A DNA stretch of 64,000 nt from Candidatus Kaiserbacteria bacterium RIFCSPLOWO2_01_FULL_45_25 (GTDB taxonomy: Bacteria > Patescibacteriota > Minisyncoccia > Phycocordibacterales > UBA918). This document shows positions 1 to 64,000 of the stretch, piece after piece. Numbering within the stretch: position 1 is the first letter of the stretch; each line of letters opens with the position of its first letter. The position numbers and the translations under genes were made by a program. A model generated the notes under the pieces. The model was not told where the DNA came from and ran no database searches. It was given only the letters and a program-made list of their open reading frames with translations. The stretch lies in contig MFLT01000012.1 of assembly GCA_001781415.1 (NCBI GenBank), positions 6,485-70,484 on the forward strand, in the 5' to 3' direction.

Positions 1-462
1 CCGCCTGCCATATGAGACGGCCGACTCCCCTTCGATAAATGTTAAACGCAGTAAGTCGGATTTTGGTTCTCCGGCAATCAGGTATTCAAGAAGAGTTGGT
101 ACACTCAGTGGTTCGGTAAAGGTGTAGGTACCAGCTTTCAGTGATTCTCCGTAAAATTTTAGTCGCAGCACCATCAAGGTGACAAGTTCAGAGCGCACAA
201 AACCGCCTTCTTTTAGGTCTTTTACAATTAGTCTGGTTGGTGAACCTGGCTCCACGACAAACGTGGCTCCGTCTACAAAGCCACTTGGTGGAGTTTGTAG
301 GTATGAGAAAAGGTATAAGCCAATACTAGCAAGTACTCCGATGAACAACACCAGATAGGTAAAAACTTTTATAAGTGGACCACGCTTTGAATTTGGCTCT
401 GATGTAGATGATAGAGAATCATTTAGGTAATTATCATCAAACGAATTAGGTTCTTCGGGCAT
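1..462 (-). CDS. MltG/YceG-like endolytic transglycosylase, N-terminal 154 aa only (runs off window start)
   Basis: Manual translation from ATG at 462..460: MPEEPNSFDDNYLN...TYLVLFIGVLASIGLYLFSYL (TM helix) then ...GATFVVEPGSPTRLIVKDLKEGGF...SLKAGTYTF...LTFIEGES, typical YceG-domain start; frame open to nt 1; not in ORF track because truncated. Confidence 0.55.
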   Translation of the reverse strand, partial: MPEEPNSFDDNYLNDSLSSTSEPNSKRGPLIKVFTYLVLFIGVLASIGLYLFSYLQTPPSGFVDGATFVVEPGSPTRLIVKDLKEGGFVRSELVTLMVLRLKFYGESLKAGTYTFTEPLSVPTLLEYLIAGEPKSDLLRLTFIEGESAVSYGRR

Positions 463-475
463 GGCTAAACAAAAG

Positions 476-1810
476 TTATATTCCGGTGGCTAAACCAGTT
501 GGTAAGTTGCTTGGAGCTTCCTTGCGGGCTGAGGTAATACGTGGGAGTGACGGTGTTACCACTGATGTGCCTGGGATGTGGTAAATAGTGGCTAATTCTT
601 CAGCTGAAAACACCTTCATGGCGTCTGCACCACCAACTCTATCTCTGTGATAATAGACGCGACCTTTGTAGAGCCCAAGTTCTTGCTCTTTCCACTTCTT
701 GATTCGTCGCCCCTTCGGGTCGGAGAACATCTTATAGTCAAAGTCAGTTCGCCAACGAGGACTTAATCCATTGCGTCCAATAATGTCATATTGTGAAAAG
801 GAGCGCAGGGTTGGCGAAATAAGGTCACCATCAAACTTCCCTTTTTCTGTAATGTATAACCAGCGAATTCCTACCTCATACGCATACTTGCCAATGTTGC
901 GTTCTATAGCAGCGATGGTGTCGCGCTCGTTCATAGTGAGCATTGGAGCCCTTTCATAAGTCTCTGAATCAGGATCAGGTCTCTGGTCGCGCTTGAGAAT
1001 TTCATTAATCTTAGCAATGGCCTTTTTATCCCAGGTCGGAGTTTCGGTTAAGTGGCCATTCTTAAATACTTTTTTAACATGAGGCACTGCCAAGATTTGA
1101 ATCCAGACACGTTCATGTGGTTTTACTTTTCCGAGCTGTTCTAGCATGGCGGCCATCGGTTCAAACTTCTCTTCTTCTTTAGGGAGTTTGTCTAGTCCGA
1201 AGTCAATGTAAGTTTTGATTGGAAAAATTTCGTCCTCTTTCTTTCCCATATGGAAAGCCATGTATTCGTAGCGCTCAGGATCCCAAGGAATTTCGTCGGT
1301 GTAATCAATATCTTCTTCTACCACTTCAATCCCTGGATACTGAGCGTATAGTTGAGCTTCCAGTGCATTTTTGGTTTTCTTGGTTGGGACGTTGATATAA
1401 AAACGTACTTCCCCTCCTGTGGAGACCAATTCAAAACTAAACGTCAACGGGTGCTTGCCGTCTAGGTACGTCTGCATGAGGTTATCAGGACTGTTTACGT
1501 TGTGAATCTGTGAAATTACACTCTCCATCGCCTCCGGAGACTTAAAGACGTTTTGTGGTAGGTGGATTCGCAGGGTTGAGCGGCCTTGGTTGGCAGCAAA
1601 TTTATTTTGAATGTAATACATCCATCTATCGAAAGTCAAATAGAACAAAGTAATTGGCAACCAGATTGGTGTAAGAGCCACCATCACCGAAAAGATCGGC
1701 CCTGGGTCGATATTCATTAGGTTGAGAAGGTAAATAAATACCAAAAGTCCAAGTACGAGCATGAGCGGCCCAGCGGTCGCTCCAAAGATAGTTTTTATAA
1801 TTTCACCCAT
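476..1810 (-). CDS. hypothetical membrane protein (two N-terminal TM helices, large soluble domain)
   Basis: 444-aa ORF, ATG start verified, hydrophobic N-terminus; no recognisable family. Confidence 0.6.
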   Translation of the reverse strand: MGEIIKTIFGATAGPLMLVLGLLVFIYLLNLMNIDPGPIFSVMVALTPIWLPITLFYLTFDRWMYYIQNKFAANQGRSTLRIHLPQNVFKSPEAMESVISQIHNVNSPDNLMQTYLDGKHPLTFSFELVSTGGEVRFYINVPTKKTKNALEAQLYAQYPGIEVVEEDIDYTDEIPWDPERYEYMAFHMGKKEDEIFPIKTYIDFGLDKLPKEEEKFEPMAAMLEQLGKVKPHERVWIQILAVPHVKKVFKNGHLTETPTWDKKAIAKINEILKRDQRPDPDSETYERAPMLTMNERDTIAAIERNIGKYAYEVGIRWLYITEKGKFDGDLISPTLRSFSQYDIIGRNGLSPRWRTDFDYKMFSDPKGRRIKKWKEQELGLYKGRVYYHRDRVGGADAMKVFSAEELATIYHIPGTSVVTPSLPRITSARKEAPSNLPTGLATGI

Positions 1811-1827
1811 GTCTGCCTATTGTACTA

Positions 1828-1864
1828 CAAAACCCCCACCGGACGGGTGTCGGGTGGGGGTTTT
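1828..1864. terminator. intrinsic terminator hairpin (CCCCCACC...GGTGGGGG) with U-runs on both sides
   Basis: perfect 8-bp GC stem flanked by A-run/T-run between converging-like gene ends. Confidence 0.5.
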
Positions 1865-1881
1865 GCTGGACTTTATATAAT

Positions 1882-2907
1882 TTATTCAGCGAGGGTGTAG
1901 GTGCCATTACTTAGTCGACGGAAAAGGTTGGCATCTTGGAGGTTTACGATGATGGTGTTGTCCTTCACGTAGCGCTCCTTGCGTACTTTGTCGATAAGTT
2001 CTTCACGAGAGAGTGGACCTTCCTTACCGAGAATTTCCCGTAGGACGTCCTTGACCACTCCAGCCGTGTAGCCCCATTCAGTGAGAGCGTAGAGACCGCG
2101 TCCAACTAGGACAAACCGTTGGTCTTTAATGAGCTCGTTGTGAGTGGTGGCGATGTGAGCCTTGTGCTTGAATAGGTTGTCGATAGACTCTGCTACTTCA
2201 CGGAAGTGCATAGGTGAACCATGGCGCTTCACAGCTAGGTAGGCGTAATCACGGATACCCTTAACTTTAATATTTGGACTTTCTGCTGGACCCCAATCTC
2301 CGAGTGGGTTCTTGCCAATTTGCTTAGACATGAGTAGCCAGCGCTTTAGAACTTGCTCATCGTACTTATCTGCCAGCTCCATGAGTTCTCCGCGGAAGCG
2401 ATTGAGAATCTCTTGTTCACTGATAAGTTCATCAGATTGTAGAGTGCCATGCACTTGCTTGAGGGCCTTTTCTACTTGGTCAGCGACTTTACGCTCAGTA
2501 AACCAACGATGTGTATAGGTAGGGTTTTCTTTACCTCGATAGAATGGATCTCCAACTACCAATAAGAAATAGAGGTGGTTTTTGACAATTGGATCAGAAG
2601 TAAGTTCGTCCAAAAAGACGTGTTCAGCAATGACTCCTCCACCAAGTTGGTCGATAAGAGCCTGCATTTCAATAAAAAGATCGTAATGCTTCTTGTATTC
2701 TTCTGACTTTTGGATAGCTTGAATACCGTAGTTTTCAATCTGACGAACACGCTCACGAGTAATACCGTAAGCCTGACCAATTGATTCTAGGGTTGATGTT
2801 TCACCATTTGGGCCAAGACCATAGCGCTTTGTGAGGACGTCACGTGCACGCTCAGGCAGTACGCCGAGAAGTGATTTACTGATTTGTTTTGGTTTGAATG
2901 AAATCAT
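1882..2907 (-). CDS. DNA-binding protein: N-terminal sigma-70 region-4 HTH plus C-terminal HARE-HTH-like domain
   Basis: TLESIGQAYGITRERVRQIE matches sigma-70 r4.2; C-terminal GSPMHFREVAESI...DQRFVLVGRGLYALTEWGY resembles HARE-HTH (RpoE-delta N-domain type). Confidence 0.6.
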   Translation of the reverse strand: MISFKPKQISKSLLGVLPERARDVLTKRYGLGPNGETSTLESIGQAYGITRERVRQIENYGIQAIQKSEEYKKHYDLFIEMQALIDQLGGGVIAEHVFLDELTSDPIVKNHLYFLLVVGDPFYRGKENPTYTHRWFTERKVADQVEKALKQVHGTLQSDELISEQEILNRFRGELMELADKYDEQVLKRWLLMSKQIGKNPLGDWGPAESPNIKVKGIRDYAYLAVKRHGSPMHFREVAESIDNLFKHKAHIATTHNELIKDQRFVLVGRGLYALTEWGYTAGVVKDVLREILGKEGPLSREELIDKVRKERYVKDNTIIVNLQDANLFRRLSNGTYTLAE

Positions 2908-2998
2908 AAAACTGTTATTTGCCCAATAGTTCCCTCAATGCGATGACCATTTATAACATGAGTCTTGCAGAAGGTCAACTACTTTATTCCATTCGTAA

Positions 2999-3325
2999 TT
3001 AATTGGGTCTAACTACGGTAGCTAGACCAAGTCCGGCCTCCCTTAATGACGCTAATCCCTCACATACATCAATGGTCTCGATACCGGTGGTTTTGAGTAC
3101 TTCGTTCGTATAACTACTGCGTCCACCGGTTTCGCAGATGAGGTAGATGTTCTTGAACTTCTGGAGCATTGGAACGTGTTTGCCGATGGTACTTAATGGC
3201 ATATTGAGACTGTTTGGGATATGTTCACTTTCGAACTCTTCAACTTCACGCACATCAACAATTACATCTTCTGGTGTGAGATTTGGGAGTACTTCGAGAA
3301 ACTCCTTGGTAGAAATAGTTTTCAT
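2999..3325 (-). CDS. rhodanese-domain sulfurtransferase (single domain)
   Basis: 108 aa with CETGGRS active-site loop (Cys-X-X-G-X-R). Confidence 0.8.
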   Translation of the reverse strand: MKTISTKEFLEVLPNLTPEDVIVDVREVEEFESEHIPNSLNMPLSTIGKHVPMLQKFKNIYLICETGGRSSYTNEVLKTTGIETIDVCEGLASLREAGLGLATVVRPN

Positions 3326-3343
3326 TATTAATGTATTAAGTGC

Positions 3344-6166
3344 TTATACAATTAGGTTTAAGATTTTACCAGGTACGTAGATAACTTTCCTAATCTCACC
3401 TGTTAAATACTTTTCAACTCCTTCACTATGACGAGCAGCTTCAAGCGCTTCGGCTTCACTGGCTTCGGGAGAAACTGCAATGGTCCCACGCATTTTACCA
3501 TTAACTTGGACAGCAATTGTGACAATATCATCCACAATCAGACTTTCGTCTGCCTCAGGGAATTTAGTTAGGTGGATTGATTCAGTCTTCCCTGCTGCTA
3601 CCCATAGCTCAGCAGTGAGGTGTGGAGCAAATGGCGCCAAGACTCGAAGGAAGGTCTCGTAGTCACCCGTTGTGATGCCATTTTTTTCCACATGATTAAC
3701 AAACATCATCATGGCACTGATGGCGGTATTGAATTTAAAGGTGGTAATATCCTCGCTCACCTTCTTTATGGTCTTATGAAGAAGTTTGTCAGTGTCGAAT
3801 GCTACATCAACAATATGCTCAGATAGACCGTTCACTCGCTCAAGGAAGCGCCGTACACCAGCGATACCGCCGAGGTCAAACGGATAGTTAGAACCTTCGT
3901 AAGGTCCCATAAAAGCTAAGTACATCTTAACGGTGTCAGCTCCCACCCGCTTCACGTGTTCGTCTGGGTCAATGACGTTACCTTTACTCTTACTCATCTT
4001 GTTGCCGTCTGGACCAAGGATAAGTCCACGATTGAGGCGACGACGGTATGGTTCATTTTCGGTTACCAATCCAAGGTCAAAAAGCACCTTCTGCCAAAAG
4101 CGAGAATACAGAAGGTGCATGGTCGTATGCTCCGCTCCTCCAAAATAAATATCAATCGGCATCCAGTCTTTCTGGTGAGCTAGTGAGGCGATTTCTTCGC
4201 TGTTTTTGTTATCAAGATAGCGCAAGAAATACCAAGACGAATCCACAAAGGTGTCCATCGTTTCAACTTCTGGAGTCCAGCCAGCCCCAAAGATACTTTC
4301 GGTACGCTTCTTCAGCTCCTCACTCTTAGCTAGTGGCGCCACGCCAGTTGGTTTGAAGTCTACATCCTCGGGCAAGTGCCATGGTAAATGTTCCTTTGGA
4401 ATTGGATGAGCGTTGCCCTCCGGGTCATACACAATTGGAATCGGTACACCCCAATAACGTTGCCGGCCAATTGACCAGTCTCGCAAACGGTAGGTTGAAG
4501 ACATCTTGCCGCCAACTTTTTCTACAATCTTTTCTTTTGCTGTTTCAGAGTCCAGGCCATCAAATTCTCCAGAGTTGATAATCACGCCTGTTCCAGTGAA
4601 AATTTGTCCTTCAGTGAAGGCTGCCCAACCCTTCTGGTGTCCTTCCCACGTAAGTAGATTTTTTACCTCTGACTTATCTACCCATTCAATAGTGTGTTTA
4701 CCGTCTTCTAGTTCAGAGGGCTTTTGGTCGAGCGACTTCAACTTGATATGGTAAAAAGAACTTATTGTAAGTTGATTCTTATCCTTGGTGTGTCTGTAGC
4801 CATGACCTTGTGAGGTTGTAACCACATCGCCAATGATTTCATATTCTGTAAATCCAGTTTCTTCTTCTAGTTCGCGTCCAATCGCGACCACTTGTGATTC
4901 CCCGTCAGTCCCTCCACCTACAAAGTGAATGTGGGTATGAGTCCCATCTACTTCCTTTTGAACGAGAAACTGTCCATTTGTTGGGTGTTCAATCATTAGG
5001 TCGACACATTCGCGTACTAGAGTTTCTTTTTCTGGTTTCGGCGCTGAGATGCCAGTGAAAACAATTTTTTCTGCCACCACCTGCTTCACAGGGATGCTGA
5101 ACTTCTTAGCAAACGCACCATCTCTTTCATCATGTGCTGGTACCGCCATAATCGCACCTGTTCCGTAAGAAGCTAGGACGTAGTCAGATATATAAATTGG
5201 AATCTCCTCACCCAAGGCAGGATTGGTAGCCGTAACGCCTTCTAGCTTTACCCCAGTCTTTTCTTTGGTGGTGTCTAGACGGTCTTGCTCGTCTTTTTGT
5301 TTGGCTAGAGCTACATAGTCAGCAACTTCAGCGTAATTACTGATGTTGGCCTCGTTTTGAGCTACTAGTGGGTGCTCTGGAGCGAGAACGAGGTAAGTCG
5401 CCCCGTATAGGGTGTCGGGACGAGTAGTAAAGACAGTAACACTTTCACCAGTTGAAAGTTTGAAGTCTAGCGTCGCACCATTTGAGCGGCCGATCCACTG
5501 TCGCTGCGCTTCTTTGATGTGCTCTGGCCAATCAAGCGGGTCGAGGTCATCAGTCAGTCGGTCAGCGTACTTGGTAATACGAAGCATCCACTGCGGCATC
5601 TCGCGTTTTTCGATGACATCGCCCGAGCGTTCACAAGTGCCATCACTTAGCACCTGCTCGTTGGCAATTACTGTATTGCAGCCTGGACACCAGTTCACAA
5701 TTCCCTTTCCGCGGTACGCAATGTCCTTTCTAAAGAATTCAGTAAACATCCACTGGGTCCACTTGTAGTAGTCGGCGTCTGTTGAGCTGGTGGTCTTATC
5801 CCATGAGAAAGCGTTACCCATACTAGCGAGTTGGGTCTTCATGAAGGCGATGTTGTCGTTGGTCCAGGCTTTAGGGTCGAGATTTCGTTTGATAGCAGCA
5901 TTTTCGGCAGGGAGACCAAAAGCATCAAAGCCCATTGGGTAGAGCACCTGCTTCCCCATCATACGCTTGTAGCGTACGTAGATGTCTGGCACAGCAAAAG
6001 CGTACCAGTGTCCAATATGGAGATTCCCAGACGGGTATGGCCATTCGACGAGGACGTATTCCTTTTCTTTGCTATTGTCTCGCTCTCCGACATTGTATAT
6101 GCCCTCTTCCTCCCAAATCTGTTGCCACTTCTTCTCAATTTCGCCTGAATCAAACTTTTTATGCAT
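3344..6166 (-). CDS. leuS: leucyl-tRNA synthetase with inserted Nudix-box domain
   Basis: HIGH-type (HIGHWYA), KMSKS (KMSKSKGNVI), TTRPDT editing motif, GTGAIMAVPAHDERD; ~120-aa insertion before NSGEFDGLD containing canonical Nudix box GX5EX7REUXEEXGU (GGGTDGESQVVAIGRELEEETGF). Confidence 0.95.
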   Translation of the reverse strand: MHKKFDSGEIEKKWQQIWEEEGIYNVGERDNSKEKEYVLVEWPYPSGNLHIGHWYAFAVPDIYVRYKRMMGKQVLYPMGFDAFGLPAENAAIKRNLDPKAWTNDNIAFMKTQLASMGNAFSWDKTTSSTDADYYKWTQWMFTEFFRKDIAYRGKGIVNWCPGCNTVIANEQVLSDGTCERSGDVIEKREMPQWMLRITKYADRLTDDLDPLDWPEHIKEAQRQWIGRSNGATLDFKLSTGESVTVFTTRPDTLYGATYLVLAPEHPLVAQNEANISNYAEVADYVALAKQKDEQDRLDTTKEKTGVKLEGVTATNPALGEEIPIYISDYVLASYGTGAIMAVPAHDERDGAFAKKFSIPVKQVVAEKIVFTGISAPKPEKETLVRECVDLMIEHPTNGQFLVQKEVDGTHTHIHFVGGGTDGESQVVAIGRELEEETGFTEYEIIGDVVTTSQGHGYRHTKDKNQLTISSFYHIKLKSLDQKPSELEDGKHTIEWVDKSEVKNLLTWEGHQKGWAAFTEGQIFTGTGVIINSGEFDGLDSETAKEKIVEKVGGKMSSTYRLRDWSIGRQRYWGVPIPIVYDPEGNAHPIPKEHLPWHLPEDVDFKPTGVAPLAKSEELKKRTESIFGAGWTPEVETMDTFVDSSWYFLRYLDNKNSEEIASLAHQKDWMPIDIYFGGAEHTTMHLLYSRFWQKVLFDLGLVTENEPYRRRLNRGLILGPDGNKMSKSKGNVIDPDEHVKRVGADTVKMYLAFMGPYEGSNYPFDLGGIAGVRRFLERVNGLSEHIVDVAFDTDKLLHKTIKKVSEDITTFKFNTAISAMMMFVNHVEKNGITTGDYETFLRVLAPFAPHLTAELWVAAGKTESIHLTKFPEADESLIVDDIVTIAVQVNGKMRGTIAVSPEASEAEALEAARHSEGVEKYLTGEIRKVIYVPGKILNLIV

Positions 6167-6240
6167 AACAAATCTCCCTAACCGTTAATTACGGCTTAGT
6201 ATGCCACGGGTTTGGACAGATGTAAAAATTCCTAAATAAA

Positions 6241-6280
6241 AGAAAAGCCGTCCCAAAGGAAGCTTTTCCTGGGGACGGCC
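6241..6280 (-). terminator. intrinsic terminator downstream of the ClpP-like gene
   Basis: GCCGTCCC...GGGACGGC stem plus nested AGGAA/TTCCT, U-run on minus strand. Confidence 0.5.
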
Positions 6281-6319
6281 ATTGAATTAGATGGACACAC
6301 TAGTTGTCGTCGGTTCTTT

Positions 6320-6925
6320 TTAGCGCCGATAGAGAGCTATAAGTTCTTCTTCAGAAATCACTCTGTGCACGATGCCATACTGAACTGCTTCTCGGGCTGA
6401 GAGGGTGGCATTGCCGCGCATCAGGTTCAAAAAGAGGGAAGAAGGAAGACCGGTTTGTTTCGACATGAAATCGAGCATCCACTCTTGTCCACGTCGCAGC
6501 TGATCGTGCCACTGCTTGAGGAACTCCTGCTGTGGACGTTTCGACTGCCGAGCCATTTCTTCTTCAATCTCAAGCGCGTGCTCGACGTCGCAGATGGTCA
6601 CCTCTAAACCTGGACGAAAGATTGTCCTTACTTCATGGAAGAAGTATGTCGATTCAGGTAAAGCGAGACGTTCCCTTCCGAGTAATTGCAAGACAATTGC
6701 AGCCGAGGCAACACGTTCGCCGATTGAGACAAACCCTGAACGCGCGAGAGCTGGTGCCAAGCGTGAAAAGAAGTTGAACGTGCCGCCTGGTGAGTCAATC
6801 ATCACACATGCCGAACCGTAATTTCTCTGAAGTTGCTCGAGGAGTTTTTCGATGCGGTACCCAGAAATCTCTCCTTCAAATTTTGTCATGTACATAATAC
6901 CTCCAAAGGTTGTTTGTTGAGCCAA
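6320..6925 (-). CDS. ClpP/S14-family peptidase-like protein
   Basis: IDSPGG motif (cf. ClpP INSPGG), Ser in GERVASAA, C-terminal ...LSAREAVQYGIV typical of ClpP family; true start may be an internal Met. Confidence 0.55.
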   Translation of the reverse strand: MAQQTTFGGIMYMTKFEGEISGYRIEKLLEQLQRNYGSACVMIDSPGGTFNFFSRLAPALARSGFVSIGERVASAAIVLQLLGRERLALPESTYFFHEVRTIFRPGLEVTICDVEHALEIEEEMARQSKRPQQEFLKQWHDQLRRGQEWMLDFMSKQTGLPSSLFLNLMRGNATLSAREAVQYGIVHRVISEEELIALYRR

Positions 6926-6993
6926 CCAGGAACATATAACAGTATTCGGCTGATGTCAATTTTAATATAATATAGTAAGCGTGCGTAATAAAA

Positions 6994-7425
6994 CTAAACC
7001 CGACCTGGTAGTTCGTCGTCTTTGATATTTAGTAACCAATCAGCCTTTTCTGCTTCCTTGACTTGAGTGAGGAATTTAACTTTCACTAGATCGTTAGCTG
7101 TCTCTAGTTTAGATTCATCGACATCTTCTATATAAACGTACACATCGTACATGTCAGGAGTCTTCGTCTCTACATATTTAAATGGAATCGGTTTTGAACC
7201 GTTCTTATCAATTTTAAACTTAAGCTCATCGGCCAGGGCTCGCTTTAGGGTGTCGTAGGCGGTTTCGTCCCCTAGGGTGAACCCACCAAACCCGGTTATA
7301 AGTGCCGTGTCTGTGATATTTTCAACTGGTAGTTTTTGCAGAAGAATATACCCTTCCTGATTTCGGAGGATGGCTCCGACTGACACAATTCGTCCGTCAA
7401 ACTCTAATTTTGTTTCAAATCCCAT
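6994..7425 (-). CDS. hypothetical small protein, Nudix-like fold with degenerate Nudix box
   Basis: VSVGAILRNQEGYILLQK then GGFTLGDETAYDTLKRALADELKF partially fits GX5EX7REUXEEXGU. Confidence 0.45.
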   Translation of the reverse strand: MGFETKLEFDGRIVSVGAILRNQEGYILLQKLPVENITDTALITGFGGFTLGDETAYDTLKRALADELKFKIDKNGSKPIPFKYVETKTPDMYDVYVYIEDVDESKLETANDLVKVKFLTQVKEAEKADWLLNIKDDELPGRV

Positions 7426-7475
7426 AGTAATTATTTAGGTTTGTAGTATTGCATGAGACGGTGAGAATGTGCAAA

Positions 7476-7508
7476 TAAGAAAAGCCGCCTGTTTCTGGCA
7501 GGCGGCTT
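7476..7508 (-). terminator. intrinsic terminator (GCCGCCTG...CAGGCGGC)
   Basis: 8-bp stem followed by U-run on minus strand immediately after stop of 7529..7912. Confidence 0.55.
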
Positions 7509-7528
7509 GGTCGAAGCTCTGGGGTCGT

Positions 7529-7912
7529 TCAGGCGGCTTTGGCCCAGGCTTTAGGGTTAAAGCTCCTGTGCTTAGTGTGCCAAAAGACACTTGTTTTTGG
7601 AATGTTTGGACTGTCATCAAACATGGTCAAAGACAAAACATTTTCTTCCACTTCGCGGATGTTCACGGTCTGTAGGACCATGTTTGCGATGGATACCGCC
7701 TGGGTGGGTTGAGTTTTTTCAAACGGTGTTTCGGCGTAAGGAACGATGAGAACTTGTGGAGGTGAAACTTCACCCTCGGTCTCTACATACCACTCCACGC
7801 AAAACGACTCGCTGCCATCCAGGTTTTTAGTGATGTTCGCAACGGTAACGTCAAAGCGAACGCCAAAACGGCCCATAGGCTGCCGACGAATGACCTGATG
7901 TTCATGACGCAT
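7529..7912 (-). CDS. hypothetical protein
   Basis: 127-aa ORF with own terminator; no family recognised. Confidence 0.5.
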   Translation of the reverse strand: MRHEHQVIRRQPMGRFGVRFDVTVANITKNLDGSESFCVEWYVETEGEVSPPQVLIVPYAETPFEKTQPTQAVSIANMVLQTVNIREVEENVLSLTMFDDSPNIPKTSVFWHTKHRSFNPKAWAKAA

Positions 7913-7968
7913 GATTACTCCTTCAGTTATTTATGGGAACGAGGCAACAACTACTAAATCATATATTG

Positions 7969-8003
7969 AAAAAAAGAAAAGCCGCGCCCTTTGGGGCGCG
8001 GCT
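7969..8003 (-). terminator. intrinsic terminator, member of repeated GAAAAGCCGCnCCCTTTGGGGnGCGGCT element
   Basis: GCCGCGCCC tttg GGGCGCGGC stem, long U-run on minus; near-identical copy at 8833..8872 with compensatory G>A/C>T change. Confidence 0.6.
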
Positions 8004-8022
8004 CGTTTTGGCTGTGCTTATC

Positions 8023-8358
8023 TCAAACCACGGCCATGCTGTGGTAGGCGGTGTAAGGAGTGGCCTCCACAAAAACAAAGGTCATTCCGTTGTTGAGGGC
8101 AGTGGCGTGGATGGCCGAGGCTACTTCCAGTACCAAATCTTTGCTTGCCCAATCACGCTTCACAACCAAAACTTGTTTGTTGATTCGTTGATAAAGCGTT
8201 CCGTCGTTTGGAATAAAGACTTTCATGGTCGTACCGAGCCCAGGTTCGGCCTTAACCACAAAAGTAATTTCAGACGGCTCGTTGCCACAGCCACGGACGG
8301 TCTGTCTGAGGCTGATGGAAATTTCACGACCTTTGTTGTCGTGGATTATTCTATTCAC
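8023..8358 (-). CDS. hypothetical protein
   Basis: 111-aa ORF, terminator directly downstream. Confidence 0.5.
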   Translation of the reverse strand: MNRIIHDNKGREISISLRQTVRGCGNEPSEITFVVKAEPGLGTTMKVFIPNDGTLYQRINKQVLVVKRDWASKDLVLEVASAIHATALNNGMTFVFVEATPYTAYHSMAVV

Positions 8359-8380
8359 TTAGATTCTCCTGGTTGAAGGT

Positions 8381-8776
8381 TTAAAACGAGTAGAAGTCGC
8401 CTTTGTGCGACCAAAAGATGTGGCCATCGAAACGACCAGTGCCATCAGGTCTTTCTGCGAAAAAGATTTCAGCAGTGGTATCGATGTCACGGTCGTATTC
8501 AAAGACGACAACACTGTTCAAGAAGGTGCTGGCGATATCTCTTGCCGGCACAATTTTGTTTTCTTCAGTGTCCCTGTACGGAGTGATTTTGTGTGTGAGG
8601 AACAATGGATCGGTGAATTTCACAGTGAAAGATGCGCGGACTGTTTGTTTGCCTTCCGTTACCGACCAAAGCACTCGGAAGCACTCATTGGGACTCCGTT
8701 CGCTCGGCTTGATGTCTTCGATGCGAATATGAAACTCGACACCGCTTTCAGTTTTGGCACAGTACTGGTCAATCAT
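8381..8776 (-). CDS. hypothetical protein
   Basis: 131-aa ORF co-oriented with neighbours. Confidence 0.5.
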   Translation of the reverse strand: MIDQYCAKTESGVEFHIRIEDIKPSERSPNECFRVLWSVTEGKQTVRASFTVKFTDPLFLTHKITPYRDTEENKIVPARDIASTFLNSVVVFEYDRDIDTTAEIFFAERPDGTGRFDGHIFWSHKGDFYSF

Positions 8777-8832
8777 GGTCTACTCCTTGGTGTGGGTTGG
8801 AACTATTCGTCTACAACTAAACCATAAATTTA

Positions 8833-8872
8833 GAAAAAGAAAAGCCGCACCCTTTGGGGTGCGGCTTTTCTT
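8833..8872 (-). terminator. intrinsic terminator, second copy of repeated terminator element
   Basis: GCCGCACCC tttg GGGTGCGGC with flanking A/T runs. Confidence 0.6.
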
Positions 8873-8881
8873 TCGGTTGGG

Positions 8882-9778
8882 TTAGTTCACTATCCGTTCA
8901 AAACAGTATCTTCCCTCTTTATACTGCCAGCTATTGCCATTTCTGATGAGGGCAGTTTTGTCGAAGGTTGGCCCCCACATCTCTTGTTCGGTGTTTGAGT
9001 CACGAGAGAAGGTGGCGCAAAGGTTAAAGCCTTGCTCGGTTACTTCGTAACTATAAGCAGCACGGTCTTCTGGTGCTTCTGGAATTGGGAATCCATCATA
9101 AGCTTCTTCTAGACTAGCTGGAACAGTACTACTACTTACCGCTAGAGCTTCTTCAATTTTCCACTGAATTTGTTGTAGGTCAGAAATTTGTGTTTCGTCT
9201 AACTTCATTTCACGAATGGTGTTTGGTGTCTGGCTATTGAAAAATCCCATAACAATTGCCGCAGTCACCACAACAGCCATCGCTAGTCCGTAGAGTTTTG
9301 ATTCCTTCTCACGAGTGAGCCAGTAGCCACGGGCGTCTTGAAGGTAGTAATAAAAGGCCGCTCCCACAATGAGCATCAATACTGCGGCCTTGAGTACAAA
9401 TCTGGTTGTAAGTTCCCCTTCTAGGAAACTAAGGATAACGGCTACAGCATCTCCAAGAAGCACACCGCCACCTACTAGAAGTGATAGGTATAAAAGCCAC
9501 TTAGTAAGTCCAAGATAAGCACTGTTGGTTTCGGTGCGACGGTTTTTGTTGACTTGGCGAGTGAGGGCTAGGTAAGTTGGGAAAAATACCAAAAGCATAG
9601 CTATAGCCACCCGTAGACTACTAGTTGAACTTTCAATTTGCCAATAACTTTCGGCAGCATCTTCAAAACGTAGGTTGATAATACTAAATAGTAAAACTAC
9701 TAAAAATGAAATTGATACATAAAGGGTTATTAAAGCTCCGAGCTGTAGCACTGTGTGCTTGGCTGTGTTGTTTTCCAT
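8882..9778 (-). CDS. hypothetical polytopic membrane protein
   Basis: 298 aa, ~5 predicted hydrophobic helices then soluble C-terminal domain. Confidence 0.6.
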   Translation of the reverse strand: MENNTAKHTVLQLGALITLYVSISFLVVLLFSIINLRFEDAAESYWQIESSTSSLRVAIAMLLVFFPTYLALTRQVNKNRRTETNSAYLGLTKWLLYLSLLVGGGVLLGDAVAVILSFLEGELTTRFVLKAAVLMLIVGAAFYYYLQDARGYWLTREKESKLYGLAMAVVVTAAIVMGFFNSQTPNTIREMKLDETQISDLQQIQWKIEEALAVSSSTVPASLEEAYDGFPIPEAPEDRAAYSYEVTEQGFNLCATFSRDSNTEQEMWGPTFDKTALIRNGNSWQYKEGRYCFERIVN

Positions 9779-9864
9779 ATACTCATATTATACGCCTTTC
9801 GGTGGTAAAAGGTAACAAAAGATAAGTCCCCACTAATTAAATTTGAGTGATATAATGCACCTAT

Positions 9865-10134
9865 ATGAAATCAGAAGACTTAAAGAAGGCGCCGAAGCTA
9901 TTTTGTGAAAGTATTAATGTTGGATTTACACCCGAGTATTTTGTGATGGGTTTGAGTTCTGGTACTCAAGGGGCAATTTATTCTCTTACCCCGCAGCACA
10001 CTAAACGACTCCTGCAGTACCTCACCCACCAGATAGCTGAGTTTGAAAAGCAGAACGGTGAAATTAAAGCTGAGTGGAATCCCAACATCGTGAGTCCAGT
10101 GCAGCGCATGAATCCTCCAACTGAGTTGAGTTAA
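9865..10134 (+). CDS. hypothetical small protein
   Basis: 89-aa ORF, the only plus-strand gene in this block, followed by a bidirectional terminator. Confidence 0.45.
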   Translation: MKSEDLKKAPKLFCESINVGFTPEYFVMGLSSGTQGAIYSLTPQHTKRLLQYLTHQIAEFEKQNGEIKAEWNPNIVSPVQRMNPPTELS

Positions 10135-10164
10135 AAGAAAAAGCGACCAGGAAGGTCGCTTTTG
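10135..10164. terminator. bidirectional intrinsic terminator (GCGACC agga GGTCGC)
   Basis: stem-loop with A-run upstream and T-run downstream between convergent genes 9865..10134(+) and 10194..10508(-). Confidence 0.55.
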
Positions 10165-10193
10165 TCATCGTGGAACTAGTACTCCTGCTTTGG

Positions 10194-10508
10194 CTACAGC
10201 CAATTCCTTCTGGCTTCTTTGATGGTCTCAATCATGAGTGGTGCCGCCTGTATGCTTTGCTGGAGGGCAATTTTAAAGCTTGATAGAGCCAAAATTAGCA
10301 CTTCTTCTGGCACGTCATTGGTTGGAGCACCATCAGGAAAGAAATTTTCAATGAACAAAACTGTCATCTCCTCTTTCTCACCCTCAGTTCTCTTTGTGTC
10401 AGCATTTGAGTAGAAAAGTAGCTCATCAGCCGGATTAATTCTGGCTAATTCTTCAGCTAAGGCCTCGCACTCGTCAAAGAGATTGAGGGTATGTGCGTTG
10501 TAACCCAT
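10194..10508 (-). CDS. hypothetical acidic small protein
   Basis: 104-aa ORF. Confidence 0.5.
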   Translation of the reverse strand: MGYNAHTLNLFDECEALAEELARINPADELLFYSNADTKRTEGEKEEMTVLFIENFFPDGAPTNDVPEEVLILALSSFKIALQQSIQAAPLMIETIKEARRNWL

Positions 10509-10574
10509 GATTTTCTCCTTGAATGAACAATGGCGAGGTTACTTAAAGAATAGAGTAAATTTGAGGCAAGTCAA

Positions 10575-10601
10575 CAGAAAAGCCGACCCATTGGGTCGGC
10601 T
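10575..10601 (-). terminator. intrinsic terminator (GCCGACCCA t TGGGTCGGC)
   Basis: 9-bp stem + U-run on minus after stop of 10623..10901. Confidence 0.55.
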
Positions 10602-10622
10602 TGGCTTTGTCTTTCGTCGGTC

Positions 10623-10901
10623 TCATTTTCTATGGATGAGCCGCTCCGTCGTGAGCGCTGCCTCAAGTGCCTGATTGAAGTTGTCGAACATGGCCTCAAC
10701 TGCTTCGGCCAAGGTCATGTTCTCTGTGTTTTTGGGCATGAATGTATCGATGAGCTTTTGACTGGCGTCATCAATCTCAGCTTCGGTTTTGCCGTCGGCG
10801 TCGTAGATGAGGAGTCTGTGAGTACCAGCTAGTCGCTGGAGTTCCTTGCCGTCTGCCTCACACTTCCGCATGAGGGCTTCAGCCCGTGGACTAAGTGACA
10901 T
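10623..10901 (-). CDS. hypothetical small protein
   Basis: 92-aa ORF, 10-nt gap to upstream ORF (likely bicistronic). Confidence 0.5.
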   Translation of the reverse strand: MSLSPRAEALMRKCEADGKELQRLAGTHRLLIYDADGKTEAEIDDASQKLIDTFMPKNTENMTLAEAVEAMFDNFNQALEAALTTERLIHRK

Positions 10902-10911
10902 GTTGTATCTC

Positions 10912-11238
10912 CTAGTTGTGAGACGTGGATACGGATTGATTATTCACATCAACGAACTTCTTGGCGTAAGTGCTAAGCTCCCAATACTCAACGAGTATCT
11001 CCTGCTTCATGTAAAAGCGCCTTTTCACAACCCGTTTGACTAGCGGCTCAGGGCCTCTGGTCAACGTGTCGAGAATCAGAACGATTTGGTTGTCGTGAAT
11101 CTTCTTCAAGAGACCGTCGTAGATGTCGATAACGAGCACTGGTTTGGTGTACTGCATGAGTTCCATAAAGACCGCCAGCTCATTTTCGGTGAGTAAACGT
11201 CCGGCAAAGGACGTCAGCGAGGCTTCTTTTTTGGCCAT
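10912..11238 (-). CDS. hypothetical small protein
   Basis: 108-aa ORF. Confidence 0.5.
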   Translation of the reverse strand: MAKKEASLTSFAGRLLTENELAVFMELMQYTKPVLVIDIYDGLLKKIHDNQIVLILDTLTRGPEPLVKRVVKRRFYMKQEILVEYWELSTYAKKFVDVNNQSVSTSHN

Positions 11239-11299
11239 GGTGATTTCCTTTGTAAAAGAACAATAAAATACAGCATAGAGTTTTTGGTGGTCATGTCAA

Positions 11300-11338
11300 G
11301 AAAAGCCCGGCGCCTAAAGGCGCCGGGCTTTCTTTTTA
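11300..11338 (-). terminator. intrinsic terminator downstream of ychF
   Basis: GCCCGGCGCC taaa GGCGCCGGGC 10-bp stem, U-runs both sides. Confidence 0.55.
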
Positions 11339-11514
11339 AACTACTTTACTATTATTTTGAAATTGTTATAGTGCCTGTACCACACAGAAGGGACTGGCCA
11401 ACTTCTGCTCACATCTTGGATGGTGGTTGGCTACCGCAGATGCATTGGAGGGGTTTAGTAGTGGCGAACGAACAACCCACACAAACTCTTTTGCACCTGC
11501 GGTTTTTTATATGT

Positions 11515-12612
11515 CTAAATCAAAAACTCAATCACGTCTCCGTCTTTCACTATGTAATCCTTCCCTTCAGTTCGTAACTTACCTTCAGTGCGAGCTCGAG
11601 CCAGTCCATTACATTCGACGAAGTCATCAAAGGTCACTACTTGAGCGCGGATATATTTCTTTTCAAAATCAGTGTGGATAGCGGCAGCCGCTTTTGGTCC
11701 GGTTGAACTAATTGGTACTGTCCAAGCCCGAGTCTCCTTCTCTCCAGTAGTGAAGTAACTCATGAGTCCAAGACGGTTGTAACAAGCGCGGATAAGACTC
11801 TCTACTCCACTTCCCTGTGCGCCATATTCACGACGGAAATCATTCTTCTCTTCATTTGAGAGGTCACGAAGTTCGTGTTCCATACCCGCGTCGACCACTA
11901 CGTACTCAGCGTTTGTACGTTCAAAAAATTCTACCAACTTTATCCAACGGTCATCATTCTGGTCATCGAGGTTAAAAGCATCAGTCTTCTTGTTACAGAC
12001 ATAAAGGAAAGGCTTCATAGTGAGGAGGTGTAGCCCCTTCACTACCTTGAGTTCATCTTCAGTCATTGGCAGTGCATTAGCGAGGTTTCCACCAGCTAGA
12101 TGTGGCTTCAAGCGGGCGAGGACGTCACGCTCGACTACGGCTTCCTTGTCTCCGCGCTTCGCGTCACGCTCCACGTTATTGAGGCGCTTTTCTACTGTTT
12201 CAGCATCAGCCAAGATGAGTTCGAGATTAATTACTTCAATGTCTGATAGCGGGTCGATTTCTGCTGAGACATGGTGAACTTCACTATCTTCAAAGATTCG
12301 TACTACTTCAGCAATCATGTCGGTTTCGCGGATGTTGGCGAGGAATTTGTTGCCGAGTCCTTCTCCTGAAGCAGCACCAGCCACCAAACCAGCAATGTCT
12401 ACGAACTCAACTACGGCCGGAATGATAGTGGCGGTACCAGAGATAGCCGCTAAGCTAGCAAGGCGCCCATCTGGTACAGCTACTACACCCACTGATGGGT
12501 CGATAGTGGCAAATGGATAATTAGCAATCAGAACCTCATTTTTGGTGAGGGCGGTAAACAGGGTTGACTTTCCTACGTTTGGAAGTCCTACAATTCCTAC
12601 AGATAATGACAT
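11515..12612 (-). CDS. ychF: ribosome-binding ATPase YchF (Obg-family GTPase)
   Basis: GIVGLPNVGKSTLF P-loop, NYPFATIDP, C-terminal TGS-like region; 365 aa. Confidence 0.9.
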   Translation of the reverse strand: MSLSVGIVGLPNVGKSTLFTALTKNEVLIANYPFATIDPSVGVVAVPDGRLASLAAISGTATIIPAVVEFVDIAGLVAGAASGEGLGNKFLANIRETDMIAEVVRIFEDSEVHHVSAEIDPLSDIEVINLELILADAETVEKRLNNVERDAKRGDKEAVVERDVLARLKPHLAGGNLANALPMTEDELKVVKGLHLLTMKPFLYVCNKKTDAFNLDDQNDDRWIKLVEFFERTNAEYVVVDAGMEHELRDLSNEEKNDFRREYGAQGSGVESLIRACYNRLGLMSYFTTGEKETRAWTVPISSTGPKAAAAIHTDFEKKYIRAQVVTFDDFVECNGLARARTEGKLRTEGKDYIVKDGDVIEFLI

Positions 12613-12672
12613 ATACGCGCTAGACTAACAGAGTTTTGCTAAAATCCAAAATTAATATGTGGCAGAAGTAGT

Positions 12673-14319
12673 CTAGGACTGGCTTTTAATTGCTGAGCGC
12701 AGGTACTGCATGTCGGCATCAACTTTTTTGTGAGGATTAAAGATGCGGTGTGGGTCAAATATTTCTTTGATTTCTTGGAATACATTTAGTATTTCTGGAC
12801 TAAACATTTTGTGTAGATAGGGTGTTCTAATTAGTCCGTCATTATGTTCTCCGGTAATTGAACCATGGAATTCTCCTACCAGTGTATATACTCGCTCAGA
12901 TAGTTTGTTGATGATTTGGATAAAGTCGGGACGTGAAAAATCCATTAGAGGAATAATGTGGAAGTTGCCATCGCCCACATGCCCAGCCACGGTGTACAAC
13001 AAGTTATATTCATCAAGAATGGCGTACAGTCGAGGAAGAAATTCTGGTAGATGCTCAGGTAGTACTACAAAGTCATCGATGAAAGGGGCGGTGTGTTTGT
13101 CTGAAACATTTTCACGCAAAAGTTTGAAGCTCTCACGTCTGATTGTCCAAAACTTCTGGGCTTCTGATTGATTCTTGGTGATGTGTGAGGAAACGCCAAA
13201 TGACTTAATTGATAGTTCAGCCTGCTTGGCCATTAATGCCGCTTCAGTTTCAGTGTCGGCTGCAAATTCTGCCATTAGTACTAACTTTGGAATGCCGCCT
13301 TGGAACACCAGTTTTATCTCAGGCCAAAAATCTCGTAGTAGTGTGAAGGGGTTACCACCTAGTCGCCAAAATAATTTAGGAAATACTCTTAGCATTACGT
13401 TAAAAGTTTTGTCATCATATGATTCAAAGCTCTCTGGCTTATGGGCCAAGACCGCGTTTACAATTTTGCCTAACTGAGCGAAGTGTTTTGGTCGTAAAAA
13501 TAGTACCAACATTCTTGAAGCTGGTTTTGGTTTTACAAGATTAAAAGTAATTTCTGAAATTAAACCAAGGGTGCCCTGTGACCCAACAAAGAGTTGTGTC
13601 ATATCAAAGGTGTCTGTGGTCTCGTCCCAAACATTCCAGATGCCATAACCGGCGGAGTTTTTACTAACTATTGGTTTGGCAGATTTAATTGCATCGTGAT
13701 GCTGATGAATTAATCCTTCAACTCGACGATAAATCTCACCCTCATAATTAGCTTGTGATTTTTTGGCTTCAAGTTCAGTTCTGGTTAGACGCTTAAATTC
13801 ATATTCAATTCCATCTTGTAGCACTACTTTGAGGGTGTGGACGTAACGTTCAGTTTTGCCGTACGTTAGTGACTTTTCTCCAGCTGAATTATTGGCCACC
13901 ATACCACCAACGGTGTTTAGCTCTCTACTGGCGGTGTAGCTTGGCATAATCACTCCATGTTTTAGTGTGGCTTTTTCAAAGTCACGATAAAATACGCCCG
14001 GCTGCGTGGTGGCATGGACTGTGTTTACTTCCAGTATTTGATTAAAGTAGCGAAGAAAATCTACCACAATCGAACTTGAAAGTGGCCCGCCAGACATATC
14101 TGTTCCAGCACTTCTGGCAGTGAGAGACAGCTCGCCACGTCTAGTGTGGACGTAGTGAATTAAGGTATGTAGGTCAGCAACGTTTTTTGGATAGACAACT
14201 AATTCTGGGCGAATTTTAAAAATACTTGTATCTTCACTATATTGCTCCAATACCCGATTGCTATTGTCTACATCACCGGAAAAAGTATCTGGTATAACGA
14301 TTGGGTTTAGTTTTGACAT
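12673..14319 (-). CDS. FAD-linked oxidase (PCMH-type FAD-binding; D-lactate dehydrogenase/GlcD-like)
   Basis: SAGTDMSGGPLSSSIVVDF FAD-binding motif, C-terminal ...EIFDPHRIFNPHKKV typical of FAD-linked oxidase C-domain. Confidence 0.75.
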   Translation of the reverse strand: MSKLNPIVIPDTFSGDVDNSNRVLEQYSEDTSIFKIRPELVVYPKNVADLHTLIHYVHTRRGELSLTARSAGTDMSGGPLSSSIVVDFLRYFNQILEVNTVHATTQPGVFYRDFEKATLKHGVIMPSYTASRELNTVGGMVANNSAGEKSLTYGKTERYVHTLKVVLQDGIEYEFKRLTRTELEAKKSQANYEGEIYRRVEGLIHQHHDAIKSAKPIVSKNSAGYGIWNVWDETTDTFDMTQLFVGSQGTLGLISEITFNLVKPKPASRMLVLFLRPKHFAQLGKIVNAVLAHKPESFESYDDKTFNVMLRVFPKLFWRLGGNPFTLLRDFWPEIKLVFQGGIPKLVLMAEFAADTETEAALMAKQAELSIKSFGVSSHITKNQSEAQKFWTIRRESFKLLRENVSDKHTAPFIDDFVVLPEHLPEFLPRLYAILDEYNLLYTVAGHVGDGNFHIIPLMDFSRPDFIQIINKLSERVYTLVGEFHGSITGEHNDGLIRTPYLHKMFSPEILNVFQEIKEIFDPHRIFNPHKKVDADMQYLRSAIKSQS

Positions 14320-14322
14320 ATA

Positions 14323-15747
14323 TTAATGTCCAGATCCACTGGTCTTAGTAAAATCTCCCTCATAAATAGTTGGGTCAGCTGGGCCGGTTACTTCTATAGT
14401 ACCCCAAGCCCCTTTGTCTGTACGCATCAGGGCGTGGTCCACCAGAACGTATGTGCCTGGGTAATCGACAGTAAATTCAACTATGGTTGCTCCCCCAGCT
14501 GGGACGTTTGTGGTCTGGACATTCTTAAACTCCGCACCACCAATTGAAGCTTCTGGGTACACGGTATCAAAAATTTCGCCCACTACATGGAAGGAAGAAT
14601 TGTGAACCACTCCACCATTACCAACATACATGCGGATTTTGTCTCCAACCTCGGCCTTCATTTTATTTACTACTCCATCTGGACGACCGTTGAAAGTTAT
14701 ATAAGTTGGATTGCCTAACATCATTTTCTTGGCGTCAAACGCTTGTAAGCCACGACGGCCAATGGCGCCGGTGGTAAATATTTCCCCCTGCATTACATAA
14801 AACTCCTTATCTACTGCTGGTAAGCCATCTTTTGGTTCAACCAAAATCATGCCGTACATGCCGTGCGCCATATGCACAGCCATGTTTGGGGTGGCACAAT
14901 GATAGACAAATAAGCCTGGGTTGAGTGCCTTAAAGGTGAAAGTCTTGGTCTCTCCTGGTGCTACCATAGTCACAGCTCCACCACCACCTGGGCCAGTAGC
15001 AGCATGGAAATCAACGTTGTGGTGATGAAGACTGCTGGCATTATTGGTGATGGTAACGCGAACAATGTCACCTTCTCTTACTCTAAATAATGGACCAGGA
15101 ACGGTGTTATTGAAGGTCCAGTAGTTAAAGGTGATTCCTGGAGCTAGTTCAGACAATACTTCGGTCGTTTCAAGATGTAATTCTCTAATCTGACCTCCCT
15201 CTTCTGGTGCGGCGTCTTCGTCGACAACGGCCAATGTTCCACTAGCCGACATTTCACTTAAGAGTGTGGCAGTGACTGGTGTTGGGTCTAGTACGGTAAT
15301 TGGTGGAGGGACATCACTGGGGTCGCGGGCAATGTCTTCAATGTGTGCAAACTGGTCGATATGTTGAAAGAATGAAATTACATTTTTCATTGGTAAACCA
15401 GGTCCAGAACCAGGGCCAAATGACTCAACATAAACAGGATATTGTAGGGCGTAAAGTCGTCCAACTGAAACAGAGACAAATAAACTAATTCCGATGGCAA
15501 AAAATATCATGGAAATGCCCATGGGTGCGGCTTTTAGTCGCCAGACTAGGCGCAGAGCGAAGAACAGCATAGCTGTGATAGCCATGCCAAGTCCCAGGGC
15601 TTGGATCAAAGAAACCTTTAAAAATTGAAATAATTCAACGCCACCAAGAAATAGAACACCTCCACTAATTATCACTACCCCAACAATAAACATTATTACT
15701 AAAGCCCAGGACAACTTCTCAATATTGTGAAAATCGTGTTCAATCAT
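14323..15747 (-). CDS. nirK: copper-containing nitrite reductase (NirK-type two-domain multicopper oxidase) with N-terminal membrane extension
   Basis: HHHNVDFHAATG (type-2 Cu His) ... VYHCATPNMAVHMAHGMYG (type-1 Cu Cys/His/Met); ~100 aa hydrophobic N-terminus. Confidence 0.8.
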   Translation of the reverse strand: MIEHDFHNIEKLSWALVIMFIVGVVIISGGVLFLGGVELFQFLKVSLIQALGLGMAITAMLFFALRLVWRLKAAPMGISMIFFAIGISLFVSVSVGRLYALQYPVYVESFGPGSGPGLPMKNVISFFQHIDQFAHIEDIARDPSDVPPPITVLDPTPVTATLLSEMSASGTLAVVDEDAAPEEGGQIRELHLETTEVLSELAPGITFNYWTFNNTVPGPLFRVREGDIVRVTITNNASSLHHHNVDFHAATGPGGGGAVTMVAPGETKTFTFKALNPGLFVYHCATPNMAVHMAHGMYGMILVEPKDGLPAVDKEFYVMQGEIFTTGAIGRRGLQAFDAKKMMLGNPTYITFNGRPDGVVNKMKAEVGDKIRMYVGNGGVVHNSSFHVVGEIFDTVYPEASIGGAEFKNVQTTNVPAGGATIVEFTVDYPGTYVLVDHALMRTDKGAWGTIEVTGPADPTIYEGDFTKTSGSGH

Positions 15748-15996
15748 GTTGTTATTGTAGCACTCTGGTAGATAGGACTTGGCATAGTGTACACTTAACT
15801 TCCTACATGAAATTTATTACCACTATAAACTTTTCCAACTCCAATCTATGTAAGTGGTTGCTGGCCATTAGTTTTCTTGAACAACCACCCACGATGTAGG
15901 TGTTTGAAGATTGCTTCTCATGAATAAGCGTGATAGTCGCGGTAATAATCAAACACCTTAACTCACCCAAATTAATTATTGACGTAACTTCTATCT

Positions 15997-16389
15997 ATGT
16001 TTACAAACATTCTCAAATCTACATTGGAAACTGCCGCTGCTAAGGCCTTGGCTACAAATGGACCAGAAGGAATTAATGTTGTGCCTGTCTCAATGATTAG
16101 GGTTAACGAAAACGATATCTGGTTGTTTGACTTTTTTATGGACAAGACAGCTAAGAATGCGGAGGCGGGAGAAAAAGCTGCTCTAACTGCTTGGACAGAT
16201 ATGGTTGGAGTACAAATTATTGCGGAGCTACAGTACGTTACTAGTGGAAGTGATTTTGAAGAAGCAGTGACATGGGTAAAGACCCAAAATGCTTCTCGGG
16301 TAGTTAAAGGATTATTAATCCTCAGACCATCAAAAGTCTATGACATCAGTCCAGGTGGAGCTTTCAGTGCTGAAGATTTAAGTTTTTAG
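15997..16389 (+). CDS. hypothetical protein, possibly PNPOx-like/FMN-binding split-barrel
   Basis: 130-aa ORF; weak resemblance only. Confidence 0.45.
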   Translation: MFTNILKSTLETAAAKALATNGPEGINVVPVSMIRVNENDIWLFDFFMDKTAKNAEAGEKAALTAWTDMVGVQIIAELQYVTSGSDFEEAVTWVKTQNASRVVKGLLILRPSKVYDISPGGAFSAEDLSF

Positions 16390-16487
16390 AGTTAAGTGCT
16401 GTGAGGTTGAGGTGTTGGGTTCTAAAATGTGGTAAAATATTTGCAGTACAACTAGTCAGTGTCGCTTTATTAGTTTGACATGCTCAT

Positions 16488-16619
16488 ATGACTAAAGGCC
16501 AAGCCCTCTGCTATATTCTTGCGGTGATTATCATCACTCTTTGTGCGTATTTATATACAGCCACTGCTCAGGCACCTACCCACGAGAACCTACAGCCCGT
16601 AGCGGCGACCAATATGTAA
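16488..16619 (+). CDS. possible 43-aa small membrane protein
   Basis: ATG..TAA ORF MTKGQALCYILAVIIITLCAYLYTATAQ..., ends immediately before terminator hairpin; not in ORF track (short). Confidence 0.25.
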   Translation: MTKGQALCYILAVIIITLCAYLYTATAQAPTHENLQPVAATNM

Positions 16620-16621
16620 AT

Positions 16622-16651
16622 GAAAAAGCGTCCCTTGGGACGCTTTTTTGT
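16622..16651. terminator. bidirectional intrinsic terminator (AGCGTCCC ttg GGGACGCT + TTTTTT)
   Basis: 8-bp stem, T-run. Confidence 0.55.
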
Positions 16652-16668
16652 GGTTGGCTCACCGTAAA

Positions 16669-17097
16669 TCATTGTGTGCAAATGATAAACGGGATTTCCG
16701 GGCTTTCGTCGAAATGGAAGAAAGGAGACGTGTTCATGCCGAACAGTCCCTTTATTTCAGTCAGCATTTTCAAGTACTGACCACGGGCATAAATCAGATC
16801 GCTTTCGCTCACTGACACCGATGATGTCTGAAGCTCAAATTCAATCACATCTTCGACTTCCTTCTTTGTGTCAGTGTTGAGACAAAGAAGCGTATAGAGT
16901 GCCCCCAAGTCGTCTTGGCGCAGAAAGAAAGGCACGCTCCTGGGAGTTTCCGAATAAGCCAAGAGCCATTGCGCCAAGGCCGAGGTGACTCTTGGCAAGT
17001 CGTAGATACCCAGCTCAATGACATTTTGTTGTTTGCTGAAGTTCGTGAAAACATTTTGCAGCAACGTGAGTTTGGACGAGAAAGGTCTGTTGTCCAT
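16669..17097 (-). CDS. hypothetical protein
   Basis: 142-aa ORF. Confidence 0.5.
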   Translation of the reverse strand: MDNRPFSSKLTLLQNVFTNFSKQQNVIELGIYDLPRVTSALAQWLLAYSETPRSVPFFLRQDDLGALYTLLCLNTDTKKEVEDVIEFELQTSSVSVSESDLIYARGQYLKMLTEIKGLFGMNTSPFFHFDESPEIPFIICTQ

Positions 17098-17192
17098 TAC
17101 GAATCCCCAGTAAAGAGTTTAAAGAGCAACCAGCACGATGCCAGATGTTGTTGATACCGTATCATAAAAGCACTGCATAGCAATAGCTAAGA

Positions 17193-17224
17193 CAGAAAAA
17201 AGCCGACCCGGTGTAAGGTCGGCT
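17193..17224 (-). terminator. intrinsic terminator (GCCGACC...GGTCGGC)
   Basis: stem + U-run on minus after stop of 17246..17884 ORF. Confidence 0.5.
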
Positions 17225-17245
17225 TTGGCGTCAGCGGTGTTCGGG

Positions 17246-17782
17246 TTACTGCCGGGCGGCTTCACGTTGCTTGGTCTGCTGCCAATTATGGACTGTCACC
17301 CCAGTGAGGTGTTCATACCCATGACTTGACCACACCAGACTGATGGGCACATAGCGTACTTGTGGCATCTTCCACCAGTACTGGAGGTTCTTGGCCAGGT
17401 GAGTGCCGTAATCGGCTTGTAGCCGGTTGAAGGTGTGGGTAATCAGTTCCGGCGTGTTAAAGTCCGACTGATTAACACCACCAAGTGACAGTTCTGCCCA
17501 CTTAAGGCCGGCTTTCTCTTCCAGTTCGGCCAAGAAAGATTCATCTTCCTGCAGCAGGGACTGGTAGAGTGTGCGTACTGGCCCGTTCATCATCACAAAA
17601 GGGATGGTCGGGTCTGGGCTCAGTTGCTGTGAGACAGCCAGTTGTACAAAGCTGTCCACCACGTCTACCGCAAAGGTAACCACCATGCCCTTTTGGGCCA
17701 AAAGATTTACAGCCGGAACGACGTCAATCTTGTTGCGAAGCTCCCAAAAGTAAAGTCGAGTACGATCAGATGCCTTGGTCAT
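17246..17782 (-). CDS. hypothetical protein
   Basis: ORF track gives 17246..17884; the first 34 codons look like AT-rich leader, probable start at Met35 (ATG 17782..17780, MTKASDRT...). Confidence 0.45.
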   Translation of the reverse strand: MTKASDRTRLYFWELRNKIDVVPAVNLLAQKGMVVTFAVDVVDSFVQLAVSQQLSPDPTIPFVMMNGPVRTLYQSLLQEDESFLAELEEKAGLKWAELSLGGVNQSDFNTPELITHTFNRLQADYGTHLAKNLQYWWKMPQVRYVPISLVWSSHGYEHLTGVTVHNWQQTKQREAARQ

Positions 17783-17926
17783 GCCTATAACTCCTTGTAA
17801 TGTACTGATACCTGACAATTTCAGGCCAAAATTAGAGTACAGCAGATTAAAAATTAGACAAGCCACCAGGCAAATTTTATGCACACTGCCTCCCGGTATC
17901 AGTTTCTAAAGTGATATTATTAATAT

Positions 17927-18358
17927 ATGGAAGGCTTACGGTTACTATTGATAAAAAATCAGAGTTACCTCGGCAAACTCCGAGTACGTGCCCTTTACTG
18001 TACCAGCGCTATTACCTCTGTAGAAAGCGATACACACAAACAGTACGGGCCTTTCGCAGGCTATTGGGACGAGTGGTATGTTGAAGCTGATGAAATGAAA
18101 CAAGAGCTCATGGATAACATCACGGCTACGGCCACGTTCTTATTTGAGCTGCGAGACTTTATTGCGACACTTGAGCAACGACAAAAACTAACTAAGAGTG
18201 ATAAGTCATACGTACTTGAAGTTACCAGCTTAGCTGAAGGTAAGCTAACGGAACAACAAGACCTACTACATTCAATTAATGAAAGAATTGAACTCCATCA
18301 ACAATTAACTGAGAAACTTCTCATGGTTGAGGCGATTGATAGTCTGAGTGACGAATAA
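17927..18358 (+). CDS. hypothetical protein (predicted coiled-coil C-terminus)
   Basis: 143-aa ORF. Confidence 0.5.
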   Translation: MEGLRLLLIKNQSYLGKLRVRALYCTSAITSVESDTHKQYGPFAGYWDEWYVEADEMKQELMDNITATATFLFELRDFIATLEQRQKLTKSDKSYVLEVTSLAEGKLTEQQDLLHSINERIELHQQLTEKLLMVEAIDSLSDE

Positions 18359-18426
18359 CTAGCCATCATGTAGACAATATTTTGCCCTGGATATAGGGCT
18401 TTTATCGTGTACAATAAACAACGACT

Positions 18427-19443
18427 ATGATGGAACTACTTCAGAAACCCCTCCGCACCACTCTTATTATTATCGGCGTGTTGGCAGCTATCTGTCTCTT
18501 AGTAGCTTTGTCTTTCTTTGTCTGGACCAAACATTTGATATTAAAAGAAACAGTAGTTCAAAATGATGTATTGCTGACAGAGCAAGAACCCTTTCCGGTA
18601 AGTGTTCAGGTCATTCAACATAAGATTGTTGAAGACCCAACCGTAGATTGGTATGTCGAGACTTACCTCTCATTTAATTCAGATAATTCAAGGCAAACCC
18701 AATGGTTAGACATGCTCCTGGCTCAGGTCGTTAAATGGGATTGGTATCAGCAGTTAGCTTCTTCTGTCAGCCGCATTTTGGTTATTTATTCTGGCGAACG
18801 AGGTGAGCAAGTGGTGGCGAACTTCGGTGATATTCTAAAGTGGAGTGACGAAGAACGCGCATTATTTGCTGACTACGTTGCAGAGACTGAGCCTTACCTT
18901 GACGACGGAACGTTTTATCCAGGTCGCTATGTGGTACCAAGTGATGCTTCTCCAGAACTGGTGGCTGATTTGCTACATGAGCGATTTTCAAATGAAATTT
19001 TGTCTCGCTACACATCAGAAGTTGAAGCCCAAGTGCCACTTAAAGACGCACTGATTATTGCTTCACTTCTCGAGCGCGAAGCTTATGACTTTACTGATAT
19101 GCGCTATATCTCTGGAGTGATTTGGAACCGTTTATTTATTGATATGCCACTGCAACTTGATGCCACGTTGCAGTACTCACTTGGTGCGGCCGCTAATGAT
19201 TGGTGGCCAAAGATTGTGCCTAAGGATAAATTCACACCGTCTCCGTATAATACGTACGAGAACACTGGCTTACCTCCAGCTCCGATTGCCAATCCTTCTG
19301 TGGAATCAATTATGGCTGCTCTCAATCCTCGAGTGACGGAGTGTATGTTCTACTTCCATGATGATAATGGTAGATTTTACTGTACAGACACCTACGAAGA
19401 GCATGTAGCTAAGTTAAAAGAAATCTACGGACAAGGACGATAA
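18427..19443 (+). CDS. mltG: endolytic murein transglycosylase MltG/YceG
   Basis: N-terminal TM helix, ...SPYNTYENTGLPPAPIANPS signature of YceG family; 338 aa. Confidence 0.85.
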   Translation: MMELLQKPLRTTLIIIGVLAAICLLVALSFFVWTKHLILKETVVQNDVLLTEQEPFPVSVQVIQHKIVEDPTVDWYVETYLSFNSDNSRQTQWLDMLLAQVVKWDWYQQLASSVSRILVIYSGERGEQVVANFGDILKWSDEERALFADYVAETEPYLDDGTFYPGRYVVPSDASPELVADLLHERFSNEILSRYTSEVEAQVPLKDALIIASLLEREAYDFTDMRYISGVIWNRLFIDMPLQLDATLQYSLGAAANDWWPKIVPKDKFTPSPYNTYENTGLPPAPIANPSVESIMAALNPRVTECMFYFHDDNGRFYCTDTYEEHVAKLKEIYGQGR

Positions 19444-19454
19444 TGTATAAAAAA

Positions 19455-19490
19455 GAAGACCCCGCGCGCATGCGCATTGGGGTCTTTTAT
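19455..19490 (+). terminator. intrinsic terminator after mltG
   Basis: GACCCCGCGCGCATGCGCATTGGGGTC hairpin followed by TTTTAT. Confidence 0.6.
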
Positions 19491-19506
19491 CTAGCCTGCG
19501 CTACCT

Positions 19507-20016
19507 TTAACGGCAGCGAAGACTTTCATAGGGCTTGGACGTATGTACCTTACGGTAGCTTCGCAAGGTGCCGTACTCGACGTTGGGAACGAGTTTGGCC
19601 TCTTCGTCGACCACCAAGTGACACCGGCCACCACCATCGCGCCAGGTGCAGTCCGTGACCTTGTCCAGACGCGTTTCAGGGACAGTACCCAAAGCATGGT
19701 TTTTTCCGAGGTAGGTGGTGAACCTGGAGCGACTGCGGCAAGTTTGTTGATGGCCGCGTTCACTCCATTGAATCCACCGGCAATCTTCCACGTCGACCTT
19801 GACGGCCATGGTGCTGCGCGAACTGCTCTCGTAGGAGCTGTCCACGACTTTGCACCCGAGACCCCGCCGCAGGTACGCCGCCGGCGGAGGCGCCGGTATT
19901 TCAGCGGGGCGGCTAAATTGCATGGTGTGAACCGGGACTGGCCGCAGGACAACTGTGGAACCACAGCCAGTCAGCGCCAGCAGAATCGAGAAAATGAGAG
20001 CGATATGTGCGTTCAC
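19507..20016 (-). CDS. putative lipoprotein encoded in a GC-rich islet
   Basis: MNAHIALIFSILLALTGC lipobox signal peptide; region ~58-60% GC with overlapping ORFs in 3 frames; frame chosen on signal peptide. Confidence 0.45.
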   Translation of the reverse strand: MNAHIALIFSILLALTGCGSTVVLRPVPVHTMQFSRPAEIPAPPPAAYLRRGLGCKVVDSSYESSSRSTMAVKVDVEDCRWIQWSERGHQQTCRSRSRFTTYLGKNHALGTVPETRLDKVTDCTWRDGGGRCHLVVDEEAKLVPNVEYGTLRSYRKVHTSKPYESLRCR

Positions 20017-20212
20017 GAGAACTCCTTTGGTTGAATTGTGCGCCTCAAATCAAGGTGCTTACTACTCTATACAATAGCACAAAAACAGCTTAAAGTCAAT
20101 CCAAATTCGGGTACAAATGGTGAATTTACCTTTATTTACATAGGTTTTTTCCTTAATGCATAAACCCCGTGAGTTTCACTCACGGGGTTTATGGTTTTTC
20201 TAAAAAAAGTTA

Positions 20213-20797
20213 TTAGCAGGCGTTTTTGCCAAGTCTCTCAACTTCCTTCATCCACTTAGTGCGAACTTCATCTGTCACACGCTCACATGGACCGTATGAA
20301 CTGACGTTGGTGCGGATACCAGCGAATTCAAGGATGCCGTATTGAATTTCGTTGGTGTAGTCACCAAACTGCCACCAGGTCTTAAATGGACTATGTGAAC
20401 CAGATAGAATAATCACGCGTCCAGTCTTCCCTGCTAGATGCTTCTCTATCTTCTTGGTTTGCTTATTGAAGTTGAAAGCAAAACCTGGCAACCAGAAGCG
20501 GTCAAAGAGTCCCTTAAGGATGGCAGGCATAGTGCACCACCAGTTAGGATAGATAATCACGATGTGATCTGCGGCACGGAACTTATCTTGGAGAGCCAGG
20601 AGGTCTGGTTCAAGGTGCTGGATTTCTTTGTAGCCTTTATGGAGAATTGGATCGAAGTTTAGTTCACCGATATTAACTCGTTCAACGTGGTGTCCAGCGT
20701 CTTCAGCACCAACTTGGTAATGATCTGCAACTGTACCAGTAAAAGAATCTTTGTCGGGATGTCCGCAGAGCACGACAATGTTTTTAGGATTTTGCAT
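20213..20797 (-). CDS. flavodoxin-fold NAD(P)H-dependent (quinone) oxidoreductase
   Basis: KNIVVLCGHPDKDSFTG... start typical of NAD(P)H dehydrogenase (quinone)/MdaB-like flavodoxin-like fold proteins. Confidence 0.75.
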   Translation of the reverse strand: MQNPKNIVVLCGHPDKDSFTGTVADHYQVGAEDAGHHVERVNIGELNFDPILHKGYKEIQHLEPDLLALQDKFRAADHIVIIYPNWWCTMPAILKGLFDRFWLPGFAFNFNKQTKKIEKHLAGKTGRVIILSGSHSPFKTWWQFGDYTNEIQYGILEFAGIRTNVSSYGPCERVTDEVRTKWMKEVERLGKNAC

Positions 20798-20870
20798 ATA
20801 GCTCTAGTATAACGGAACACAGCCCAAGCGAAGCTTGGGCTGTGTTGATTACTTTCAGCTTAATACAGAG

Positions 20871-21185
20871 TTATCGTCGAATGCTGCCGTTAGGATTGAA
20901 CTTCCCTTGTGCTCCCATTTGCATCTTTACCATTTGCTCTTTCATCTCCGGGCTCATGACTGACATGATTTCCTTTTGGTACTTCGGTAATACTTTCATC
21001 GCTGCTGACATTTGGTTGTTACCATTCTTCTTTAGTTCTTCCTGCATTTCCTTAGCAATTTTCTCAAACAAAGCTGGATCTTTCTCAACCATTTCAAGAA
21101 TCATTTGTTGCTGCTCTGGTGGAGCATCCTTCATCTGTGACTGTAGCACTTTCTTGAGTGCAAACTGTTTTAATTTTCCAAACAT
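20871..21185 (-). CDS. hypothetical Lys/Glu/Met-rich small protein
   Basis: 104-aa ORF. Confidence 0.45.
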   Translation of the reverse strand: MFGKLKQFALKKVLQSQMKDAPPEQQQMILEMVEKDPALFEKIAKEMQEELKKNGNNQMSAAMKVLPKYQKEIMSVMSPEMKEQMVKMQMGAQGKFNPNGSIRR

Positions 21186-21276
21186 AACTGGTCGATTGTA
21201 CCACAGGAAGTTAAGTTTGGTCTATAAAAAAGTCATTAAAATATGACGTAGCTTGGCGGTTCGTCTGCGGTGGGTT

Positions 21277-21807
21277 CTAAATAATAACCGGCTGTTGTTC
21301 TTCACGCTTCTCTTTGAGGTAGGCCATGACACTGTTTATGAATGAAATAGCAAAAAACATGAATGTAGCGTATGCAAACAAGAAAACTAGAATATGGACA
21401 TTTGAATATCCTTGAGCAAAGAGGGCTAGCAAAAAGCCTAGTGAATACCAAGATGAGGCTTGAATGGCTGGACCAAAAGTACTAGGCATTATGTGGACTG
21501 TCATCAAAAAAGCGTTAATAAAGAGTACGGCCGTTAGAATTGTTTGAGCAGTGACATAACCGGTAAAGTAATCTTGGCCTAAAGTAGCGTAACCAATGAA
21601 GGCCAAAATTAGAGAGGAAACAAGAATCAATCCCATAGCTACCCGAAGCACGATGTAAGTAACACCCATGAAGTTACGCTCAGTTTCATCAATCTTGCCA
21701 TCTGAAATGGCGTAGAAGAAATTAAGGATAGCGAGGGTAGAGGTACCCACTCCTAGTGAGATACCCATTGATTGAATAATTGAGAGACCAAGAACTAATA
21801 TTTCCAT
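21277..21807 (-). CDS. hypothetical polytopic membrane protein
   Basis: 176 aa, 5 hydrophobic segments. Confidence 0.55.
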   Translation of the reverse strand: MEILVLGLSIIQSMGISLGVGTSTLAILNFFYAISDGKIDETERNFMGVTYIVLRVAMGLILVSSLILAFIGYATLGQDYFTGYVTAQTILTAVLFINAFLMTVHIMPSTFGPAIQASSWYSLGFLLALFAQGYSNVHILVFLFAYATFMFFAISFINSVMAYLKEKREEQQPVII

Positions 21808-21934
21808 ATAATAAAATCATAGCAAATGACTGAGAATATCCTACCCCTTAGTGTGTATTCATCTCAATACTGATGGTAGATTATGTCCAAAATATGATTC
21901 ACATTTTGATTGATTAGAGGTAAGCTTTTAACAC

Positions 21935-23290
21935 ATGAACAAACATAACTTTGAGCACTTGGAAAGTATTTATCGGAACTATGACATACGAGGTCTCTAT
22001 CCAAATGAAATTACTGAAGATGAGGTTGAAAAAATCGGATACGCCATAGTTAAAAATTTTGGTACAAAAAAAGTCGCTGTTGGCTATGACATTCGTCCTT
22101 CTTCTCTGCCACTAAAAAATGCATTGATAAAAGGTTTAACTGAAGCTGGCTGTAATGTGGTTGATCTCGGACTTGTAACCACCCCAATGACGTACTACGT
22201 CTGTGGAAGTACAGACGTTGACGCAACAGTGATGGTCACTGCCTCACATATGCCCTCTGAATATAACGGCTTAAAAATTGCCGTTGATGACAGTAAGCCG
22301 GTTACGAAGGATATGCTTCAAGATTTGAAGAGAATTGTTGGTGAGCATACCTACTCAAGCTCTGAGGTTATTGGTGTTATTGAAACTAATTCTCCTCTTT
22401 CAAAGTGGCAATCAAAATTTAAAGCAGCCCACTCTTTTGGTGGCAGACCATTACGTATCGTTATTGATCCTGCCAACATGATAGGAGGATTAGAAATTGA
22501 AACATTTCGTGCTTTTGAACCAGACTTGGAGGTTTTCGTTATTTATGATGAGTTTGATCATACTACTCCAAATCATGAAGCTAATCCCATTAAGCCCGAG
22601 ACTCTTAAAGACTTAGGGCTTGAGGTGTTAAAAAATCAAGCTGATATTGGAATCGCTTTTGATGGCGACGCCGATCGGGTTGGGTTTGTTGATGAAAAAG
22701 GATCTTTTGTTCCAGCAGACATAATTGGGGCGCTAATTGCTGGTGTTCTATTAGAGAAACATCCCAACTCAACCATTGTTTATGATACTCGTTCTTCCAA
22801 AGCAGTGGGAGAAGAAATTCAGCGTCATGGCGGTATCCCCATAGAGTGGAAAGTTGGACATACAAACATTCGCACCAAAATGCGTGAGGTAGATGCAATT
22901 TTTGGAATTGAATTAGCCGGACATTACTTTTTTAAAGAAACTTACTTCTCAGAAGGTGGGCCTTTGCCAGCCTTTCTTATTCTTGAGCTTTTACACAAAA
23001 CCGGTAAAAGTCTGTCCACTCTAGTGAAAGAAGTACAAAAATACTATCACTCAACAGAAATTAATAGTGAGGTAACTAAAACTCCTGAAGAAATTTATAC
23101 GTTACTTCAAGCAGAGTTCCCTGGCGGTGAAGTTAGTATGCTGGATGGGATAAAAGTAACCTTTTCTGACTGGTGGTTCAATACCCGTCCGTCAGCTAAT
23201 GATCCCGTACTCAGGTTAAATCTTGAGGCTAACACAAAAGATTTGATGGAAGAAAAACTCGCTCAAGTTTTAAAAATTATTCGAAGCTAG
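21935..23290 (+). CDS. phosphoglucomutase/phosphomannomutase-family mutase (alpha-D-phosphohexomutase)
   Basis: TASHMPSEYNGLK phosphoserine loop, FDGDADRVGF metal-binding loop; 451 aa. Confidence 0.85.
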   Translation: MNKHNFEHLESIYRNYDIRGLYPNEITEDEVEKIGYAIVKNFGTKKVAVGYDIRPSSLPLKNALIKGLTEAGCNVVDLGLVTTPMTYYVCGSTDVDATVMVTASHMPSEYNGLKIAVDDSKPVTKDMLQDLKRIVGEHTYSSSEVIGVIETNSPLSKWQSKFKAAHSFGGRPLRIVIDPANMIGGLEIETFRAFEPDLEVFVIYDEFDHTTPNHEANPIKPETLKDLGLEVLKNQADIGIAFDGDADRVGFVDEKGSFVPADIIGALIAGVLLEKHPNSTIVYDTRSSKAVGEEIQRHGGIPIEWKVGHTNIRTKMREVDAIFGIELAGHYFFKETYFSEGGPLPAFLILELLHKTGKSLSTLVKEVQKYYHSTEINSEVTKTPEEIYTLLQAEFPGGEVSMLDGIKVTFSDWWFNTRPSANDPVLRLNLEANTKDLMEEKLAQVLKIIRS

Positions 23291-23323
23291 ATTGATATCA
23301 AGCATCGTCTGAGTAGATGCTAG

Positions 23324-23779
23324 TTAGTATGTAACTGATGTATTGGAGTTTGCTTGCATGAGGCAGGTATTAAGAGCTGGTGTCTCTGTCCAGCCACATT
23401 CGCCGGATTGTTGGCGTTCACAAGTTGCTTCTCGGTAGCAGGCATATGACTCACGCCATTCACAAGTGGATACTACATCTCTATTTTCAGAACAGATTTG
23501 ACTACTGCAGCCACCAACATAACAACCTTTTTGTGCCACTGGGGCTGGGGTTTCTTCAGCTGGTGGTGTAGACGAAGCTGGCTCCGGTAAAGCTGGGGTT
23601 TCTACTGGTGTATCAATTGGTTCAATCGGTTTTTCTTCAGATAACGTTGGTGGAGTTGAGGTTGAATCGTTTGTTGTTGAAGTAACACTTAGGGTGGGCG
23701 TTGTTGTGCGAAGTAAAACACTGGCAACAACAATAAGTAGTAGCAGGGTGAGGAGGGCTAATGTGCGCTTCCTATGCAT
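23324..23779 (-). CDS. secreted protein with Pro/Thr-rich linker and Cys-rich C-terminal domain
   Basis: signal peptide/TM anchor, PT-rich low-complexity, 10 Cys in last 70 aa. Confidence 0.55.
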   Translation of the reverse strand: MHRKRTLALLTLLLLIVVASVLLRTTTPTLSVTSTTNDSTSTPPTLSEEKPIEPIDTPVETPALPEPASSTPPAEETPAPVAQKGCYVGGCSSQICSENRDVVSTCEWRESYACYREATCERQQSGECGWTETPALNTCLMQANSNTSVTY

Positions 23780-23840
23780 ATACTTATAAACTATATAGCA
23801 AAATCGAATTCTGACAATACAGTGATGGGATTATATACAA

Positions 23841-23869
23841 ATTTAAACCCCGCCAAACTTGGCGGGGTC
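23841..23869 (-). terminator. intrinsic terminator after sppA
   Basis: CCCCGCC aaactt GGCGGGG hairpin + U-rich tract on minus. Confidence 0.5.
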
Positions 23870-23873
23870 AATT

Positions 23874-24719
23874 TTAATATCCACAAAATACTATTTCCTC
23901 GGGACTCATACCAAGCTGGTTGGCAAACCACGCTCTAGCCACTTCCCTGTTCCCAACTGCGTCAATCAGTCCTGCTTCCAAGGCAAGTTTGCCTGGCATG
24001 GAAGAACCGTCCGCTAGCTTGGCTATCGTCTCAATTGGTAAGTTGCGGTTTTCTGCCACCTCTGCCACCAATGCTTCGTGCCAGACTGATAGGTCGCGCT
24101 CAAACAATCCACGCTCTTCTTCAGTTAGTGGTTTGTCTGGGTCGCCATAGTTTTTATATTTAGCAGAAGCTAATGAAATGTATTCAATACCTTGGGCGGC
24201 ATTTTGCGCAGAATAGTCTAAGTATGACATTGTAATGCCAATTGATCCTACATCTGAAAACGGAGAGGCGATTATTGTGTCCGCGGCTGAGGCAATTAAG
24301 TAGGCTGCTGACGCTCCTGAATCTACGATATAAGCGGCGTTTGGCATTACGCTTTTCTTTAACTCTGTAGCAATTTGTTCAGCTGCCGCTCCAGAGCCTC
24401 CAGTTGAATTAATGAGAGCAAGTACTCCATAGATACCTGGTTCTGCTTCAGCTTGTTCCAGAAATGACAGGGCGTCTTTCATATTGGTCGAAGTCATTTC
24501 ATTACCATAATCATCAGTAACGCTTCCATAGCCATGAATCTCGCCTTCAATCGGCAAAACCGCAATATTGCAGTAGCCATCCCCAATGTAGGTACTGGCG
24601 TTGAATCCACTCCACTCATCATGCCAGTCACCCCAGATAGTTAATCCAGTATAAAATAGAGCTGGAATAAGGATAGCTACGAGAATGATGGGAGCAAGAA
24701 TCTTGAGGGCAGTGTTCAT
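23874..24719 (-). CDS. sppA: signal peptide peptidase SppA (S49 family, 36K type)
   Basis: N-terminal TM, ...ALINSTGGSGAA..., Ser/Lys dyad context typical of S49; 281 aa. Confidence 0.75.
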   Translation of the reverse strand: MNTALKILAPIILVAILIPALFYTGLTIWGDWHDEWSGFNASTYIGDGYCNIAVLPIEGEIHGYGSVTDDYGNEMTSTNMKDALSFLEQAEAEPGIYGVLALINSTGGSGAAAEQIATELKKSVMPNAAYIVDSGASAAYLIASAADTIIASPFSDVGSIGITMSYLDYSAQNAAQGIEYISLASAKYKNYGDPDKPLTEEERGLFERDLSVWHEALVAEVAENRNLPIETIAKLADGSSMPGKLALEAGLIDAVGNREVARAWFANQLGMSPEEIVFCGY

Positions 24720-24834
24720 ATTTGGATGATTAGTGGTGATAAATCAATATAATATTAAGAATACTGATTGAAAGTAGAAATGGCAAAGGATAACTAATTG
24801 TACTTTTAGAGGTGAGGTGTACACTTAAAGCATT

Positions 24835-25218
24835 ATGGAACAAGCACCAAATATGAGTGTTGAGAAAGCTAAAGTTACAGCTCTTACTCCTGAACAGATT
24901 GATAGAAATGAAAAATTGTTAGCAGCAAAAAATAAGATGCAGCTGGCCCTAGCGTTAGATATTCTACACACTAAAGACGAAACCAGAGATATTTTTTCTA
25001 ACATTCATGATGAAAGTGATTTAATGGAACCTAATCCTGAAACTGAGGAGTACGTCCTCCTTGTTTTGGCTCAAATCATGGATGATGTTAGAGAGATGGT
25101 CATTAAACACCCTGAGGTTGTTGAACATATTGCCAACGATACTGACCGACCTTTGGATGAAATTAATCTAACTGAAGCCAAAGGGTACTTGTCGCAACAT
25201 TTTGAAACGATGCATTAG
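24835..25218 (+). CDS. hypothetical acidic protein
   Basis: 127-aa ORF followed by bidirectional terminator. Confidence 0.5.
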   Translation: MEQAPNMSVEKAKVTALTPEQIDRNEKLLAAKNKMQLALALDILHTKDETRDIFSNIHDESDLMEPNPETEEYVLLVLAQIMDDVREMVIKHPEVVEHIANDTDRPLDEINLTEAKGYLSQHFETMH

Positions 25219-25223
25219 AGAAT

Positions 25224-25267
25224 TAGAAACCGCCGACGCAGTCTAGCTACGCCGGCGGTGTTCTTTT
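25224..25267. terminator. bidirectional intrinsic terminator (CCGCCGACG...CGCCGGCGG)
   Basis: 9-bp GC stem, TTCTTTT downstream, between convergent genes. Confidence 0.55.
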
Positions 25268-25276
25268 AATTTTTCT

Positions 25277-27844
25277 TTATAACTTTAATTTGCTCATAGC
25301 TATTACCTGCTCTTCAAAGGGAGTAAGTGGAAAAGCTACTTCACGCTGACAAACTAACTCATTAATTGTTTTACGAGTGGTTAAGTACACATAACCAGTC
25401 GGTGCAGCAATGCCCCACGGACTTAGTATTTCTTCGCGATACTGTTCTTGGAAATTAATAACCGCCTCTTCGGTCAGCTCATCAAATACGCCGGTAGCTG
25501 GTAATTCAATGGTCAGCTGCTCCGCTAAGAAGGTTTGCAGTTTTTCTACTTCGACAGAATCGTTGTTTTGACCAAGTCGGATAAATGACTTTAGGTATGG
25601 GTCACAGGTGGTAAATGCACCCAAGACCAGTGGTTGTGCAAGGTTGGAAATATTTAAGTCTACACTAGCACTAAGTGACATGTACACATTGTTTGTGCTT
25701 GGCGTCTTCTTCCGATGGTTTCCAATTACTTGAACAGAGTTGGTGTATACGCCTGGCTCAGTTGAACTTGAATATTCTATGGTGTAAGTAACGGTTATCA
25801 GTTCGTCCGCGGCCACCGTACCCAGCTCCCAGAACTCTTCATGAATCAATTCCCCAGCTTCATTTCTTAGTATGTCTGAAAGCACGGCATTGTAGAGCGG
25901 GCCACCAGAATTTTCTACTGTCACCGTGTAGTCCATCGTGGCTGGTACGGTGGTGTTTGGAAAAGCCACCTGCTTACTAACACTGACTTCAGCTGGTTTG
26001 GTGGTATTTGAGCCACCACCAGACCTTCTAATTACCCCAGCTTCTATCACAATTGTGTCATTGTTATTGTCTACCACGTCTTCATTTTCTGTTGCCTCAG
26101 CCGAGACAGTGAGGGGAATGGTGGTTATATTACTAGCCGGTAAGTCAGTTCTAACAATGGCGGTGTAGCTTACTTCACGAGTCGCCCCAGCTGGGATTGA
26201 TCCAATTTCCCATGATGATTGTTTTTTACCATCTGCCAATAATTCACCCGGATTGTCTAAAAAGTTTAAGTGTGGGGCGGCAAAGACATTATTCAAAACT
26301 ACATCACTAGCAGTAGTGTCACCTAGATTTGATACGGTGTAAGTATATTTTACTTCTGAACCGGGCATAATCGGATTATCAGCTGAAGTAGCCTCTACTC
26401 CTACCCACAAGTCTGGACGACCAAAGGCAATATTTCCACCCCAGTCACCAAAGATATCAAAGATAAGTAAGGCCCAGTTCTGACTAAGGATATTTAAGTT
26501 GGCTAGGTTGGTAATATTGGCGGCCGCATAGGCGTTGCCGGTATTAATATTTCCAGAAGCAGTACCTTCAATTTTGTTATCTCCAGTTAGAGCAAAGACA
26601 GAGACGTTGTTTTGAATGGTGGCTTGGTTGGTGTTATTGGTTGTGTAGTTTGCATCCGCTCCCGCTTCCCCTTCGGCCGGAGCATTGTAGACAGTGATAC
26701 CTTGCGGAGTTTCACTCCACAGCATATTGTTTGGTAGTCCAAAGATTTCTCCTGACCAACTACCATGTACACGAATTAGGATAAGGAAAGAATCTCCACC
26801 AATTAGATTTTGATTTACTTGGTTGGTTATATTGCCCGAGGCACTAGCGTCACCAGTAGTGACGTCACCACCCTCATTGGAATTTAGCCCAGTTTCAGCG
26901 CCAACTTCAACATTATTATCAATATCAGCGGTATTGTTGTTATTGGCAGACGTACCGCCACTCACTCCACTACCAGCGAAAAGCTTATTTAGTAAGTCGG
27001 CATTAGGAAGAATAATATCGCCATCTAGACTACCTAAGTTGTTAATTGATACCAATAGATAATTGGAGTCTACAATATTGGTGTTGGCCAAGTTAAAAAT
27101 ATTGGCGGCGGCGTAGGCGTCTCCAGTTGTGATACTACCCTCTCCTGTGCCCTCAATATTATTTTCACCAGTACTGGCGCGAACAATCACGGTGTTATTG
27201 ATGGTGGCGGTATTATCGGTATTAGATTCATTTACAAAACCACCATCTCCACACACCCCAGGAACACAAGGGGTGGTACTTTGTGAAGTTTCAGTTTCAA
27301 AAACTGAAAATAGGTTTCGGACATCGAGTGAGCTGAGGCCAAGAGCGGTAAAAAACTGAATTAGACCATCAGAATTTAGGATATTGGTATTAACTAAATT
27401 CACTACGTTGGCTACTGCATAACCATCGCCAGTGATGATGGTGGCGTCTGTAGCATCGGTAATAGTGTTGTCTCCGGTTTCGGCGGTAGAAGTAGCGAAG
27501 TTATCTATCGTGGCTGTGTTGGTGGCGGACGCTGTCAAAGTATCCTCAAGCCCTAAAAATTCTTCAATCGCTTCTTCTTGCGGAGTGGTGGTTGATTCTT
27601 CGGTTGAATTTTCAATTATATTTGTATTTGCTTCGTTATTAAGTTCCAAAATTGAGACGGCATCACCAGTCTCTACCACTGTTTCTTCTGGGGTTGAATT
27701 AATTACTTCTTCTGAAGTTTCCTCTGGCAATTCTTCTGCTAATAGATACTTAGTTTGCAAAAAAAGTGACTCTAGTGTTATGGCTATGACAAGAAACTTC
27801 GCTAGTATTGAAAACAAAGTCTTGCTCTGGTGTTTTGTATACAT
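25277..27844 (-). CDS. large secreted/cell-surface repeat protein with DUF11-like repeats and C-terminal peptidoglycan-binding-like domain
   Basis: 855 aa; N-terminal signal anchor; four ~40-aa repeats TTGDAYAAANIxNLANxNI; two TYTVxNxG DUF11-like segments; C-terminal ...VEKLQTFLAEQ...GVFDELTEEAVINFQEQY... resembles PG_binding_1. Confidence 0.7.
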   Translation of the reverse strand: MYTKHQSKTLFSILAKFLVIAITLESLFLQTKYLLAEELPEETSEEVINSTPEETVVETGDAVSILELNNEANTNIIENSTEESTTTPQEEAIEEFLGLEDTLTASATNTATIDNFATSTAETGDNTITDATDATIITGDGYAVANVVNLVNTNILNSDGLIQFFTALGLSSLDVRNLFSVFETETSQSTTPCVPGVCGDGGFVNESNTDNTATINNTVIVRASTGENNIEGTGEGSITTGDAYAAANIFNLANTNIVDSNYLLVSINNLGSLDGDIILPNADLLNKLFAGSGVSGGTSANNNNTADIDNNVEVGAETGLNSNEGGDVTTGDASASGNITNQVNQNLIGGDSFLILIRVHGSWSGEIFGLPNNMLWSETPQGITVYNAPAEGEAGADANYTTNNTNQATIQNNVSVFALTGDNKIEGTASGNINTGNAYAAANITNLANLNILSQNWALLIFDIFGDWGGNIAFGRPDLWVGVEATSADNPIMPGSEVKYTYTVSNLGDTTASDVVLNNVFAAPHLNFLDNPGELLADGKKQSSWEIGSIPAGATREVSYTAIVRTDLPASNITTIPLTVSAEATENEDVVDNNNDTIVIEAGVIRRSGGGSNTTKPAEVSVSKQVAFPNTTVPATMDYTVTVENSGGPLYNAVLSDILRNEAGELIHEEFWELGTVAADELITVTYTIEYSSSTEPGVYTNSVQVIGNHRKKTPSTNNVYMSLSASVDLNISNLAQPLVLGAFTTCDPYLKSFIRLGQNNDSVEVEKLQTFLAEQLTIELPATGVFDELTEEAVINFQEQYREEILSPWGIAAPTGYVYLTTRKTINELVCQREVAFPLTPFEEQVIAMSKLKL

Positions 27845-27855
27845 ATAAATTGGCT

Positions 27856-28242
27856 TTATGTAGATCCAGAAATCTTGGTAAGTAGTCGGAGCAAGTCTTC
27901 TAATAGTGACATTAATTCTACAAGTCTAGCTATTTCAGCTTCCTTGTTACTGTTTGAAGTACTGGCGACTATAATTCTCACAAAATCATCTTCGTTGATT
28001 TCTGAGCTATAGAAAAGTTTTCCGGTTGCACTTGTTTCTTGATAATCTTCTACCACCTGGCCATCTACCACTGTTTTTACAGAGATGGATGACGAATTAT
28101 TGGTGCCATTATCAGATGACGACTCTACACTGACATTATTAGTCACCGTAGCCGCTACCGCGGTTGATGCAATGATGCTGGCACAGAAAAATAAAACTCC
28201 TGTTGACCACACGATTATTTTTATGCAGTGTTTGTGTGACAT
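27856..28242 (-). CDS. small secreted Ser/Asn-rich protein
   Basis: 128 aa, N-terminal signal peptide; related low-complexity to neighbours. Confidence 0.5.
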   Translation of the reverse strand: MSHKHCIKIIVWSTGVLFFCASIIASTAVAATVTNNVSVESSSDNGTNNSSSISVKTVVDGQVVEDYQETSATGKLFYSSEINEDDFVRIIVASTSNSNKEAEIARLVELMSLLEDLLRLLTKISGST

Positions 28243-28339
28243 ATACCCTTCTAAAGGCAGTCATCTTTAAAATATTTTTTGATGGCGACCTTTATGAAGG
28301 GGGGAAATACTTCCCCACTTCACTTTGCTCGAACTTAGA

Positions 28340-29056
28340 TTAGTTACGAGTAACACGAGTGATGTTTCGGTTGAGCACATTAGTGATTAGGCCGTCTGAC
28401 TGACTAACGCCAGTTTGAACATTGCCAGCGGCAGCACCGCTTCCACCAGTGCCACCATTTCCACCAACGGCGGTGTTATCACCCATATTGAGCCACCACC
28501 AGAAACTAAAAGCAGCATCCGCGTCGGCGTCACCGCCATTACCTCCCTCTTCACCGTCACCGCCATCACTGTCGTTGCCGCCAGTGCGAGCTCTGACTTG
28601 AAGTTCGTTTTCTAGATTGGCTTCATTATTGTTGGTTACGTCAACATCGTCTGATCCACCAAAGAAGAATGGGAAGTCAAAATCATCATCGCATCCGCAT
28701 CCCTCGACTTCGGTCTCGTTACGATTGATGTCATTATCAATGGTACCAATTGCTAGAGCACCGCCAGTGCTGATATTGCCTCCGGTGCCACCACTACCGC
28801 CGTTGCCTCCATCTCCACCAGTAGCGTCACCATCTTCAGAATCAGCTTCTCCACCATTACCACCCTCTTCACCGTCGCCACCATCGCTGTCGTTGCCGCC
28901 AGTGCTGGCACCAACAGAAAGTGAGTTTGATACGGTGGCGCTGTTAGAGTTGTTTACCGTCACATCATCAGCGTATGCAAATGAAGCAAATGAAAGTGCA
29001 ATCATCGCAACTGTAGCTATGCTAGAAATAGATAGTACTTGAATTATTTTAGTCAT
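28340..29056 (-). CDS. secreted Gly/Asp-rich repeat protein (internal duplication)
   Basis: 238 aa, signal peptide; duplicated ARTGGNDSDGGDGEEGGNGG unit; shares repeat architecture with 25277..27844. Confidence 0.6.
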   Translation of the reverse strand: MTKIIQVLSISSIATVAMIALSFASFAYADDVTVNNSNSATVSNSLSVGASTGGNDSDGGDGEEGGNGGEADSEDGDATGGDGGNGGSGGTGGNISTGGALAIGTIDNDINRNETEVEGCGCDDDFDFPFFFGGSDDVDVTNNNEANLENELQVRARTGGNDSDGGDGEEGGNGGDADADAAFSFWWWLNMGDNTAVGGNGGTGGSGAAAGNVQTGVSQSDGLITNVLNRNITRVTRN

Positions 29057-29219
29057 AAAATTTTCTTGATTAATAATCAGTTAATTTGTAATGAATTAAA
29101 TAAGTGTTTGCTGCATACTAAGCGGCAGTAATACACCTGTGCGGGATGATGCACGTAACCCACACAGAGAAGTGTTGTACTCAACTTCTCTGTGTGGACT
29201 ATCGCACACAGAGAGCATT

Positions 29220-29921
29220 TTATTTAGCAAAGCGAGAATGAATTGGGATGAAGTTGCGAGCAGTTGGAAGATTGTAGACTTGTCGCACAAAACGGTGACT
29301 TGATTCAGAAAGTAGTGAAACCACTTCTTGATCAGAAATTTCTGAATAGTCCATATAGTAGCTAGCAGTTGTACCACGGTACTCACGGTCATCATTAACC
29401 ACGACTACACTATCAACTAGGGCGGTAAGTTCCCTAGCAATGTCATGAGGCGCTACTGGACTTGCTACCACTATCTTGTCTGGCCATTGCTCCTGCAGAG
29501 CTTGAATAGCTGCCTTCATAGTAATACCAGTTGCAATACCGTCATCAACAATAATGGCAATTTTATTTTCAGCTGAGAGAGACGGTTCATTTTTTTTATA
29601 AACTTCACGGCGTCGCTGCGCTTCTACTTGCTTAAGATACATTTCGTAGTTCAACCAGCTACCATCAAGCCCACATAGTCCACTTTCATAACAAACAGTC
29701 TCTCCAGTCTCGGCGATGGCACAAATTCCATAATCTTGACTCATTGGATGACAAATTTTTTGGACAATCAAAATATCTAGCGGTAATCCAAGCGCTTTAG
29801 CTACTTCAAAACCTACTGGCACTCCACCCTTTGGCAAAGCAAATAGAACCGCATTTTCTCCTCTATATTGATTTAATTTTTGAGCCAGTCTTGCACCGGC
29901 AGCGCGTCTATCGAAGAACAT
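29220..29921 (-). CDS. phosphoribosyltransferase-domain protein
   Basis: IAIIVDDGIATGITM PRPP-binding motif; 233 aa. Confidence 0.8.
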   Translation of the reverse strand: MFFDRRAAGARLAQKLNQYRGENAVLFALPKGGVPVGFEVAKALGLPLDILIVQKICHPMSQDYGICAIAETGETVCYESGLCGLDGSWLNYEMYLKQVEAQRRREVYKKNEPSLSAENKIAIIVDDGIATGITMKAAIQALQEQWPDKIVVASPVAPHDIARELTALVDSVVVVNDDREYRGTTASYYMDYSEISDQEVVSLLSESSHRFVRQVYNLPTARNFIPIHSRFAK

Positions 29922-30491
29922 ATATTTTAGAAATTAAGATGTTATTAAAACTTCAAATAAAAACGATTACTGTCACTGTCTTTTTTATTTAACTATTTCT
30001 TGTCCTTCTTTCCTTCTTCTACTACAGGTGGCAGTAGAATTCAGAAATCACTCTACGCGCTTTTTAGGACTCTTGTATTTTGCATCAATCGTATGAAAAC
30101 TTGGTGAAGAGTATGATCATACGGTCGGTATATAATATGTATTCAAAGCTCTAACTCACAATCCTGGAGGATGAGTCTAAAGCTGTGCCTTGTCTGATTA
30201 GTGAAGCAATTGCGCGACTGGTATCTTTTGTAACAGTCATACGTCGTGACTCTGCACAATGCCAATGGTGAGAGCATACGGTGCGCTTTGCAAAGAACAG
30301 TCTGTTTAGAATTTTGCCAGTAAAGTTAACTAAGCAGTAGTTTCCAGCTGTCATTAAATTTTTAAAACAATACTTTTTATTTTGTGTCAACAACTATACT
30401 CAAATAGCACTTATTTATAAGTTCAGAATTGCGTGTGAGAATTTTAAAATTGTATTAACTAGAATGTGAGCGACAACAAAAATGTTGTGGC

Positions 30492-31226
30492 TTATGCGTT
30501 AGCATCATCCCAGAGTCGTTTAAAAAATAAAGTTGAAGATTCTGCCAAACCGTTATCTTCGAAAATAATTCCGATTGATTCTTTTGGGCTAAGTAAAATT
30601 AAGGCTACGTGGTCATCAAACATTATGTATACAACTCGATGCAAACGCTCGTCTTCATAGACACGAATACGATGCTGTGTACCATGTACAATGTCCTTAA
30701 GGACATTCACAAAGTCACAGTCACTAGTTAGTAGTTGAGTTGGTACTTCTCTAGCAAATAATGCATGAAAAAAGTCCTCTACCATGGTGTCATCCAGGTA
30801 TTGGGACATGTGCAACACTGATCCCATTATTTGAACTGGGTATTTAGAATTTAATACCTCATCAAAAATATGTTGCACATTAGTAAGTCCAGTAAAATAT
30901 CTGAAAAGCGGTTTTAGTTTAGATTCGTGCTTTAGCGCCTGCAGTTCCGGCAGTAGTTTGTGCAACAATACTTCTTTCTCTTGCAAATTAATTAGAAAAC
31001 GACTAGGGCTTTCAGCTAACCAAACTGAACCTTGTGGCTTAACGCAATGACTTAGCAAGCCTTTCTTTTGTAATGCTTCAACGACTAATTGTGTAGTTGA
31101 GCGCGGTAAATCAGCCGCACGAGACATATCACTAACTGTACCCTCCCCTAATCTTAGAAGAGTTAAATATACCTTTATCTCATTATGCGGATACCCAAGC
31201 TGCTCTAGAGCTCTTTGAATTTGCAT
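30492..31226 (-). CDS. TrmB-family transcriptional regulator
   Basis: N-terminal wHTH MQIQRALEQLGYPHNEIKVYLTLLRLGEGTVSDMSRAADLPRSTTQLVVEALQKKGLL typical of TrmB. Confidence 0.7.
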   Translation of the reverse strand: MQIQRALEQLGYPHNEIKVYLTLLRLGEGTVSDMSRAADLPRSTTQLVVEALQKKGLLSHCVKPQGSVWLAESPSRFLINLQEKEVLLHKLLPELQALKHESKLKPLFRYFTGLTNVQHIFDEVLNSKYPVQIMGSVLHMSQYLDDTMVEDFFHALFAREVPTQLLTSDCDFVNVLKDIVHGTQHRIRVYEDERLHRVVYIMFDDHVALILLSPKESIGIIFEDNGLAESSTLFFKRLWDDANA

Positions 31227-31482
31227 AGTAGTAAAAACATCCGGCTGGCTATCCCCCAGGCTCCGCCATGGGCATAATGCCGCCGGAACCTGGTGTTTTT
31301 TCTAGCAGTAGAATCGCCGCCGGCAATACATATTTAATGTCACATTCATTCCCTCGCTTAAGCTCGGGCATTCTGTGACAAACTAGTAAACATTACTAAT
31401 CTGAGCTAATCGGTCGGTTTGTTAATAAGTCTAATCTATTAAAATTATGTACTACTGATGAAATATGTCAATGGGGTTTTTT

Positions 31483-31538
31483 CGAAAAGAAGAAGCCCCA
31501 CGAGTTTTGAAGTCGCGTGGACTTCCTCGTGGGGCTTT
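31483..31538 (-). terminator. long intrinsic terminator hairpin (11-bp stem AGCCCCACGAG...CTCGTGGGGCT)
   Basis: followed by U-rich tract on minus strand just after stop of 31546..31716. Confidence 0.55.
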
Positions 31539-31545
31539 CTGTTAT

Positions 31546-31716
31546 TCAGGCTGATTTGCGCAGACTGTTGACGATCTTTTGGCGTTGGCCAGGCGGCAGG
31601 TCGTTGAATTGACCAGCCGTTCGTGCGTTGATGGTTGTCTTGCGGCGAGCATTGCGCTCACGGTCAAGCTCTTTTTCTTTCGATGAGCGGTGCTTATTGA
31701 TTCTGTGTTTACCCAT
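31546..31716 (-). CDS. small basic protein (56 aa) of unknown function
   Basis: ATG at 31716 preceded by GGAG 8 nt upstream on minus; ORF track lists a longer 63-aa version starting at 31737. Confidence 0.4.
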   Translation of the reverse strand: MGKHRINKHRSSKEKELDRERNARRKTTINARTAGQFNDLPPGQRQKIVNSLRKSA

Positions 31717-32026
31717 CTCTATATCTCCTATGAACAAAGAACGGCTTAGATTCTATATTGGAGTCTAGAGTAAGTCAAACAGTAATAATGGTGTATAGGG
31801 AATGATCCTTGTGACTAAGTTAGTTAGTTTTGTTTACTACATAACGCAATCCATGCAAACGTAAATAGTACGGTTAACCGTACTATTTTGTTGGGTTGAG
31901 GGGAATGATCCTGACGGTCACCAACCTATATTATTTCGCATCCGCTCATAATCTAGCTGGTGCCGCCGTAAAACAGTGTCTATACACTGTTTTACCACCT
32001 CGCTCGCTCGTAAACTCGCATCGTTC

Positions 32027-32054
32027 CGGCGGTTCGATTCCCACGCAGGGTGCA
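32027..32054 (+). repeat. tRNA 3'-end-like fragment (GGTTCGATTCC T-loop + acceptor-like tail ...GGTGCA)
   Basis: contains GGTTCGATTCCC identical to the T-loop region of the adjacent tRNA-Ala(GGC) but T-stem cannot pair; no 5' half found. Confidence 0.5.
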
Positions 32055-32154
32055 ATTTGGAATCGGTCACTCTCGTGGATATTTTGTTTCGTTCCTCACA
32101 AAATATCTCACTCGCTCGACCCCCACTCGCGGCGGCCCAGAGGGGCCCCGCCGC

Positions 32155-32190
32155 TTCGGTTCGATTCCCCTAGATTCGCACAACAGCAAA
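32155..32190 (+). repeat. inverted partial copy of tRNA-Ala(GGC) 3' end (T-loop to trailer)
   Basis: GGTTCGATTCCCCTAGAtTCgCACAACAGC vs tRNA 3' end GGTTCGATTCCCCTAGAgTCcACAACAGC on opposite strand; arms flank hairpin GACCACTAAGCAaatGCTTAGTGGTC (32192..32217). Confidence 0.7.
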
Positions 32191-32225
32191 CGACCACTAA
32201 GCAAATGCTTAGTGGTCGGCTGTTG

Positions 32226-32298
32226 TGGACTCTAGGGGAATCGAACCCCTTACCTCTTCCATGCCATGGAAGCGCTCTACCAAATGAGCTAAGAGCCC
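32226..32298 (-). tRNA. tRNA-Ala (anticodon GGC)
   Basis: manual fold: acceptor GGGCTCT/AGAGTCC with G3:U70, D-arm GCTC/GAGC, anticodon stem CTTCC/GGAAG loop ATGGCAT, T-arm AGGGG-TTCGATT-CCCCT, discriminator A; CCA not encoded. Confidence 0.85.
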
Positions 32299-32396
32299 GT
32301 GAGTTCGACTATTATACGGATGGAATTAAAAATGAAAAGGGTATAAAAAAGCAGCCCGTGTTTGGGGCCGCTTGTTGTACCTTGTCAGTGTCCTGC

Positions 32397-32657
32397 TTAG
32401 GACTCGGCTGCGTTGGCTCTGTTGAAATCAATTTGCAGCGCAGCCAGTAATTCCGCTTGCTCTGCCGGTGTGCTTCGCTGGTATTGCTCGAGCGCCCTCA
32501 CCAAGAGATTATGCGTCAAGCCATTAAGCAGAAGCTTGTTGGCCTCCTCTGCAGCCAGTTGCCAGCGAGCTTGTTCATCCGCTTGGCTTTGTTGCAGACG
32601 GAGGTTGTATGCCTCTGCTGCCTGCCTGAACTCGTCCAGGAAGTCTTCCACGGTCAT
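32397..32657 (-). CDS. hypothetical small helical protein (GC-rich islet)
   Basis: 86-aa ORF, 4-nt overlap with upstream ORF. Confidence 0.45.
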   Translation of the reverse strand: MTVEDFLDEFRQAAEAYNLRLQQSQADEQARWQLAAEEANKLLLNGLTHNLLVRALEQYQRSTPAEQAELLAALQIDFNRANAAES

Positions 32658-32956
32658 GATTGCACCAGAGGTAACCGAGCCTGCAAGCTGTTGAGCGTCT
32701 GCTCAACATACAGCTTCGTCGACGTGTCGACCACCTCCGCCCGGTTATTGGGCTCGTTACGGAAGTGCTCAAACAGTCGAGCCAGCTCATAGCTGGGCAT
32801 TGTCCAAGGGAGGCTGACCTTAAACGCCGCCGTCCTGGCCAATTCAACAAAGTTGTCCGTCAGGCACTTGTCTTGGCCGTTGATGGCCAGGATGTAGTGT
32901 GTAGCAGCTGCCACAAACATGTTCTTGAACTCTTTTTCAGTGAGAACTGTGGGCAT
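32654..32956 (-). CDS. hypothetical protein (GC-rich islet)
   Basis: 100-aa ORF in 3-gene overlapping operon. Confidence 0.5.
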   Translation of the reverse strand: MPTVLTEKEFKNMFVAAATHYILAINGQDKCLTDNFVELARTAAFKVSLPWTMPSYELARLFEHFRNEPNNRAEVVDTSTKLYVEQTLNSLQARLPLVQS

Positions 32957-33281
32957 GATTGTCTCCTTTGGTTACGGGGTGTGATAGGGTGGGCACAGCG
33001 CAGTCACGCTCGATGACCTGGCTTTTGGTAAGCCAGCCAAACATACCTGGCGACTCCTCTGTCTTTTGGCGAATGACACATCCACCAGAAATCACAAAGT
33101 AGAACTCAATGATCTCTCCGTGCGTCAGCTTGTCGAAGTTAACGACCTTATAACGATGGTCGCCTTGTGGTTTCACCTGCACGATTGTGCCGGTGCTAAG
33201 GGTGTATCCTTCCGTCTTCTCCCCGCAAGCAGTGAAGACAATGGACACAAAGATCAGTACAAGAATGTCGTTAAGGTTCAC
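32937..33281 (-). CDS. putative lipoprotein (GC-rich islet)
   Basis: MNLNDILVLIFVSIVFTACG lipobox; 114 aa. Confidence 0.5.
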   Translation of the reverse strand: MNLNDILVLIFVSIVFTACGEKTEGYTLSTGTIVQVKPQGDHRYKVVNFDKLTHGEIIEFYFVISGGCVIRQKTEESPGMFGWLTKSQVIERDCAVPTLSHPVTKGDNHAHSSH

Positions 33282-33409
33282 TTTTCCTCCAAATGATTGA
33301 TACTAACAAATCCGGCTGAAATTAAATCACTATTGTAGTATGGTGTCAATTAAGACCCTTTCTCCTAATGCTAATTAAAGAGACTGAAATAGGAGTATTC
33401 TCTATGTAT

Positions 33410-33437
33410 CACTTGTGATACATAGAATTATGTATGA
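33410..33437. promoter_or_regulatory. palindromic candidate operator TCTATGTATCActtgTGATACATAGA
   Basis: 12-bp perfect arms; near-identical palindrome at 54118..54145. Confidence 0.4.
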
Positions 33438-33588
33438 ATAGGTGCAAAAGCTATAATTTAAACAAATTAATTAATGTTTTGGGTTTTAATGTGGTGTCAA
33501 TTTACAGTAATGATGTGTCACAAACTATTAATAAAACCAGCCCAGCAATTATCAATTGCTGGGCTGGTTTAGGAGTCGCTTCTAACTG

Positions 33589-34350
33589 TTATGACTCAAA
33601 GGTGATGCGGCGAACATCAGCGCCAGTATCGAGCATATCAGCTTGTAGGAGGGCCTTGGCTGGCTCTACAAACTGATTTGGGTCACAGACTGCTTCTGTA
33701 CCATCCAAAGCTACACAGATACTTTCAGCGTCAAAGAAAAGTGGGAGCACATGTCCAGGTGTACCATTTTCTTCGTAAATTAAGTGCCAGTTTCCGGCTG
33801 TGTACGGAGCCGGTACGCTCTTAAGGAGGAATCCACTACGCTCAAAGTCAAACTCACGCTCTGGCGGAACTTCTCCTTGTAGACATTCAATTTTAGTAAT
33901 TTGCCACAAACCATCAACGGCACTTAGAGTAGCCACTGTTTGGTATGGAGACTTTGTCTCAAATCCTCGAGCCAGTATCATAATCTGTGCTTCGGTATCT
34001 GCTTTAAAGATTTCCTTGCCACCAAGTCGTTCTGGTACAGTTAACTGACAAAAAACCGCATCCAAGTCCCCTTCGGCTTTGTTGGCTTTCTTGTCTAGAA
34101 TCATGTTCCGTACTTCGTCACTGATACGGGTTGAATTAATAAGACCAGACTGAAATGGATCAGTGGTAGTACTTTGTGATTCCGCTAGCCACTGATCAAA
34201 GAATACCATCGTTACATCAAGTGCTTCTTCCTGTGGAATTTGTGTTTCTGATACGCCGTCAGAATCTTTACTACTTTTAAATAGTGAGACAGATACAGCA
34301 ATGATAGCCAAAACTGCTCCACCGATAATTATAATTTTTTTTGTGTTCAC
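33589..34350 (-). CDS. hypothetical membrane-anchored protein
   Basis: 253 aa, single N-terminal TM. Confidence 0.55.
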   Translation of the reverse strand: MNTKKIIIIGGAVLAIIAVSVSLFKSSKDSDGVSETQIPQEEALDVTMVFFDQWLAESQSTTTDPFQSGLINSTRISDEVRNMILDKKANKAEGDLDAVFCQLTVPERLGGKEIFKADTEAQIMILARGFETKSPYQTVATLSAVDGLWQITKIECLQGEVPPEREFDFERSGFLLKSVPAPYTAGNWHLIYEENGTPGHVLPLFFDAESICVALDGTEAVCDPNQFVEPAKALLQADMLDTGADVRRITFES

Positions 34351-34455
34351 AATTGAATTTTGTACCAGTTAGAAGTAAGGAGGTACGATTTTTCTAGTAT
34401 ATCACTTAATTTAGGCAACTTATAGGCTTACATTAAGCTAAAATGTTTTGTTATG

Positions 34456-34692
34456 TTAGGCTAAGTTTTGCATTTTTACATCTATAGATTCATCAAAAAC
34501 TTCTATACAGTCAACATTGGCAGTATTCACCATCAATATTCGGCCATCCATTAAAGTCATTTTGGTAAATTCACCTTGTTTTATAGTCTCAGTAATAATT
34601 CCACTAAAAGTTCGCTTGTTTCCGTTTGAAAAATGAATAATCTGTGTAACGGTTTTACCCATGCTGTTTATTGTTGAATGAAGATTTGGCAC
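34456..34692 (-). CDS. hypothetical small protein
   Basis: 78-aa ORF. Confidence 0.4.
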   Translation of the reverse strand: MPNLHSTINSMGKTVTQIIHFSNGNKRTFSGIITETIKQGEFTKMTLMDGRILMVNTANVDCIEVFDESIDVKMQNLA

Positions 34693-34794
34693 AGGTCGAT
34701 TGTATCATGGAATATTTTTAGAGTGAATGATTAGTGTTTTGGTGAAAATTCTTGAATATTAAGGCGGTTACAAACTAGGAGGGTTGGCGTATTC

Positions 34795-35289
34795 ATGGTT
34801 TACTTAGAGTGGATTATTAAACAACCAGGAGAATCTGCCATGATTGAATCGTTTCTTTCCTTCCTGCGAGTCTGTTCTGTGGGCACGGCAGTGCTGTCGT
34901 TTTGCCTGCTGATGTATCCGGCTGTACTCCCGTTTTGGGGGCAAGCTTTGGATATAAAGGCTGCTTACGCGCTGATCTTTAGTTTGCTCACGCTTTCTTA
35001 CACAAAGCTCGGAGAAAGGATCATGGTGGCCAGATACATGGTTGTCTACAACCGTTTTATTTCTCAAGCGCTGGTGCTGGTCGTGGTACTCATGCTGCTT
35101 ATGGTGTATACCGCCTGGTATGCATTGAGCACTCTTCAACACCCCAGTTATACCGTGAATGCTGTAGTGCTTCTTGCCTCAGCGGCCATGGCCTTAGCTT
35201 CCACCGTGGCCAGCTGCATTGCTGTGTACTACGCCATCGAGTCTTGGTACCAAGAAAGAATTTATATGAATGGGAGGACATACGAATGA
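34795..35289 (+). CDS. hypothetical membrane protein
   Basis: 164 aa, 4 hydrophobic helices; higher GC than surroundings. Confidence 0.5.
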   Translation: MVYLEWIIKQPGESAMIESFLSFLRVCSVGTAVLSFCLLMYPAVLPFWGQALDIKAAYALIFSLLTLSYTKLGERIMVARYMVVYNRFISQALVLVVVLMLLMVYTAWYALSTLQHPSYTVNAVVLLASAAMALASTVASCIAVYYAIESWYQERIYMNGRTYE

Positions 35290-35302
35290 ATTCAACAACA
35301 AG

Positions 35303-35333
35303 AAACCCGCCACCTGGCGGGTTTTGATATTTA
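35303..35333 (+). terminator. intrinsic terminator (AACCCGCC acct GGCGGGTT + TTGATATTT)
   Basis: hairpin + T-rich tail after stop of 34795..35289. Confidence 0.55.
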
Positions 35334-35640
35334 TATAAGATTCGGTCACCATAAAACTTTCTCCCAGAAAGTTTTATCTAAGTTTTTATTTCGTTTCACT
35401 CATAAAAATCTAAGTACTCTCGAATCTTACTTGAACAAATGAGTACCTAAACCAGAGCTCGCTCGGGTTTAGGGTGCGAATGCAGTTCAAGAATGCCTGC
35501 ATACAGATTCTGTCCACTCATTGGACCTTTTATGCGCAAGCTTGAAAAGTCCTCAATGAGTCTTGCGAAATGGGTCCCTTCCCATTTCTCACCCAACTCG
35601 CCGACAAGCACTCGCTAACGCTCGTCTTGTGTACCGGCTC

Positions 35641-35668
35641 CGTCTTTCGAATCTTCTCTGATCGCACA
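35641..35668 (+). repeat. tRNA-Ala(UGC) 3'-end-like fragment (TTTCGAATCTTCTCTG...GCACA)
   Basis: matches T-loop/acceptor 3' strand of the adjacent tRNA (GTTCGAATCTTCTCTGG) in opposite orientation. Confidence 0.5.
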
Positions 35669-35809
35669 ACGGCAAAGTCCGCAATACTTTCGTGGGTGGT
35701 ATTTAGTCGAAGATTCGGTCACGAGTTACTAAAGCATAATCTTTCGCAAAGCTCAGATTCTGCTAAGTACTCTCGACCCCAGCTCGCTAGTTCGCAAGCT
35801 CACAGCGCT

Positions 35810-35838
35810 CCGCTTTTCGAATCTTCACGAAAGGTGCA
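35810..35838 (+). repeat. second tRNA-Ala(UGC) 3'-end-like fragment (TTTCGAATCTTCACG...GGTGCA)
   Basis: degenerate copy; ends in GGTGCA like fragment at 32027..32054. Confidence 0.45.
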
Positions 35839-35846
35839 TTAGCACC

Positions 35847-35923
35847 TTTCTTCTGGTCCACGAATAAAAAAGGCCGTCACTAGTGTGACGGACGCTTTTT
35901 TATATTCGTGGACCAGAGAAGAT
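35847..35923. repeat. inverted repeat (CTTCTGGTCCACGAATA / TATTCGTGGACCAGAGAAG) enclosing terminator hairpin CCGTCAC tagt GTGACGG; distal arm is the 3' end of tRNA-Ala(UGC)
   Basis: 17-19-nt arms; same architecture as downstream of tRNA-Ala(GGC). Confidence 0.65.
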
Positions 35924-35981
35924 TCGAACTCCCTGCCTCCTCAGTGCAAATGAGGCGCTCTACCAAGTGAGCTACTGGCCC
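35909..35981 (-). tRNA. tRNA-Ala (anticodon UGC)
   Basis: manual fold: acceptor GGGCCAG/CTGGTCC with G3:U70, D-arm GCTC/GAGC, anticodon stem CCTCA/TGAGG loop TTTGCAC, T-loop TTCGAAT (T-stem GGGAG/CTTCT with two G:U), discriminator A. Confidence 0.75.
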
Positions 35982-36031
35982 AAGAAACTAAAGGGTTTCC
36001 CCTCTAATTTCGCACTATAATACGAGTTTCC

Positions 36032-36652
36032 TTATTGTAAGTCAAGCGTTTCAGTGTTGTCGATAAGTATCCAAGGAGCTTTGGCATTAGCTGAGTAATT
36101 TGTACCAATTACCAAGCCGTCGTTGTTGAATTTTGTCGCTCTGAGGCTGTCAGCACTGATGAGTACTGGGGCACCATTTTTTACAACTGGGTAAATTGTC
36201 TCTGCTTCAATGTCATAAACAAAGCCAAGGCAAGTAGTACTGGTTACGTCTTGTCGTTCACAGAAGAAGACAAAATTGTCATCTGGTGATACTTGGTATT
36301 TAATCTCTCCAAAGTGAAAACCTTGAGTTAAATTGGCTGTGTCAACATCAAGACCTGCGACCTCTGTGTTGAATGAAAGCAAACTTACTTCATCACCTTT
36401 TGTTACCTCAAGTAGTCCGTTGTTATAGGTAACTCCTGATGAGGTTACTTCTTCAATTGGCAATATGTTTGTTGATTCCGGAGTCTTCTTTAAAGCATTG
36501 GCCACTGAAGCAGTATTTGCATCTGTTCTTGGGGTACTAATAAGAGTCGAATTATTGTTAATATTGGCTGCGTACAAAATAAAAGCGGTAGTAAAACCGA
36601 TAGCGTATGCTGTCAGCACCAGGGCTGCTCGTTCATGTCTTGTTCCTTCCAT
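36032..36652 (-). CDS. hypothetical membrane-anchored/secreted protein
   Basis: 206 aa, N-terminal TM helix. Confidence 0.5.
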   Translation of the reverse strand: MEGTRHERAALVLTAYAIGFTTAFILYAANINNNSTLISTPRTDANTASVANALKKTPESTNILPIEEVTSSGVTYNNGLLEVTKGDEVSLLSFNTEVAGLDVDTANLTQGFHFGEIKYQVSPDDNFVFFCERQDVTSTTCLGFVYDIEAETIYPVVKNGAPVLISADSLRATKFNNDGLVIGTNYSANAKAPWILIDNTETLDLQ

Positions 36653-36695
36653 ATACTGTAATTATAACTTGTAAGGCAATTTTTAAATGAAGTTC

Positions 36696-37664
36696 TTAAC
36701 AGGTCGCGGTCAGAACTAAATGCTTAATGAGGGCATTAATATCTAGCCCAACTGAAGCAGCTGCCTTTGGATATAGTGACTCAGTGGTTAGTCCTGGCAA
36801 AGTATTAACCTCAAGGAAATAAACTCCTTTGTCACTTACGATAAAATCGCTGCGTGAGTACTGAGCCAAATCTAAAACCTCATGAACTTGCGCGGCCACT
36901 TCTGAAATCTTGGCTCTATCACCATAAGAAAAACGTGATGGGCAGATTTCAGTAGTTTGTCCGTTATATTTTGATTCAGTATCAAAGTACTGACGGTCGC
37001 GTGGTGTAATAATTTCTACCACTGGAAAGACGTAGATTTTATCATTGCGGAAGTCTTCCAGGGTGGCGCAGGTTGCTTCACGTCCACGAATGAACTCTTC
37101 CACTAAGACACGGTCACTTTGTTCTAGAGCCGAGCGAATGGCTTCCTCAAGTGATTGTCCGGATCTGATATGCTCTACACCAAATGAAGAGCCACTAGCC
37201 ACTGGCTTCACTATGTATTCTGGACCAAATGAATCAAGTATATTTGAACTGATGGTAACCAATTCATCAACCTCATCGTCACTAACTACAACAGATTCTG
37301 GAGTTAATACATCATGAGAAGCTAGACTTTGCTTTGTTAGGTGCTTATTAAAGGCTACAGCTGACGGAAACGCGCGACTGCCAGTAAACGGAATACCGAG
37401 TCGTTGTAAGATGCGCTGCACTTCCCCATCTTCTCCGTAAGTGCCGTGAAGGGCAATAAACACTACGTCGACCGCCTGGAGAGCCACCTCGGGGCTCTTA
37501 ACCAGCCCTCGGTCTAGCCACTGACCTTGCTTGGTGATGACAATATCTTTAGTATTAAAGCCATTTTCAGCCAAAGCTTGCAGTACAACTGCGCCAGTGT
37601 TCATGGATACACCATATTCGACACTTGGGCCGCCACGCAAAACTGCTACTTGGAGATGACTCAT
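36696..37664 (-). CDS. ddl: D-alanine--D-alanine ligase
   Basis: VAVLRGGPSVEYGVS..., ALHGTYGEDGEVQRILQRLGIPFTGS, C-terminal ...FLEVNTLPG; start reassigned to Met25 (ATG 37664..37662) of track ORF 36696..37736. Confidence 0.85.
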   Translation of the reverse strand: MSHLQVAVLRGGPSVEYGVSMNTGAVVLQALAENGFNTKDIVITKQGQWLDRGLVKSPEVALQAVDVVFIALHGTYGEDGEVQRILQRLGIPFTGSRAFPSAVAFNKHLTKQSLASHDVLTPESVVVSDDEVDELVTISSNILDSFGPEYIVKPVASGSSFGVEHIRSGQSLEEAIRSALEQSDRVLVEEFIRGREATCATLEDFRNDKIYVFPVVEIITPRDRQYFDTESKYNGQTTEICPSRFSYGDRAKISEVAAQVHEVLDLAQYSRSDFIVSDKGVYFLEVNTLPGLTTESLYPKAAASVGLDINALIKHLVLTATC

Positions 37665-37717
37665 ATGGCAATATTTTATCACACTTTTTAAACAGTCCGC
37701 AGAGATGGGCGTGAATT

Positions 37718-37751
37718 TAAAAAAGACCCTTCGCAAAAAGCGAAGGGTCTA
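37718..37751 (-). terminator. intrinsic terminator (GACCCTTCGC aaaaa GCGAAGGGTC)
   Basis: 10-bp stem, U-run on minus after stop of 37810..38598. Confidence 0.55.
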
Positions 37752-37809
37752 GGTTTTAAGCATTGAAATAGTCTGAGAGGCTATTTCAAAGTTATAAATC
37801 AGTCAAGGA

Positions 37810-38598
37810 TCAGAACTTCCTGGCAGCGGACACCCCGAGACCACCACCACGGCTGCCGTTCCAGAAACCGCTAACGCCCAGACCATCGGCATTAAAGCCT
37901 CCGACGCCGATATAGCCACTGCCCGAGTTGAGGCTGGACGTCCGAACGTAGACGCTTTCAAAGAGTCGGATACTTCGGACCTCGAAATAGGTCGTAATGA
38001 ACCAACTCATCTCGGCGGCGTTCGGCACGTGCTCGAATGCAGAGAGCAGCTTGTTCTGGTCGTCCCAATTTTTGTTGGTTGAGTCAGAGACTAGCGTCTT
38101 CTTGATGGCGAGCCATCCGAATGACGTTTTATCTTCGCGAGCAAACTTTTGGTCGGTATACCATCCGCCCGTCTTTGAGTTGAAGTGGGTGGGTTGGATT
38201 TCCCGAACGTCGAGGAGCGACATCGCCGAGGTTGGTGCGGGCACAGTGGCGTAACTGTTGTCCTTGCACCACATGAGCATGTCTTTCGAAGGCAGACTTT
38301 CGGCAAGCGCCGTGATCTGGTCGTGGGTGTACACGATGCTCGGGCGAGCCTTGGCGACTTCCTCCGGCGTGATGAAATCTGCGCCGAGGATGGATCGGGC
38401 GAGACTGTAGTCTGGCATCTTCGCGGTCAACCGCGCGATACCAGCGGCAAGGTGGTCCTGCCACTCATCCCCGCGACCGAAGAGTCGCTGGAGACCATCC
38501 TTGTCGGGATTCACGGTGGTGAGTGCTTTGCGCGCGCCATCCTGCGTGAATCGGTTGTACTGCCTACGCTGATTAGAGGTGATCGAGTCCATCGTCAT
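37810..38598 (-). CDS. hypothetical protein with Gly-rich C-terminus, encoded in a GC-rich (~60%) islet
   Basis: 262-aa longest frame; ORFs open in 4 frames (compositional effect); no family recognised. Confidence 0.4.
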   Translation of the reverse strand: MTMDSITSNQRRQYNRFTQDGARKALTTVNPDKDGLQRLFGRGDEWQDHLAAGIARLTAKMPDYSLARSILGADFITPEEVAKARPSIVYTHDQITALAESLPSKDMLMWCKDNSYATVPAPTSAMSLLDVREIQPTHFNSKTGGWYTDQKFAREDKTSFGWLAIKKTLVSDSTNKNWDDQNKLLSAFEHVPNAAEMSWFITTYFEVRSIRLFESVYVRTSSLNSGSGYIGVGGFNADGLGVSGFWNGSRGGGLGVSAARKF

Positions 38599-38637
38599 AC
38601 TCCTGTATGTTGCCCAACGCTGGGCGAGCGGCTATCT

Positions 38638-38694
38638 CAGAATGAGACGAACTTTTTGAGGCCTAAAATAAGCCACAAAAAGCTCGTCTCATTC
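38638..38694. repeat. long imperfect hairpin (20-bp arms AGAATGAGACGAaCTTTTTG / CAAAAAGCTCGTCTCATTCT)
   Basis: 19/20 bp complementarity; sits at the right boundary of the GC-rich islet, downstream of uvrC. Confidence 0.5.
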
Positions 38695-38783
38695 TTGATT
38701 GTTAGTGAACTGTATCTTAAAGAACTAATAAGGCAGTATAATTAAGGAATGATATCTGTCAATGATTTTTTCTATCTATAAAA

Positions 38784-40016
38784 TTAGAATTTCATTCTTT
38801 TACGGGCCAAATTACGATAGTAATTAATAGCAAAACGATGTGATTCAGCGTTGGCCAGCAGAATATCAAACTTATATTTACTCTCAATTTCTGAGGTAGT
38901 CAGTATGCCAGCCGCCTTGTGTCTATCATCTTTGACTACTGCAGCAACTGGGATAGCTAGATTTAAGTCCTTAAGTAAGCTTTCGGCGGCGTTCTTTTGG
39001 ATTGAGTTTCCGTCCACTACAATCAGGTCTGGCAGTGGCCACTCGGTGTGGGAAAATCGCCGGCGTAATACTTCACGTAGTGCTGCTGGATCGTTGGCTT
39101 GTTTAAGAGTTTTAATTTTAAATTTTCGATAATCGCTCTTTAGAGCTTCAGCGTTTTGTATCACCACCATGACACCCACCATGTCCTGGCCAGCCATGTG
39201 AGCAATATCGTAAGCTTCTACTCGGGCGGACACTGTTCGCGCAAAGGTGTTATCGCTCTTTACTAGGGCAATATCTTCAATGTGTTGCAATGCAAACAAT
39301 TGTTTCTTCAACCTTGAAGCTAATTCAAATTCTTCAGCTTTGGCAGCCCGCATCATCTCGCGTTCAATTTCTTTAATGATGGTTTTTTTCTTACCTTTAA
39401 AAAACAACCCTAAGTGTCTAATGGTAGTTAAATACTCGTCACGTTTATCTGGCTCTGGGTATAGGCCAATTTGCCGATTAAAATCAATTTTGCCCCGAGC
39501 CATTTTGGTCTTCTCGCTACCAAGTGGTTGCTTGGTGTCATAAAATTTAAATAATTTGCGCACTATTTTAAGAGCGTCACGAAGTAAGAGTCCACTTGGG
39601 AATGGACCGAACTCGTATTTAATTTCTTCTTTAAGAAACTTTTCACTAATGTCACGACCTCGTACCACAAGTACTCGCGGCCATTCTTCATTGGTAATCA
39701 CCAGATGGTTGTAGCTTTTGTCGTCTTTGCTTCTGGTGTTAAAGCGGGGTTTATGAGAACGAATCAGGTTCGTCTCAAGGATAAGTGCTTCAAGTACCGA
39801 TTCGGTTTCTGTAACATCTATACTAATAGCTTCAGCTACCATATTTTCAATCAACTCCGAACGCTTATCTTTGAGGTCTGGTGCGAAGTAGCTACGTACC
39901 CGGTTTTTGAGTGAAGTAGCTTTACCAATATACAAAATCTTTTTTCTAGCATCTAAAAAGAAATACACCCCAGGTGCATCAGGTAAAACAAGGCTTTTTA
40001 GATCTTCTTTAGTCAT
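38784..40016 (-). CDS. uvrC: UvrC-like excinuclease subunit (GIY-YIG + UVR + RNase H-like endonuclease domains; no C-terminal HhH)
   Basis: LPDAPGVYFFLDARKKILYIGKATSLKNRVRSYF GIY-YIG; EFELASRLKKQLFAL UVR motif; VEAYDIAHMAGQDMVGVMVV...YRKFKI endonuclease domain; 410 aa vs ~600 typical. Confidence 0.8.
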   Translation of the reverse strand: MTKEDLKSLVLPDAPGVYFFLDARKKILYIGKATSLKNRVRSYFAPDLKDKRSELIENMVAEAISIDVTETESVLEALILETNLIRSHKPRFNTRSKDDKSYNHLVITNEEWPRVLVVRGRDISEKFLKEEIKYEFGPFPSGLLLRDALKIVRKLFKFYDTKQPLGSEKTKMARGKIDFNRQIGLYPEPDKRDEYLTTIRHLGLFFKGKKKTIIKEIEREMMRAAKAEEFELASRLKKQLFALQHIEDIALVKSDNTFARTVSARVEAYDIAHMAGQDMVGVMVVIQNAEALKSDYRKFKIKTLKQANDPAALREVLRRRFSHTEWPLPDLIVVDGNSIQKNAAESLLKDLNLAIPVAAVVKDDRHKAAGILTTSEIESKYKFDILLANAESHRFAINYYRNLARKRMKF

Positions 40017-40085
40017 AAATGTGACATTATGCTACACTATATTTCTAGAAAGCTCCATTTATCCAAATAGAAAGGTTGGTGCATT

Positions 40086-40406
40086 GTGAAAGATGAAAAT
40101 CACGACCATCCGGCCATTTACGGAATGTTGGTTACATTCTTTAGATGTCATCCGTACTGGTTTATCCGAATGCAATACGCTCAAGATTCATTTAATGACG
40201 ACGTCAGTCTTTCAACTGAACTTTGGGAAGCAATTTGTTTCCACATTACCGGCCAGGTGCCAGTAAATCAAGTCAAGATTAATGATGACTTGAAAGAGGA
40301 GATTGTCTTTGATCCGCTTTGGGATGAAGTGCAAGTAAGGCGGCAAATGCTTCGCAATTTTGCCGGCCTGCGGAAGACTGGCTTCTTCAACCAAAAAGCG
40401 CCCTAG
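40086..40406 (+). CDS. hypothetical small protein
   Basis: 106-aa ORF ending inside a bidirectional terminator hairpin (40393..40420). Confidence 0.35.
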   Translation: MKDENHDHPAIYGMLVTFFRCHPYWFIRMQYAQDSFNDDVSLSTELWEAICFHITGQVPVNQVKINDDLKEEIVFDPLWDEVQVRRQMLRNFAGLRKTGFFNQKAP

Positions 40407-40420
40407 GGCGCTTTTTTAAT
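40393..40420. terminator. bidirectional intrinsic terminator (AGCGCCCT AGGGCGCT + TTTTTT)
   Basis: perfect palindromic stem with A-run/T-run; downstream of uvrA on minus. Confidence 0.6.
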
Positions 40421-40430
40421 CTTCCAATAA

Positions 40431-43082
40431 TTACAGTACGTGCTTGAGGTATTGACCAGTAAAAGATTTTTCTGTATCAGCTACTTCCTCTGGAGTGCCT
40501 TTGGCAACGATGTCACCGCCACCCTGTCCACCTTCTGGCCCAATGTCTATGATGTAGTCCGCTGACTTAATCAAATCAAGATTGTGCTCAATTACCATCA
40601 CAGTATTGCCTTGATTAACAAGTTGCTGGAGAATTTCAATTAACTTCTTCACATCTTCATAGTGAAGACCAATCGTCGGCTCATCCAGTAGGTAAATAGT
40701 CTTTTGAGTATGTGGTTTGTATAGTTCAGATGCAATTTTCACCCGCTGTGCCTCTCCTCCAGATAAGGTGGTAGCGCTCTGTCCAAGTTCTAGATAGCCC
40801 AGTCCTACATCAAGAAGCGACTTTAAACGCTCTTGGATGGAAGGTACATCCATAAAAAACTGGTAAGCCTCTTCAATGGTCATATGGAGCACTTCGTGAA
40901 TATTTTTCTTGCGGTATGTCACTTCCAATGTCTCTTTGGTGAAGCGCTTACCATCACAGACGTCACAAGTTACATACACCGTCGGTAAGAAGTGCATTTC
41001 AACCGCAATTTCACCATTACCCTGGCAAGCTTCACAGCGCCCACCTTTAACGTTGAAACTAAATCGTCCGGGCTTCCAGCCGCGTGCTCGCGCTTCGCCT
41101 GAAGCCGCAAACATGTCACGGATATGAGTAAATGAACCAGTATAGGTGGCTGGATTACTGCGTGGTGTACGACCAATTGGTGATTGATCAATTAGAATTG
41201 AACGTCCAAGATATTCAGTTCCGGTGAAAGTCTTACAGTTGTAGGTGTGTGGGGTGCGGTGTTTTTTCTCTAGTCGAGACTTGAGGTTCCGATCTACAAT
41301 CTCGTACATAAACGTAGACTTTCCTGAGCCAGATACTCCGGTTACACAGATAAGCCGACCAAGTGGAATATCGACATTAAGGTTTTTGATATTAAAGGCC
41401 TTACCGCCACGGATTTTGATTGATCCTTTCTCACTTTCACGACGAGCTGGAATTGGAATTACTTTGTCACCACGAAGGTAGTCGAGTGTGACTGATTTAG
41501 ATTCATTCTTTGGTGAAGACAGTAGTTTTGGCAGGTAGTCAGACACAATTACTTCCCCACCATGCACACCAGCCCCCGGGCCGATATCAATTAGGTAGTC
41601 AGAGGCACGAATAGTGTCCTCATCATGTTCAACCACAATGATAGTGTTGCCCAAATCACGAAGTTCAGTCAAAGTCTTAATCAGGCGGTCATTATCTCGC
41701 TGGTGAAGTCCAATGGTTGGTTCGTCCAGTACATAGAGTGCACCAACCAAGCCAGAACCAAGCTGAGAAGCTAATCGAATACGCTGTGCTTCTCCTCCAG
41801 ATAAAGTATTGGCACGACGATCAAGCGTCAGGTACTGAATACCGACATTGTTCATGAACTGCAGTCGCTCAATGATTTCACGCAAGGCTGGCCAAGCAAT
41901 ATCCTGTTGCTTCTTTGATAGCTTCAAGTTGTCGATAAAACTAGTCGCTTCTTTGACAGTCATGGCAGTAAAAGCCACGATATTAATACCGAGATCCTTT
42001 TTGCCATCACCACCGAGGTAAACTCGCATGGCTTCAGGTCTTAGTCTTGCACCCTTACAAGCTGGACATTCATCACTTTGGAAGATACCAACTACACCAA
42101 GACCATTACATTCCGGACAGGCTCCGTACGGTGAGTTGAACGAGAAAAGACGTGGCTCAACTTCAGGAAATGACGAACCGTCAATTGGGCAAATAAACTT
42201 CGCAGACAGTGTACGAACTGAACCATCAGGACTTTCAATTTTTACCAAACCATTTGATTCATGAAGGGCACGTTCAACAGCTTCTGAAAGGCGTTCGTGT
42301 GAACCCCTTGGGTCGTCGGTAAATTCACTGACATAAATTTCATCAATTAGAACATCGATGTCGTGACGTTTGGTCTTAGTTAGTTCAATCTTCTCGCGTA
42401 GCTGCTTAATTTGCCCATCAATTTTTACTGCTTCATATCCCTTACCAAGTAGGTCGTACAAAAGTTGATAGTATTCACCCTTGCGTCCAACCACTACCGG
42501 TGAAAAGATGGATACTCGACCCTTTGACACCTCAATACCCATCACCTTTTCTGATTGTTTACGGGTGGCTTCTTTTACTTCTTTAGTCTCAATTGATTTT
42601 AGAATGATGCCGAGAATTTCATCTTGTGACAGCTTTTGAATTGGTACATCTACATCAAGACAATATGGTTGGCCGACTCGAGCATAAAGAATACGCAAGT
42701 AATCGTAAATTTCAGTTACGGTTGCCACCGTTGAACGTGGGTTTCGAGAAGCAGATTTTTGGTCAATAGAAATAGCTGGTGATAGTCCACTGATTTCATC
42801 AACATCTGGCTTTTGAAGTTTGTTCAAAAATTGCCTAGCATATGGAGACAATGATTCAACATACCGACGCTGACCTTCAGCAAAAATAGTATCAAAGGCT
42901 AGTGAAGATTTACCCGAGCCCGATGGTCCAGTGATGGCAATCATCTTGCCGCGAGGCATTTCAACATCAATATTCTTTAGATTGTGAGTACGCGCGCCAC
43001 GAATAATAATCTTGCTACCTGGGTCGTTTGCCCGCTCATCTGCTTCCCAACCAGTTTTAGTTTTGTCTTGTTTTTTAGCCAT
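40431..43082 (-). CDS. uvrA: excinuclease ABC subunit A
   Basis: two ABC ATPase modules ([23 protein letters not shown]), LSGGEAQR signatures, Zn-finger Cys pairs; 883 aa. Confidence 0.95.
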
Positions 43083-43164
43083 AAAATACGGCCTTCACAT
43101 GATGGTGAAGGTATAACTCACTCAGTATAACTGTTTTGAGCAAACATGCAAAAGTACTGATTGG

Positions 43165-45501
43165 CTAAGCTAGCCGTACTTTTTGTTGGTGTCGATTTCG
43201 TAAAGTGCTACTGAGTAATAGTAAAACAAAGCCGAAGGTAATCACTCCAACTGCTGCCACCAGTAAATTAAGTAATACGTTATCTTCGTTTGATTCATTA
43301 TTCAAAGGAGTAGCGGTACTCATGGTGGCAGCCGCTACGAAAGTGTTTTGGGTACGAGCAAAGCGATGTGGCTTACTACTAGCAACTATCTCACCAGTTA
43401 CATCAGTCAGCACTGCCGTTAGTTGGTGCTCGCCAATATCGAAGTTCTGTTCAATAGTGTATGAGAATAAGCCGGTTGACCCAGTTTTTACAATTCCAAC
43501 AATATCGGTAGAGTGCGAGAGTAAGTAAACATATGAATTTGGAATACTACGCCCTTCAACAGTAACAAAGTATTCTTCCTGCTCATTGTTATTGGTGGCC
43601 GACACGAGCGGTGAGACTAAATCAATTTCCACTACCGAATCAAATGTAACCTCTTCAATATTTTTGTTTAAATTAGGTACCACAATCTGGTCAACGACCA
43701 GCGGGTCTGAGTTTCGAATTAATTCAACACTATCAACCACACCGTCATTGTCGGTATCAGCTAAGAGTGGGTTTGTGGCAAAATTGGCTACTTCATCAAA
43801 ATCAGAAAGACCGTCTTGATCAGAATCTTTGGTCGTGAGGTTATTGGTATCTTGTTTAATTTGCTCCTCACTTTCACGCACTTTATCTTTGAGTATTTGA
43901 TAACGTAGGGCCATTACGGTATGGATAGAAGGGACAGCTGACGGCTCTCCAGTCAAACTAGCTACAGTTGAAGCTTGTTTAGTGTAATGGTCAGTCAAAG
44001 CCTGGTTACTTAAGGTAGTTATAAACTGACTCTCAGCCTGTGTTGCCGCTGCGTATTGAAGTAGCAGTGGATTTAATGACTCCACATCTTGCTCCATACT
44101 ACTATCAATTGCAGTCAGTAAGTCTTTATTAGCAAAAAGTAATTCTTCGCTTTCTGTAAACAGTATTTCGGGTTGGGTGGTAAAGAAATCGAAGTAGTGA
44201 CGACGATTATCGTTATCAACTGATGAAGCTAACAAGGCTAGTTCGATCTTTTGAACCAAGACAGCTAAATCAGTCTCGGTGTTTGGTGAAGTTAAGTTTT
44301 CAGTAATCGGTTCAAATTTAACCGCTTCTGTTTTATAGGTTTTTCCAGTCGCAGCAAATGATGCGTATAAATAGTGACTGGCTTGAGGTAGATTAAGAGC
44401 GGATATATTAAAGACCCATTCTCCTTGAACTAGAGTGGCTTGACCAAGATGTAGTGGTTGGCCAGCAGCATAAAGCTGACTGTAGACATCAACCTTACTT
44501 GGCGTAAAGTCTCCGGTTAGAATTTTTACATATGAAGAACCTGACTGATCATGGAGTGTAATGGAAATTGGTGAGAGAGTTCTAGTGGTAGAAACGGGTT
44601 CTGTATCAACTAACTCTTCCTCGTCTGAAGACGTAGAAATTTCATATGTTAAATCAGAATCAGAAGTAATTACTTCATCTTCTTCCGCAGTATCTGCCAG
44701 CACTGTTTCTTCTACTACAGCGGTAGTAACTTCTGGCACAACTGCTTCTGGAAGTTCTTTTAGACTAACTGCAAAAACTGGTCCAGCAAATGTATAGGTC
44801 GTACCGCTCTGTTGAACAGTTGCTTCAATTTTATAGGTAGCTGCAGCTAGGTGTCCGGCCGGTATTAAGAAACGGTATTCTGATTCATTTTGTCGGTCAG
44901 CTGGTTCAAGTATTACTGTATTACCGGTTTCAATGGCGGTCAAAGTTATGGTTGGGTCTGTAGTATTTAAAGCGGTAATTTTAAAATCAGTATCACTGTT
45001 TAGCGTAGCTGGAATTGAGTTAAGAAAAGTTATTTTTGGAGCAGTGGAAGGCAATGCATCATCAGGCACATCCTCACACTCTGACCCACTACAAATTAGC
45101 GCTGCTGGAGTAGTTATAATATTTTTGGCATCAATATAGCTGAAAACAGCAAAAACTGTTCCCAAGAAAATGAAGGCATAACCACCGACTTTAGCAACAC
45201 CAGACATCATACTTGGTACGTATTGTTCGTACCATACAGTATAGAGATGTACCTTTTCCAAAAGCCGGAGACTAGCCTGACCTGGCACAAAGACTACTTC
45301 AGGAGTTGAAGAAACTTTACTGTCAGACGTCTTTTTGGTACGTGCTGTTGTCTTTTTAACGGTAACTTTGGCTATGTCTTTGGCTTTAATTTCAGCCACT
45401 TTTTTGGTTACTGGTTTTTTGGTCACACGTTTAACTGCCGTAACCTTTTTGGCTCGTACAGACTTCTTTACCTCCTCTTTTTTACCAAGAGTAGTTCCCA
45501 T
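43165..45501 (-). CDS. large cell-surface protein with polybasic N-terminus, two TM anchors and TSP3-like Ca-binding D-x-D-x-D-G motifs
   Basis: 778 aa; KK/VTKK-rich N-terminus, TM ~110-130, Thr/Ser/Glu-rich ectodomain, DSDQDGLSDFDE...DTDNDGVVD, C-terminal TM. Confidence 0.6.
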   Translation of the reverse strand: MGTTLGKKEEVKKSVRAKKVTAVKRVTKKPVTKKVAEIKAKDIAKVTVKKTTARTKKTSDSKVSSTPEVVFVPGQASLRLLEKVHLYTVWYEQYVPSMMSGVAKVGGYAFIFLGTVFAVFSYIDAKNIITTPAALICSGSECEDVPDDALPSTAPKITFLNSIPATLNSDTDFKITALNTTDPTITLTAIETGNTVILEPADRQNESEYRFLIPAGHLAAATYKIEATVQQSGTTYTFAGPVFAVSLKELPEAVVPEVTTAVVEETVLADTAEEDEVITSDSDLTYEISTSSDEEELVDTEPVSTTRTLSPISITLHDQSGSSYVKILTGDFTPSKVDVYSQLYAAGQPLHLGQATLVQGEWVFNISALNLPQASHYLYASFAATGKTYKTEAVKFEPITENLTSPNTETDLAVLVQKIELALLASSVDNDNRRHYFDFFTTQPEILFTESEELLFANKDLLTAIDSSMEQDVESLNPLLLQYAAATQAESQFITTLSNQALTDHYTKQASTVASLTGEPSAVPSIHTVMALRYQILKDKVRESEEQIKQDTNNLTTKDSDQDGLSDFDEVANFATNPLLADTDNDGVVDSVELIRNSDPLVVDQIVVPNLNKNIEEVTFDSVVEIDLVSPLVSATNNNEQEEYFVTVEGRSIPNSYVYLLSHSTDIVGIVKTGSTGLFSYTIEQNFDIGEHQLTAVLTDVTGEIVASSKPHRFARTQNTFVAAATMSTATPLNNESNEDNVLLNLLVAAVGVITFGFVLLLLSSTLRNRHQQKVRLA

Positions 45502-45552
45502 TTAGATATAGTATACACGCATCAGTTGCCATAATTGGCAATTTATTAACGG

Positions 45553-46389
45553 CTATTTTCCGTATGAAAGAATCAACGAAACTAGCGTACTAAGGTCAGT
45601 GGTCGCTTTGACTAGAAAATTATCAACCTTGAGTGATTTGGCTCGCATTCGCTCAGCGTCGTCGTCTTTATTTGAAAAAATAATCACTGGCAAATCTTTA
45701 ATACTTGAATTAGTTCGAATGTCGAGTAGGACATCCATGCCATTTTTGCCTGGAAGCATCAAATCAAGAATTACGACCGTTGGCTTAAATTCAAAAATCT
45801 GTTCCAGAGCCTTATCACCAGAATGACAAAATTCGTGAGTAATACCACTTTTCTGTAGTCTAATTGATAGCAGATTGCGCAACAAGGGGTCGTCTTCTAC
45901 TACCAAAAGCCTAACTGCTCCAACTGCGTCTACATGAGGTTCCTCTGCAATTTCTTCAGAGAAGTCAAAAACTTCTGTTGAACCGTCGTTATTTTTGTTG
46001 CGAAGTATCGACTCAACCAGTAATACCAAGGTCATGGCATCAAATTCAGTGCGTACCAAATAATGTTGCTCCCCTACCAAAAATAACTTTTTATAATCGT
46101 CACTGGTTCGTAGTGAGGTAATCATAATAAGCGGAATGAGCTTGGTGGACTCATCAGCTTGCAGGGTGGCAATTATCTCATCCATCTCAATATCAGTGAC
46201 AGTATCATCAATAATGATGGCATCGGGATGAATACTTTGGACTTTAGACAGACCTTCTCGACCAGTGGTGATGGCAACTACTGTTGCTCCGGCAGACGAT
46301 AGCATTCGCTCTGCTGAATTTATTATTTGGACATCACCTCCAAAAATTACAAAACTTTTGCCGTGCACCTTGTCTTTATTGTCTGTCAT
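45553..46389 (-). CDS. response regulator with two receiver (REC) domains and no output domain
   Basis: C-terminal REC LLVVEDDPLLRNLL...VVILDLMLPGKNGMDVL...K; N-terminal degenerate REC-like fold. Confidence 0.7.
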   Translation of the reverse strand: MTDNKDKVHGKSFVIFGGDVQIINSAERMLSSAGATVVAITTGREGLSKVQSIHPDAIIIDDTVTDIEMDEIIATLQADESTKLIPLIMITSLRTSDDYKKLFLVGEQHYLVRTEFDAMTLVLLVESILRNKNNDGSTEVFDFSEEIAEEPHVDAVGAVRLLVVEDDPLLRNLLSIRLQKSGITHEFCHSGDKALEQIFEFKPTVVILDLMLPGKNGMDVLLDIRTNSSIKDLPVIIFSNKDDDAERMRAKSLKVDNFLVKATTDLSTLVSLILSYGK

Positions 46390-46476
46390 AAAATATTTTT
46401 ATGTATTAAGTATACAATACCAGAACCCATCTCAAATAGAATCGCACAACTAAGCCCCTTGCTTGGCGAACTAACA

Positions 46477-48525
46477 TTACTTAGTTGTTTTCTTCTTCGA
46501 CTTTTTGGTTACACTGGCTTCAAGAATTCTAATTTCATCTCGAATAATAGCGGCAGTTTCAAAATCCAAGATTGCCACAGCTTCATCCATTTGTCGCTTT
46601 TTCTCTTTGAGCACACCTTTAGGATTCTTTTGGAACAAATCCATATCAACCTTGAGCAGGGTATCTACAGTCTCATCATGCTCGGTACGCATTTGGTCTG
46701 TAATAGATTTAATTTCTTTGGCGATAGTCTTTGGGGTAATACCATGTTCCTTGTTATAGGCCAGCTGTCTGTTACGGCGCCGTGTTGTCTCGCCAATAGC
46801 CTTATCAAGCGCCGGAGTCATCTCATCGGCGTAGAGAATAACTCGACCATTGACGTTACGAGCAGCTCGTCCAATGGTCTGAATAAGCGCTGTCTCACTG
46901 CGAAGAAAACCTTGCTTATCGGCATCAAGAATAGCTACTAGCTCAACTTCTGGTAGGTCTAGACCTTCTCGTAGCAAGTTAACGCCGACCAAACAATCAA
47001 ACTTACCGCGTCTAAAGTCAGTCAGGATTTCAATACGTTCGATGGTATCAACGTCACTATGGATGTACTTGGTACTGATACCACGTTCAGTTAAGAACTC
47101 TGATAAGTCCTCAGCCATTTTCTTGGTCAGAGTAGTAGTAAGTACACGGGCCCCACCCTTAATTACCTTTTCTGCTTCGTCGATAAAATCTTTAATTTGG
47201 CCAGGGTAAGTACCAACTTCAGTAATTGGGCGGATGTCGATGGCTGGATCTACTAGTCCTGTTGGACGAATGATTTGCTCTACCATTCCGATACCAGACT
47301 CCGCCGCCTTCTCATACTCATACTTACCAGGTGTGGCTGAAGTATAGATTCGTTGACCAATATTAGCTTCAAATTCAGCAAATTTAAGGGGGCGGTTATC
47401 AACCGCTGAAGGCAGACGAAAACCGAACTCTACTAGCGTGTCTTTACGTGAGCGGTCACCAGCGTACATGCCATTAATTTGTGGAATAGAAACATGTGAT
47501 TCATCGATGATGGTGATGAAGTCAGGTGTACCGTCTTCTTTGTGTGGGAAGTAAGAAAGCAGTGTGTATGGAGCTTCACCAGATTTGCGTCTATCGAAGT
47601 GACGAGAGTAATTTTCAATCCCATTGCAGTAGCCAACCTCACGCATGAGAGCAAGGTCATGTTGAGTCCGTCTTCGTAGTCGTTCTGCCTCTAGCAACTT
47701 ACCTTCTGATTTGAACTTAGCTAGTTGAACCTCAAGTTCTTGCTGAATTTCTTCAATAGCTATCTTGCGCTCATGTTCTGGAGTAACAAAGTGTTTGGCT
47801 GGAAAGAGGAAAAAAGTCTCTGATTCTTCAATAATGGCTCTGGTTATAGCATCAATTTTGGTAATACTTGTAACACTGTCACCAGTAAAACCTAGACGAT
47901 AAATCACCCGTTCGTTGGTAGGCATTATTTCGATGGTGTTTCCAACGGCTCTAAAGTGTCCTGGCACTAAATCAGCGTTAGTACGCTCAAAGTACATATC
48001 AATCAATCTTCGTAGCATATCAGCGCGAGTAGTCTTGAAACCACGCTCAATTTTCATGTGTCTCTTCAAGTATTCTGCTGGAGCCCCAAGGCCATAGATA
48101 CACGACACAGACGCTACGATAATCACATCCTTTCGTGTGAGCAAGGCTTGAGTTGAGGCATGGCGGAGACGGTCAATCTCTTCGTTAATCTGCGCTTCTT
48201 TTTCGATATAGGTGTCAGAGGTCGGCATATAGGCCTCTGGTTGGTAGTAGTCGTAGTACGACACGAAGAAGTGTACGGCGTTTTCTGGGAAGAAGTCACG
48301 GTACTCTTGCGCCAGCTGAGCCGCTAGTGTCTTGTTGTGGGCAATTACCAGAGCCGGCTTTCCTATCTGCTGAATTACATTGGCGGCGGTATAGGTCTTT
48401 CCAGAACCAGTTACACCAAGGAGAGTCTGGTGGGTCTCACCATTTTTTATACCCTTTACGAGCTTTTCTATAGCCTGTGGCTGGTCTCCAGCTGGCTTTT
48501 TGTCGGTGGCGAGTTTAAATTCCAT
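46477..48525 (-). CDS. uvrB: excinuclease ABC subunit B
   Basis: GVTGSGKT helicase motif I, DESH, C-terminal UVR domain (AAIIRDEIRILE); 682 aa. Confidence 0.95.
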   Translation of the reverse strand: MEFKLATDKKPAGDQPQAIEKLVKGIKNGETHQTLLGVTGSGKTYTAANVIQQIGKPALVIAHNKTLAAQLAQEYRDFFPENAVHFFVSYYDYYQPEAYMPTSDTYIEKEAQINEEIDRLRHASTQALLTRKDVIIVASVSCIYGLGAPAEYLKRHMKIERGFKTTRADMLRRLIDMYFERTNADLVPGHFRAVGNTIEIMPTNERVIYRLGFTGDSVTSITKIDAITRAIIEESETFFLFPAKHFVTPEHERKIAIEEIQQELEVQLAKFKSEGKLLEAERLRRRTQHDLALMREVGYCNGIENYSRHFDRRKSGEAPYTLLSYFPHKEDGTPDFITIIDESHVSIPQINGMYAGDRSRKDTLVEFGFRLPSAVDNRPLKFAEFEANIGQRIYTSATPGKYEYEKAAESGIGMVEQIIRPTGLVDPAIDIRPITEVGTYPGQIKDFIDEAEKVIKGGARVLTTTLTKKMAEDLSEFLTERGISTKYIHSDVDTIERIEILTDFRRGKFDCLVGVNLLREGLDLPEVELVAILDADKQGFLRSETALIQTIGRAARNVNGRVILYADEMTPALDKAIGETTRRRNRQLAYNKEHGITPKTIAKEIKSITDQMRTEHDETVDTLLKVDMDLFQKNPKGVLKEKKRQMDEAVAILDFETAAIIRDEIRILEASVTKKSKKKTTK

Positions 48526-48550
48526 AGAAAGAGTATAGCTTGTATTTATA

Positions 48551-48586
48551 AAGAAAAAAAGCCAACGTATTTTGGTACGTTGGCTG
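48551..48586 (-). terminator. intrinsic terminator (GCCAACGTA...TACGTTGGC)
   Basis: 9-bp stem + U-run on minus after stop of 48588..49214. Confidence 0.55.
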
Positions 48587-48587
48587 G

Positions 48588-49214
48588 TTAGGAGTCACCC
48601 TCTTTATTGTGACTGATGTGCGGAGTACAGGCGAGCAAAAGCTCTTTCCACAACCGGTCGACCTTGCGCGCGAGCGGAAGTACGTGGTCAATGGTTTCTT
48701 CTGTCTTCAACAGCTTCTTTTCTGGAGTTCCCCACAACGTAATCATATTATGGAGTCTATCAGCGAGCTTGAGCACGATGGCGCGATAACCAGCAGCCCG
48801 CACTTTGGCAAAAGTTGCCGTTTCAAACTTATGATCAGAACCATATAGTTTTCGGTCTGGTTTAGTTACTGCCTCAACCAGTACAGCCACATCGGCATTG
48901 AACATTCGTTCAATCCGTCTCTTGGTCCAACCCTTTCTGTCCTCAATGAGGTCATGTAGCAGCGCAGCCACGATAAGGTTGGCGTCCTTAATACCAAGAT
49001 AGGCCATAATGATTACCGCCACCGCTACCTTGTGATAGAAGTAACGAGTACCATCCTTGCGCCTAACTATGAAGAACTCATCCCGGGCGACAAAGTAGGC
49101 TTTGACAATGAGCTTAAACTCATCGGAGTCTTCTCTAAAACTCCGGGTTACCAGTCGAAAGAAGTTTCGCCGGTGTCGATGTTCAAAAATAACTTGCTTG
49201 AGATCATCCAGCAT
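48588..49214 (-). CDS. HD-domain (p)ppGpp hydrolase (RelA/SpoT-type small alarmone hydrolase)
   Basis: LLHDLIED HD motif and KLADRLHNM signature of RelA/SpoT hydrolase domain; 208 aa. Confidence 0.75.
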   Translation of the reverse strand: MLDDLKQVIFEHRHRRNFFRLVTRSFREDSDEFKLIVKAYFVARDEFFIVRRKDGTRYFYHKVAVAVIIMAYLGIKDANLIVAALLHDLIEDRKGWTKRRIERMFNADVAVLVEAVTKPDRKLYGSDHKFETATFAKVRAAGYRAIVLKLADRLHNMITLWGTPEKKLLKTEETIDHVLPLARKVDRLWKELLLACTPHISHNKEGDS

Positions 49215-49261
49215 TTGGTCCTCCTTTCTGGAACTGGTTCAAGATATTGAAACTATGTCAT

Positions 49262-49297
49262 AAAAAAGCTCTGGTGTACACCAGAGCTTTTTTAAAT
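49262..49297. terminator. bidirectional intrinsic terminator (AGCTCTGGTGT ACACCAGAGCT + TTTTTT)
   Basis: 11-bp perfect palindromic stem after tgt. Confidence 0.6.
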
Positions 49298-50533
49298 TTT
49301 TAACAACTGTTCACGGAGTTTCTTTGTAAAATTCACGATGAAGTGAAGGTTGTGAATTGAGGCCAGCTGTGGACCGAGCATTTCACCCGCTCTGAAGAGA
49401 TGCGAGACATAGGCTTTGGTATAAGTCTGCGCTACATGTCCATCAGACAGTGGGTCAATTAGTGAGTGGTCGTTAGCAAATTTTTGATTTCGTAAATTTA
49501 GCTTAACGGTCTCAGGATAGGTAATCGTACCGCAAGCTGAGGTCTTGGTACGTCCAGTATAAGCGTAGATTGTACCAGTGCGGCCAATACGAGTTGGGGC
49601 GACGCAGTCAAAAGTGTCACAGCCTTTGAGTACCCCTTCAACAATATCTTCTGGTTCACCAATACCAAGTAAGTGACGCGGCTTATCTTCGGGAAGAATT
49701 TCATTTACGACCTTGAGTGAGTCACCTAAGTCTTCTTTACTGAATGAGCCACCAATACCATAACCATCAAAGCCCATATCGCCAAGCACTCGAGCACTCT
49801 CCTTCCGTAAGTCGGTAAAGCGCCCTCCTTGAACAACACCATACAAGCCCTGCTTCTTAATAGCTTGATAGTTTTGCTTATGAGCCATGAGACTACGCTT
49901 AGCCCAGCGATGGGTTCTGTCCATTGCTTCTTTTTGGTATTCATAATCAGCACTTGGACTAGTACATTCATCAAACGCAATGATAATGTCTGCCCCAATA
50001 GCTTGCTGAATTTCAATTGAGCGTTCAGCTGTGAAGCGATGCATTGAACCATCAATATGCGAAGTAAAAGTAACACCTTCTTCATCGATGATGCAAAGCT
50101 TGCCGTGCTCAGTAGCAGCTTCACGCGAGTAGACGTTAATCCCCTTTTTATTTACCGACTCAGCTTCTGGAGCTTCGCCTTTAGCAAACTTAGTAACACC
50201 CTTTCCAAAGGCGGCACCAAGTGAAAACACTTGAAATCCGCCGGAGTCAGTGATGGTTGGCAGTTGCCAGTTAGCGAACTTATGTAGGCCACCTGCAGCC
50301 TTAATGACCTCATGTCCTGGTTGTAAGAAAAGATGATAGGTGTTAGCCAAGGCCACTTGATTACCAACATATTGCTGCATTTCTTCTGGAGTCACGCCTT
50401 TGATAGTGGCTTTAGTTCCAACTGTCACAAAAGCTGGCGTCTGTATGTCGCCATGCGGAGTATGAATAACCCCAACCCGAGCTAGAGTGCCTGGGAGTTT
50501 CTTTTCAATGGTAAATGTGACTGGTGCTGACAT
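49292..50533 (-). CDS. tgt: queuine tRNA-ribosyltransferase (tRNA-guanine transglycosylase)
   Basis: DSGGFQVFSLG, ...LLGIGEPEDIVEGVLKGCDTFDCVAPTR Zn-site; start likely Met12 of track ORF 49292..50566. Confidence 0.9.
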   Translation of the reverse strand: MSAPVTFTIEKKLPGTLARVGVIHTPHGDIQTPAFVTVGTKATIKGVTPEEMQQYVGNQVALANTYHLFLQPGHEVIKAAGGLHKFANWQLPTITDSGGFQVFSLGAAFGKGVTKFAKGEAPEAESVNKKGINVYSREAATEHGKLCIIDEEGVTFTSHIDGSMHRFTAERSIEIQQAIGADIIIAFDECTSPSADYEYQKEAMDRTHRWAKRSLMAHKQNYQAIKKQGLYGVVQGGRFTDLRKESARVLGDMGFDGYGIGGSFSKEDLGDSLKVVNEILPEDKPRHLLGIGEPEDIVEGVLKGCDTFDCVAPTRIGRTGTIYAYTGRTKTSACGTITYPETVKLNLRNQKFANDHSLIDPLSDGHVAQTYTKAYVSHLFRAGEMLGPQLASIHNLHFIVNFTKKLREQLLKI

Positions 50534-50584
50534 GTGAAAACAAGAATGCCGGCTTGTGACCGGCATACTTAGTGATTATGGTGC

Positions 50585-51130
50585 TTACTTGTTGATTGAT
50601 ATAAGCTCAATAGCGAAGACAAGAGTTGAATTAGCCGGGATTGGACCAATAGCTTGGTTTCCGTAAGCTAGTTCAGGTGGGATGACGAGAATTCGTTGTC
50701 CACCAACTTTCATGCCAATTAAACCTTGCTCCCAACCAGCAATAACTCGTCCTTCACCAACAGTGAATTCAAAGGTCTCACCTCGCTTCTTTGAGTTATC
50801 AAACTCAAGTCCACCTTGAAGGGTTCCGATGTAATGCACCTCAACTGTGTCACCCACTTTTACTTCATCACCATTTCCAACTACAATGTCGTCAATCACA
50901 AGACTTTTGATGTTACCACGTGCATCAGAGGCAGTTCTGAGAGCTGCTGCACGTTCATTATTAATATCATCTCCACTACCAACTACCACTACGTTACTTT
51001 GATTAACTGACGCTAACTGAGTTCCAGTGGCAGCAGTCAAAAACGAAGTTTCTACTCGAATCAAATACAAAGCCAGTGCCATTAATAGCACACTTAGTCC
51101 GATTCCTACCATTTCAAATTTGCTCAACAT
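50585..51130 (-). CDS. FKBP-type peptidyl-prolyl cis-trans isomerase (membrane-anchored)
   Basis: VEVHYIGTLQGGLEFDNS...FTVGEGRVIAGWEQGLIGMKVGGQRILVIPPELAYG FKBP domain. Confidence 0.85.
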   Translation of the reverse strand: MLSKFEMVGIGLSVLLMALALYLIRVETSFLTAATGTQLASVNQSNVVVVGSGDDINNERAAALRTASDARGNIKSLVIDDIVVGNGDEVKVGDTVEVHYIGTLQGGLEFDNSKKRGETFEFTVGEGRVIAGWEQGLIGMKVGGQRILVIPPELAYGNQAIGPIPANSTLVFAIELISINK

Positions 51131-51141
51131 ACAATATTTAA

Positions 51142-52230
51142 TTATTCTGTCATAATAACGACTTCAGGGGTAATTGCAAGCAAAGAAGCGAGCGGTACAC
51201 GTCCCAAGAGTATGCTCTCTTTAAGACTTGGATCACTAATAGAAGCTAGATATTCTAGAAATTCAGCCTTATTTTGGGCGCTCATTTGAGTAGGTTGGTT
51301 GCGTGTTTCCAGGCTAGATACCGGTATGATTTCTAGGTAATTTTGCTCTCCTAGCACCAATTTAGTAACCAATCCTTGCTGGACGGCTAGTGAGAAATAT
51401 TGATCAAAGATGAAATTACCCAAAGAGTAGACAATTAGGGTATTTTCAATCATTTCTAGGCCTTGCACCACGTGTGGATGGTGGCCAATGACTAAATCAA
51501 TACCTAATTCCGCCAAGAGCTTCGCAAAATTTCGTTGGGCCAAGGTTGGGGTATCAACATATTCTTCCCCCCAGTGTACATACGCTACTTGAATATCGGT
51601 CTCCTCCTGCATAACTTGAAACACAGGAGCTAATGTTTCTTTGGTTGGATAACTATATAGAGTATGAAGAGCTAATACTCCCACCTCCTTATCATCAACC
51701 TCAATCACTGTATAGGACGGTTCAGAAACTACACTTGGGTGACCAAATGGTACCAATCCCCTATCCCAAACCGCACTCACAGTGTGGTTGTATCCAGCCA
51801 ATCCAAAATCAAAGGTGTGATTGTTGGCTAACCCCAAGTGTGTAAACCCAGCGGCCGCCACCGCTTCTAAGCTAGCCACAGGTGTAGAAAACCGGAAAGT
51901 GTTATTGGCAGTCGGTACATGTGTCTCTGGTATAGCTGATTCAAAGTTTGCCACCGCATATGAGGTCGACGGAATTGAAAATTGGGCAAAGGGAAAATCC
52001 ACACCACTTTGCCTCATTCTCCTCTCTACATCACGCGCCAACATGATATCACCAAAAAAATACACGTTTGTTTTAGTATTTATAAGTTCAGGTGCAGGTG
52101 ACTGCTCTGAAGTAAGATTACCTAAAACCTCTTCATCAATTTCCAAAAATGACACACTGGTTATTGGCCAAAAAAATTGAAACGCAATTAATAGTGAGCA
52201 GATAAGTGATAGCTTGTACCAAATCGACAT
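51142..52230 (-). CDS. CapA-family (poly-gamma-glutamate/capsule biosynthesis) metallophosphoesterase-like protein
   Basis: YFFGDIMLARDV, ANNHTFDFG, VHWGEEY motifs. Confidence 0.7.
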   Translation of the reverse strand: MSIWYKLSLICSLLIAFQFFWPITSVSFLEIDEEVLGNLTSEQSPAPELINTKTNVYFFGDIMLARDVERRMRQSGVDFPFAQFSIPSTSYAVANFESAIPETHVPTANNTFRFSTPVASLEAVAAAGFTHLGLANNHTFDFGLAGYNHTVSAVWDRGLVPFGHPSVVSEPSYTVIEVDDKEVGVLALHTLYSYPTKETLAPVFQVMQEETDIQVAYVHWGEEYVDTPTLAQRNFAKLLAELGIDLVIGHHPHVVQGLEMIENTLIVYSLGNFIFDQYFSLAVQQGLVTKLVLGEQNYLEIIPVSSLETRNQPTQMSAQNKAEFLEYLASISDPSLKESILLGRVPLASLLAITPEVVIMTE

Positions 52231-52232
52231 AA

Positions 52233-52652
52233 CTAATTACCAAACATTGAGACAGTTGGGTGGAACATACCAACCTGGTAGTAATACATAGCAAAGGCTA
52301 CACCAGCCACCGCCAATAAGGTCGCTACGATTGTCACTACCGTGGTCTGGATGAAGGACATATCACGTCGTCGGTTGTTTTGAATTGTAAAATCGTCCAA
52401 CTGTACTTCAATGCCAAGTAAAGATGAAATTTCTGATGGCTTCAAAGCTTCGTCTGTATGAAAAATTTTATGAAGTCCGTCTACGCGAGTCTCGTGGGTC
52501 TTACTATTTTCACGCAATACCATCATCGCCGTATCTACCTCATCATTGTTATAGCGAGCACTAAGCAGCACAGAACGAATTTCCTCATCGGGTGCAGTCG
52601 GAGCTACACCATTAATTTTTAGAATTGTTTCAATGTCTTGCTTTTGAATCAT
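52233..52652 (-). CDS. hypothetical protein with C-terminal TM anchor
   Basis: 139-aa ORF adjacent (2-nt gap) to CapA gene. Confidence 0.5.
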   Translation of the reverse strand: MIQKQDIETILKINGVAPTAPDEEIRSVLLSARYNNDEVDTAMMVLRENSKTHETRVDGLHKIFHTDEALKPSEISSLLGIEVQLDDFTIQNNRRRDMSFIQTTVVTIVATLLAVAGVAFAMYYYQVGMFHPTVSMFGN

Positions 52653-52663
52653 GATAGAAATTG

Positions 52664-53722
52664 CTATCCACGTTTTTTCTCTCTGGCCAGATACTGATTA
52701 TACACTTCAAGCAGCACAGTAAAGAGAGTTACTATCACCGGACCGATGATAAAGCCAATCGGACCAAAAGTTGAAATACCGCCCATAACAGACGTCAACA
52801 TAATAAAAGGATGAAGGTTATTGCCACGACTCATAAGGTGTGGAGCGATTATGTTATCAACGACGATAACCGTCACTACTGTCCAAATAGCCAATCCAAT
52901 TGCCGCTGGGACAGCACCAGAAATAGCCAAGAAGAATATTCCCGGCACCATAATTGCCAAAGTACCAAGACCAGGAATCATGGCTAGTATCGCCCCGACC
53001 GCACCCCACAGGACAGCTCTATCAATACCAAATATAGTAAATCCGATCGCCGCCAACGTTCCTTGAATAAGCGAGACCAGTACTACTCCAGTAGCTACCG
53101 TTCGTACTGCCACCGCTAATCTTCCAAATATAACCTCATCATCCTTGTCAGGTAATGGACTAATCTTTACAGCAATCTTTAAGAACTCACGACCATCCCG
53201 GAAGAAATAAAACGAACCAATGAGTGAAATAAGGATAATAAACACTGTTGAGACAGTGCCAGCAAAGATGGCGCCAATGTTGCGGACCAACCATTCTGCA
53301 CCCTGACGAATCTGTTCAGTAATATTTAAATCAAAACTAGGAATGTAGTTTTGAACAACAGATTCAAAGTTTAAGACATATTTCTCAATGGTAAGCTCTT
53401 GCCCAGCACCGAGGGTTTGATAAAAGCTAACCAATTCCTTTACAAACAGTGAAGAGATGAAGATTAGTGGCAGGATAATTATCACGACAACAGCCAAAGT
53501 GGAGATAGCGGCCGCTAGAGTTTTATTTTGTTTGTAGACGCGTGACTTAATCCGCTCATACATTGGGTAACAGATGGTTACAATAACGGTAGAGAGCGCT
53601 AGAGCGCTTATAAATGGTGAGAGGATAATCCACACAAAATATCCCGCTCCAGCTAGCAAAGCAAAGAAGAACGCGTATTCAACAACTCTACTCATAGACA
53701 TACCATAACTATAGCAAGACAA
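52664..53722 (-). CDS. AI-2E family transporter (UPF0118/PerM-like membrane protein)
   Basis: 352 aa, 7-8 TM helices, conserved Gly/Pro-rich C-terminal helices typical of family. Confidence 0.75.
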   Translation of the reverse strand: MSCYSYGMSMSRVVEYAFFFALLAGAGYFVWIILSPFISALALSTVIVTICYPMYERIKSRVYKQNKTLAAAISTLAVVVIIILPLIFISSLFVKELVSFYQTLGAGQELTIEKYVLNFESVVQNYIPSFDLNITEQIRQGAEWLVRNIGAIFAGTVSTVFIILISLIGSFYFFRDGREFLKIAVKISPLPDKDDEVIFGRLAVAVRTVATGVVLVSLIQGTLAAIGFTIFGIDRAVLWGAVGAILAMIPGLGTLAIMVPGIFFLAISGAVPAAIGLAIWTVVTVIVVDNIIAPHLMSRGNNLHPFIMLTSVMGGISTFGPIGFIIGPVIVTLFTVLLEVYNQYLAREKKRG

Positions 53723-54117
53723 TACAAAAAGGACTAGGTATATACACTGGGTATACCTAGTCCTCGTGAACGTTATTGAATCAGTTGAATTTCAGCGACC
53801 CTGGCTGCAGTTTCGATTGTTTTGAAACTTTGTGCTGCAGCGGAATTTAATGCTGAAAATGTCTGGCTCAAAAAGTGTGATAGTGCCCAAAGGATTATCA
53901 CAAAACCAATTGCTTTTCGCATACAAAGTGTATTGCGACCCTGAGACCCTTTTCGAAAAGGCCATCATGTAAAATGAAAGGGGCGCGGCAATTGGTAACA
54001 ATGAACTTACCTGCTCATACTAGAGCACATTTTTTGAGTTTATGCAAATCTAGCTTTAGCTGCCTTGATGCTAATTAATTTGTTTTAATTCTTCGCTTTT
54101 CTGCAACTATTTATACA

Positions 54118-54145
54118 TAATTCTATGTATCATTAATGATACATA
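54118..54145. promoter_or_regulatory. palindromic candidate operator TTCTATGTATCAttaaTGATACATAGAA
   Basis: perfect 12-bp arms; second copy of palindrome seen at 33410..33437. Confidence 0.4.
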
Positions 54146-54399
54146 GAAAATAAGTCTATTTTGAGCCTTTTTAATTATCAAAGGAGTTCCAGTTCCAGGG
54201 ATTTGTCTGGAAGGCCGCTTCAGCTGACAGCTCCCTGCGAAGTCTAATCTGATTAAGCGCTTGTATAAGATTATTACTTATAGTGGTAGCTTCAAGTACC
54301 TGGCGGACCACATACCTTAGTTTCTCCCTGCGGGGTCGAAACTAAGGTTGTGTCTGCCTAAGCAAAACATAATCGCGCTCTGCGCTCTTTGTTTCTGCT

Positions 54400-54948
54400 T
54401 TATTTAGAGTTAATTATGCTCTCTACCACAGTTTTAATGTCCGCTTTGTTGGCTACGCCACGGAAATGTTCAACTACTTCCCCTTTACGGTTGTAAATTA
54501 CTACTTCAGGCATGGCGTAGCCTCCTACTGTCAGATAAAACGCATCGCGAGGATCAAGCACCATCACTACTCCAGTTATATTTTGTAGTGTCTGTAAGAA
54601 ACGAGCAGCTTGCTCTTTGGATTCTTTACGATTAATCGCCATGAAGACCACTTCCTCATCTGAAAATTCACTACTGAGCTCAGAAAGTGTATTTAGGTCC
54701 GCTGTAGAAAACGGAGACCATGATGCCCAAGTAGCTACCACCAAAGTCCTTCCTAAGTACTGCTCTAATGACACTGGATTACCAAGTAAGTCAGTGTAAG
54801 GCGCTTCCCCTTCTGGGTTAGAGAAAAGTGCCACCGTGTCTTCGTTAATTTTATTGTTGCTTTTACTGACGATAAAGTAAGTAGCTACTGCCCCAAGGGC
54901 CAATAGTAAAAACAGCCCGCCCAATACTTTTTTTTGATAACTACTCAT
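54400..54948 (-). CDS. membrane-anchored thioredoxin-fold (TlpA/ResA-like) protein lacking the CxxC motif
   Basis: N-terminal TM, ...LVVATWASWSPFS... at the position of WCxxC; 182 aa. Confidence 0.55.
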   Translation of the reverse strand: MSSYQKKVLGGLFLLLALGAVATYFIVSKSNNKINEDTVALFSNPEGEAPYTDLLGNPVSLEQYLGRTLVVATWASWSPFSTADLNTLSELSSEFSDEEVVFMAINRKESKEQAARFLQTLQNITGVVMVLDPRDAFYLTVGGYAMPEVVIYNRKGEVVEHFRGVANKADIKTVVESIINSK

Positions 54949-54957
54949 GACTTTGAC

Positions 54958-55440
54958 TTACCCCTTAATAAATAACTCAAACTCTTCTGGTCTTTCTCCC
55001 GGAGCGGCCGGAATTAGATTTAGTTCAACCACTCTACCCATGAAAGTAGCCGTTACTGTAGCTTCAGGTGAAGCGGCGACTGACTCTGTGATAAACCGCT
55101 GTGTAGTCATAACTTGCGCACACATCTCTGAGTTATTGATGACATTAAAATTAAGGACGATTTGCTCTGGATATGATTCTCGAACCGTTGTATCAACCTC
55201 AAGCAAGTCACATGGTGTTGGAAGAACAAGTTCACCAGCAAAAGTATGTTCACCATCAATGATGTAATGCTTGGCATCAATTCGAGTAATGCCTGGGTAG
55301 AGCACTACTTCTTCTTCAACTGGAGTTTCTACGACTGGTGTTTGCACCATCTCAGCTCGCTTCAAGTAGGCAAACACAAACATCCCTACGATGATAAGTA
55401 GAAAAAAACTTACTACTAGAAGTATTGTTCGCTTGTCCAT
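54958..55440 (-). CDS. hypothetical membrane-anchored protein
   Basis: 160 aa, N-terminal TM, 10-nt gap to next gene. Confidence 0.5.
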   Translation of the reverse strand: MDKRTILLVVSFFLLIIVGMFVFAYLKRAEMVQTPVVETPVEEEVVLYPGITRIDAKHYIIDGEHTFAGELVLPTPCDLLEVDTTVRESYPEQIVLNFNVINNSEMCAQVMTTQRFITESVAASPEATVTATFMGRVVELNLIPAAPGERPEEFELFIKG

Positions 55441-55480
55441 AGTTAAAATATTATGCTTGTAACTATTGTTAGTATATCAC

Positions 55481-57127
55481 TTATTCACGCTTCGCATCAT
55501 CTCCAACGTAGACGGTCAAAGTTTTATCACTAACGTCGTTTGTTTCGTACGTTGAAATAGGAGCATTATTTAAGACTGAACTGAGACGAAGAGCTTCGGT
55601 CTCTTCTCCAGCCTTATAGATAACAACCGTACGTTTTTGTGGACTAGTGGTTTCTGACTTTAAGGTGGTTACCTTATAACCAAGAGCTTCAAGTTTGAGT
55701 CTCACCTCAGCTCCAAGACCAGGTACACCACTCCGATTAATGACCGCCACCGGTGGCAGGTGTTCACTGACAGTGAACTGACTTAGCTTGCGCTCGTTAC
55801 GGAGCTGATTATAAATAATCTCTTCCGATGTCAAAGTCACATTACTATCAGCATTTTCATACACCACTTCGTAATTACGTTGATTAGTGGTAGCGCTTCC
55901 GACATACCAGGCAATAAAACCAATAAATATTCCTATCACTAGAATACCAATAAAGAATAGTTGGTACTTTTTAATAAACACCAGAATTTGACGCAAATAA
56001 CCCAGGGCATCTTTGGCTGTTGCCAAGTGAAGTTTTAAATCAACATAACCTCTGGTCACAGGCGTATGAAGCTTAACCGCTTTTTGGGCACGGAATTTTT
56101 CTACCACCAAGCCGTTCTTTTTGGCTGCCTGATATTCTTCTACATTAATACCCGCCATCACCAGCATGTGTCGTACATATAGACGAACAAACCAACTAAT
56201 TAGTGCCCCGAAGAGTACTAATCCGAGCAAAATACCAAATAATAATTTGAATGGAATCACCCAAAACTCGGTTTGCATGGAAGCGAATTGCCGCGATTCA
56301 CTACCATAAGCTAAAGTGGCTACTGCGGTGTAGCGGCCAATATCAGCCATTGACCATTCTCCTTTCCAAGAAAAAGTAAATTTACGAATACTCTCGGGCA
56401 AAACGTTACCAAACTGTGAAGCTTGATTAATTGGGATTAAACCACGCTCTTCACCCCACATGTTGGTGATTTTAATTTCTCCCTGTGGTTGCAGGTGAAC
56501 ATTACCTTTGTTTTCAAAACGAAGATCAAAAGTTACTTCTGGAGATCCGAGGAAACGATCAGTGGTGGTAAATTCACGAATGGTACCTTCTTCAATAATG
56601 TCTCCAGCTACCCTAGCAAAGAAAAGTGAAGTGACCATCTGTGAAGTTTGAACCTTCGCTTGTCCAGCTTCAGGAGTTGGCGGTTTGGTGCCAACAAGAA
56701 TTGCTGCGAAGTGTCCACCTGGACTAGCATCAAATGGTACACGAACTGAAAAAGGAATTTCTAGTGATTGTTCACGTGGGACTATGATGGCACCACGTTC
56801 GATTGTGAACCACTCGGCCAAAGTAACCCCTTCACCCTCACCTGGAGTAACCGGCATAAACCTACCTTCTCCACTCTCACCGCGGGGCACAAAGTTCACC
56901 ACATCAACATAAACAGTTAGGTCGTAATCGTTTACGTTAATAACCCGAAGATTACTACGCCACTCCTGTCCAGGATTTACGGACATATCAAAGAGTGACG
57001 GCGAGATGCTCAGTGTAAGCGACTCTTGAGCCTGAACCGCGTTTGCACCAAAGACAACAAAACCAAGGACTAGTACTCCAAAAAATTTAAGCCCCGCCCT
57101 TGAGATTGATGTCATGATCGTATTCAT
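55481..57127 (-). CDS. surface protein paralog B (signal peptide, two beta-rich domains, TM, long C-terminal region)
   Basis: start reassigned to MNTIMTSISRAGLKFFGVLVL... (ATG 57127..57125); paralogous to 57087..58094 (HFAAILVGTK / HAFVGFAAG; NKGNVHLQPQGEIKITN / NTGDVPLQPTGDVIIYD). Confidence 0.6.
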   Translation of the reverse strand: MNTIMTSISRAGLKFFGVLVLGFVVFGANAVQAQESLTLSISPSLFDMSVNPGQEWRSNLRVINVNDYDLTVYVDVVNFVPRGESGEGRFMPVTPGEGEGVTLAEWFTIERGAIIVPREQSLEIPFSVRVPFDASPGGHFAAILVGTKPPTPEAGQAKVQTSQMVTSLFFARVAGDIIEEGTIREFTTTDRFLGSPEVTFDLRFENKGNVHLQPQGEIKITNMWGEERGLIPINQASQFGNVLPESIRKFTFSWKGEWSMADIGRYTAVATLAYGSESRQFASMQTEFWVIPFKLLFGILLGLVLFGALISWFVRLYVRHMLVMAGINVEEYQAAKKNGLVVEKFRAQKAVKLHTPVTRGYVDLKLHLATAKDALGYLRQILVFIKKYQLFFIGILVIGIFIGFIAWYVGSATTNQRNYEVVYENADSNVTLTSEEIIYNQLRNERKLSQFTVSEHLPPVAVINRSGVPGLGAEVRLKLEALGYKVTTLKSETTSPQKRTVVIYKAGEETEALRLSSVLNNAPISTYETNDVSDKTLTVYVGDDAKRE

Positions 57128-58094
57128 TGTGCTCACGTTTCTTACCGACAAACATTGGAACATCTTGTGGCTCTGCCTCTTCAACATAACTTGAACGTTT
57201 AAGATTTCGACGGAGCAAGATTACCAAAATGGTTAAAACTATGGCTAATAATACCATGATAATGACCAAATAGAACCAAGGTATTGAATAGTAAAAATTA
57301 GTGTCATAAAGAGCTGCCCGGTTTTGTACTCCGTATTCTAGTGACAAATAAGCCTTATTTTTACCTAACCGGTTCATAAAAGGTAGCGGTTTGGTATAAG
57401 TGACCTTCTCGCCAGGGGCGATAATAGTCTTTGACTCGTCCTCAAGAGAAACTGAGGTGAGCTCTCGGCCGCGAGAATCATAAATAATCACGTCGCCGGT
57501 CGGTTGAAGCGGCACATCACCAGTGTTTTCAAGAATATAAGTTATCTGGCCTTTGTCGGGCGAAATACTGAAGCGGTCGGTAGTAAATGACACCAGACGA
57601 AGAAACTCTTCTTGTTTAGAACCAACCACAATGCGAATCACAGCACCCATTCCCTGCCCCTCGAGCACCTTGGCTTGAGCAATATCACGATTTGATCCAG
57701 CAGCAAAGCCGACAAAAGCGTGGTAAGTACCAGGCGGTGCCTTTTGATTGACTCTAATTGTGAGTGGAACTTCGGTTGTTTCTCCCGCTGGTAATTCAAT
57801 TCGACCGCGGGTAATTTCAATCCAACTTGTAACAGCGGTGGTTCGCTCACTCATGGAAGCTGGTACAAAACTTTTTATTTCACTCTCGTCACCAACAGTA
57901 ATTTCGTTTACTGAGGCGTACAGCCTGACTGGCCGGCTGTCAAAGTTGGTTATGGTAAGAGTTTTGGTAAAAGTGTCGTGTGGCTCAGCCTCGATATCAA
58001 TAATCATTGGTGAAACTGAGTATTCAGCCTGTACCGAAGCAAACGGCAGAACCAGGAGGACAAAGATAAGCGCAAAGAAATTTTTTGAATTCAT
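57087..58094 (-). CDS. surface protein paralog A (signal peptide + C-terminal TM anchor; CscA/DUF916-like topology)
   Basis: 335 aa; MNSKNFFALIFVLLVLPFASVQA signal peptide; C-terminal LVIIMVLLAIVLTILVILL TM + basic tail. Confidence 0.6.
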   Translation of the reverse strand: MNSKNFFALIFVLLVLPFASVQAEYSVSPMIIDIEAEPHDTFTKTLTITNFDSRPVRLYASVNEITVGDESEIKSFVPASMSERTTAVTSWIEITRGRIELPAGETTEVPLTIRVNQKAPPGTYHAFVGFAAGSNRDIAQAKVLEGQGMGAVIRIVVGSKQEEFLRLVSFTTDRFSISPDKGQITYILENTGDVPLQPTGDVIIYDSRGRELTSVSLEDESKTIIAPGEKVTYTKPLPFMNRLGKNKAYLSLEYGVQNRAALYDTNFYYSIPWFYLVIIMVLLAIVLTILVILLRRNLKRSSYVEEAEPQDVPMFVGKKREHNEYDHDINLKGGA

Positions 58095-58100
58095 AGGTAA

Positions 58101-61100
58101 CTAATACGATGGTACGGCTAAGTAAACAATTTCGGTTTCATATGATCCGGCTGGCTGAAGCTGATTAACCTTTATTCGATACACTATATCATGGGTATCA
58201 GAACTTGGAATTCCACTATACATCACCTCAACTGGAGTGGTTTCCAGTGCCGCATAAGTGTCTGTGGCCGCAAAGCGAGTAGAGCCATTTTTGAGAGTTG
58301 GATCAGTCACATGATAACCGAAGCAGCCAGTTGAAGTTGGAGCACAGGCGTCCGCCCAACTATCAGGAACCAAGTTAGTGGCCGCAATTGGCGGGATAAA
58401 TACCCCAGCCTGACTTTGAAGTTGCTGACGAGCAAACTTAAATAACTGATAGCCCTCAGTAGCATTACTTTCTACTGTGACACGATGAGCACCGATATAC
58501 TCAGTGCCGAGATTAAGAAAGCCAAACCCAATACCAGTTGGAGAAGACGGGACGTCGGTTATTACTCCTGCTGTTGAAGTGCCTGAGGGTAGCCCACTTA
58601 GGGAGAAGTTCAAATACGGCCCTTCAATCACGAGCGACGGAAATGTATTACTGTCGACATGATTTACCGGAGCGTCGTTTGACACATCATATAAGCGGAA
58701 ATAATACACGGCCTGCACTCGTGCTGCCACCTGTCTGATAGTGAAGCTGTGCTCCTTGGTGGTACTGGCATAATGAATGTCGCCAGTGGCGTACTCTCCT
58801 GATGAGTTGTGAACTCCACAACCAAATCCAGCCCCAGCCACACAGCTATCACTACCAGTAAGTACACTAGTGGTGATGGTTTGATTATCTGGAGAAGACC
58901 CTTCGGCGTAGCACCACAGTGATCCCTCCAAGCAGCTAGAAGTGGCCGTCACATCATAGGCGGTGGCGAAAGTTGGATCCTCTGAATATTGAAGTTTGAA
59001 TTTTATATTGTCACCCTGAACGTTTCGTCGCTCAGTCACGGCAATGCGGAGGGCCAATGTATCATTGTTGGCGATATTAGTTGGAGCCACCTCCTCAAGA
59101 GCCAGTGGCGTCACTGGTGTTTCATTGTTTATGTCACTATACCAACGCCAAACGGTAGTGGCTGGGGTGTAACCAGCGGTTCTAATTTGTGGGTAGTTGT
59201 TATATCCATCAAGCGGAGTACCGTCACTTTTTACGGCTCTAAAACAATAAGTTGATTGTGGGATGGCGCCGTTATGCTCCAGGTGCCAATCGTATTCAAT
59301 ATCATTTCCATCAAGAGTTGGGTACGGATTGGCTACTGTAGGATTTTGTTGAGCCAACGAACCAGAAATATCAGCTACCGAAATTAACAAATCTCCAGGA
59401 TTTGGGGGATTGGTAGACAATGATTGTCCATCGGTGGTAGTGGCTGAGGCAAAACCACGCCAGACTGTACCACTACTAATGGCTCCAACATCAAACCACG
59501 AACCACTATCTATAGCCGAACAAGTAGTAGCGCGCACTCCATATTGTAATTTAAAGTTAACAAACCCAGCGGGCATATTGGCGTTACTAGTTCTGACCGT
59601 CATTCTGATTCGTACCCGATCGCCAGTACCAAGTGGTTCGTCTGCAATGGTAATTGAGGTATTCTCTCCTAGACCAGCCAGATTTGGTGGCCAGGCTTCC
59701 GTTGGAGTTAGTTCACCATTATTGACATAAAAACGATAATAATTCTGACGAAGTGACAAATCAGCCACTGGCCATTCAATCAGTTCTACTCGATACGTCA
59801 TGTTGGTACCAGTGTTACTACGCCAAATTGTGTAAGTAGAGGTACTAGTGAGCCCAAAGCCCGCCAATGGTCTTGGGTAGGTAGTGTTGGCTCCAGCTGC
59901 TCTAGTATTGGCCATAATGGAGGTATTATTTACCGAAGCCACTGGCGTTGGTAAGTTTACAGTCAGAGTTAACGGCCCAGTTCCACCGTTAGTGGCACCA
60001 TTGGAGCGCTGCACATTCATTTCACCTAAACCACTCTGAATATTTTCGACTACCCAAGCTACGGAAGTTTGTTCAACTGCCACACTGGCGCCTGTTTCTA
60101 GTTGGAAAGAAATTGCCCCAATACTAGACAGCCATACTTCGTGACCAAAATGCACGACGTTGGTGGTAGCACCCATCCGTTTCTGAACATGCAAAAAAGT
60201 CCGAGCCAAGCTATTCACAGCGGTGATACTTTCGGTTTCAGTGACACCGGCAGCAGCGTAACTATGTTCTGCTCGTTGTATCTGCCAATTAGTACCCACA
60301 AATTCAACTACCGCATAACTAACATTAGCAATACTGGCACCAGAGGCACCACGTCTAAATACAGGCGACTGAGTCACACTGTCCCACTCGGATGTCACTA
60401 GACCAGCGTAAAAGTTTCGAGAAGCATTACGGTTTTCGACGCCAGTCACAAAGACCACCACGTCACTATCGTTAGTTATTCCAGTCACCGGTGTTCCAGT
60501 AGCAACAACAGTAGCTGTCGTATAAGAGACAGTACCAACCGAACGTACCCTTATCTCGTTGTCAGTATCTTGCTTTCCGATAAACTCAACAATCTCCCAC
60601 TCTACTCTGGTGTTTGAGGTGGCAGCTGGAGGCCTGGTAATGGTAAAGCTGGTAAGTAAATTCTCTGGATTTGATATGTAAGCAGTGACATCGTCAGCGT
60701 TTTGTCCGGCAGTGGCTGAGGTGTTACCCGCACCCGTCTGGTGTGAATTTGTGATGCGCACAAAAGCCAGGCTTGAACTGGCCGGAGCTACATAGTCTGT
60801 ACCAGCCACCAAAGTTGCACTGGTGCCTGAGACTTGGGTTATGCCGCGCTGAATTTTGAAGTCACGTTTGGGAGCAGTAGTTATTTCTGCATAGTTAGTG
60901 TACACAGACAACGGTGTACCATTAGCCGACACTCTAAAACAATAAGTTGTCCCGTATGAGGTAAATTCAGTCGAAGTTATACTGTATTCAAGTTCAACAT
61001 AGTCATTGGTAGGAATACTTGTGCTGGCTGATAGGGATTCAGTGTCACGCACGCCACCATTGGGAGTAATAAAGGTACCAGGTGAATTACTGACTCCTCC

Positions 61101-64000
61101 ACTACCTACAGCCAAGTTGGTGGTATCGCTACCATTAGTCAAAAAAGTAGAGTCAAACATATCCCAACCATCAAGTGATGAATCAACGTCTGTCCAAACT
61201 GTAGCGGTATCACAAGTAGTAATACGTGGTGCGTACTCTAGCCTAAATCTATTCTCAGGACCAGTTACACTTCCAGTGTTTGTAACCGCTAAGCGTAGAC
61301 GAATTGGCGACTCAAGACTAAAGTCAGACAGAAGGGTGTTTTCGGTGCCACCAGTGGCTGAAGTAGCTGCTGTTTCGTTCCCATTATCATTTCGCCAATG
61401 GTAGTTTGTTTGAGTAAGAATTGGACCAACCACCGTTGTCTCTCCAGAGATCATCACTTGACCAGATGGTCCAATACTAGCCCCACCACTAGCCGCCACG
61501 TCGGTGGCTGGAGAATTAATAGCTAGACTGATGGTATCACCGTTATTGGCGTCAGCCGAAACGTCATAGACCACATACAAACAAAGTGTGGCAGTGGTTG
61601 AACTTATGACTGAGTCTGTAAAAATCGCGCTGCCGGCAGTATCGGTAAACCCTCCAGTGACGGTACTACCATACTGACTTTCGGTACCAGCATAAGTCTC
61701 CGATGAGCAGTTATAAGGAGCACTGCTATCTAAATCATAATACAACCTAATATTATCCAGCCCAGCCACTTCATCAATTGTGCCAAGTTCAGTGACCGTA
61801 ACTGAAGTTATGTTACGTGATGAGGAGTTTTCAATAATGGCAAAACTACCGCCGGCATAAACATCACTAGCACCAACGGTGGCATTGGTAGTAAGAGTAC
61901 CCAGACTGGATACAGTAACATCCGAATTGATAGTAACAGTTGGGTAATTTGAATACACACTCAGAGGCTGACCCCCGCCAGTGATACGGAAACAATAGGT
62001 CAATCCCTCCTCGGCTGTACTTGAAGCCATAATAGAAAATTCTGCTTCAAAAAAGTCATTCTGATTAAGGGTCAGTGACGGTGTGGTGTTGTTACTGTCA
62101 CGCAGGGCTCCGTTAGTTGTTAGGTAGTTTGTACTTGGCAAATTTGTCAGTCCGCCGTTACCAACAGTTATGTCGGTAGTATCTGAGCCATCAGTAATAT
62201 TGGACGAGTCAGCCATTTGCCACACGGCACTCACATCACCCACTGTCGACCAAGTGACAATATCTGTACAACTTGGTGCCGCCACACCATACTCAAGACT
62301 ATAAGTAGTAGGTACGCTACTAGTTGAACCTTGATTGGCAATACCAAGACGGAGTCTAATTAATTCCTCTTTTTGTAATGACGTTAATGGAGTATTCTCG
62401 GTGCCACCAGTCGCTGAAGTGGCTCCACTTTCAGAACCATCATCATTACGCCAATGATAAGCAAATTGAGTAAGGCTGGAATCCACTACAGTGGTCGTAC
62501 CAGGAAGTAGCACTGCCGATGAAGGAAACACTTCCAGTCCTCCCGAAACGAGAATGTCGTTAACTGGATCAGCTACCAAAATTTCTATAGTGTCTCCGTC
62601 TTGGGCATTGCTATTGATATCAAACACTACATAAAAACACATTGTCTGAGTTGTATTGATTGAAACTGGTGACGCTGTAAACGAAGCCACACCATCAGCA
62701 CCAGAAAATCCACCTGAGACAGTACCGCCAAATTGTGAATCCCCTCCCGCATAACTTTCAGAACTACAATCGTAGGGAGAGGAAGTATCAAGATCATAAA
62801 ACAGACGCACATTACTGACCGAGCCCTGGGCATCTAGAGTTCCATTTTCTGAAATCACAATTGATGAGACGGTCTGAGCCGACTTGGCATCCAAACTAAA
62901 TGAACCGCCAATATACTGATCAGTCACAGAATTTCTTACTTGACTAACTTGAGTGCCAAGACCGGTGAGAATAATCTGCGGGCCAATGTCAGCTACTGTC
63001 TCTCCATACAAGTCCAAAGCTCCTGATGCGTTATACCAGGTTGTATACAGTCTTTCATAACCCATGAGGTTCATATCAACGCCGTACAAATCACCAGCAG
63101 TAGTTGTGAGTGGGCCAGCTTCAGCATCCCAGGTATTCATATTGTCAGTTGAACGTCTATAGTAAACTCGTCCGGTGGAAGCTGTAGCGAGGGTGTCACG
63201 AATGGAATAGGCAGCGTATATATCACCATTGTTAAGATCACGCCCTACAGCTACCTGATGTAGTCCGCGCCCAGCGATGTTGGTAAACACGTTTGCGGTA
63301 GCAGACCATGAACCAGCAGAAAATATAGCGGTGCGGATATCATGATCAGCAGTCACAAACTCATTGTTATCAGCAGCGTAAACCAAATAAATATCACCGC
63401 TAGCAATATCGACAGTTGCAGCCATACCTACGTCATAAGTGGCATTTCCAGCTGAGGCGGCGTCAATAGTATTAAAACCAGACCAAGAAGAACCATTCCA
63501 AGTACTGGAACGGATAACATGTGTGGTACTACGATTGATGAGCAAAACACTTCCACTTGGTAGTGGCATAAGCAAAGACCAACTGTTAGCGTTGCCTTGG
63601 GGGGCTGTACCAGTTGCAGACCAGTTACCACTAACGCCACAACTGGTGGAGCAGCGTCGGATATGAGTACCATTACTGTCGTCTATGTTTATATAAACAG
63701 TGCCGTCAGTTCCTTTAGTGATTGAGACAACGTTTGTGCCCGCTGCGTAGGTAGTGGCGACCCCGGGCATAGTACTGATACTAGTGGACACAAGTAATGT
63801 GTCGGTAGAAGTGTCAAGGTTATTGTAAAAAATCTCATCGTTACCAGTATCAAAAGTAGCAATGTGAATTATGGTACCAGTATCACCAGGAGTCCACTGG
63901 TCGTACCAAACCGATACTGCCACACAGTCAGTCTGACTATCGACCCGCACTCTTGCCCCCCAAGTATTTCCCCCATCTGTAGTCTTGCTATAAACACACA
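58101..64000 (-). CDS. giant secreted repeat protein (>=1965 aa, N-terminus beyond window) with BNR/Asp-box motifs and >=4 tandem ~190-aa modules
   Basis: frame open to window edge (track 'start' at 63950 is GTG, upstream codons ...YSKTTDGGNTWGAR have no stop); Asp-box-like SKTTDGGNTW, STDNMNTW; modules marked by Y[HR]WRNDxG...IRLR...FRLEY...YCFR...PL..YxNYP. Confidence 0.7.
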   Translation of the reverse strand, partial: CVYSKTTDGGNTWGARVRVDSQTDCVAVSVWYDQWTPGDTGTIIHIATFDTGNDEIFYNNLDTSTDTLLVSTSISTMPGVATTYAAGTNVVSITKGTDGTVYINIDDSNGTHIRRCSTSCGVSGNWSATGTAPQGNANSWSLLMPLPSGSVLLINRSTTHVIRSSTWNGSSWSGFNTIDAASAGNATYDVGMAATVDIASGDIYLVYAADNNEFVTADHDIRTAIFSAGSWSATANVFTNIAGRGLHQVAVGRDLNNGDIYAAYSIRDTLATASTGRVYYRRSTDNMNTWDAEAGPLTTTAGDLYGVDMNLMGYERLYTTWYNASGALDLYGETVADIGPQIILTGLGTQVSQVRNSVTDQYIGGSFSLDAKSAQTVSSIVISENGTLDAQGSVSNVRLFYDLDTSSPYDCSSESYAGGDSQFGGTVSGGFSGADGVASFTASPVSINTTQTMCFYVVFDINSNAQDGDTIEILVADPVNDILVSGGLEVFPSSAVLLPGTTTVVDSSLTQFAYHWRNDDGSESGATSATGGTENTPLTSLQKEELIRLRLGIANQGSTSSVPTTYSLEYGVAAPSCTDIVTWSTVGDVSAVWQMADSSNITDGSDTTDITVGNGGLTNLPSTNYLTTNGALRDSNNTTPSLTLNQNDFFEAEFSIMASSTAEEGLTYCFRITGGGQPLSVYSNYPTVTINSDVTVSSLGTLTTNATVGASDVYAGGSFAIIENSSSRNITSVTVTELGTIDEVAGLDNIRLYYDLDSSAPYNCSSETYAGTESQYGSTVTGGFTDTAGSAIFTDSVISSTTATLCLYVVYDVSADANNGDTISLAINSPATDVAASGGASIGPSGQVMISGETTVVGPILTQTNYHWRNDNGNETAATSATGGTENTLLSDFSLESPIRLRLAVTNTGSVTGPENRFRLEYAPRITTCDTATVWTDVDSSLDGWDMFDSTFLTNGSDTTNLAVGSGGVSNSPGTFITPNGGVRDTESLSASTSIPTNDYVELEYSITSTEFTSYGTTYCFRVSANGTPLSVYTNYAEITTAPKRDFKIQRGITQVSGTSATLVAGTDYVAPASSSLAFVRITNSHQTGAGNTSATAGQNADDVTAYISNPENLLTSFTITRPPAATSNTRVEWEIVEFIGKQDTDNEIRVRSVGTVSYTTATVVATGTPVTGITNDSDVVVFVTGVENRNASRNFYAGLVTSEWDSVTQSPVFRRGASGASIANVSYAVVEFVGTNWQIQRAEHSYAAAGVTETESITAVNSLARTFLHVQKRMGATTNVVHFGHEVWLSSIGAISFQLETGASVAVEQTSVAWVVENIQSGLGEMNVQRSNGATNGGTGPLTLTVNLPTPVASVNNTSIMANTRAAGANTTYPRPLAGFGLTSTSTYTIWRSNTGTNMTYRVELIEWPVADLSLRQNYYRFYVNNGELTPTEAWPPNLAGLGENTSITIADEPLGTGDRVRIRMTVRTSNANMPAGFVNFKLQYGVRATTCSAIDSGSWFDVGAISSGTVWRGFASATTTDGQSLSTNPPNPGDLLISVADISGSLAQQNPTVANPYPTLDGNDIEYDWHLEHNGAIPQSTYCFRAVKSDGTPLDGYNNYPQIRTAGYTPATTVWRWYSDINNETPVTPLALEEVAPTNIANNDTLALRIAVTERRNVQGDNIKFKLQYSEDPTFATAYDVTATSSCLEGSLWCYAEGSSPDNQTITTSVLTGSDSCVAGAGFGCGVHNSSGEYATGDIHYASTTKEHSFTIRQVAARVQAVYYFRLYDVSNDAPVNHVDSNTFPSLVIEGPYLNFSLSGLPSGTSTAGVITDVPSSPTGIGFGFLNLGTEYIGAHRVTVESNATEGYQLFKFARQQLQSQAGVFIPPIAATNLVPDSWADACAPTSTGCFGYHVTDPTLKNGSTRFAATDTYAALETTPVEVMYSGIPSSDTHDIVYRIKVNQLQPAGSYETEIVYLAVPSY

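What the first reader, a model, noticed from the sequence alone, without database searches (positions are those of the whole stretch)
1882..2907. Protein combining sigma-70 region-4 HTH (N-terminal) with a HARE-HTH-like domain (C-terminal)
The segment TLESIGQAYGITRERVRQIENYGIQAIQK is a textbook sigma-70 r4.2 HTH. It lies at residues ~38-66 with no sigma regions 2/3.

The C-terminal ~90 aa (GSPMHFREVAESIDNLF...DQRFVLVGRGLYALTEWGY) matches the HARE-HTH pattern of the RNAP delta subunit and ASXL proteins.

Such a protein could be an RNAP-associated factor, possibly a delta-like or anti-sigma-like modulator, in an organism with few regulators.
Basis: partly seen in the sequence, partly recalled or inferred. 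Interest (0 to 1): 0.5.

Follow-up and report, generated by a model that had tools for sequence, protein, structure and literature searches.

The report
Essential sigma-4 plus winged-helix DNA-binding protein
The gene encodes a very conserved protein of the ultra-small Patescibacteria that joins a copy of the promoter-reading part of the main sigma factor to three winged-helix domains; its counterpart is essential in the one species tested, yet nobody has studied what it does.

Summary
ORF 1882-2907 (-) encodes 341 aa with Sigma70_r4 (54 bits) and HARE-HTH (29 bits), both above Pfam gathering cut-offs. There is no sigma region 2/3 and no acidic delta tail.

A confident AlphaFold model (pLDDT 97.5, pTM 0.88) shows a compact protein of sigma-4, winged helix, helical spacer, HARE winged helix and a last winged helix.

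The family has one architecture (125/125 diverse members), spans Patescibacteria, and is more conserved than LeuS. The sigma residues that contact the -35 hexamer (TRERVRQ) are invariant.

Its promoter carries gene-specific conserved elements. All 21 TTGAC-N4-GTCAA palindromes found in 1.35 Mb sit there.

The gene almost always precedes a DUF8128 membrane protein, usually followed by an orphan T4CP-like ATPase.

In Ca. Southlakia epibionticum the counterpart identified by domains and synteny (SEML1_0294) is Tn-seq essential; its ATPase neighbour is not.

Best reading: an essential, autoregulated, TTGAC-reading DNA-binding factor with a general role at promoters. It is not a sigma factor or a delta subunit.

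The parts
1882..2907 (-). Whole gene: 341-aa sigma-4 / winged-helix / HARE winged-helix / winged-helix protein, stop codon included
   Evidence: ORF list; Pfam; homologues of 341 aa at 80-93% identity; AF2 model with pLDDT 97.5 and pTM 0.88
2689..2907 (-). Residues 1-73: a complete sigma-70 region 4 (4.1, 4.2 and the C-terminal tail helix) of the primary-sigma type
2740..2760 (-). Codons for T50-R51-E52-R53-V54-R55-Q56, the recognition helix. It equals E. coli sigma70 T583-Q589, whose R584/E585/R588/Q589 contact the -35 hexamer.
   Evidence: Sequence read. R51, E52, R53, R55 and Q56 are invariant and T50 >=90% conserved in 125 members at 33-61% identity. Aligned to TRERIRQ of S. aureus SigA region 4. 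The role of these residues comes from established knowledge (sigma-4/-35 DNA structure 1KU7).
2500..2685 (-). Residues 75-136: first winged helix (H-strand-H-H-strand-strand); no Pfam family
2263..2499 (-). Residues 137-215: three long helices plus a beta hairpin. This is the least conserved part and acts as a spacer between the two halves.
   Evidence: Model. Lowest conservation of all segments: mean top-residue frequency 0.34. No similarity to the RNAP alpha C-terminal domain.
2059..2262 (-). Residues 216-283: HARE-type winged helix, the most conserved domain (HNELIKDxRFVLVGRGxYAL.EWGY)
1885..2058 (-). Residues 284-341: C-terminal winged helix
   Evidence: Model. Weak Pfam matches to winged-helix families across members: DUF3320, DUF7669, TBPIP, TFIIE_beta, WH_Rok.
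2950..2978 (-). The gene's own promoter: -35 TTGACC (2973-2978), a 17-nt spacer, and an extended -10 TGtTATAAA (2950-2958)
   Evidence: Read. TTGAC plus a TGn extended -10 occurs in 71 of 78 related loci. In 21 related species the spacer holds GTCAA, giving the palindrome TTGAC-N4-GTCAA. The window itself lacks the palindrome.
2933..2943 (-). tCGCATTGAGG box 7-17 nt downstream of the -10, at or near the transcription start. It is gene-specific and contains a TTGA core.
   Evidence: It is the only copy among ten loose matches in the window (<=2 mismatches; the site here has 1) that lies at this promoter, and the motif is not enriched. CGCAT[TA]G follows the -10 in 47 of 78 loci, and the 8-mer is at or below chance elsewhere (17 found, ~25 expected). 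It is the only conserved block of the leader, and no consensus RNA structure was found.
1829..1860 (-). Intrinsic terminator right after the stop codon: CCCCCACC...GGTGGGGG followed by TTTT
   Evidence: A hairpin of dG <= -10 kcal/mol followed by a T-run occurs in 47 of 80 related loci.
1819..1824 (-). TACAAT -10-like box abutting the terminator, 8 nt before the ATG of the downstream gene. It has no -35 partner, because the terminator occupies that place.
   Evidence: (T)AGTACAAT or TGTACAAT is seen in nearly all of the 25 related loci printed.
476..1810 (-). Downstream partner gene: a 444-aa membrane protein, a DUF8128 (PF26449) homologue
   Evidence: No hit in the local Pfam or NCBIfam copies. 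BLASTP 27-32% identity, E 1e-39 to 1e-62, to proteins marked PF26449 in other loci. Directly downstream in 78 of 80 related loci.

Best explanation
The gene encodes a member of a Patescibacteria-wide family with a single architecture. Its ~340 residues form only nucleic-acid-binding-type domains: a full copy of primary-sigma region 4, a winged helix, a helical spacer, a HARE-type winged helix and a last winged helix. It is neither a sigma factor (no regions 1-3) nor a delta subunit (no acidic tail).

Most likely it is a sequence-specific DNA-binding factor.
- It reads -35-like TTGAC sites with the sigma-4 recognition helix. The conservation is shown; the binding is inferred.
- The winged helices add contacts to neighbouring DNA or to partner proteins (inferred).
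- It represses its own promoter by sitting on TTGAC-containing sites that overlap the -35/spacer and the start site, in competition with sigma-A region 4. This is inferred from conserved, gene-specific cis elements.
- It has an essential, general role at promoters in these regulator-poor bacteria. Essentiality is shown only for the S. epibionticum counterpart; the role is inferred.

It is genomically coupled across the phylum to a DUF8128 membrane protein and an orphan T4CP-like ATPase. It probably controls that module or targets it to DNA. Because the ATPase is dispensable where tested, this cannot be its only job.
For: - Domains and fold.
- Invariance of R51/E52/R53/R55/Q56, which equal the -35-contacting residues of sigma70, in 125 members at 33-61% identity. 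A domain freed from -35 reading would be expected to drift.
- All 21 TTGAC-N4-GTCAA palindromes in 1.35 Mb of related loci lie ~90-110 nt upstream of this gene. Their spacers vary and their flanks are fully diverged.
- A second TTGAC or GTCAA lies within 1-9 nt at 23 of 77 own promoters, against 22 of 1529 other TTGAC sites.
- A CGCATTGAGG box follows the -10 in 47 of 78 loci. It is not enriched elsewhere and has no RNA structure.
- A singleton variant adds a DnaA domain IV, one more sequence-specific DNA-binding HTH.
- Conservation: median identity 78% against LeuS 64% and DUF8128 57%; higher than both in 28 of 28 loci.
- Phylum-wide spread across Nomura-, Kaiser-, Campbell-, Sung-, Uhr-, Komeili-, Moran- and Falkowbacteria and Saccharimonadia.
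- SEML1_0294 is flagged a core, Patescibacteria-enriched family and is called ES/ES/ES by Tn-seq (24 insertions in the input, then 1, 1, 2). SEML1_0293, the T4CP-like neighbour, is NE/NE/NE (PMC10633639). Correspondence is supported by the same Pfam layout and by the topA / X / T4CP / cas9 synteny in L221.
- Gene link: DUF8128 lies downstream in 78 of 80 close loci and in five of seven further lineages sampled. Of 40 loci found through DUF8128 alone, 36 have this gene directly upstream.
Against: - No binding experiment exists; DNA recognition is inferred from residue conservation and cis elements.
- The palindrome is confined to one sub-clade and is absent from the window's own promoter. Related genomes are not independent samples. 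Another regulator could own these sites.
- Invariant sigma-4 residues could instead reflect a constrained protein interface.
- I could not inspect the model coordinates, so I do not know whether the recognition helix or the flap-binding groove of sigma-4 is exposed.
- The HARE domain of delta binds RNAP, not DNA.
- Two loci place the gene next to rpoD-like genes, which also fits an RNAP-linked role.
- Essentiality is shown in one species only and was assigned by domain layout and synteny, not by aligning the sequence.
Confidence: 0.5

Rival explanations
1. RNAP-associated subunit or modulator. The sigma-4 domain docks on the beta-flap tip in competition with, or after release of, sigma-A region 4. 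Alternatively or additionally, the HARE domain docks on beta' as delta does. Either way, promoter selectivity or RNAP recycling would change.
For: - Homology of both domains to RNAP-binding modules.
- The whole sigma-4, including its tail helix, is kept.
- Foldseek aligns 112-117 columns to sigma-4/beta-flap-tip chimeras such as 8d5v.
- Conservation is very high and the counterpart is a class I essential gene, a class enriched in information processing.
- The gene lies next to rpoD-like genes in L082 and L218.
Against: - The delta N-terminal domain binds the beta' shelf/jaw (PMC7749165, PMC11156646), far from the beta flap. A compact protein (pTM 0.88) cannot occupy both sites.
- There is no acidic tail and the protein's pI is 8.4.
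- TIGR04567 scores below its cut-off.
- The chimera alignment adds almost nothing to the TM-score (0.72 against 0.70), so mimicry of the flap helix is unproven.
- Invariant base-contacting residues and own-promoter TTGAC elements point to DNA.
Confidence: 0.25
2. Dedicated component of the DUF8128/T4CP-like ATPase module. It would be either the module's local transcriptional regulator or its DNA-recognition adaptor. Analogies are TraM for the TraD coupling protein, or the winged-helix gamma domain of FtsK and the winged helix of Streptomyces TraB.
For: - The adjacency is strong in both directions across deep lineages.
- Spacers of 15-40 nt in other clades suggest an operon.
- The ATPase carries TrwB_AAD_bind and the TraM-recognition region TraG-D_C.
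- The literature notes thousands of CPR T4CP homologues away from virB4, with function unknown (10.1101/2025.01.22.634366).
Against: - SEML1_0294 is essential while the adjacent T4CP-like SEML1_0293 is dispensable.
- In the window's clade the gene has its own promoter and terminator, and no such ATPase lies within 64 kb.
- It is much more conserved than DUF8128.
- L082 and L218 lack DUF8128 next to it.
Confidence: 0.17
3. A sigma region 4 supplied in trans (a split sigma) for a primary sigma that has lost its own region 4.
For: The sigma-4 is of the primary-sigma type. It shares the one-residue-longer 4.1-4.2 loop seen in two neighbouring rpoD-like genes.
Against: - Patescibacterial RpoD-like proteins next to the gene keep Sigma70_r4 with TRERxRQ.
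- S. epibionticum RpoD has regions 1.2, 2, 3 and 4.
Confidence: 0.03
4. Part of a mobile element or an anti-phage defence system. HARE-HTH is common in restriction systems, and the best NCBIfam/PADLOC name is MzaA.
For: Weak MzaA matches limited to the sigma-4 part. HARE-HTH is known in defence contexts (PMC12839542).
Against: - MzaA scores 48 bits against a cut-off of 800.
- Neighbours are housekeeping genes: leuS, secDF, uvrA, topA, mltG, mnmA, efp.
- Only 2 full-length hits turned up in IMG/VR and there is no full-length BFVD fold match.
- The family is essential where tested and flagged as core.
Confidence: 0.02

Closest known systems
Region 4 of primary (group 1/2) sigma-70 factors (SigA/RpoD/RpoS)
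   Different: No regions 1.1-3.2, so it cannot bind the beta' clamp helices, melt the -10 or thread the RNA exit channel. It sits at the N-terminus and is followed by three winged helices. The basic activator-contact patch of sigma70 (K593/R596/K597/R599) is not kept (Y60/Q63/A64/Q66).
RNA polymerase delta subunit (RpoE) of Firmicutes
   Different: Below the family cut-off of 42 bits. No acidic disordered C-terminal region. The domain is internal. The protein is twice as long. Delta is, from my own knowledge, dispensable in Firmicutes, whereas this family's counterpart is essential in S. epibionticum.
Lineage-specific essential general transcription factors (CarD, RbpA, WhiB1 of Actinobacteria; GrgA of Chlamydia)
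   Same: Functional analogy only: clade-restricted, highly conserved, essential, and acting at most promoters.
   Different: No sequence or fold relation. Those factors are known to bind RNAP or sigma; that is untested here.
DNA-recognition partners of FtsK/T4CP-type motors (F-plasmid TraM with TraD; FtsK gamma domain with KOPS; Streptomyces TraB winged helix with clt)
   Same: A sequence-reading HTH or winged-helix module associated with a HerA/FtsK/VirD4-superfamily ATPase. The neighbouring ATPase here has the TraG-D_C 'TraM recognition' region.
   Different: No homology to TraM or the gamma domain. The protein is a separate polypeptide. The partner ATPase is dispensable while this protein's counterpart is essential.
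Stand-alone Sigma70_r4 proteins of phages, and MzaA
   Same: They contain a sigma-4 module outside a canonical sigma factor.
   Different: Those are short sigma-4-only proteins or a large defence protein. None has the winged-helix / HARE / winged-helix body. This family is cellular and flagged as core.

Membership tests
Sigma-70 family sigma factor | Region 2 (binds the beta' clamp helices, recognises and melts the -10) | tested here: not met
   No Sigma70_r2 or r3 hit at E <= 1. RpoD/RpoS NCBIfam models match only residues 8-76, at 40-48 bits against cut-offs of 350-800. The sigma-4 starts about 10 residues from the N-terminus.
Sigma-70 family sigma factor | Region 4 HTH with -35-contact residues | tested here: met
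RNAP delta subunit (RpoE, TIGR04567) | HARE-type N-terminal domain scoring above the family cut-off | tested here: not met
RNAP delta subunit (RpoE, TIGR04567) | Long acidic, disordered C-terminal region | tested here: not met
   The C-terminal 58 residues form a confident winged helix with pI 8.3; the whole protein has pI 8.4.
RNAP delta subunit (RpoE, TIGR04567) | Binds RNAP beta' between shelf and jaw | not testable with these tools
   Needs a pull-down or a structure. Site known from PMC7749165 and PMC11156646.
HARE-HTH domain superfamily (PF05066) | Match above the gathering cut-off and a winged-helix fold | tested here: met
   29.0 bits against 25.9. Present in 125 of 125 members, best E 1.6e-17. 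H-H-H-strand-strand topology in the model.
Anti-sigma factors | A known anti-sigma domain (ASD/zinc, RsbW kinase, FlgM, Rsd, AsiA) | tested here: not met
   No such Pfam or NCBIfam hit. Binding to a sigma factor was not testable.
MZA defence protein MzaA | Full-length match to NF041931 / PDLC02203 | tested here: not met
   48.5 bits against a cut-off of 800, covering only the sigma-4 part.
Patescibacterial sigma-4/HARE family (unnamed; NCBI 'sigma factor-like helix-turn-helix DNA-binding protein', 'HARE-type protein') | ~330-380 aa; N-terminal Sigma70_r4, internal HARE-HTH, C-terminal winged helix; alignable over the full length | tested here: met
   Full-length homologues at 80-93% identity. 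Using residues 70-341 alone as query, 399 clusters at 50% identity score E <= 1e-30, and their matches start at residues ~75-120. 125 of 125 members have both domains.
Patescibacterial sigma-4/HARE family (unnamed) | Located directly upstream of a DUF8128 gene | tested here: met
   Window 476-1810 is a DUF8128 homologue. 78 of 80 close loci. 36 of 40 loci in the reverse test.

The most novel reading that the evidence does not exclude
Patescibacteria possess an essential, phylum-specific general transcription factor that carries a free-standing second copy of sigma region 4. It would occupy or hand over -35 elements genome-wide, as a 'trans sigma-4' acting with or against sigma-A. Through its winged helices it would tie promoters or RNAP to a membrane-anchored T4CP-like DNA motor. 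That would be a mode of global promoter control not described in any other bacterial phylum.
Probability: 0.2. Interest if true: 0.8.

Novelty: new variant of a known kind. Interest (0 to 1): 0.6.

Why it matters
Patescibacteria make up a large share of bacterial diversity, have ~1-Mb genomes with very few regulators, and are almost unstudied at the level of transcription.

This family is present across the phylum, is more conserved than an aminoacyl-tRNA synthetase, and its counterpart is essential in the only species with Tn-seq data. Yet it is annotated only as 'RpoS', 'sigma factor-like' or 'hypothetical', and the papers I could search do not discuss it.

A non-sigma protein that keeps the exact -35-reading helix of the housekeeping sigma gives a concrete, testable handle on how these cells control promoters.

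The work also gives a genomic home to the many 'orphan' T4CP/VirD4 homologues of CPR bacteria, whose function the literature leaves open. They sit in a conserved sigma-4/HARE, DUF8128, ATPase module.

Tried and rejected
- Single-sequence AlphaFold gave a useless model (pLDDT 36). The alignment-based run was used instead.
- The afdb50 fold library was not available, so no structure-based census outside the PDB and BFVD was possible.
- The Aravind & Iyer 2012 HARE-HTH paper is not in the library. From memory, its abstract mentions bacterial proteins that combine features of the RNAP alpha subunit and sigma factors. I could not verify this, and hhalign to the E. coli alpha C-terminal domain was negative.
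- Literature searches for HARE-HTH with sigma factor or Patescibacteria, and for DUF8128, found no treatment of this family.
- No paralogue of any part of the protein, and no T4CP-like ATPase, lies in the 64-kb window.
- Rfam found only a sub-threshold His_leader match over the terminator (E 0.91), taken as chance.
- RNAalifold found no structure in the 5' leader.
- PADLOC and NCBIfam gave nothing for the DUF8128 protein. The local Pfam copy lacks PF26449.
- The seven-sequence DUF8128 alignment was too divergent for a collection scan. A three-sequence one worked.
- The split-sigma and defence-system readings were considered and rejected (see rival explanations).
- Whether the helix after sigma-4 mimics the beta-flap tip could not be settled from Foldseek scores alone.

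Full report
**Observation.** The ORF lies exactly at 1882..2907 on the minus strand and encodes 341 aa. Pfam finds Sigma70_r4 at residues 13-67 (54.2 bits, cut-off 24.1) and HARE-HTH at residues 224-278 (29.0 bits, cut-off 25.9). NCBIfam sigma models match only their region-4 ends, far below their cut-offs. The delta-subunit model reaches 27 bits against a cut-off of 42. PDB sequence hits are sigma region 4 only. There is no region 2 or 3.

**Architecture.** A single-sequence fold failed. With an alignment of 125 diverse relatives (A1) AlphaFold2 gave pLDDT 97.5 and pTM 0.88. The order of elements is:
- sigma-4, residues 1-73;
- a winged helix, 75-136;
- three long helices and a hairpin, 139-207;
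- the HARE winged helix, 218-278;
- a further winged helix, 285-341.

**Family.**
- The top 120 database hits are 341-aa proteins at 80-93% identity, all carrying both Pfam domains, from Patescibacteria MAGs.
- Eighty species-level genomes carry the gene at 70-99% identity.
- Residues 70-341 alone, without sigma-4, retrieve 399 clusters at 50% identity with E <= 1e-30 and 1115 with E <= 1e-3. Typical lengths are 335-380 aa and the matches start at residues ~75-120. The N-terminal sigma-4 is therefore a fixed part of the family. 125 of 125 full-length representatives have both domains.
- Named members come from Nomura-, Kaiser-, Campbell-, Sung-, Uhr-, Komeili-, Moran-, Falkow- and Harrisonbacteria and from Saccharimonadia.
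- Automated names vary: 'sigma factor-like helix-turn-helix DNA-binding protein', 'HARE-type protein', 'RNA polymerase delta subunit', 'hypothetical'.
- Only two full-length copies occur among IMG/VR contigs.

**Conservation.** Across 28 loci with full coverage, median identity to the window protein is 78%, against 64% for LeuS and 57% for the downstream membrane protein. It is higher than both in all 28 loci. Within A1 the invariant positions are R28, L40, G44, R51, E52, R53, R55 and Q56 in sigma-4; G206; and N257, L259, G269, G271 and Y273 in the HARE domain. The HARE domain is the most conserved segment and the helical spacer the least. TRERVRQ aligns with TRERIRQ of primary sigmas. By established knowledge (E. 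coli R584/E585/R588/Q589; structure 1KU7) these residues read the -35 hexamer. The basic activator-contact patch of sigma70 is not retained (my alignment by eye).

**Cis elements.**
- The gene has its own promoter, TTGACC-17-TGtTATAAA, and a strong terminator directly after the stop codon.
- TTGAC plus an extended -10 is present in 71 of 78 related loci.
- In 21 species the spacer holds GTCAA, forming TTGAC-N4-GTCAA. These are all 21 occurrences of that pattern in 1.35 Mb of related loci. The N4 spacer varies, and the flanks are diverged beyond recognition. No conserved opposite-strand -10 explains the second half-site.
- A second TTGAC or GTCAA within 1-9 nt occurs at 23 of 77 own promoters, against 22 of 1529 other TTGAC sites. 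The binomial P value overstates significance, because the genomes are related.
- A CGCATTGAGG box follows the -10 in 47 of 78 loci. It is not enriched elsewhere. It is the only conserved block of the leader and has no consensus RNA structure.
- These gene-specific elements at the promoter of a protein that carries a -35-reading helix are best explained by autoregulation. This is an inference. The window's own promoter lacks the perfect palindrome.

**Gene neighbourhood.**
- The order leuS, this gene, 444-aa membrane protein holds in 75 and 78 of 80 close loci respectively. The rhodanese gene is present in only 2.
- The membrane protein is a DUF8128 (PF26449) homologue.
- In lineages where the protein is only 31-37% identical, the gene still precedes DUF8128 (L081, L083, L085, L086, L087, L219, L221). 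There DUF8128 is usually followed by, or fused to, a soluble T4CP-like ATPase with DUF87, TrwB_AAD_bind and TraG-D_C domains.
- Reverse test: 50 metagenome loci were found through DUF8128 alone. Forty have room upstream, and 36 of those carry a full-length family member directly upstream on the same strand. The ATPase follows wherever the contig allows.
- Flanking genes are housekeeping: secDF, uvrA, topA, efp, pgk, mltG, mnmA.
- In the window's clade the ATPase is not nearby. A terminator and a -35-less TACAAT box separate the two genes.
- Two loci lack DUF8128 and place the gene beside rpoD-like genes instead. Those sigmas keep region 4, which argues against a split sigma.
- One singleton variant adds a DnaA domain IV.

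**Experimental anchor.** In Wang et al. 2023 (PMC10633639), Tables S1 and S2 list SEML1_0294 of Ca. Southlakia epibionticum. It is annotated 'RpoS', is 1050 nt long, has PF04545 at residues 27-72 and PF05066 at 225-283, and is parsed as tri-helical plus three winged domains. It is flagged as a core, Patescibacteria-enriched family. Its Tn-seq calls are ES/ES/ES (24 insertions in the input; 1, 1 and 2 after selection). The adjacent SEML1_0293, a 921-aa T4CP-like protein, is NE/NE/NE. The main text does not discuss either gene. A Saccharibacteria locus with the same order, topA / this gene / DUF8128-T4CP fusion / cas9, supports the correspondence. I did not align the SEML1_0294 sequence itself. 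A preprint reports 5,713 VirD4-type T4CP homologues in CPR genomes, only 148 of them near virB4, and leaves their function open (10.1101/2025.01.22.634366).

**Interpretation.** The protein is not a sigma factor and not a delta subunit; defining features of both were tested and not met. The delta N-terminal domain binds the beta' shelf/jaw. Sigma-4 binds the beta flap (established knowledge). A compact 38-kDa protein is unlikely to reach both, so the simple 'sigma-4 plus delta, both docked on RNAP' picture is improbable. That step is inference.

The weight of sequence evidence favours a DNA-binding factor that reads TTGAC-type sites. That evidence is the invariant base-contacting residues, four HTH-type domains, the own-promoter TTGAC elements and the DnaA-domain variant. 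The essentiality of its counterpart and its extreme conservation argue for a general role, not the control of one dispensable module. I give this reading a confidence of 0.5. The RNAP-associated reading remains the main rival (0.25). A dedicated regulator or adaptor of the DUF8128/T4CP module follows (0.17).

**Novelty.** The domain combination is visible in public annotation, and the Tn-seq essentiality of its counterpart sits in a supplementary table. I found no paper that analyses the family. I file it as a new variant of a known kind: a sigma-4-containing non-sigma protein with a HARE winged helix. As far as I can tell, four points are new here:
- the four-domain fold;
- the invariance of the -35-reading residues;
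- the promoter palindrome and the start-site box;
- the phylum-wide three-gene module with DUF8128 and the orphan T4CP-like ATPase.

Noticed in passing
window 4643-4981 (-), within leuS 3344-6166: The 940-aa leucyl-tRNA synthetase carries a NUDIX hydrolase domain (residues 396-508, 36 bits, with a GX5EX7REUXEEXGU-like box). It is inserted right after a truncated match to the editing domain (profile positions 1-143 of 185). A separate 143-aa NUDIX gene lies at 6994-7425. The NUDIX query also hit inside leuS of L016.
   Followed up: partly
window 1811-1860 (-); L001-L080 just downstream of the family gene: The terminator of the sigma-4/HARE gene abuts a conserved (T)AGTACAAT or TGTACAAT box that lies only 7-12 nt before the ATG of the DUF8128 gene. 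This suggests a -35-less promoter producing a leaderless or nearly leaderless mRNA. The hairpin sits where a -35 would be.
   Followed up: partly
L085, L086, L087, L168-L217, L219, L221: The 'orphan' VirD4/T4CP-like ATPases of Patescibacteria sit in a conserved chromosomal module of sigma-4/HARE, DUF8128 membrane protein and ATPase. DUF8128 and the ATPase are separate in Paceibacteria and fused in Saccharibacteria and in L214/L217. The module often follows secD-secF. In the window's clade and in Campbellbacteria the ATPase is missing from the locus.
   Followed up: yes
P0204 / L218 2540-4198; L082 7167-8825: A singleton family variant ends in a DnaA domain IV (Bac_DnaA_C, 80 bits). It lies between a parB / rpoD-like pair and an ECF-like sigma gene. 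A 552-aa RpoD-like protein convergent with the family gene in L082 also ends in a weak DnaA_C-like region (27 bits, below the cut-off).
   Followed up: partly
window 2999-3325 (-): The rhodanese gene between leuS and the family gene is present in only 2 of 80 related loci. It is therefore a recent insertion into an otherwise fixed leuS / sigma-4-HARE junction.
   Followed up: no
window 6320-6925 (-): A 201-aa ORF matches only the last ~57 positions of the ClpP profile (32 bits). Its TTG start lies downstream of a consensus TTGACA-17-TATGTT promoter. It may be a divergent or degenerate Clp-like protein.
   Followed up: no
L006, L036, L054, L079 upstream of the family gene: Instead of the inverted TTGAC-N4-GTCAA, some species have direct repeats of TTGAC at the promoter (for example TTGACCAATTGACA and TTGACCTTCTTGAC). 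Multiple TTGAC sites may therefore be a more general feature of this promoter.
   Followed up: partly

Follow-up and report, generated by a model that had tools for sequence, protein, structure and literature searches.

A Nudix domain carried as an exchangeable cassette in the CP1 editing domain of leucyl-tRNA synthetase of CPR bacteria

The leucyl-tRNA synthetase (LeuRS) encoded in a 64,000-nucleotide stretch of Candidatus Kaiserbacteria DNA, the whole of which we refer to as the window, harbours, within a surface beta-hairpin of its CP1 editing domain, a complete single-domain Nudix fold of 158 amino acids. This module behaves in evolution as a cassette whose boundaries are the conserved AHDERD...KKFG and NSGEFDG segments, and among closely related genomes the cassette has been lost, tandemly duplicated or replaced by unrelated Nudix types. 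LeuRS-Nudix fusions are common in CPR bacteria. Aminoacyl-tRNA synthetases rank among the most conserved enzymes known, and a second, unrelated catalytic domain within the proofreading domain is unusual in bacteria; this one is found widely across the CPR, among the largest of the uncultured bacterial radiations. In full-text literature searches we came upon no account of a Nudix domain within LeuRS or within any synthetase of CPR bacteria. The new part is the exchangeable-cassette behaviour, for which we found no description in any tRNA synthetase.

The host enzyme

The LeuRS gene occupies positions 3344..6166 of the window on the minus strand, as do all features given below, and encodes 940 amino acids plus a stop codon. 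The product is a LeuRS of the bacterial type: the ORF scores 884.3 bits against the TIGR00396 leuS_bact equivalog (cutoff 548.4) and matches T. thermophilus LeuRS (1h3n) with an E value of 1e-203 in phmmer. An identical protein is held at NCBI as OGG69667.1, the leucine--tRNA ligase of Candidatus Kaiserbacteria bacterium RIFCSPLOWO2_02_FULL_45_11b. The architecture and the catalytic and editing motifs are shared with the LeuRS structures of T. thermophilus (1h3n/2byt) and E. coli (4aq7), but the leucine-specific domain of the T. thermophilus enzyme (residues ~580-638) has no counterpart here.

The motifs of a working-type LeuRS are all intact. The HIGH motif of the aminoacylation site lies at 6008..6019 (aa 50-53) and the KMSKS motif at 3986..4000 (aa 723-727); H50, G52 and H53 show no variation across 109 relatives, and K723 to K728 are likewise invariant. 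In the editing domain, the threonine-rich TTRPDT motif (5411..5428, aa 247-252) keeps T247, T248, R249 and T252 in all 109 relatives, whether the insert is present or absent. The second editing-site motif, GTGAIMAVPAHDERD (5120..5164, aa 335-349), which holds the GTG...AHD residues and doubles as the left conserved flank of the cassette, is invariant at G335-G337, H345 and D346 in the same set.

The gene is flanked by a rhodanese, a sigma-70 region 4/HARE-HTH protein and a ClpP-like ORF. No leader or riboswitch was found near it with Rfam, and no plus-strand ORF of at least 100 aa overlaps positions 4620-4990.

A complete Nudix domain inside CP1

The original prediction placed a Nudix domain within LeuRS at 4620-4990, and the profile searches bear this out. 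PF00293 (NUDIX) matches aa 396-508 (window 4643-4981), covering about positions 13-126 of the 134 in the profile, with 36.4 bits and an E value of 6e-9 in the whole protein and 40.1 bits and 4.5e-10 on the excised insert, in both cases above the gathering cutoff of 21.1. The Nudix box is the peptide GGGTDGESQVVAIGRELEEETGF (4850..4918, aa 417-439), which reads G417-x5-E423-x7-R431-E432-L-x-E435-E436-x-G438-F439. The claim that it fits GX5EX7REUXEEXGU at every position stands for all the specified residues (G417, E423, R431, E432, L433, E435, E436 and G438). It fails only at the final U, which is the aromatic F439 in place of Ile, Leu or Val; the change is conservative, and Phe or Tyr occupies this position in 94% of the relatives.

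The fold predicted earlier as complete is indeed so in the models: AF2 gives a pLDDT of 95.6 for the isolated insert, in the full-length model (mean 88.5) the insert stays above 90 throughout, and the predicted insert is a plain Nudix alpha/beta/alpha sandwich.

Two details of the original prediction had to be revised. The insertion is not of about 120 residues but of 158 (aa 366-523, 4598..5071; here called type A), and it does not follow the CP1/editing region but lies within it. The N-terminal part of CP1 (5072..5503, aa 222-365) precedes the insert, with aa 222-367 matching positions 1-143 of the 185 in PF13603. The C-terminal part (4472..4597, aa 524-565) resumes after it, aligning to T. 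thermophilus residues 378 onward and containing the right conserved flank, NSGEFDG (4556-4576). The insertion point thus falls between PF13603 positions 143 and 144, and once aa 366-523 are deleted in silico, PF13603 again matches in one piece, over positions 1-183. In T. thermophilus LeuRS the same hairpin carries a loop of 14 residues (residues 363-378), in place of which the Nudix domain stands.

Distribution and exchange among CPR relatives

The insert occurs in more than 100 close LeuRS and in about 50 separate clusters at 50% identity; LeuRS accounted for about 50 of 93 representative matches. A check proposed with the original prediction shows it to be lineage-specific: the LeuRS structures of T. 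thermophilus and E. coli lack it, and 11 close relatives have a loop of 16-38 aa at the site instead. These 11 are scattered over six or more places in the backbone tree, and one of them belongs to a syntenic genome whose flanking DNA is 80-95% identical. Insert-bearing and insert-less enzymes form natural pairs about 90% identical, such as the window protein and P0017 or P0022. A 784-aa member of the window protein's 90% cluster was rejected as a further case of absence: it is truncated at its N terminus and still contains the Nudix domain.

Where the site is filled, the guest varies. Seven alternative insert types were tested and all score as Pfam NUDIX (31-58 bits), so that Nudix fills the site in eight of the eight types seen. 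Some relatives have tandem arrays of two or three Nudix domains, and a Ham1/ITPase domain is present in P0070 and P0200, at two different sites. Other unrelated LeuRS inserts are a DUF559 endonuclease-like domain (P0157) and a serine hydrolase (P0199). Free-standing homologues of the same Nudix subfamily also exist, for example P0150; P0152 cannot be counted among them because it is a fragment of MetRS, with in-frame TGA codons.

The histories of insert and backbone are clearly separable. P0009 and P0084 are 96% identical in the backbone and 23% in the insert, and P0036 and P0115 are 94% and 24% identical, respectively; no other part of this otherwise very conserved gene changes as fast as the insert. 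Against relatives, DNA identity breaks abruptly at aa ~358-530, at the conserved flanks, the left break lying just downstream of GTGAIMAVPAHDERD and the right one just before NSGEFD. Between the window gene and P0006, dN is 0.417 in the insert and 0.055 in the backbone, and between the window gene and P0004, dS is 0.106 in the insert and 0.57 in the backbone. GC3 differs as well (0.367 in the insert, 0.481 in the backbone). We infer that the cassettes are exchanged by homologous recombination in the conserved flanks.

Such a system lends itself to the study of domain insertion and cassette exchange within an essential gene. Moreover, since natural pairs with and without the insert exist at about 90% identity, the biochemical question is directly testable.

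Catalytic constraint

In the 110 insert-bearing LeuRS, which include all insert types, the catalytic glutamates are nearly fixed (E432 100%, E435 100%, E436 99%), and the other box residues are strongly conserved (G417 93%, E423 85%, R431 88%, G438 94%). The full Nudix box is kept in 98 of the 110 inserts. In one insert type, represented by four sequences, the box has degenerated (R to A, the first E to Q, G to S), and this type may be inactive. Type-A inserts share a mean identity of 58%, and the window insert differs from that of P0004 by 10 synonymous and no non-synonymous changes, a pattern that points clearly to purifying selection on the insert.

Because the metal-binding glutamates hardly vary across all relatives, the module is probably catalytically active, in Mg2+/Mn2+-dependent pyrophosphate hydrolysis. 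Because near-identical LeuRS work without it, it would be an accessory to tRNA charging and no part of charging itself.

Substrate and proposed function

Neither sequence nor fold singles out a substrate. No NCBIfam equivalog cutoff is reached by the insert. Its best partial match, RppH NF001936, scores 25.2 bits where the cutoff is 118, the match being confined to the N-terminal half with the Nudix box, and the MutT equivalogs TIGR00586 and NF008044 have no match at E<=1, which leaves the likeness to MutT at the level of profile and fold. A PDB profile search and two fold searches gave generic MutT/Ap4A/RppH-like similarity only; the closest solved structure is 2azw from E. faecalis, a protein without known function, and likeness to asymmetric Ap4A hydrolases of the NUDT2 type is no greater than to other Nudix classes. 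A tyrosine downstream of the box is presumably a marker of ApnA hydrolases, and Y457 lies 18 residues past the Nudix box. With equivalog cutoffs missed, structural matches generic and the top match lacking a known function, we dropped assignment of a substrate by these means.

The most likely reading, which we regard as somewhat better than an even chance, is that the module functions autonomously as a nucleotide pyrophosphohydrolase, with an essential enzyme as its carrier. It would act alone, as a Mg2+-dependent pyrophosphohydrolase on nucleoside polyphosphates, and its role would be to clear non-canonical NTPs, or NpnN/NDP-X compounds, from the cell ('house-cleaning'). Its tether would be an essential enzyme, made constitutively, in an ultra-small cell dependent on nucleotide salvage. 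In support, the site appears selected for nucleotide pyrophosphatases specifically, as judged by the all-Nudix types, the arrays of two or three Nudix domains and the Ham1/ITPase inserts. Against it stand the missed equivalog cutoffs, a closest structure without known function and the one type with a degenerate box. Autonomous house-cleaning also leaves unaccounted for a host that is almost always LeuRS, and very different Nudix types on near-identical backbones look more like diversifying exchange than housekeeping. The insert may in any case offer a handle on the cleanliness of nucleotide pools or tRNA in ultra-small, nucleotide-scavenging cells.

It is possible, though unlikely, that the module is instead coupled to the synthetase as a clean-up enzyme that hydrolyses dinucleoside polyphosphates (Ap4A, Ap3A and similar). 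Aminoacyl-tRNA synthetases produce Ap4A-type compounds from aminoacyl-adenylate and ATP as a side reaction, so a fusion would put the hydrolase at the source. However, in structure the module is no closer to Ap4A hydrolases than to the MutT, NudI, DIPP and RppH types. LeuRS is not known as one of the strong Ap4A producers, which we count against this substrate. The parallel Ham1/ITPase inserts point to NTP sanitation instead, and the many Nudix types at one site speak against a single fixed substrate.

A more doubtful proposal would give the CP1 domain of CPR LeuRS, and at times another class I synthetase as well, the part of a dedicated docking platform for swappable nucleotide-pyrophosphatase cassettes under diversifying selection of the conflict type. 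The cassettes would comprise at least seven Nudix types, arrays of as many as three in tandem, and Ham1/ITPase, swapped by recombination. Their task might be to destroy toxic or signalling nucleotides, or to repair phage- or toxin-attacked tRNA ends, where tRNA is charged. Were this true, an essential translation enzyme would carry a variable module for defence or detoxification.

Less probable again is an action on RNA or tRNA ends held by LeuRS, either as RppH-like removal of a 5' pyrophosphate or cap or as repair of a blocked 3' end; in one variant the tRNA 3' end is pyrophosphorylated by a toxin, and the rapid swapping of types reflects an arms race with phages or toxins. The CP1 domain binds the CCA end of tRNA during editing, and it is in this domain that the insertion sits. 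The best NCBIfam partial matches are RNA pyrophosphohydrolases, and BdRppH and RppH are among the fold matches. The decoupled histories of insert and backbone and the presence/absence polymorphism also resemble loci under conflict. Yet the RppH score is far under its cutoff. PADLOC-DB returns matches of only 13.6-34.8 bits, to the candidate-defence Nudix PDC-S07 and over the box region; they speak for this reading, but they are weak and reflect the generic Nudix box. A viral structure library gives only generic Nudix matches, the gene neighbours are not defence genes, and there is no evidence in these genomes for systems that damage tRNA ends. A role in defence proper was set aside as unlikely, given the weak, generic PADLOC matches and the generic viral fold matches.

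Least probable of all is that the module is a passenger, persisting like an intein at a conserved site of an essential gene, or a non-catalytic domain for ligand binding or scaffolding: the patchy distribution on near-identical backbones, the two highly conserved motifs that flank the site, the difference in GC3, the DUF559 and serine hydrolase inserts elsewhere in LeuRS and the one type with a degenerate box would all fit, but the insert has no Hint/intein or homing-endonuclease domain, its catalytic glutamates are 99-100% conserved over all types, purifying selection on it is clear, and Nudix in every type seen is unexpected for a merely permissive loop.

Comparison with known systems

Inteins and other insertions at conserved sites of essential genes offer a parallel. 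Like the window insert, they are in-frame, lie between conserved motifs of an essential gene, are patchy, and spread among related genomes. Unlike inteins, the insert has neither a Hint splicing domain nor a homing endonuclease, NUDIX being its sole Pfam match above cutoff, and the terminal repeats flanking it are short, at chance level and not meaningful; on these grounds the idea of an intein or mobile element was rejected. A further difference is that the Nudix domain probably stays in the mature protein, folded as an enzyme domain, since the full-length model is confident.

The MutT-like Nudix hydrolases that the insert resembles (2azw, MutT, NudI, NudJ/YmfB, the Ap4A hydrolases NUDT2/aq_158/CT771 and RppH/BdRppH) are free-standing, unlike the window insert, which shares only 15-23% identity with any solved member. 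A precedent for a small-molecule enzyme domain on a class Ia synthetase is provided by NCBIfam NF040702, 'isoleucine--tRNA ligase, N-acetyltransferase domain-containing', which differs from the window LeuRS in both its host (IleRS) and its guest domain (GNAT).

A complete Nudix domain inside the editing domain of leucyl-tRNA synthetase

The single long ORF that encloses window positions 4620-4990 (3344-6166, reverse strand; 940 aa) encodes a leucyl-tRNA synthetase (LeuRS) with all the testable defining features of the bacterial enzyme. It scores 884 bits against the NCBIfam bacterial-type LeuRS model TIGR00396 (cutoff 548) and matches T. thermophilus LeuRS (1h3n) with a phmmer E of 1e-203. HIGH (aa 50-53), KMSKS (aa 723-727), the Thr-rich editing motif TTRPDT (aa 247-252) and the GTG...AHDERD editing motif with D346 are all present, and are invariant across 109 relatives. 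An identical public protein (OGG69667.1, UniRef100_A0A1F6FGW1), from Candidatus Kaiserbacteria bacterium RIFCSPLOWO2_02_FULL_45_11b, carries no name beyond 'leucine--tRNA ligase'; this exact match places the window organism in the Candidate Phyla Radiation (CPR; Parcubacteria/Paceibacteria).

The original prediction of a Nudix domain in this synthetase is supported, the segment showing every feature of the superfamily that can be tested. Pfam PF00293 matches aa 396-508 above its gathering score of 21.1, at 36.4 bits for the full-length protein and 40.1 bits for the excised segment. The predicted canonical Nudix box is found at aa 417-439 (window 4850-4918, reverse strand), fitting every specified position, with Phe replacing the last aliphatic residue. 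The domain had been placed after the CP1 editing region, but it lies inside it. Residues 4-365 of the protein align with residues 3-363 of T. thermophilus LeuRS, and the alignment picks up again at residue 524, opposite T. thermophilus 378, so that a 14-residue loop in that enzyme stands against 158 residues here (aa 366-523; window 4598-5071, reverse strand). The editing-domain model PF13603 is broken at profile position 143 of 185, and in silico deletion of aa 366-523 restores a single match (positions 1-183 of 185, 196 bits), which puts the insert within CP1. AlphaFold modelling of the full-length protein (mean pLDDT 88.5, pTM 0.78) has the insert exit from a strand at 364-369 and re-enter near 527-529, a beta-hairpin, and the Nudix region itself is predicted with pLDDT above 90. 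Thus a complete Nudix fold with conserved catalytic residues sits within the CP1 hairpin of a LeuRS whose own motifs are intact.

T. thermophilus and E. coli LeuRS have a leucine-specific domain, whereas the window LeuRS and its relatives do not; T. thermophilus residues ~580-638 have no counterpart in the alignment around aa 719-724. Because insert-less relatives (~800 aa) likewise lack this domain, the Nudix domain is not its replacement. A Pfam scan ruled out an intein. Among NCBIfam equivalogs, RppH scored 25 bits (cutoff 118) and MutT gave no match to the insert, which by its sequence falls outside every characterised Nudix equivalog.

Distribution of the insert and of its relatives

The insertion varies among relatives. 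A Nudix domain occupies the site in 109 of the 120 closest LeuRS (64-93% identity; labelled Parcubacteria, Paceibacteria or Patescibacteria), and a variable loop of 16-38 aa in the other 11. When the insert alone was run with HMMER against all 1.84 billion cluster representatives, only 95 proteins reached E<=1e-3, and about 50 of 93 representative sequences checked had LeuRS flanks. Each of the 15 long LeuRS matches scanned has between one and three Nudix domains, which lie at various sites within CP1 or beside it; four relatives (P0031, P0036, P0039 and P0054) carry a second complete Nudix directly after NSGE. Other domains are embedded in related LeuRS as well: a Ham1/ITPase domain after aa 238 (P0070), a full Ham1/ITPase domain between the catalytic core and the anticodon-binding domain (P0200, aa 984-1167), an endonuclease-like DUF559/REase-like domain (P0157, aa 366-468) and a serine hydrolase (P0199, PF06821, aa 606-757). 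The start of the editing domain (aa 226-262; window 5381-5491, reverse strand) is a second variable hotspot, where DNA identity to the related LeuRS P0004 drops to 58-67%; after aa 237, P0004 and P0026 each carry 13 extra residues, at the same place as the Ham1/ITPase domain of P0070.

A methionyl-tRNA synthetase (MetRS) in L017 (1-1218) also contains a Nudix of this subfamily, just upstream of its KMSKS segment, and therefore Nudix inserts are not confined to LeuRS. This gene has two in-frame TGA codons and belongs to a UGA-recoded CPR organism reading TGA as sense. P0152, at first sight a free-standing Nudix, was rejected as such because it belongs to this recoded MetRS. Free-standing relatives include P0150, whose gene neighbours are a uracil-DNA glycosylase gene and a further Nudix gene, and the same-subfamily P0148 (contig L016, 661-1146), 49 bp upstream of a ThrRS-like gene (1195-1986) judged by eye, from its N-terminal sequence, to be a threonyl-tRNA synthetase. 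Several matches to the insert (among them P0130, P0187 and P0198) contain 6-8% Trp, with Trp at expected Gly positions (e.g. GWIEEW in the Nudix box); their sequences suggest genes of UGA=Gly organisms translated with a UGA=Trp table.

The insert is an exchangeable cassette

A neighbour-joining tree built from the LeuRS backbone alone puts the 11 insert-less proteins in at least six separate places, each beside insert-bearing sisters. The inserts form seven clusters sharing less than 38% identity (89, 6, 5, 4, 4, 1 and 1 members), and every type tested is Nudix by Pfam (31-58 bits). Nearly identical backbones carry unrelated types: P0009/P0084 (backbone 96% identical, insert 23%), P0036/P0115 (94% and 24%) and P0029/P0106 (88% and 30%). 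Conversely, one type sits on distant backbones in P0075, P0097 and P0109 (backbone 77-80%, insert 66-72%). P0009 and P0084 have 80-100% DNA identity along the gene, which falls to the random level (about 45%) from aa ~358 to ~530, with sharp breaks right after ...KKFG and right before NSGEFD.

Three comparisons concern the window gene. Against P0006, dN is 0.417 in the insert and 0.055 in the backbone; against P0004, a tract that covers the insert and most of CP1 (aa ~263-587) is 93-100% identical, compared with 77-90% elsewhere in the gene, and dS is 0.106 in the insert and 0.57 in the backbone. The flanks are 80-95% identical to those of insert-less P0017 and P0022. Overall, the identity of inserts scarcely follows that of backbones (r = 0.20), and GC3 is 0.367 in the insert and 0.481 in the backbone. 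The insert is dispensable and exchangeable, and we infer, as the simplest reading, that the cassette is transferred, lost or substituted among related populations through homologous recombination in its conserved flanks. Two contigs of the same-species MAG SRP062349_co2_256 (L003 3001-3315 and L011 1-174; 98-100% identity) end within the Nudix insert; a population polymorphic for the cassette region would be expected to give such assembly breaks.

Selection and possible function

Across 110 insert-bearing sequences, the catalytic glutamates E432, E435 and E436 are conserved in 100%, 100% and 99%, and the other box positions G438, G417, R431 and E423 in 94%, 93%, 88% and 85%; the complete box is kept in 98. 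This conservation, a mean identity of 58% among inserts of the window's type (backbone 72%) and the 10 synonymous and 0 non-synonymous differences between the window and P0004 inserts indicate that purifying selection acts on a catalytic Nudix.

The module would then be an active, Mg2+-dependent pyrophosphohydrolase working independently of leucylation, and its most probable substrates are nucleoside polyphosphates, whether non-canonical NTPs or others. Ham1/ITPase is the other classical house-cleaning NTP pyrophosphatase, and its independent recruitment into the same host protein points in this direction. However, housekeeping accounts neither for LeuRS as preferred host nor for the fast turnover of cassette types. 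Less probable alternatives remain: clean-up of Ap(n)A coupled to the side reaction of the synthetase, an activity on RNA or tRNA ends, possibly driven by conflict, or a passenger or non-catalytic role for the insert.

A class Ia synthetase with an accessory enzyme domain has a precedent in NCBIfam NF040702, which models an IleRS with an N-acetyltransferase domain rather than the Nudix found here in LeuRS. The LeuRS Nudix domain is already visible in automatic Pfam annotations; the full-text literature searched described neither this domain nor cassette exchange in any synthetase. Synthetases that embed an accessory enzyme are thus a known kind, to which an apparently undescribed property is added here: the guest domain recombines as a cassette of several types.

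Gene neighbourhood

The insert-less P0017 locus has the window's gene order: DUF5671, a 143-aa weak Nudix, LeuRS, rhodanese, a sigma-70 region 4/HARE-HTH protein and DUF8128. In the window, the 143-aa ORF lies two genes upstream of LeuRS (6994-7425, reverse strand; PF00293, 22.9 bits). Its box is degenerate by eye (RALADE instead of REUxEE), and it is kept in place in related loci L001, L014 and L015, with or without the LeuRS insert. The gene immediately upstream of LeuRS is a ClpP-like ORF of 201 aa (6320-6925, reverse strand; PF00574, C-terminal part only), at whose position the syntenic relatives encode a HAD_2 hydrolase of 207 aa. No DNA similarity to these relatives was found across 6214-6990, which looks like a local gene replacement. 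Elsewhere in the window lies a 1,949-aa ORF (58101-63950, reverse strand) that no Pfam model matches at E<=1e-5.

What the first reader, a model, noticed from the sequence alone, without database searches (positions are those of the whole stretch)
6994..11340. Run of eight small orphan genes, each with its own intrinsic terminator, including a duplicated 38-nt terminator element
Seven minus-strand ORFs of 92-143 aa and one plus-strand ORF of 89 aa lack recognisable families. Nearly every gene is followed by a strong GC hairpin with a U-run.

Two terminators, 7969..8003 and 8833..8872, are near-identical: GAAAAGCCGC[G/A]CCCTTTGGGG[C/T]GCGGCT. They differ by one compensatory base pair, which indicates selection on the hairpin.

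The layout looks like an accessory gene cassette region. The smallest proteins (10194..10508 acidic, 10623..11238 adjacent pair) could be toxin/antitoxin or anti-defence-type modules. One member (6994..7425) has a degenerate Nudix box, interesting alongside the LeuRS Nudix insertion.
Basis: seen in the sequence. Interest (0 to 1): 0.5.

Follow-up and report, generated by a model that had tools for sequence, protein, structure and literature searches.

The report
Variable small-gene cassettes in a Kaiserbacteria genome
This stretch of a groundwater Kaiserbacteria (candidate phyla radiation) genome is a strain-variable patch: small, fast-evolving genes of unknown function, most with a predicted promoter and terminator of their own, sit between conserved genes. 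It is tidy but fairly ordinary genome plasticity, not a recognisable toxin or defence system.

Summary
The ORFs, the hairpins and the two near-identical terminators are real, but this is not "eight orphans, each with its own terminator".

- **Conserved genes.** Three genes are conserved: o5 (DUF5671 membrane protein), o6 (DUF3467) and o1 (Nudix fold, 94-95% identical in sister species).
- **Cassettes.** The rest form four predicted promoter-CDS-terminator units: o9-o8, o7, o4-o3 and o2. A ClpP-like unit lies just outside the range.
- **New families.** o2 and o4 belong to family A. An exhaustive profile search of 1.84 billion proteins gave only 19 hits at E<=0.001, about 16 of them small proteins. 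o7 and o8 belong to family B. Non-synonymous change is about 10-30 times that of the neighbouring genes.
- **Variation.** Cassette number, order and content differ among eight related genomes or contigs.
- **Junctions.** One relative lacks exactly o4 and o2, with junctions in repeated non-coding sequence.
- **The duplicated terminator.** It is the 5' end of a 68-nt or longer upstream module shared by family A genes. The compensatory pair is real, and a half-changed A.C state exists in one relative.
- **Function.** No TA, defence, phage, Pfam or fold match was found, so protein function remains unknown.

I rate it as modestly interesting.

The parts
11301..11332 (-). Hairpin terminator after YchF (bidirectional). 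Its U-tract runs straight into the -35 of the next unit.
   Evidence: -30 kcal/mol, z -6.1.
11272..11299 (-). Promoter-like site TTGACA-16-TATGCT for o9-o8.
   Evidence: The same layout occurs in K3 after YchF. This is a consensus match only.
10912..11238 (-). o9, 108 aa, a singleton with no relatives detected. It is the first gene of the o9-o8 unit.
   Evidence: pN/pS is 0.16 against strain variants. It is not a family B member. The AF2 model is unusable (pLDDT 39).
10623..10901 (-). o8, 92 aa, family B.
   Evidence: Paralogue of o7. 44% identical to K3_104. Alignment A3. pN/pS 0.28.
10580..10602 (-). Hairpin terminator after o8, with tail CGGCTTTTCT.
10547..10574 (-). Promoter-like site TTGACT-16-TATTCT for o7.
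   Evidence: The same layout precedes K3_104.
10194..10508 (-). o7, 104 aa, acidic (pI 4.3), family B.
   Evidence: pN/pS 0.22.
10139..10163 (.). Bidirectional hairpin between the convergent genes o7 and o6.
9865..10134 (+). o6, 89 aa, DUF3467-like conserved core gene.
   Evidence: Pfam 24.3 bits. 64-78% identical in GTDB relatives and 94-97% in K2 and K3.
8882..9778 (-). o5, 298 aa, DUF5671 membrane protein.
   Evidence: Pfam 56 bits. Syntenic in 21 relatives. Hydrophobic segment.
8777..8874 (-). Family A upstream module, copy B. It holds the hairpin 8874-8835, a U-tract, the TATGGTTTAGT box, and the GTTCC...CAACC...AGGAG leader.
   Evidence: -31 kcal/mol.
8381..8776 (-). o4, 131 aa, family A (gamma branch).
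   Evidence: 52% identical to K7. Absent in K4.
8023..8358 (-). o3, 111 aa, GTG start, a singleton co-transcribed with o4. It competes with the antisense ORF 7933-8376.
   Evidence: Codon score 0.23 against 0.00 for the antisense ORF. 94% nt identity in K4, where it stands alone behind a family A-type module. Not a family A member.
7913..8004 (-). Family A upstream module, copy A. It holds the hairpin 8004-7979, a U-tract, the TATGATTTAGT box and the leader.
   Evidence: -23.8 kcal/mol.
7529..7912 (-). o2, 127 aa, family A (beta branch).
   Evidence: 34-36% identical to K2_125 and K3_162. Profile searches. AF2 model pLDDT 69.6. Absent in K4.
7482..7508 (-). Hairpin terminator after o2. Its tail GCGGCTTTTCTT is the right-hand junction of the o2 indel.
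6994..7425 (-). o1, 143 aa, a conserved Nudix-fold protein with a degenerate Nudix box.
   Evidence: Pfam NUDIX 22.9 against a cut-off of 21.1. PDB DR0079 at E 0.003. 94-95% identical in K2 and K3, with dN/dS 0.03-0.05.
6246..6959 (-). ClpP-like cassette just outside the finding. It holds promoter-like TTGACA-17-TATGTT (6959-6931), a CDS at 6320-6925 and the hairpin 6280-6246.
   Evidence: It is replaced by a HAD gene in K2 and K4 and absent in K3.

Best explanation
**What it is.** The stretch is a flexible islet in the chromosome of a Candidatus Kaiserbacteria bacterium.

**Conserved genes.** YchF, DUF3467 (o6), the DUF5671 membrane protein (o5), the Nudix-fold protein (o1) and LeuRS form the conserved frame.

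**Inserted units.** Between the conserved genes sit self-contained transcription units, each a promoter, a Shine-Dalgarno site, one or two small CDS and a hairpin terminator. The units are o9-o8, o7, o4-o3, o2 and the ClpP-like gene.

**Gene families.** Four of the small genes belong to two clade-restricted, tandemly duplicated, fast-diverging families: A (o2, o4) and B (o7, o8). o3 and o9 are singletons.

**How the units work (inferred).** Each unit carries its own start and stop signals. It can therefore be gained, lost, duplicated or reordered without disturbing its neighbours.

**How the units turn over (shown for two junctions, otherwise inferred).** Turnover runs through recombination between the repeated non-coding pieces: the terminator tail GCGGCTTTTCTT and the CAACC..AGGAG leader.

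**The duplicated terminator.** It is the first part of a 68-105-nt module that precedes family A genes in all related genomes examined. The module consists of a hairpin, a U-tract, a TATGRTTTAGT box and a GTTCY..CAACC..AGGAG leader. The near-identity of the two hairpins is specific to this lineage. It is best explained by a local duplication or recombination event, followed by one compensatory change.

**Protein function.** Function is not established. The proteins are soluble, have no signal peptide or membrane segment, and have no known fold. Their evolutionary pattern fits binding proteins involved in some fast-changing interaction with a host, a phage or competitors. That last step is inference only.
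For: **Organism and real genes**
- The window is identical to a 964,844-bp ENA scaffold. The proteins are deposited as hypothetical proteins of Candidatus Kaiserbacteria.
- The annotated frame has the best codon score for every gene.
- pN/pS against strain variants is 0.16-0.28 for o7, o8 and o9, and 0.02 for o1.
- Every gene except o1 has a Shine-Dalgarno site.

**Core genes against inserts**
- The order YchF - DUF3467 - DUF5671 - LeuRS is conserved, and the cassette genes are absent in GTDB relatives.

**Families**
- o2, o4 and three K2 proteins align colinearly with invariant W41, A76, L80 and W111.
- A profile search of 5.8 billion proteins gave 8 clusters.
- An exhaustive search of 1.84 billion representatives gave 19 hits at E<=0.001. 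About 16 are small proteins of 117-162 aa.
- Family B: o7 against o8 gives E 3e-5, and o8 is 44% identical to K3_104. Alignment A3.

**Variable content at one locus**

| Genome | Between DUF5671 and the Nudix gene or LeuRS |
|---|---|
| Window | gamma (o4) - o3 \| beta (o2) |
| K2 | alpha \| beta \| gamma |
| K3 | alpha - beta \| gamma |
| K4 | o3 only |
| K5 | beta only |
| K7 | beta \| gamma, then LeuRS |

- K6 is a partial contig that shows a gamma gene directly after DUF5671.
- K8 is a 993-bp contig with two family A genes in tandem.

**Rates**
- dN is 0.25-0.83 for families A and B, against 0.02-0.03 for YchF and the Nudix gene.
- dN/dS between K2 and K3 is 0.20-0.28, against 0.01-0.05.

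**Junctions**
- K4 matches window 9150-8815, 8375-7970 and 7488-6995.
- The last two matches overlap by 16 nt on the shared tail GCGGCTTTTCTT.

**Module and tails**
- Twelve upstream modules align.
- TATGRTTTAGT occurs only twice in the window, against 0.07 expected.
- CGGCTTTTCT occurs six times, against 0.15 expected. All six lie at hairpins within 6241-10585 and none elsewhere in the 64 kb.

**Strain mosaicism at cassette borders**
- L086 is 99-100% identical through o5-o8. It diverges sharply straight after the hairpin at 8840-8866.

**Lineage-specific hairpins**
- Hairpin stems at orthologous positions differ between species.

**Composition**
- GC3 of the accessory genes is 0.45-0.65 (0.50 or more in all but o7), against 0.40 +/- 0.08 for training genes.
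Against: - Promoters are consensus matches only. Promoter-like sites are not enriched (8 found against 9.3 expected), and the family A promoter is not clearly sigma-70-like.
- There are no transcript data.
- K4-K8 are single short metagenome contigs (0.9-4.5 kb) that could be chimeric.
- dS is saturated between species, so positive selection cannot be separated from relaxed constraint.
- Some "orthologues" may be exchanged paralogues.
- The rest of the 965-kb genome could not be scanned for further copies of the module or tail.
- The shared hairpin frame GCCG..CGGCTTTTCT could partly reflect convergence on an efficient terminator.
- Protein function is wholly unknown. The only usable model (o2, pLDDT 69.6) has no significant fold match.
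Confidence: 0.75

Rival explanations
1. The small genes are toxin-antitoxin or anti-defence/defence modules.
For: - The genes are small, strain-variable and fast-evolving, with autonomous promoters and terminators.
- o9 and o8 are co-transcribed with a 10-nt gap.
- o9 has a faint winged-helix-like Pfam hit (TBPIP, E 0.079).
- o7 and o8 are acidic.
Against: - There are no hits in PADLOC, Pfam, NCBIfam or PHROGs for o2, o3, o4, o7, o8 or o9 beyond noise.
- o7 and o8 are paralogues of each other, not a complementary pair, and a terminator and promoter lie between them.
- Family B stands alone in K2. It occurs three times without any o9 relative in K3.
- Family A genes occur singly (K5) or in arrays with no conserved partner.
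Confidence: 0.1
2. The inserts are remnants of a prophage or other mobile element, that is, true phage morons left in the chromosome.
For: - The promoter-gene-terminator layout matches the definition of morons (PMC3594210, abstract seen).
- The ClpP-like protein gives weak PHROG hits to head maturation proteases (E 3e-4 to 5e-3).
- The accessory genes have atypical GC3.
Against: - The scanned region 5500-13000 holds no integrase, capsid, terminase or other phage gene, and no tRNA gene. The two tRNA genes of the window lie at 32 kb and 36 kb.
- A scan of 2.9 million viral contigs with the concatenated small proteins found nothing.
- No PHROG hits exist for the small proteins.
- Family A genes sit at the same chromosomal junction in eight related genomes or contigs. 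This points to long residence and in-place diversification.
Confidence: 0.07
3. The two terminators are alike only by convergence. Efficient terminators in this genome tend toward one GC-clamped stem and a UUUUCUU tail, so nothing was duplicated.
For: Five hairpins of unrelated genes in the locus share GCCG...CGGCTTTTCT. Relatives have similar GCTTTTCTT tails on different stems.
Against: - Identity covers the whole stem and the loop (26 of 28 positions).
- By my own count of the alignment, it continues for 40 nt beyond the hairpin at about 72% identity, giving 68 nt at 81%.
- The downstream genes are paralogues.
- K4 carries the same hairpins with a half-changed pair.
- The roughly 20 other terminators in the window do not share the sequence.
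Confidence: 0.05
4. Some of the ORFs, above all o3, are not genes. The region is partly non-coding, or is coded on the other strand.
For: - Some gene callers chose the antisense 147-aa ORF 7933-8376 instead of o3.
- o3 has a GTG start and no relatives outside its 90%-identity cluster.
- No variant informative for pN/pS was analysed.
Against: - The o3 frame scores 0.23 against 0.00 for the antisense ORF.
- The antisense ORF would translate through the terminator hairpin.
- o3 has AGGAG seven nt upstream of its start and is kept intact at 94% nt identity in K4 behind its own module.
- The other genes are supported by family conservation or by pN/pS.
Confidence: 0.05

Closest known systems
Phage morons, which are independent promoter-gene-terminator units inserted between conserved genes (PMC3594210)
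   Same: - The units are single-gene or two-gene, with a predicted promoter and an intrinsic terminator.
- They are present between the same two flanking genes in one genome and absent in a close relative.
- Their base composition is atypical.
- Their content is unrelated to the neighbouring genes.
   Different: - They lie in a bacterial (Patescibacteria) chromosome with no phage context.
- Many of the units are diverged paralogues that seem to have multiplied in place rather than arriving from outside.
- There is no evidence of benefit to a host.
Flexible genomic islets, or hypervariable regions between conserved core genes in bacterial populations
   Same: - The islet sits at a fixed chromosomal position flanked by core genes.
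- Content differs between strains and species.
- Co-occurring strains show mosaic identity patterns that indicate homologous recombination.
   Different: - The scale is very small (0.4-1 kb units).
- Each unit is transcriptionally insulated.
- Indel junctions fall in repeated regulatory sequence rather than at tRNA genes, integrases or insertion sequences.
Tandem arrays of diverged immunity or orphan-immunity genes of polymorphic toxin systems
   Same: They are arrays of small, soluble, rapidly diverging paralogues whose copy number varies between strains.
   Different: - No toxin gene or toxin domain is adjacent.
- There is no match to any immunity family.
- Every paralogue has its own promoter and terminator.
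Integron gene cassettes
   Same: They form a serial array of small, exchangeable, mostly unknown-function genes separated by imperfect hairpin-forming repeats.
   Different: - No integrase or attI was seen among the ORFs of 5500-13000.
- These cassettes carry their own promoters.
- The hairpins are GC-rich stems followed by a U-tract (terminators), not attC sites.

Membership tests
Rho-independent (intrinsic) terminator | A GC-rich stem-loop followed directly by a U-run, placed just after a stop codon. | tested here: met
   There are six hairpins in the range and one after the ClpP-like gene. Stems have 10-18 pairs, dG is -15 to -31 kcal/mol, z is -3 to -7.8, and each has a U-run. Termination itself was not measured.
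Nudix hydrolase superfamily (o1) | A Nudix fold detected by profile. | tested here: met
   Pfam PF00293 scores 22.9 bits against a cut-off of 21.1, covering residues 12-125. PHROG MutT/NUDIX gives E 0.0013. PDB DR0079 gives E 0.003.
Nudix hydrolase superfamily (o1) | The catalytic Nudix box GX5EX7REUXEEXGU. | tested here: not met
   Read from the sequence: G-FTLGD-E-TAYDTLK-R-A-L-A-D-E-L-K-F. RE has become RA, EE has become DE, and the final G has become K. The box is degenerate although the protein is under strong constraint (dN/dS 0.03-0.05). Catalysis is doubtful or altered.
Type II toxin-antitoxin module | Two adjacent co-transcribed small genes from known toxin and antitoxin families, co-occurring as a pair across genomes. 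| tested here: not met
   There are no family hits. o8 occurs without o9-like partners in K2 and K3, and o7/o8 are paralogues split by a terminator.
Known anti-phage defence systems (PADLOC) | A match to a defence-system protein model. | tested here: not met
   There are no hits at E<=0.1 for any small protein. o5 has one noise-level hit.
Phage moron | An independent transcription unit (promoter and terminator) present between two genes that are adjacent in a related genome. | tested here: met
   The o2 unit and the o4 gene are absent in K4. The ClpP-like unit is absent in K2, K3 and K4. The promoters are predictions only.
Phage moron | Residence in a phage or prophage genome. | tested here: not met
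   There are no phage genes nearby, the viral-contig scan was negative, and there are no PHROG hits for the small proteins.
Integron cassette array | An integron integrase with attI, and promoterless cassettes bounded by attC sites. | tested here: not met
   No integrase appears among the ORFs of 5500-13000. The cassettes have promoter-like sites and Shine-Dalgarno leaders, and the hairpins are followed by U-tracts. attC models were not run.
DUF5671 (o5) and DUF3467 (o6) | A Pfam profile match. | tested here: met
   o5 scores 56.4 bits against a cut-off of 28.4. o6 scores 24.3 bits against a cut-off of 25, so it is just below and partial. It is a clear orthologue of proteins marked DUF3467 in relatives.
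Family A (new; o2, o4) | A 117-162-aa soluble protein with invariant W41, A76, L80 and W111 (o2 numbering), encoded directly downstream of the DUF5671 gene. | tested here: met
   Alignments A1 and A2. HMM scores are 97-131 bits for members and below 3 bits for all other local proteins. The locus position holds wherever the upstream flank is on the contig (window, K2, K3, K5, K6, K7); K8 is a 993-bp contig with two family A genes and no flank; K4 has none.

The most novel reading that the evidence does not exclude
The shared hairpin frame and tail (GCCG...CGGCTTTTCTT) would be more than a terminator. It would be the recombination substrate of a dedicated cassette-shuffling locus in Kaiserbacteria. 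The locus would be an integron-like or moron-like array without an integrase, in which promoter- and terminator-bearing units encoding fast-evolving interaction proteins (families A and B) are captured, duplicated, reordered and deleted at terminator tails. That would generate strain-level diversity in how these episymbionts deal with hosts or phages.
Probability: 0.12. Interest if true: 0.65.

Novelty: new member of a known kind. Interest (0 to 1): 0.3.

Why it matters
- **Annotation.** The work turns a block of "hypothetical proteins" in a candidate-phyla-radiation genome into a defined object. That object is two previously undescribed, clade-restricted small-protein families, two singletons and a conserved degenerate Nudix protein, arranged as insulated cassettes that turn over between close relatives.
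- **Biology of these bacteria.** Such loci are candidates for the genes that mediate the poorly understood host or phage interactions of Patescibacteria.
- **Mechanism of turnover.** The locus gives a clean small-scale example of repeated regulatory sequence, rather than mobile-element machinery, marking the break points of gene gain and loss.
- **Limit.** Without a function for the proteins it remains a modest, descriptive result.

Tried and rejected
1. **Concatenated queries.** Both homologous-protein searches returned nothing, not even the query proteins, which are in the collection. I treat both as technically uninformative, not as negative evidence.
2. **BLASTP of o2 against o4.** It found nothing. 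Paralogy emerged only from shuffled Smith-Waterman scores (z 5.4-5.7) and from the bridging K2 and K3 sequences.
3. **o3 and o9 as diverged family members.** Rejected: HMM scores are about 1 bit or lower.
4. **Structure.**
   - The afdb50 library was unavailable.
   - The o9 single-sequence model is unusable.
5. **PDB sequence searches.** Family B, o9 and o3 gave nothing.
6. **Rfam at E<=1 across 6100-11700.** Only sub-threshold hits, driven by the terminators.
7. **Collection scans.**
   - The viral scan found nothing.
   - The family B alignment was too divergent for the metagenome scan.
   - The single-protein metagenome scan gave one near-identical 2-kb contig.
8. **o1 as a copy of the Nudix insertion in the window's own LeuRS.** Rejected: no similarity.
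9. **CARDB repeats.** The family A profile gives weak multi-repeat hits to CARDB-repeat giant proteins. I judge these beta-strand pattern matches, not homology.
10. **An operator-like palindrome around GGTTTAGT.** It is complete only in K5, so I did not pursue it.

Full report
**1. What is in the sequence**

The finding lies between LeuRS (3344-6166, minus strand), a ClpP-like gene (6320-6925, minus) and YchF (11515-12612, minus).

| Label | Coordinates | Strand | Length (aa) |
|---|---|---|---|
| o1 | 6994-7425 | - | 143 |
| o2 | 7529-7912 | - | 127 |
| o3 | 8023-8358 | - | 111 |
| o4 | 8381-8776 | - | 131 |
| o6 | 9865-10134 | + | 89 |
| o7 | 10194-10508 | - | 104 |
| o8 | 10623-10901 | - | 92 |
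| o9 | 10912-11238 | - | 108 |

A ninth gene in the range, o5 (8882-9778, 298 aa), was not counted.

Terminator-like hairpins are enriched: 23 against 7.5 +/- 2.8 in shuffles of 5500-13000. The main ones fold at -15 to -31 kcal/mol. The range holds six such hairpins, not one per gene:

| Position | Hairpin (minus-strand coordinates) |
|---|---|
| After YchF | 11332-11301 |
| After o8 | 10602-10580 |
| Between the convergent o7 and o6 | 10163-10139 |
| After o5 | 8874-8835 |
| After o3 | 8004-7979 |
| After o2 | 7508-7482 |

A seventh follows the ClpP-like gene (6280-6246). o9-o8 (10-nt gap) and o4-o3 (22-nt gap, with a Shine-Dalgarno site) read as two-gene units. o1 has no hairpin.

Two of the hairpins are followed directly by canonical promoter-like sites:
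- TTGACA-16-TATGCT at 11299-11272.
- TTGACT-16-TATTCT at 10574-10547.

A third promoter-like site, TTGACA-17-TATGTT at 6959-6931, precedes the ClpP-like gene but follows no hairpin.

**2. The duplicated terminator**

The pattern GAAAAGCCGCGCCCTTTGGGGCGCGGCT matches exactly two places in the 64 kb, 7976-8003 and 8839-8866, with two mismatches (0 expected).

The repeat is longer than stated. It covers 68 nt at 81% identity, 7936-8003 against 8799-8866. On the transcribed strand it runs from the hairpin through the U-tract and about 40 nt further, toward the start of the next gene.

**3. Source and reality of the genes**

The window is 100% identical to part of a 964,844-bp ENA scaffold. The proteins are deposited as hypothetical proteins of Candidatus Kaiserbacteria bacterium, accessions OGG69668-OGG69677.

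- **Coding potential.** A codon model trained on 23 long ORFs of the window scores the annotated frame highest for every gene. o3 scores 0.23, against 0.00 for the antisense 147-aa ORF that some gene callers preferred.
- **Selection.** Against strain variants L089 and L086, pN/pS is 0.22 (o7), 0.28 (o8), 0.16 (o9) and 0.02 (o1).
- **Localisation.** None of the small proteins has a hydrophobic segment that would suggest a signal peptide or membrane helix.

**4. Core genes against inserts**

I fetched 80 loci around YchF from one genome per species. The conserved order is YchF - DUF3467 (opposite strand) - DUF5671 - LeuRS, and it is fully compact in L004. o5 and o6 are found there (30-55% and 64-78% identity). 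o2, o3, o4, o7, o8, o9 and the ClpP-like gene are not.

Other close relatives carry unrelated genes at the same junctions. These include a histidine kinase with a response regulator, GIY-YIG proteins and an endonuclease/exonuclease/phosphatase (EEP) family protein.

**5. Closer relatives resolve the orphans into families**

Exact-protein look-ups led to sister genomes.

K2 (L087, 715-kb contig) has the following amino-acid identities to the window:

| Protein | Identity to window |
|---|---|
| YchF | 96% |
| LeuRS | 90% |
| o1 | 95% |
| o6 | 97% |
| o5 | 75% |

Between DUF5671 and the Nudix gene, K2 has three small genes of 155, 125 and 127 aa. K3 (L093) has genes of 154, 162 and 126 aa in the same place.

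*Family A*
- o2 matches K2_125 and K3_162 at 34-36% identity (E 1e-17 to 1e-21).
- o4 matches K2_127 and K3_126 at 25-26%.
- o2 against o4 gives z = 5.4-5.7 over shuffles.
- All members align colinearly, with invariant W41, A76, L80 and W111.
- I call the three branches alpha, beta and gamma.
- A profile search of 5.8 billion proteins found 8 clusters.
- An exhaustive HMMER search of 1.84 billion representatives found 19 hits at E<=0.001. About 16 are small proteins of 117-162 aa, and the rest are weak hits to CARDB-repeat giants.

*Family B*
- o7 and o8 are paralogues (34% identity, E 3e-5).
- Their relatives are K2_106 and K3_94a, K3_94b and K3_104. o8 is 44% identical to K3_104.

o3 and o9 belong to neither family.

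**6. The locus varies in content and order**

| Genome | Between DUF5671 and the Nudix gene or LeuRS |
|---|---|
| Window | gamma (o4) - o3 \| beta (o2) |
| K2 | alpha \| beta \| gamma |
| K3 | alpha - beta \| gamma |
| K4 (L095) | o3 only |
| K5 (L096) | beta only |
| K6 (L097) | gamma first |
| K7 (L098) | beta \| gamma, then directly LeuRS with no Nudix gene |
| K8 (L101) | two family A genes in tandem |

Two other junctions vary as well:
- Between YchF and DUF3467, the window has o9-o8 | o7, K2 has one family B gene and K3 has three.
- Between the Nudix gene and LeuRS, the window has the ClpP-like unit, K2 and K4 have a HAD gene and K3 has nothing.

**7. Rates**

| Genes | dN | dN/dS (K2 against K3) |
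|---|---|---|
| YchF and the Nudix gene | 0.02-0.03 | 0.01-0.05 |
| DUF5671 | 0.20 | not computed for this pair |
| Family A and B pairs | 0.25-0.83 | 0.20-0.28 |

dS is saturated, so positive selection cannot be shown.

The accessory genes have GC3 of 0.45-0.65 (0.50 or more in all but o7), against 0.40 +/- 0.08 for the training genes.

**8. Junctions**

K4 is the window's closest relative here (94-97% nt identity). It lacks exactly o4 and o2. It matches window 9150-8815, 8375-7970 and 7488-6995. The last two blocks overlap by 16 nt on GCGGCTTTTCTT, the tail shared by the hairpin after o3 and the hairpin after o2.

The o4 indel lies between the family A leader (GTTCC..CAACC..AGGAG) and the similar CAACCAGGAG in front of o3.

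The second hairpin of K4 reads GAGCCGCACCCCAAAGGGGCGCGGCT. It has an A.C mismatch exactly where the window's two copies differ, which is the half-way state of the compensatory change (one contig only).

Strain L086 is 99-100% identical from o5 to o8. It diverges sharply directly after the hairpin at 8840-8866, into the promoter and o4. L089 is a mosaic in the opposite sense. Recombination break points therefore cluster at cassette borders.

**9. The upstream module**

Twelve intergenic regions that precede family A genes (and o3 in K4) align as follows:
- a hairpin;
- CTTTTCTTTTT;
- the box TATG(A/G)TTTAGT;
- GTTCYT;
- CAACC;
- AGGAG.

The box occurs only at these two places in the window (0.07 expected). 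Hairpin stems at orthologous positions differ between species: the stem reads AAGCCGCACCCC in the window, GACCGGACCC in K2 and GTCGGACC in K3. The near-identity of the window's two hairpins, shared with K4, is therefore a lineage-specific event.

The 10-mer CGGCTTTTCT occurs six times in the window (0.15 expected). All six are at hairpin tails between 6241 and 10585, and none is at the roughly 20 other terminators of the window.

**10. Function**

No PADLOC, NCBIfam or PHROG family matches o2, o3, o4, o7, o8 or o9 at E<=0.1, and Pfam gives only noise-level hits for o8 and o9 (E 0.02-0.2).

- **o9.** It could not be modelled.
- **o1.** It is a Nudix-fold protein (Pfam above the cut-off; PDB DR0079 at E 0.003). 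Its box is degenerate, with RE changed to RA, EE to DE and G to K, and it is under strong constraint.

The toxin-antitoxin idea fails on pairing. o7 and o8 are paralogues split by a terminator, and family B occurs without o9.

I commit to the following reading. These are soluble binding-type proteins in a fast-changing interaction. This step is inference from evolutionary pattern only, and I give it about 25% confidence.

**11. Comparison with known systems**

The layout works like phage morons, defined as independent transcription units that add "more on" between conserved genes (PMC3594210), and like flexible genomic islets. It is not in a phage: the viral scan and PHROGs are negative. It is not an integron, because there is no integrase and the cassettes have their own promoters. 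It is not a known immunity array, because no toxin is present.

**12. Verdict**

- The "accessory cassette region" reading is supported.
- The toxin-antitoxin and anti-defence readings are not supported.
- The terminator duplicate belongs to a duplicated regulatory-plus-coding unit.
- The result is a well-resolved but essentially ordinary case of small-scale genome plasticity involving two new small-protein families.
- Interest is 0.3.

Noticed in passing
window 11333-11514 (minus strand), between the YchF stop codon and its terminator: A 182-nt non-coding segment has a long stem (CCGCAGGTGCA...TGCATCTGCGG) and folds far better than shuffles (226 nt including the terminator: -79.8 kcal/mol, z -5.8). 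It is present in the window, in L089 (92%) and in K2 (78%). It is absent in strain L086 and in K3, where the YchF stop is followed at once by the terminator. No Rfam family reaches threshold; L20_leader scores 30 bits against a gathering score of 58.7. It could be a small RNA, a 3'-UTR element or a non-coding indel.
   Followed up: partly
window 7990-7993 (loop of terminator copy A): Assembly L082 is identical to the window over about 20 kb, apart from a scaffold gap at 11304 and a flipped hairpin loop here (TTTG to CAAA). This is an inversion of the loop within a perfect palindromic stem. It could be a template-switch variant or an assembly effect.
   Followed up: partly
window 6246-6959: The ClpP-like gene (201 aa, Pfam CLP_protease E 1.4e-7 on the C-terminal part only) is itself a promoter-gene-terminator unit that relatives lack. 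K2 and K4 have a HAD-family gene at that spot, and K3 has nothing. By eye the Ser and His of the ClpP triad seem kept and the Asp is replaced by Asn. This was not tested.
   Followed up: partly
window 3344-6166 (LeuRS): The Nudix insertion in LeuRS (940 aa) is missing in the close relatives K2 (802 aa) and K4 (823 aa), although the rest of the protein is 85-90% identical. It is present in several more distant relatives (L003, L005, L006, L010). The free-standing Nudix-like o1 shows no similarity to the window's own insert. It does hit the LeuRS insert of L007 at 28% identity (E 4e-8).
   Followed up: partly
window 7933-8376 (plus strand): A 147-aa antisense ORF overlaps o3 and translates through the terminator hairpin. 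Gene callers chose it instead of o3 in some assemblies of the same sequence (L081, L083) and chose o3 in others (L082, L084).
   Followed up: yes
L089 and L086 against window 6900-11600: Co-occurring strains are mosaics. L089 is 100% identical across ClpP-like and o2-o5 but 93-98% across o1, o6-o9 and YchF. L086 shares the o9 SNPs of L089 but is identical in o7 and o8. This points to frequent homologous recombination within this locus.
   Followed up: partly
tool behaviour: the search for homologous proteins with concatenated queries returned no hits at all. It did not return even the constituent proteins, which are in the collection and were returned by the later profile search. Negative results from concatenated queries should not be trusted.
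   Followed up: yes
window 6241-10585: The exact 10-mer CGGCTTTTCT (hairpin 3' shoulder plus tail) is found only at the cassette terminators of this locus: six hits against 0.15 expected. It is found at none of the other terminators in the 64-kb window.
   Followed up: partly
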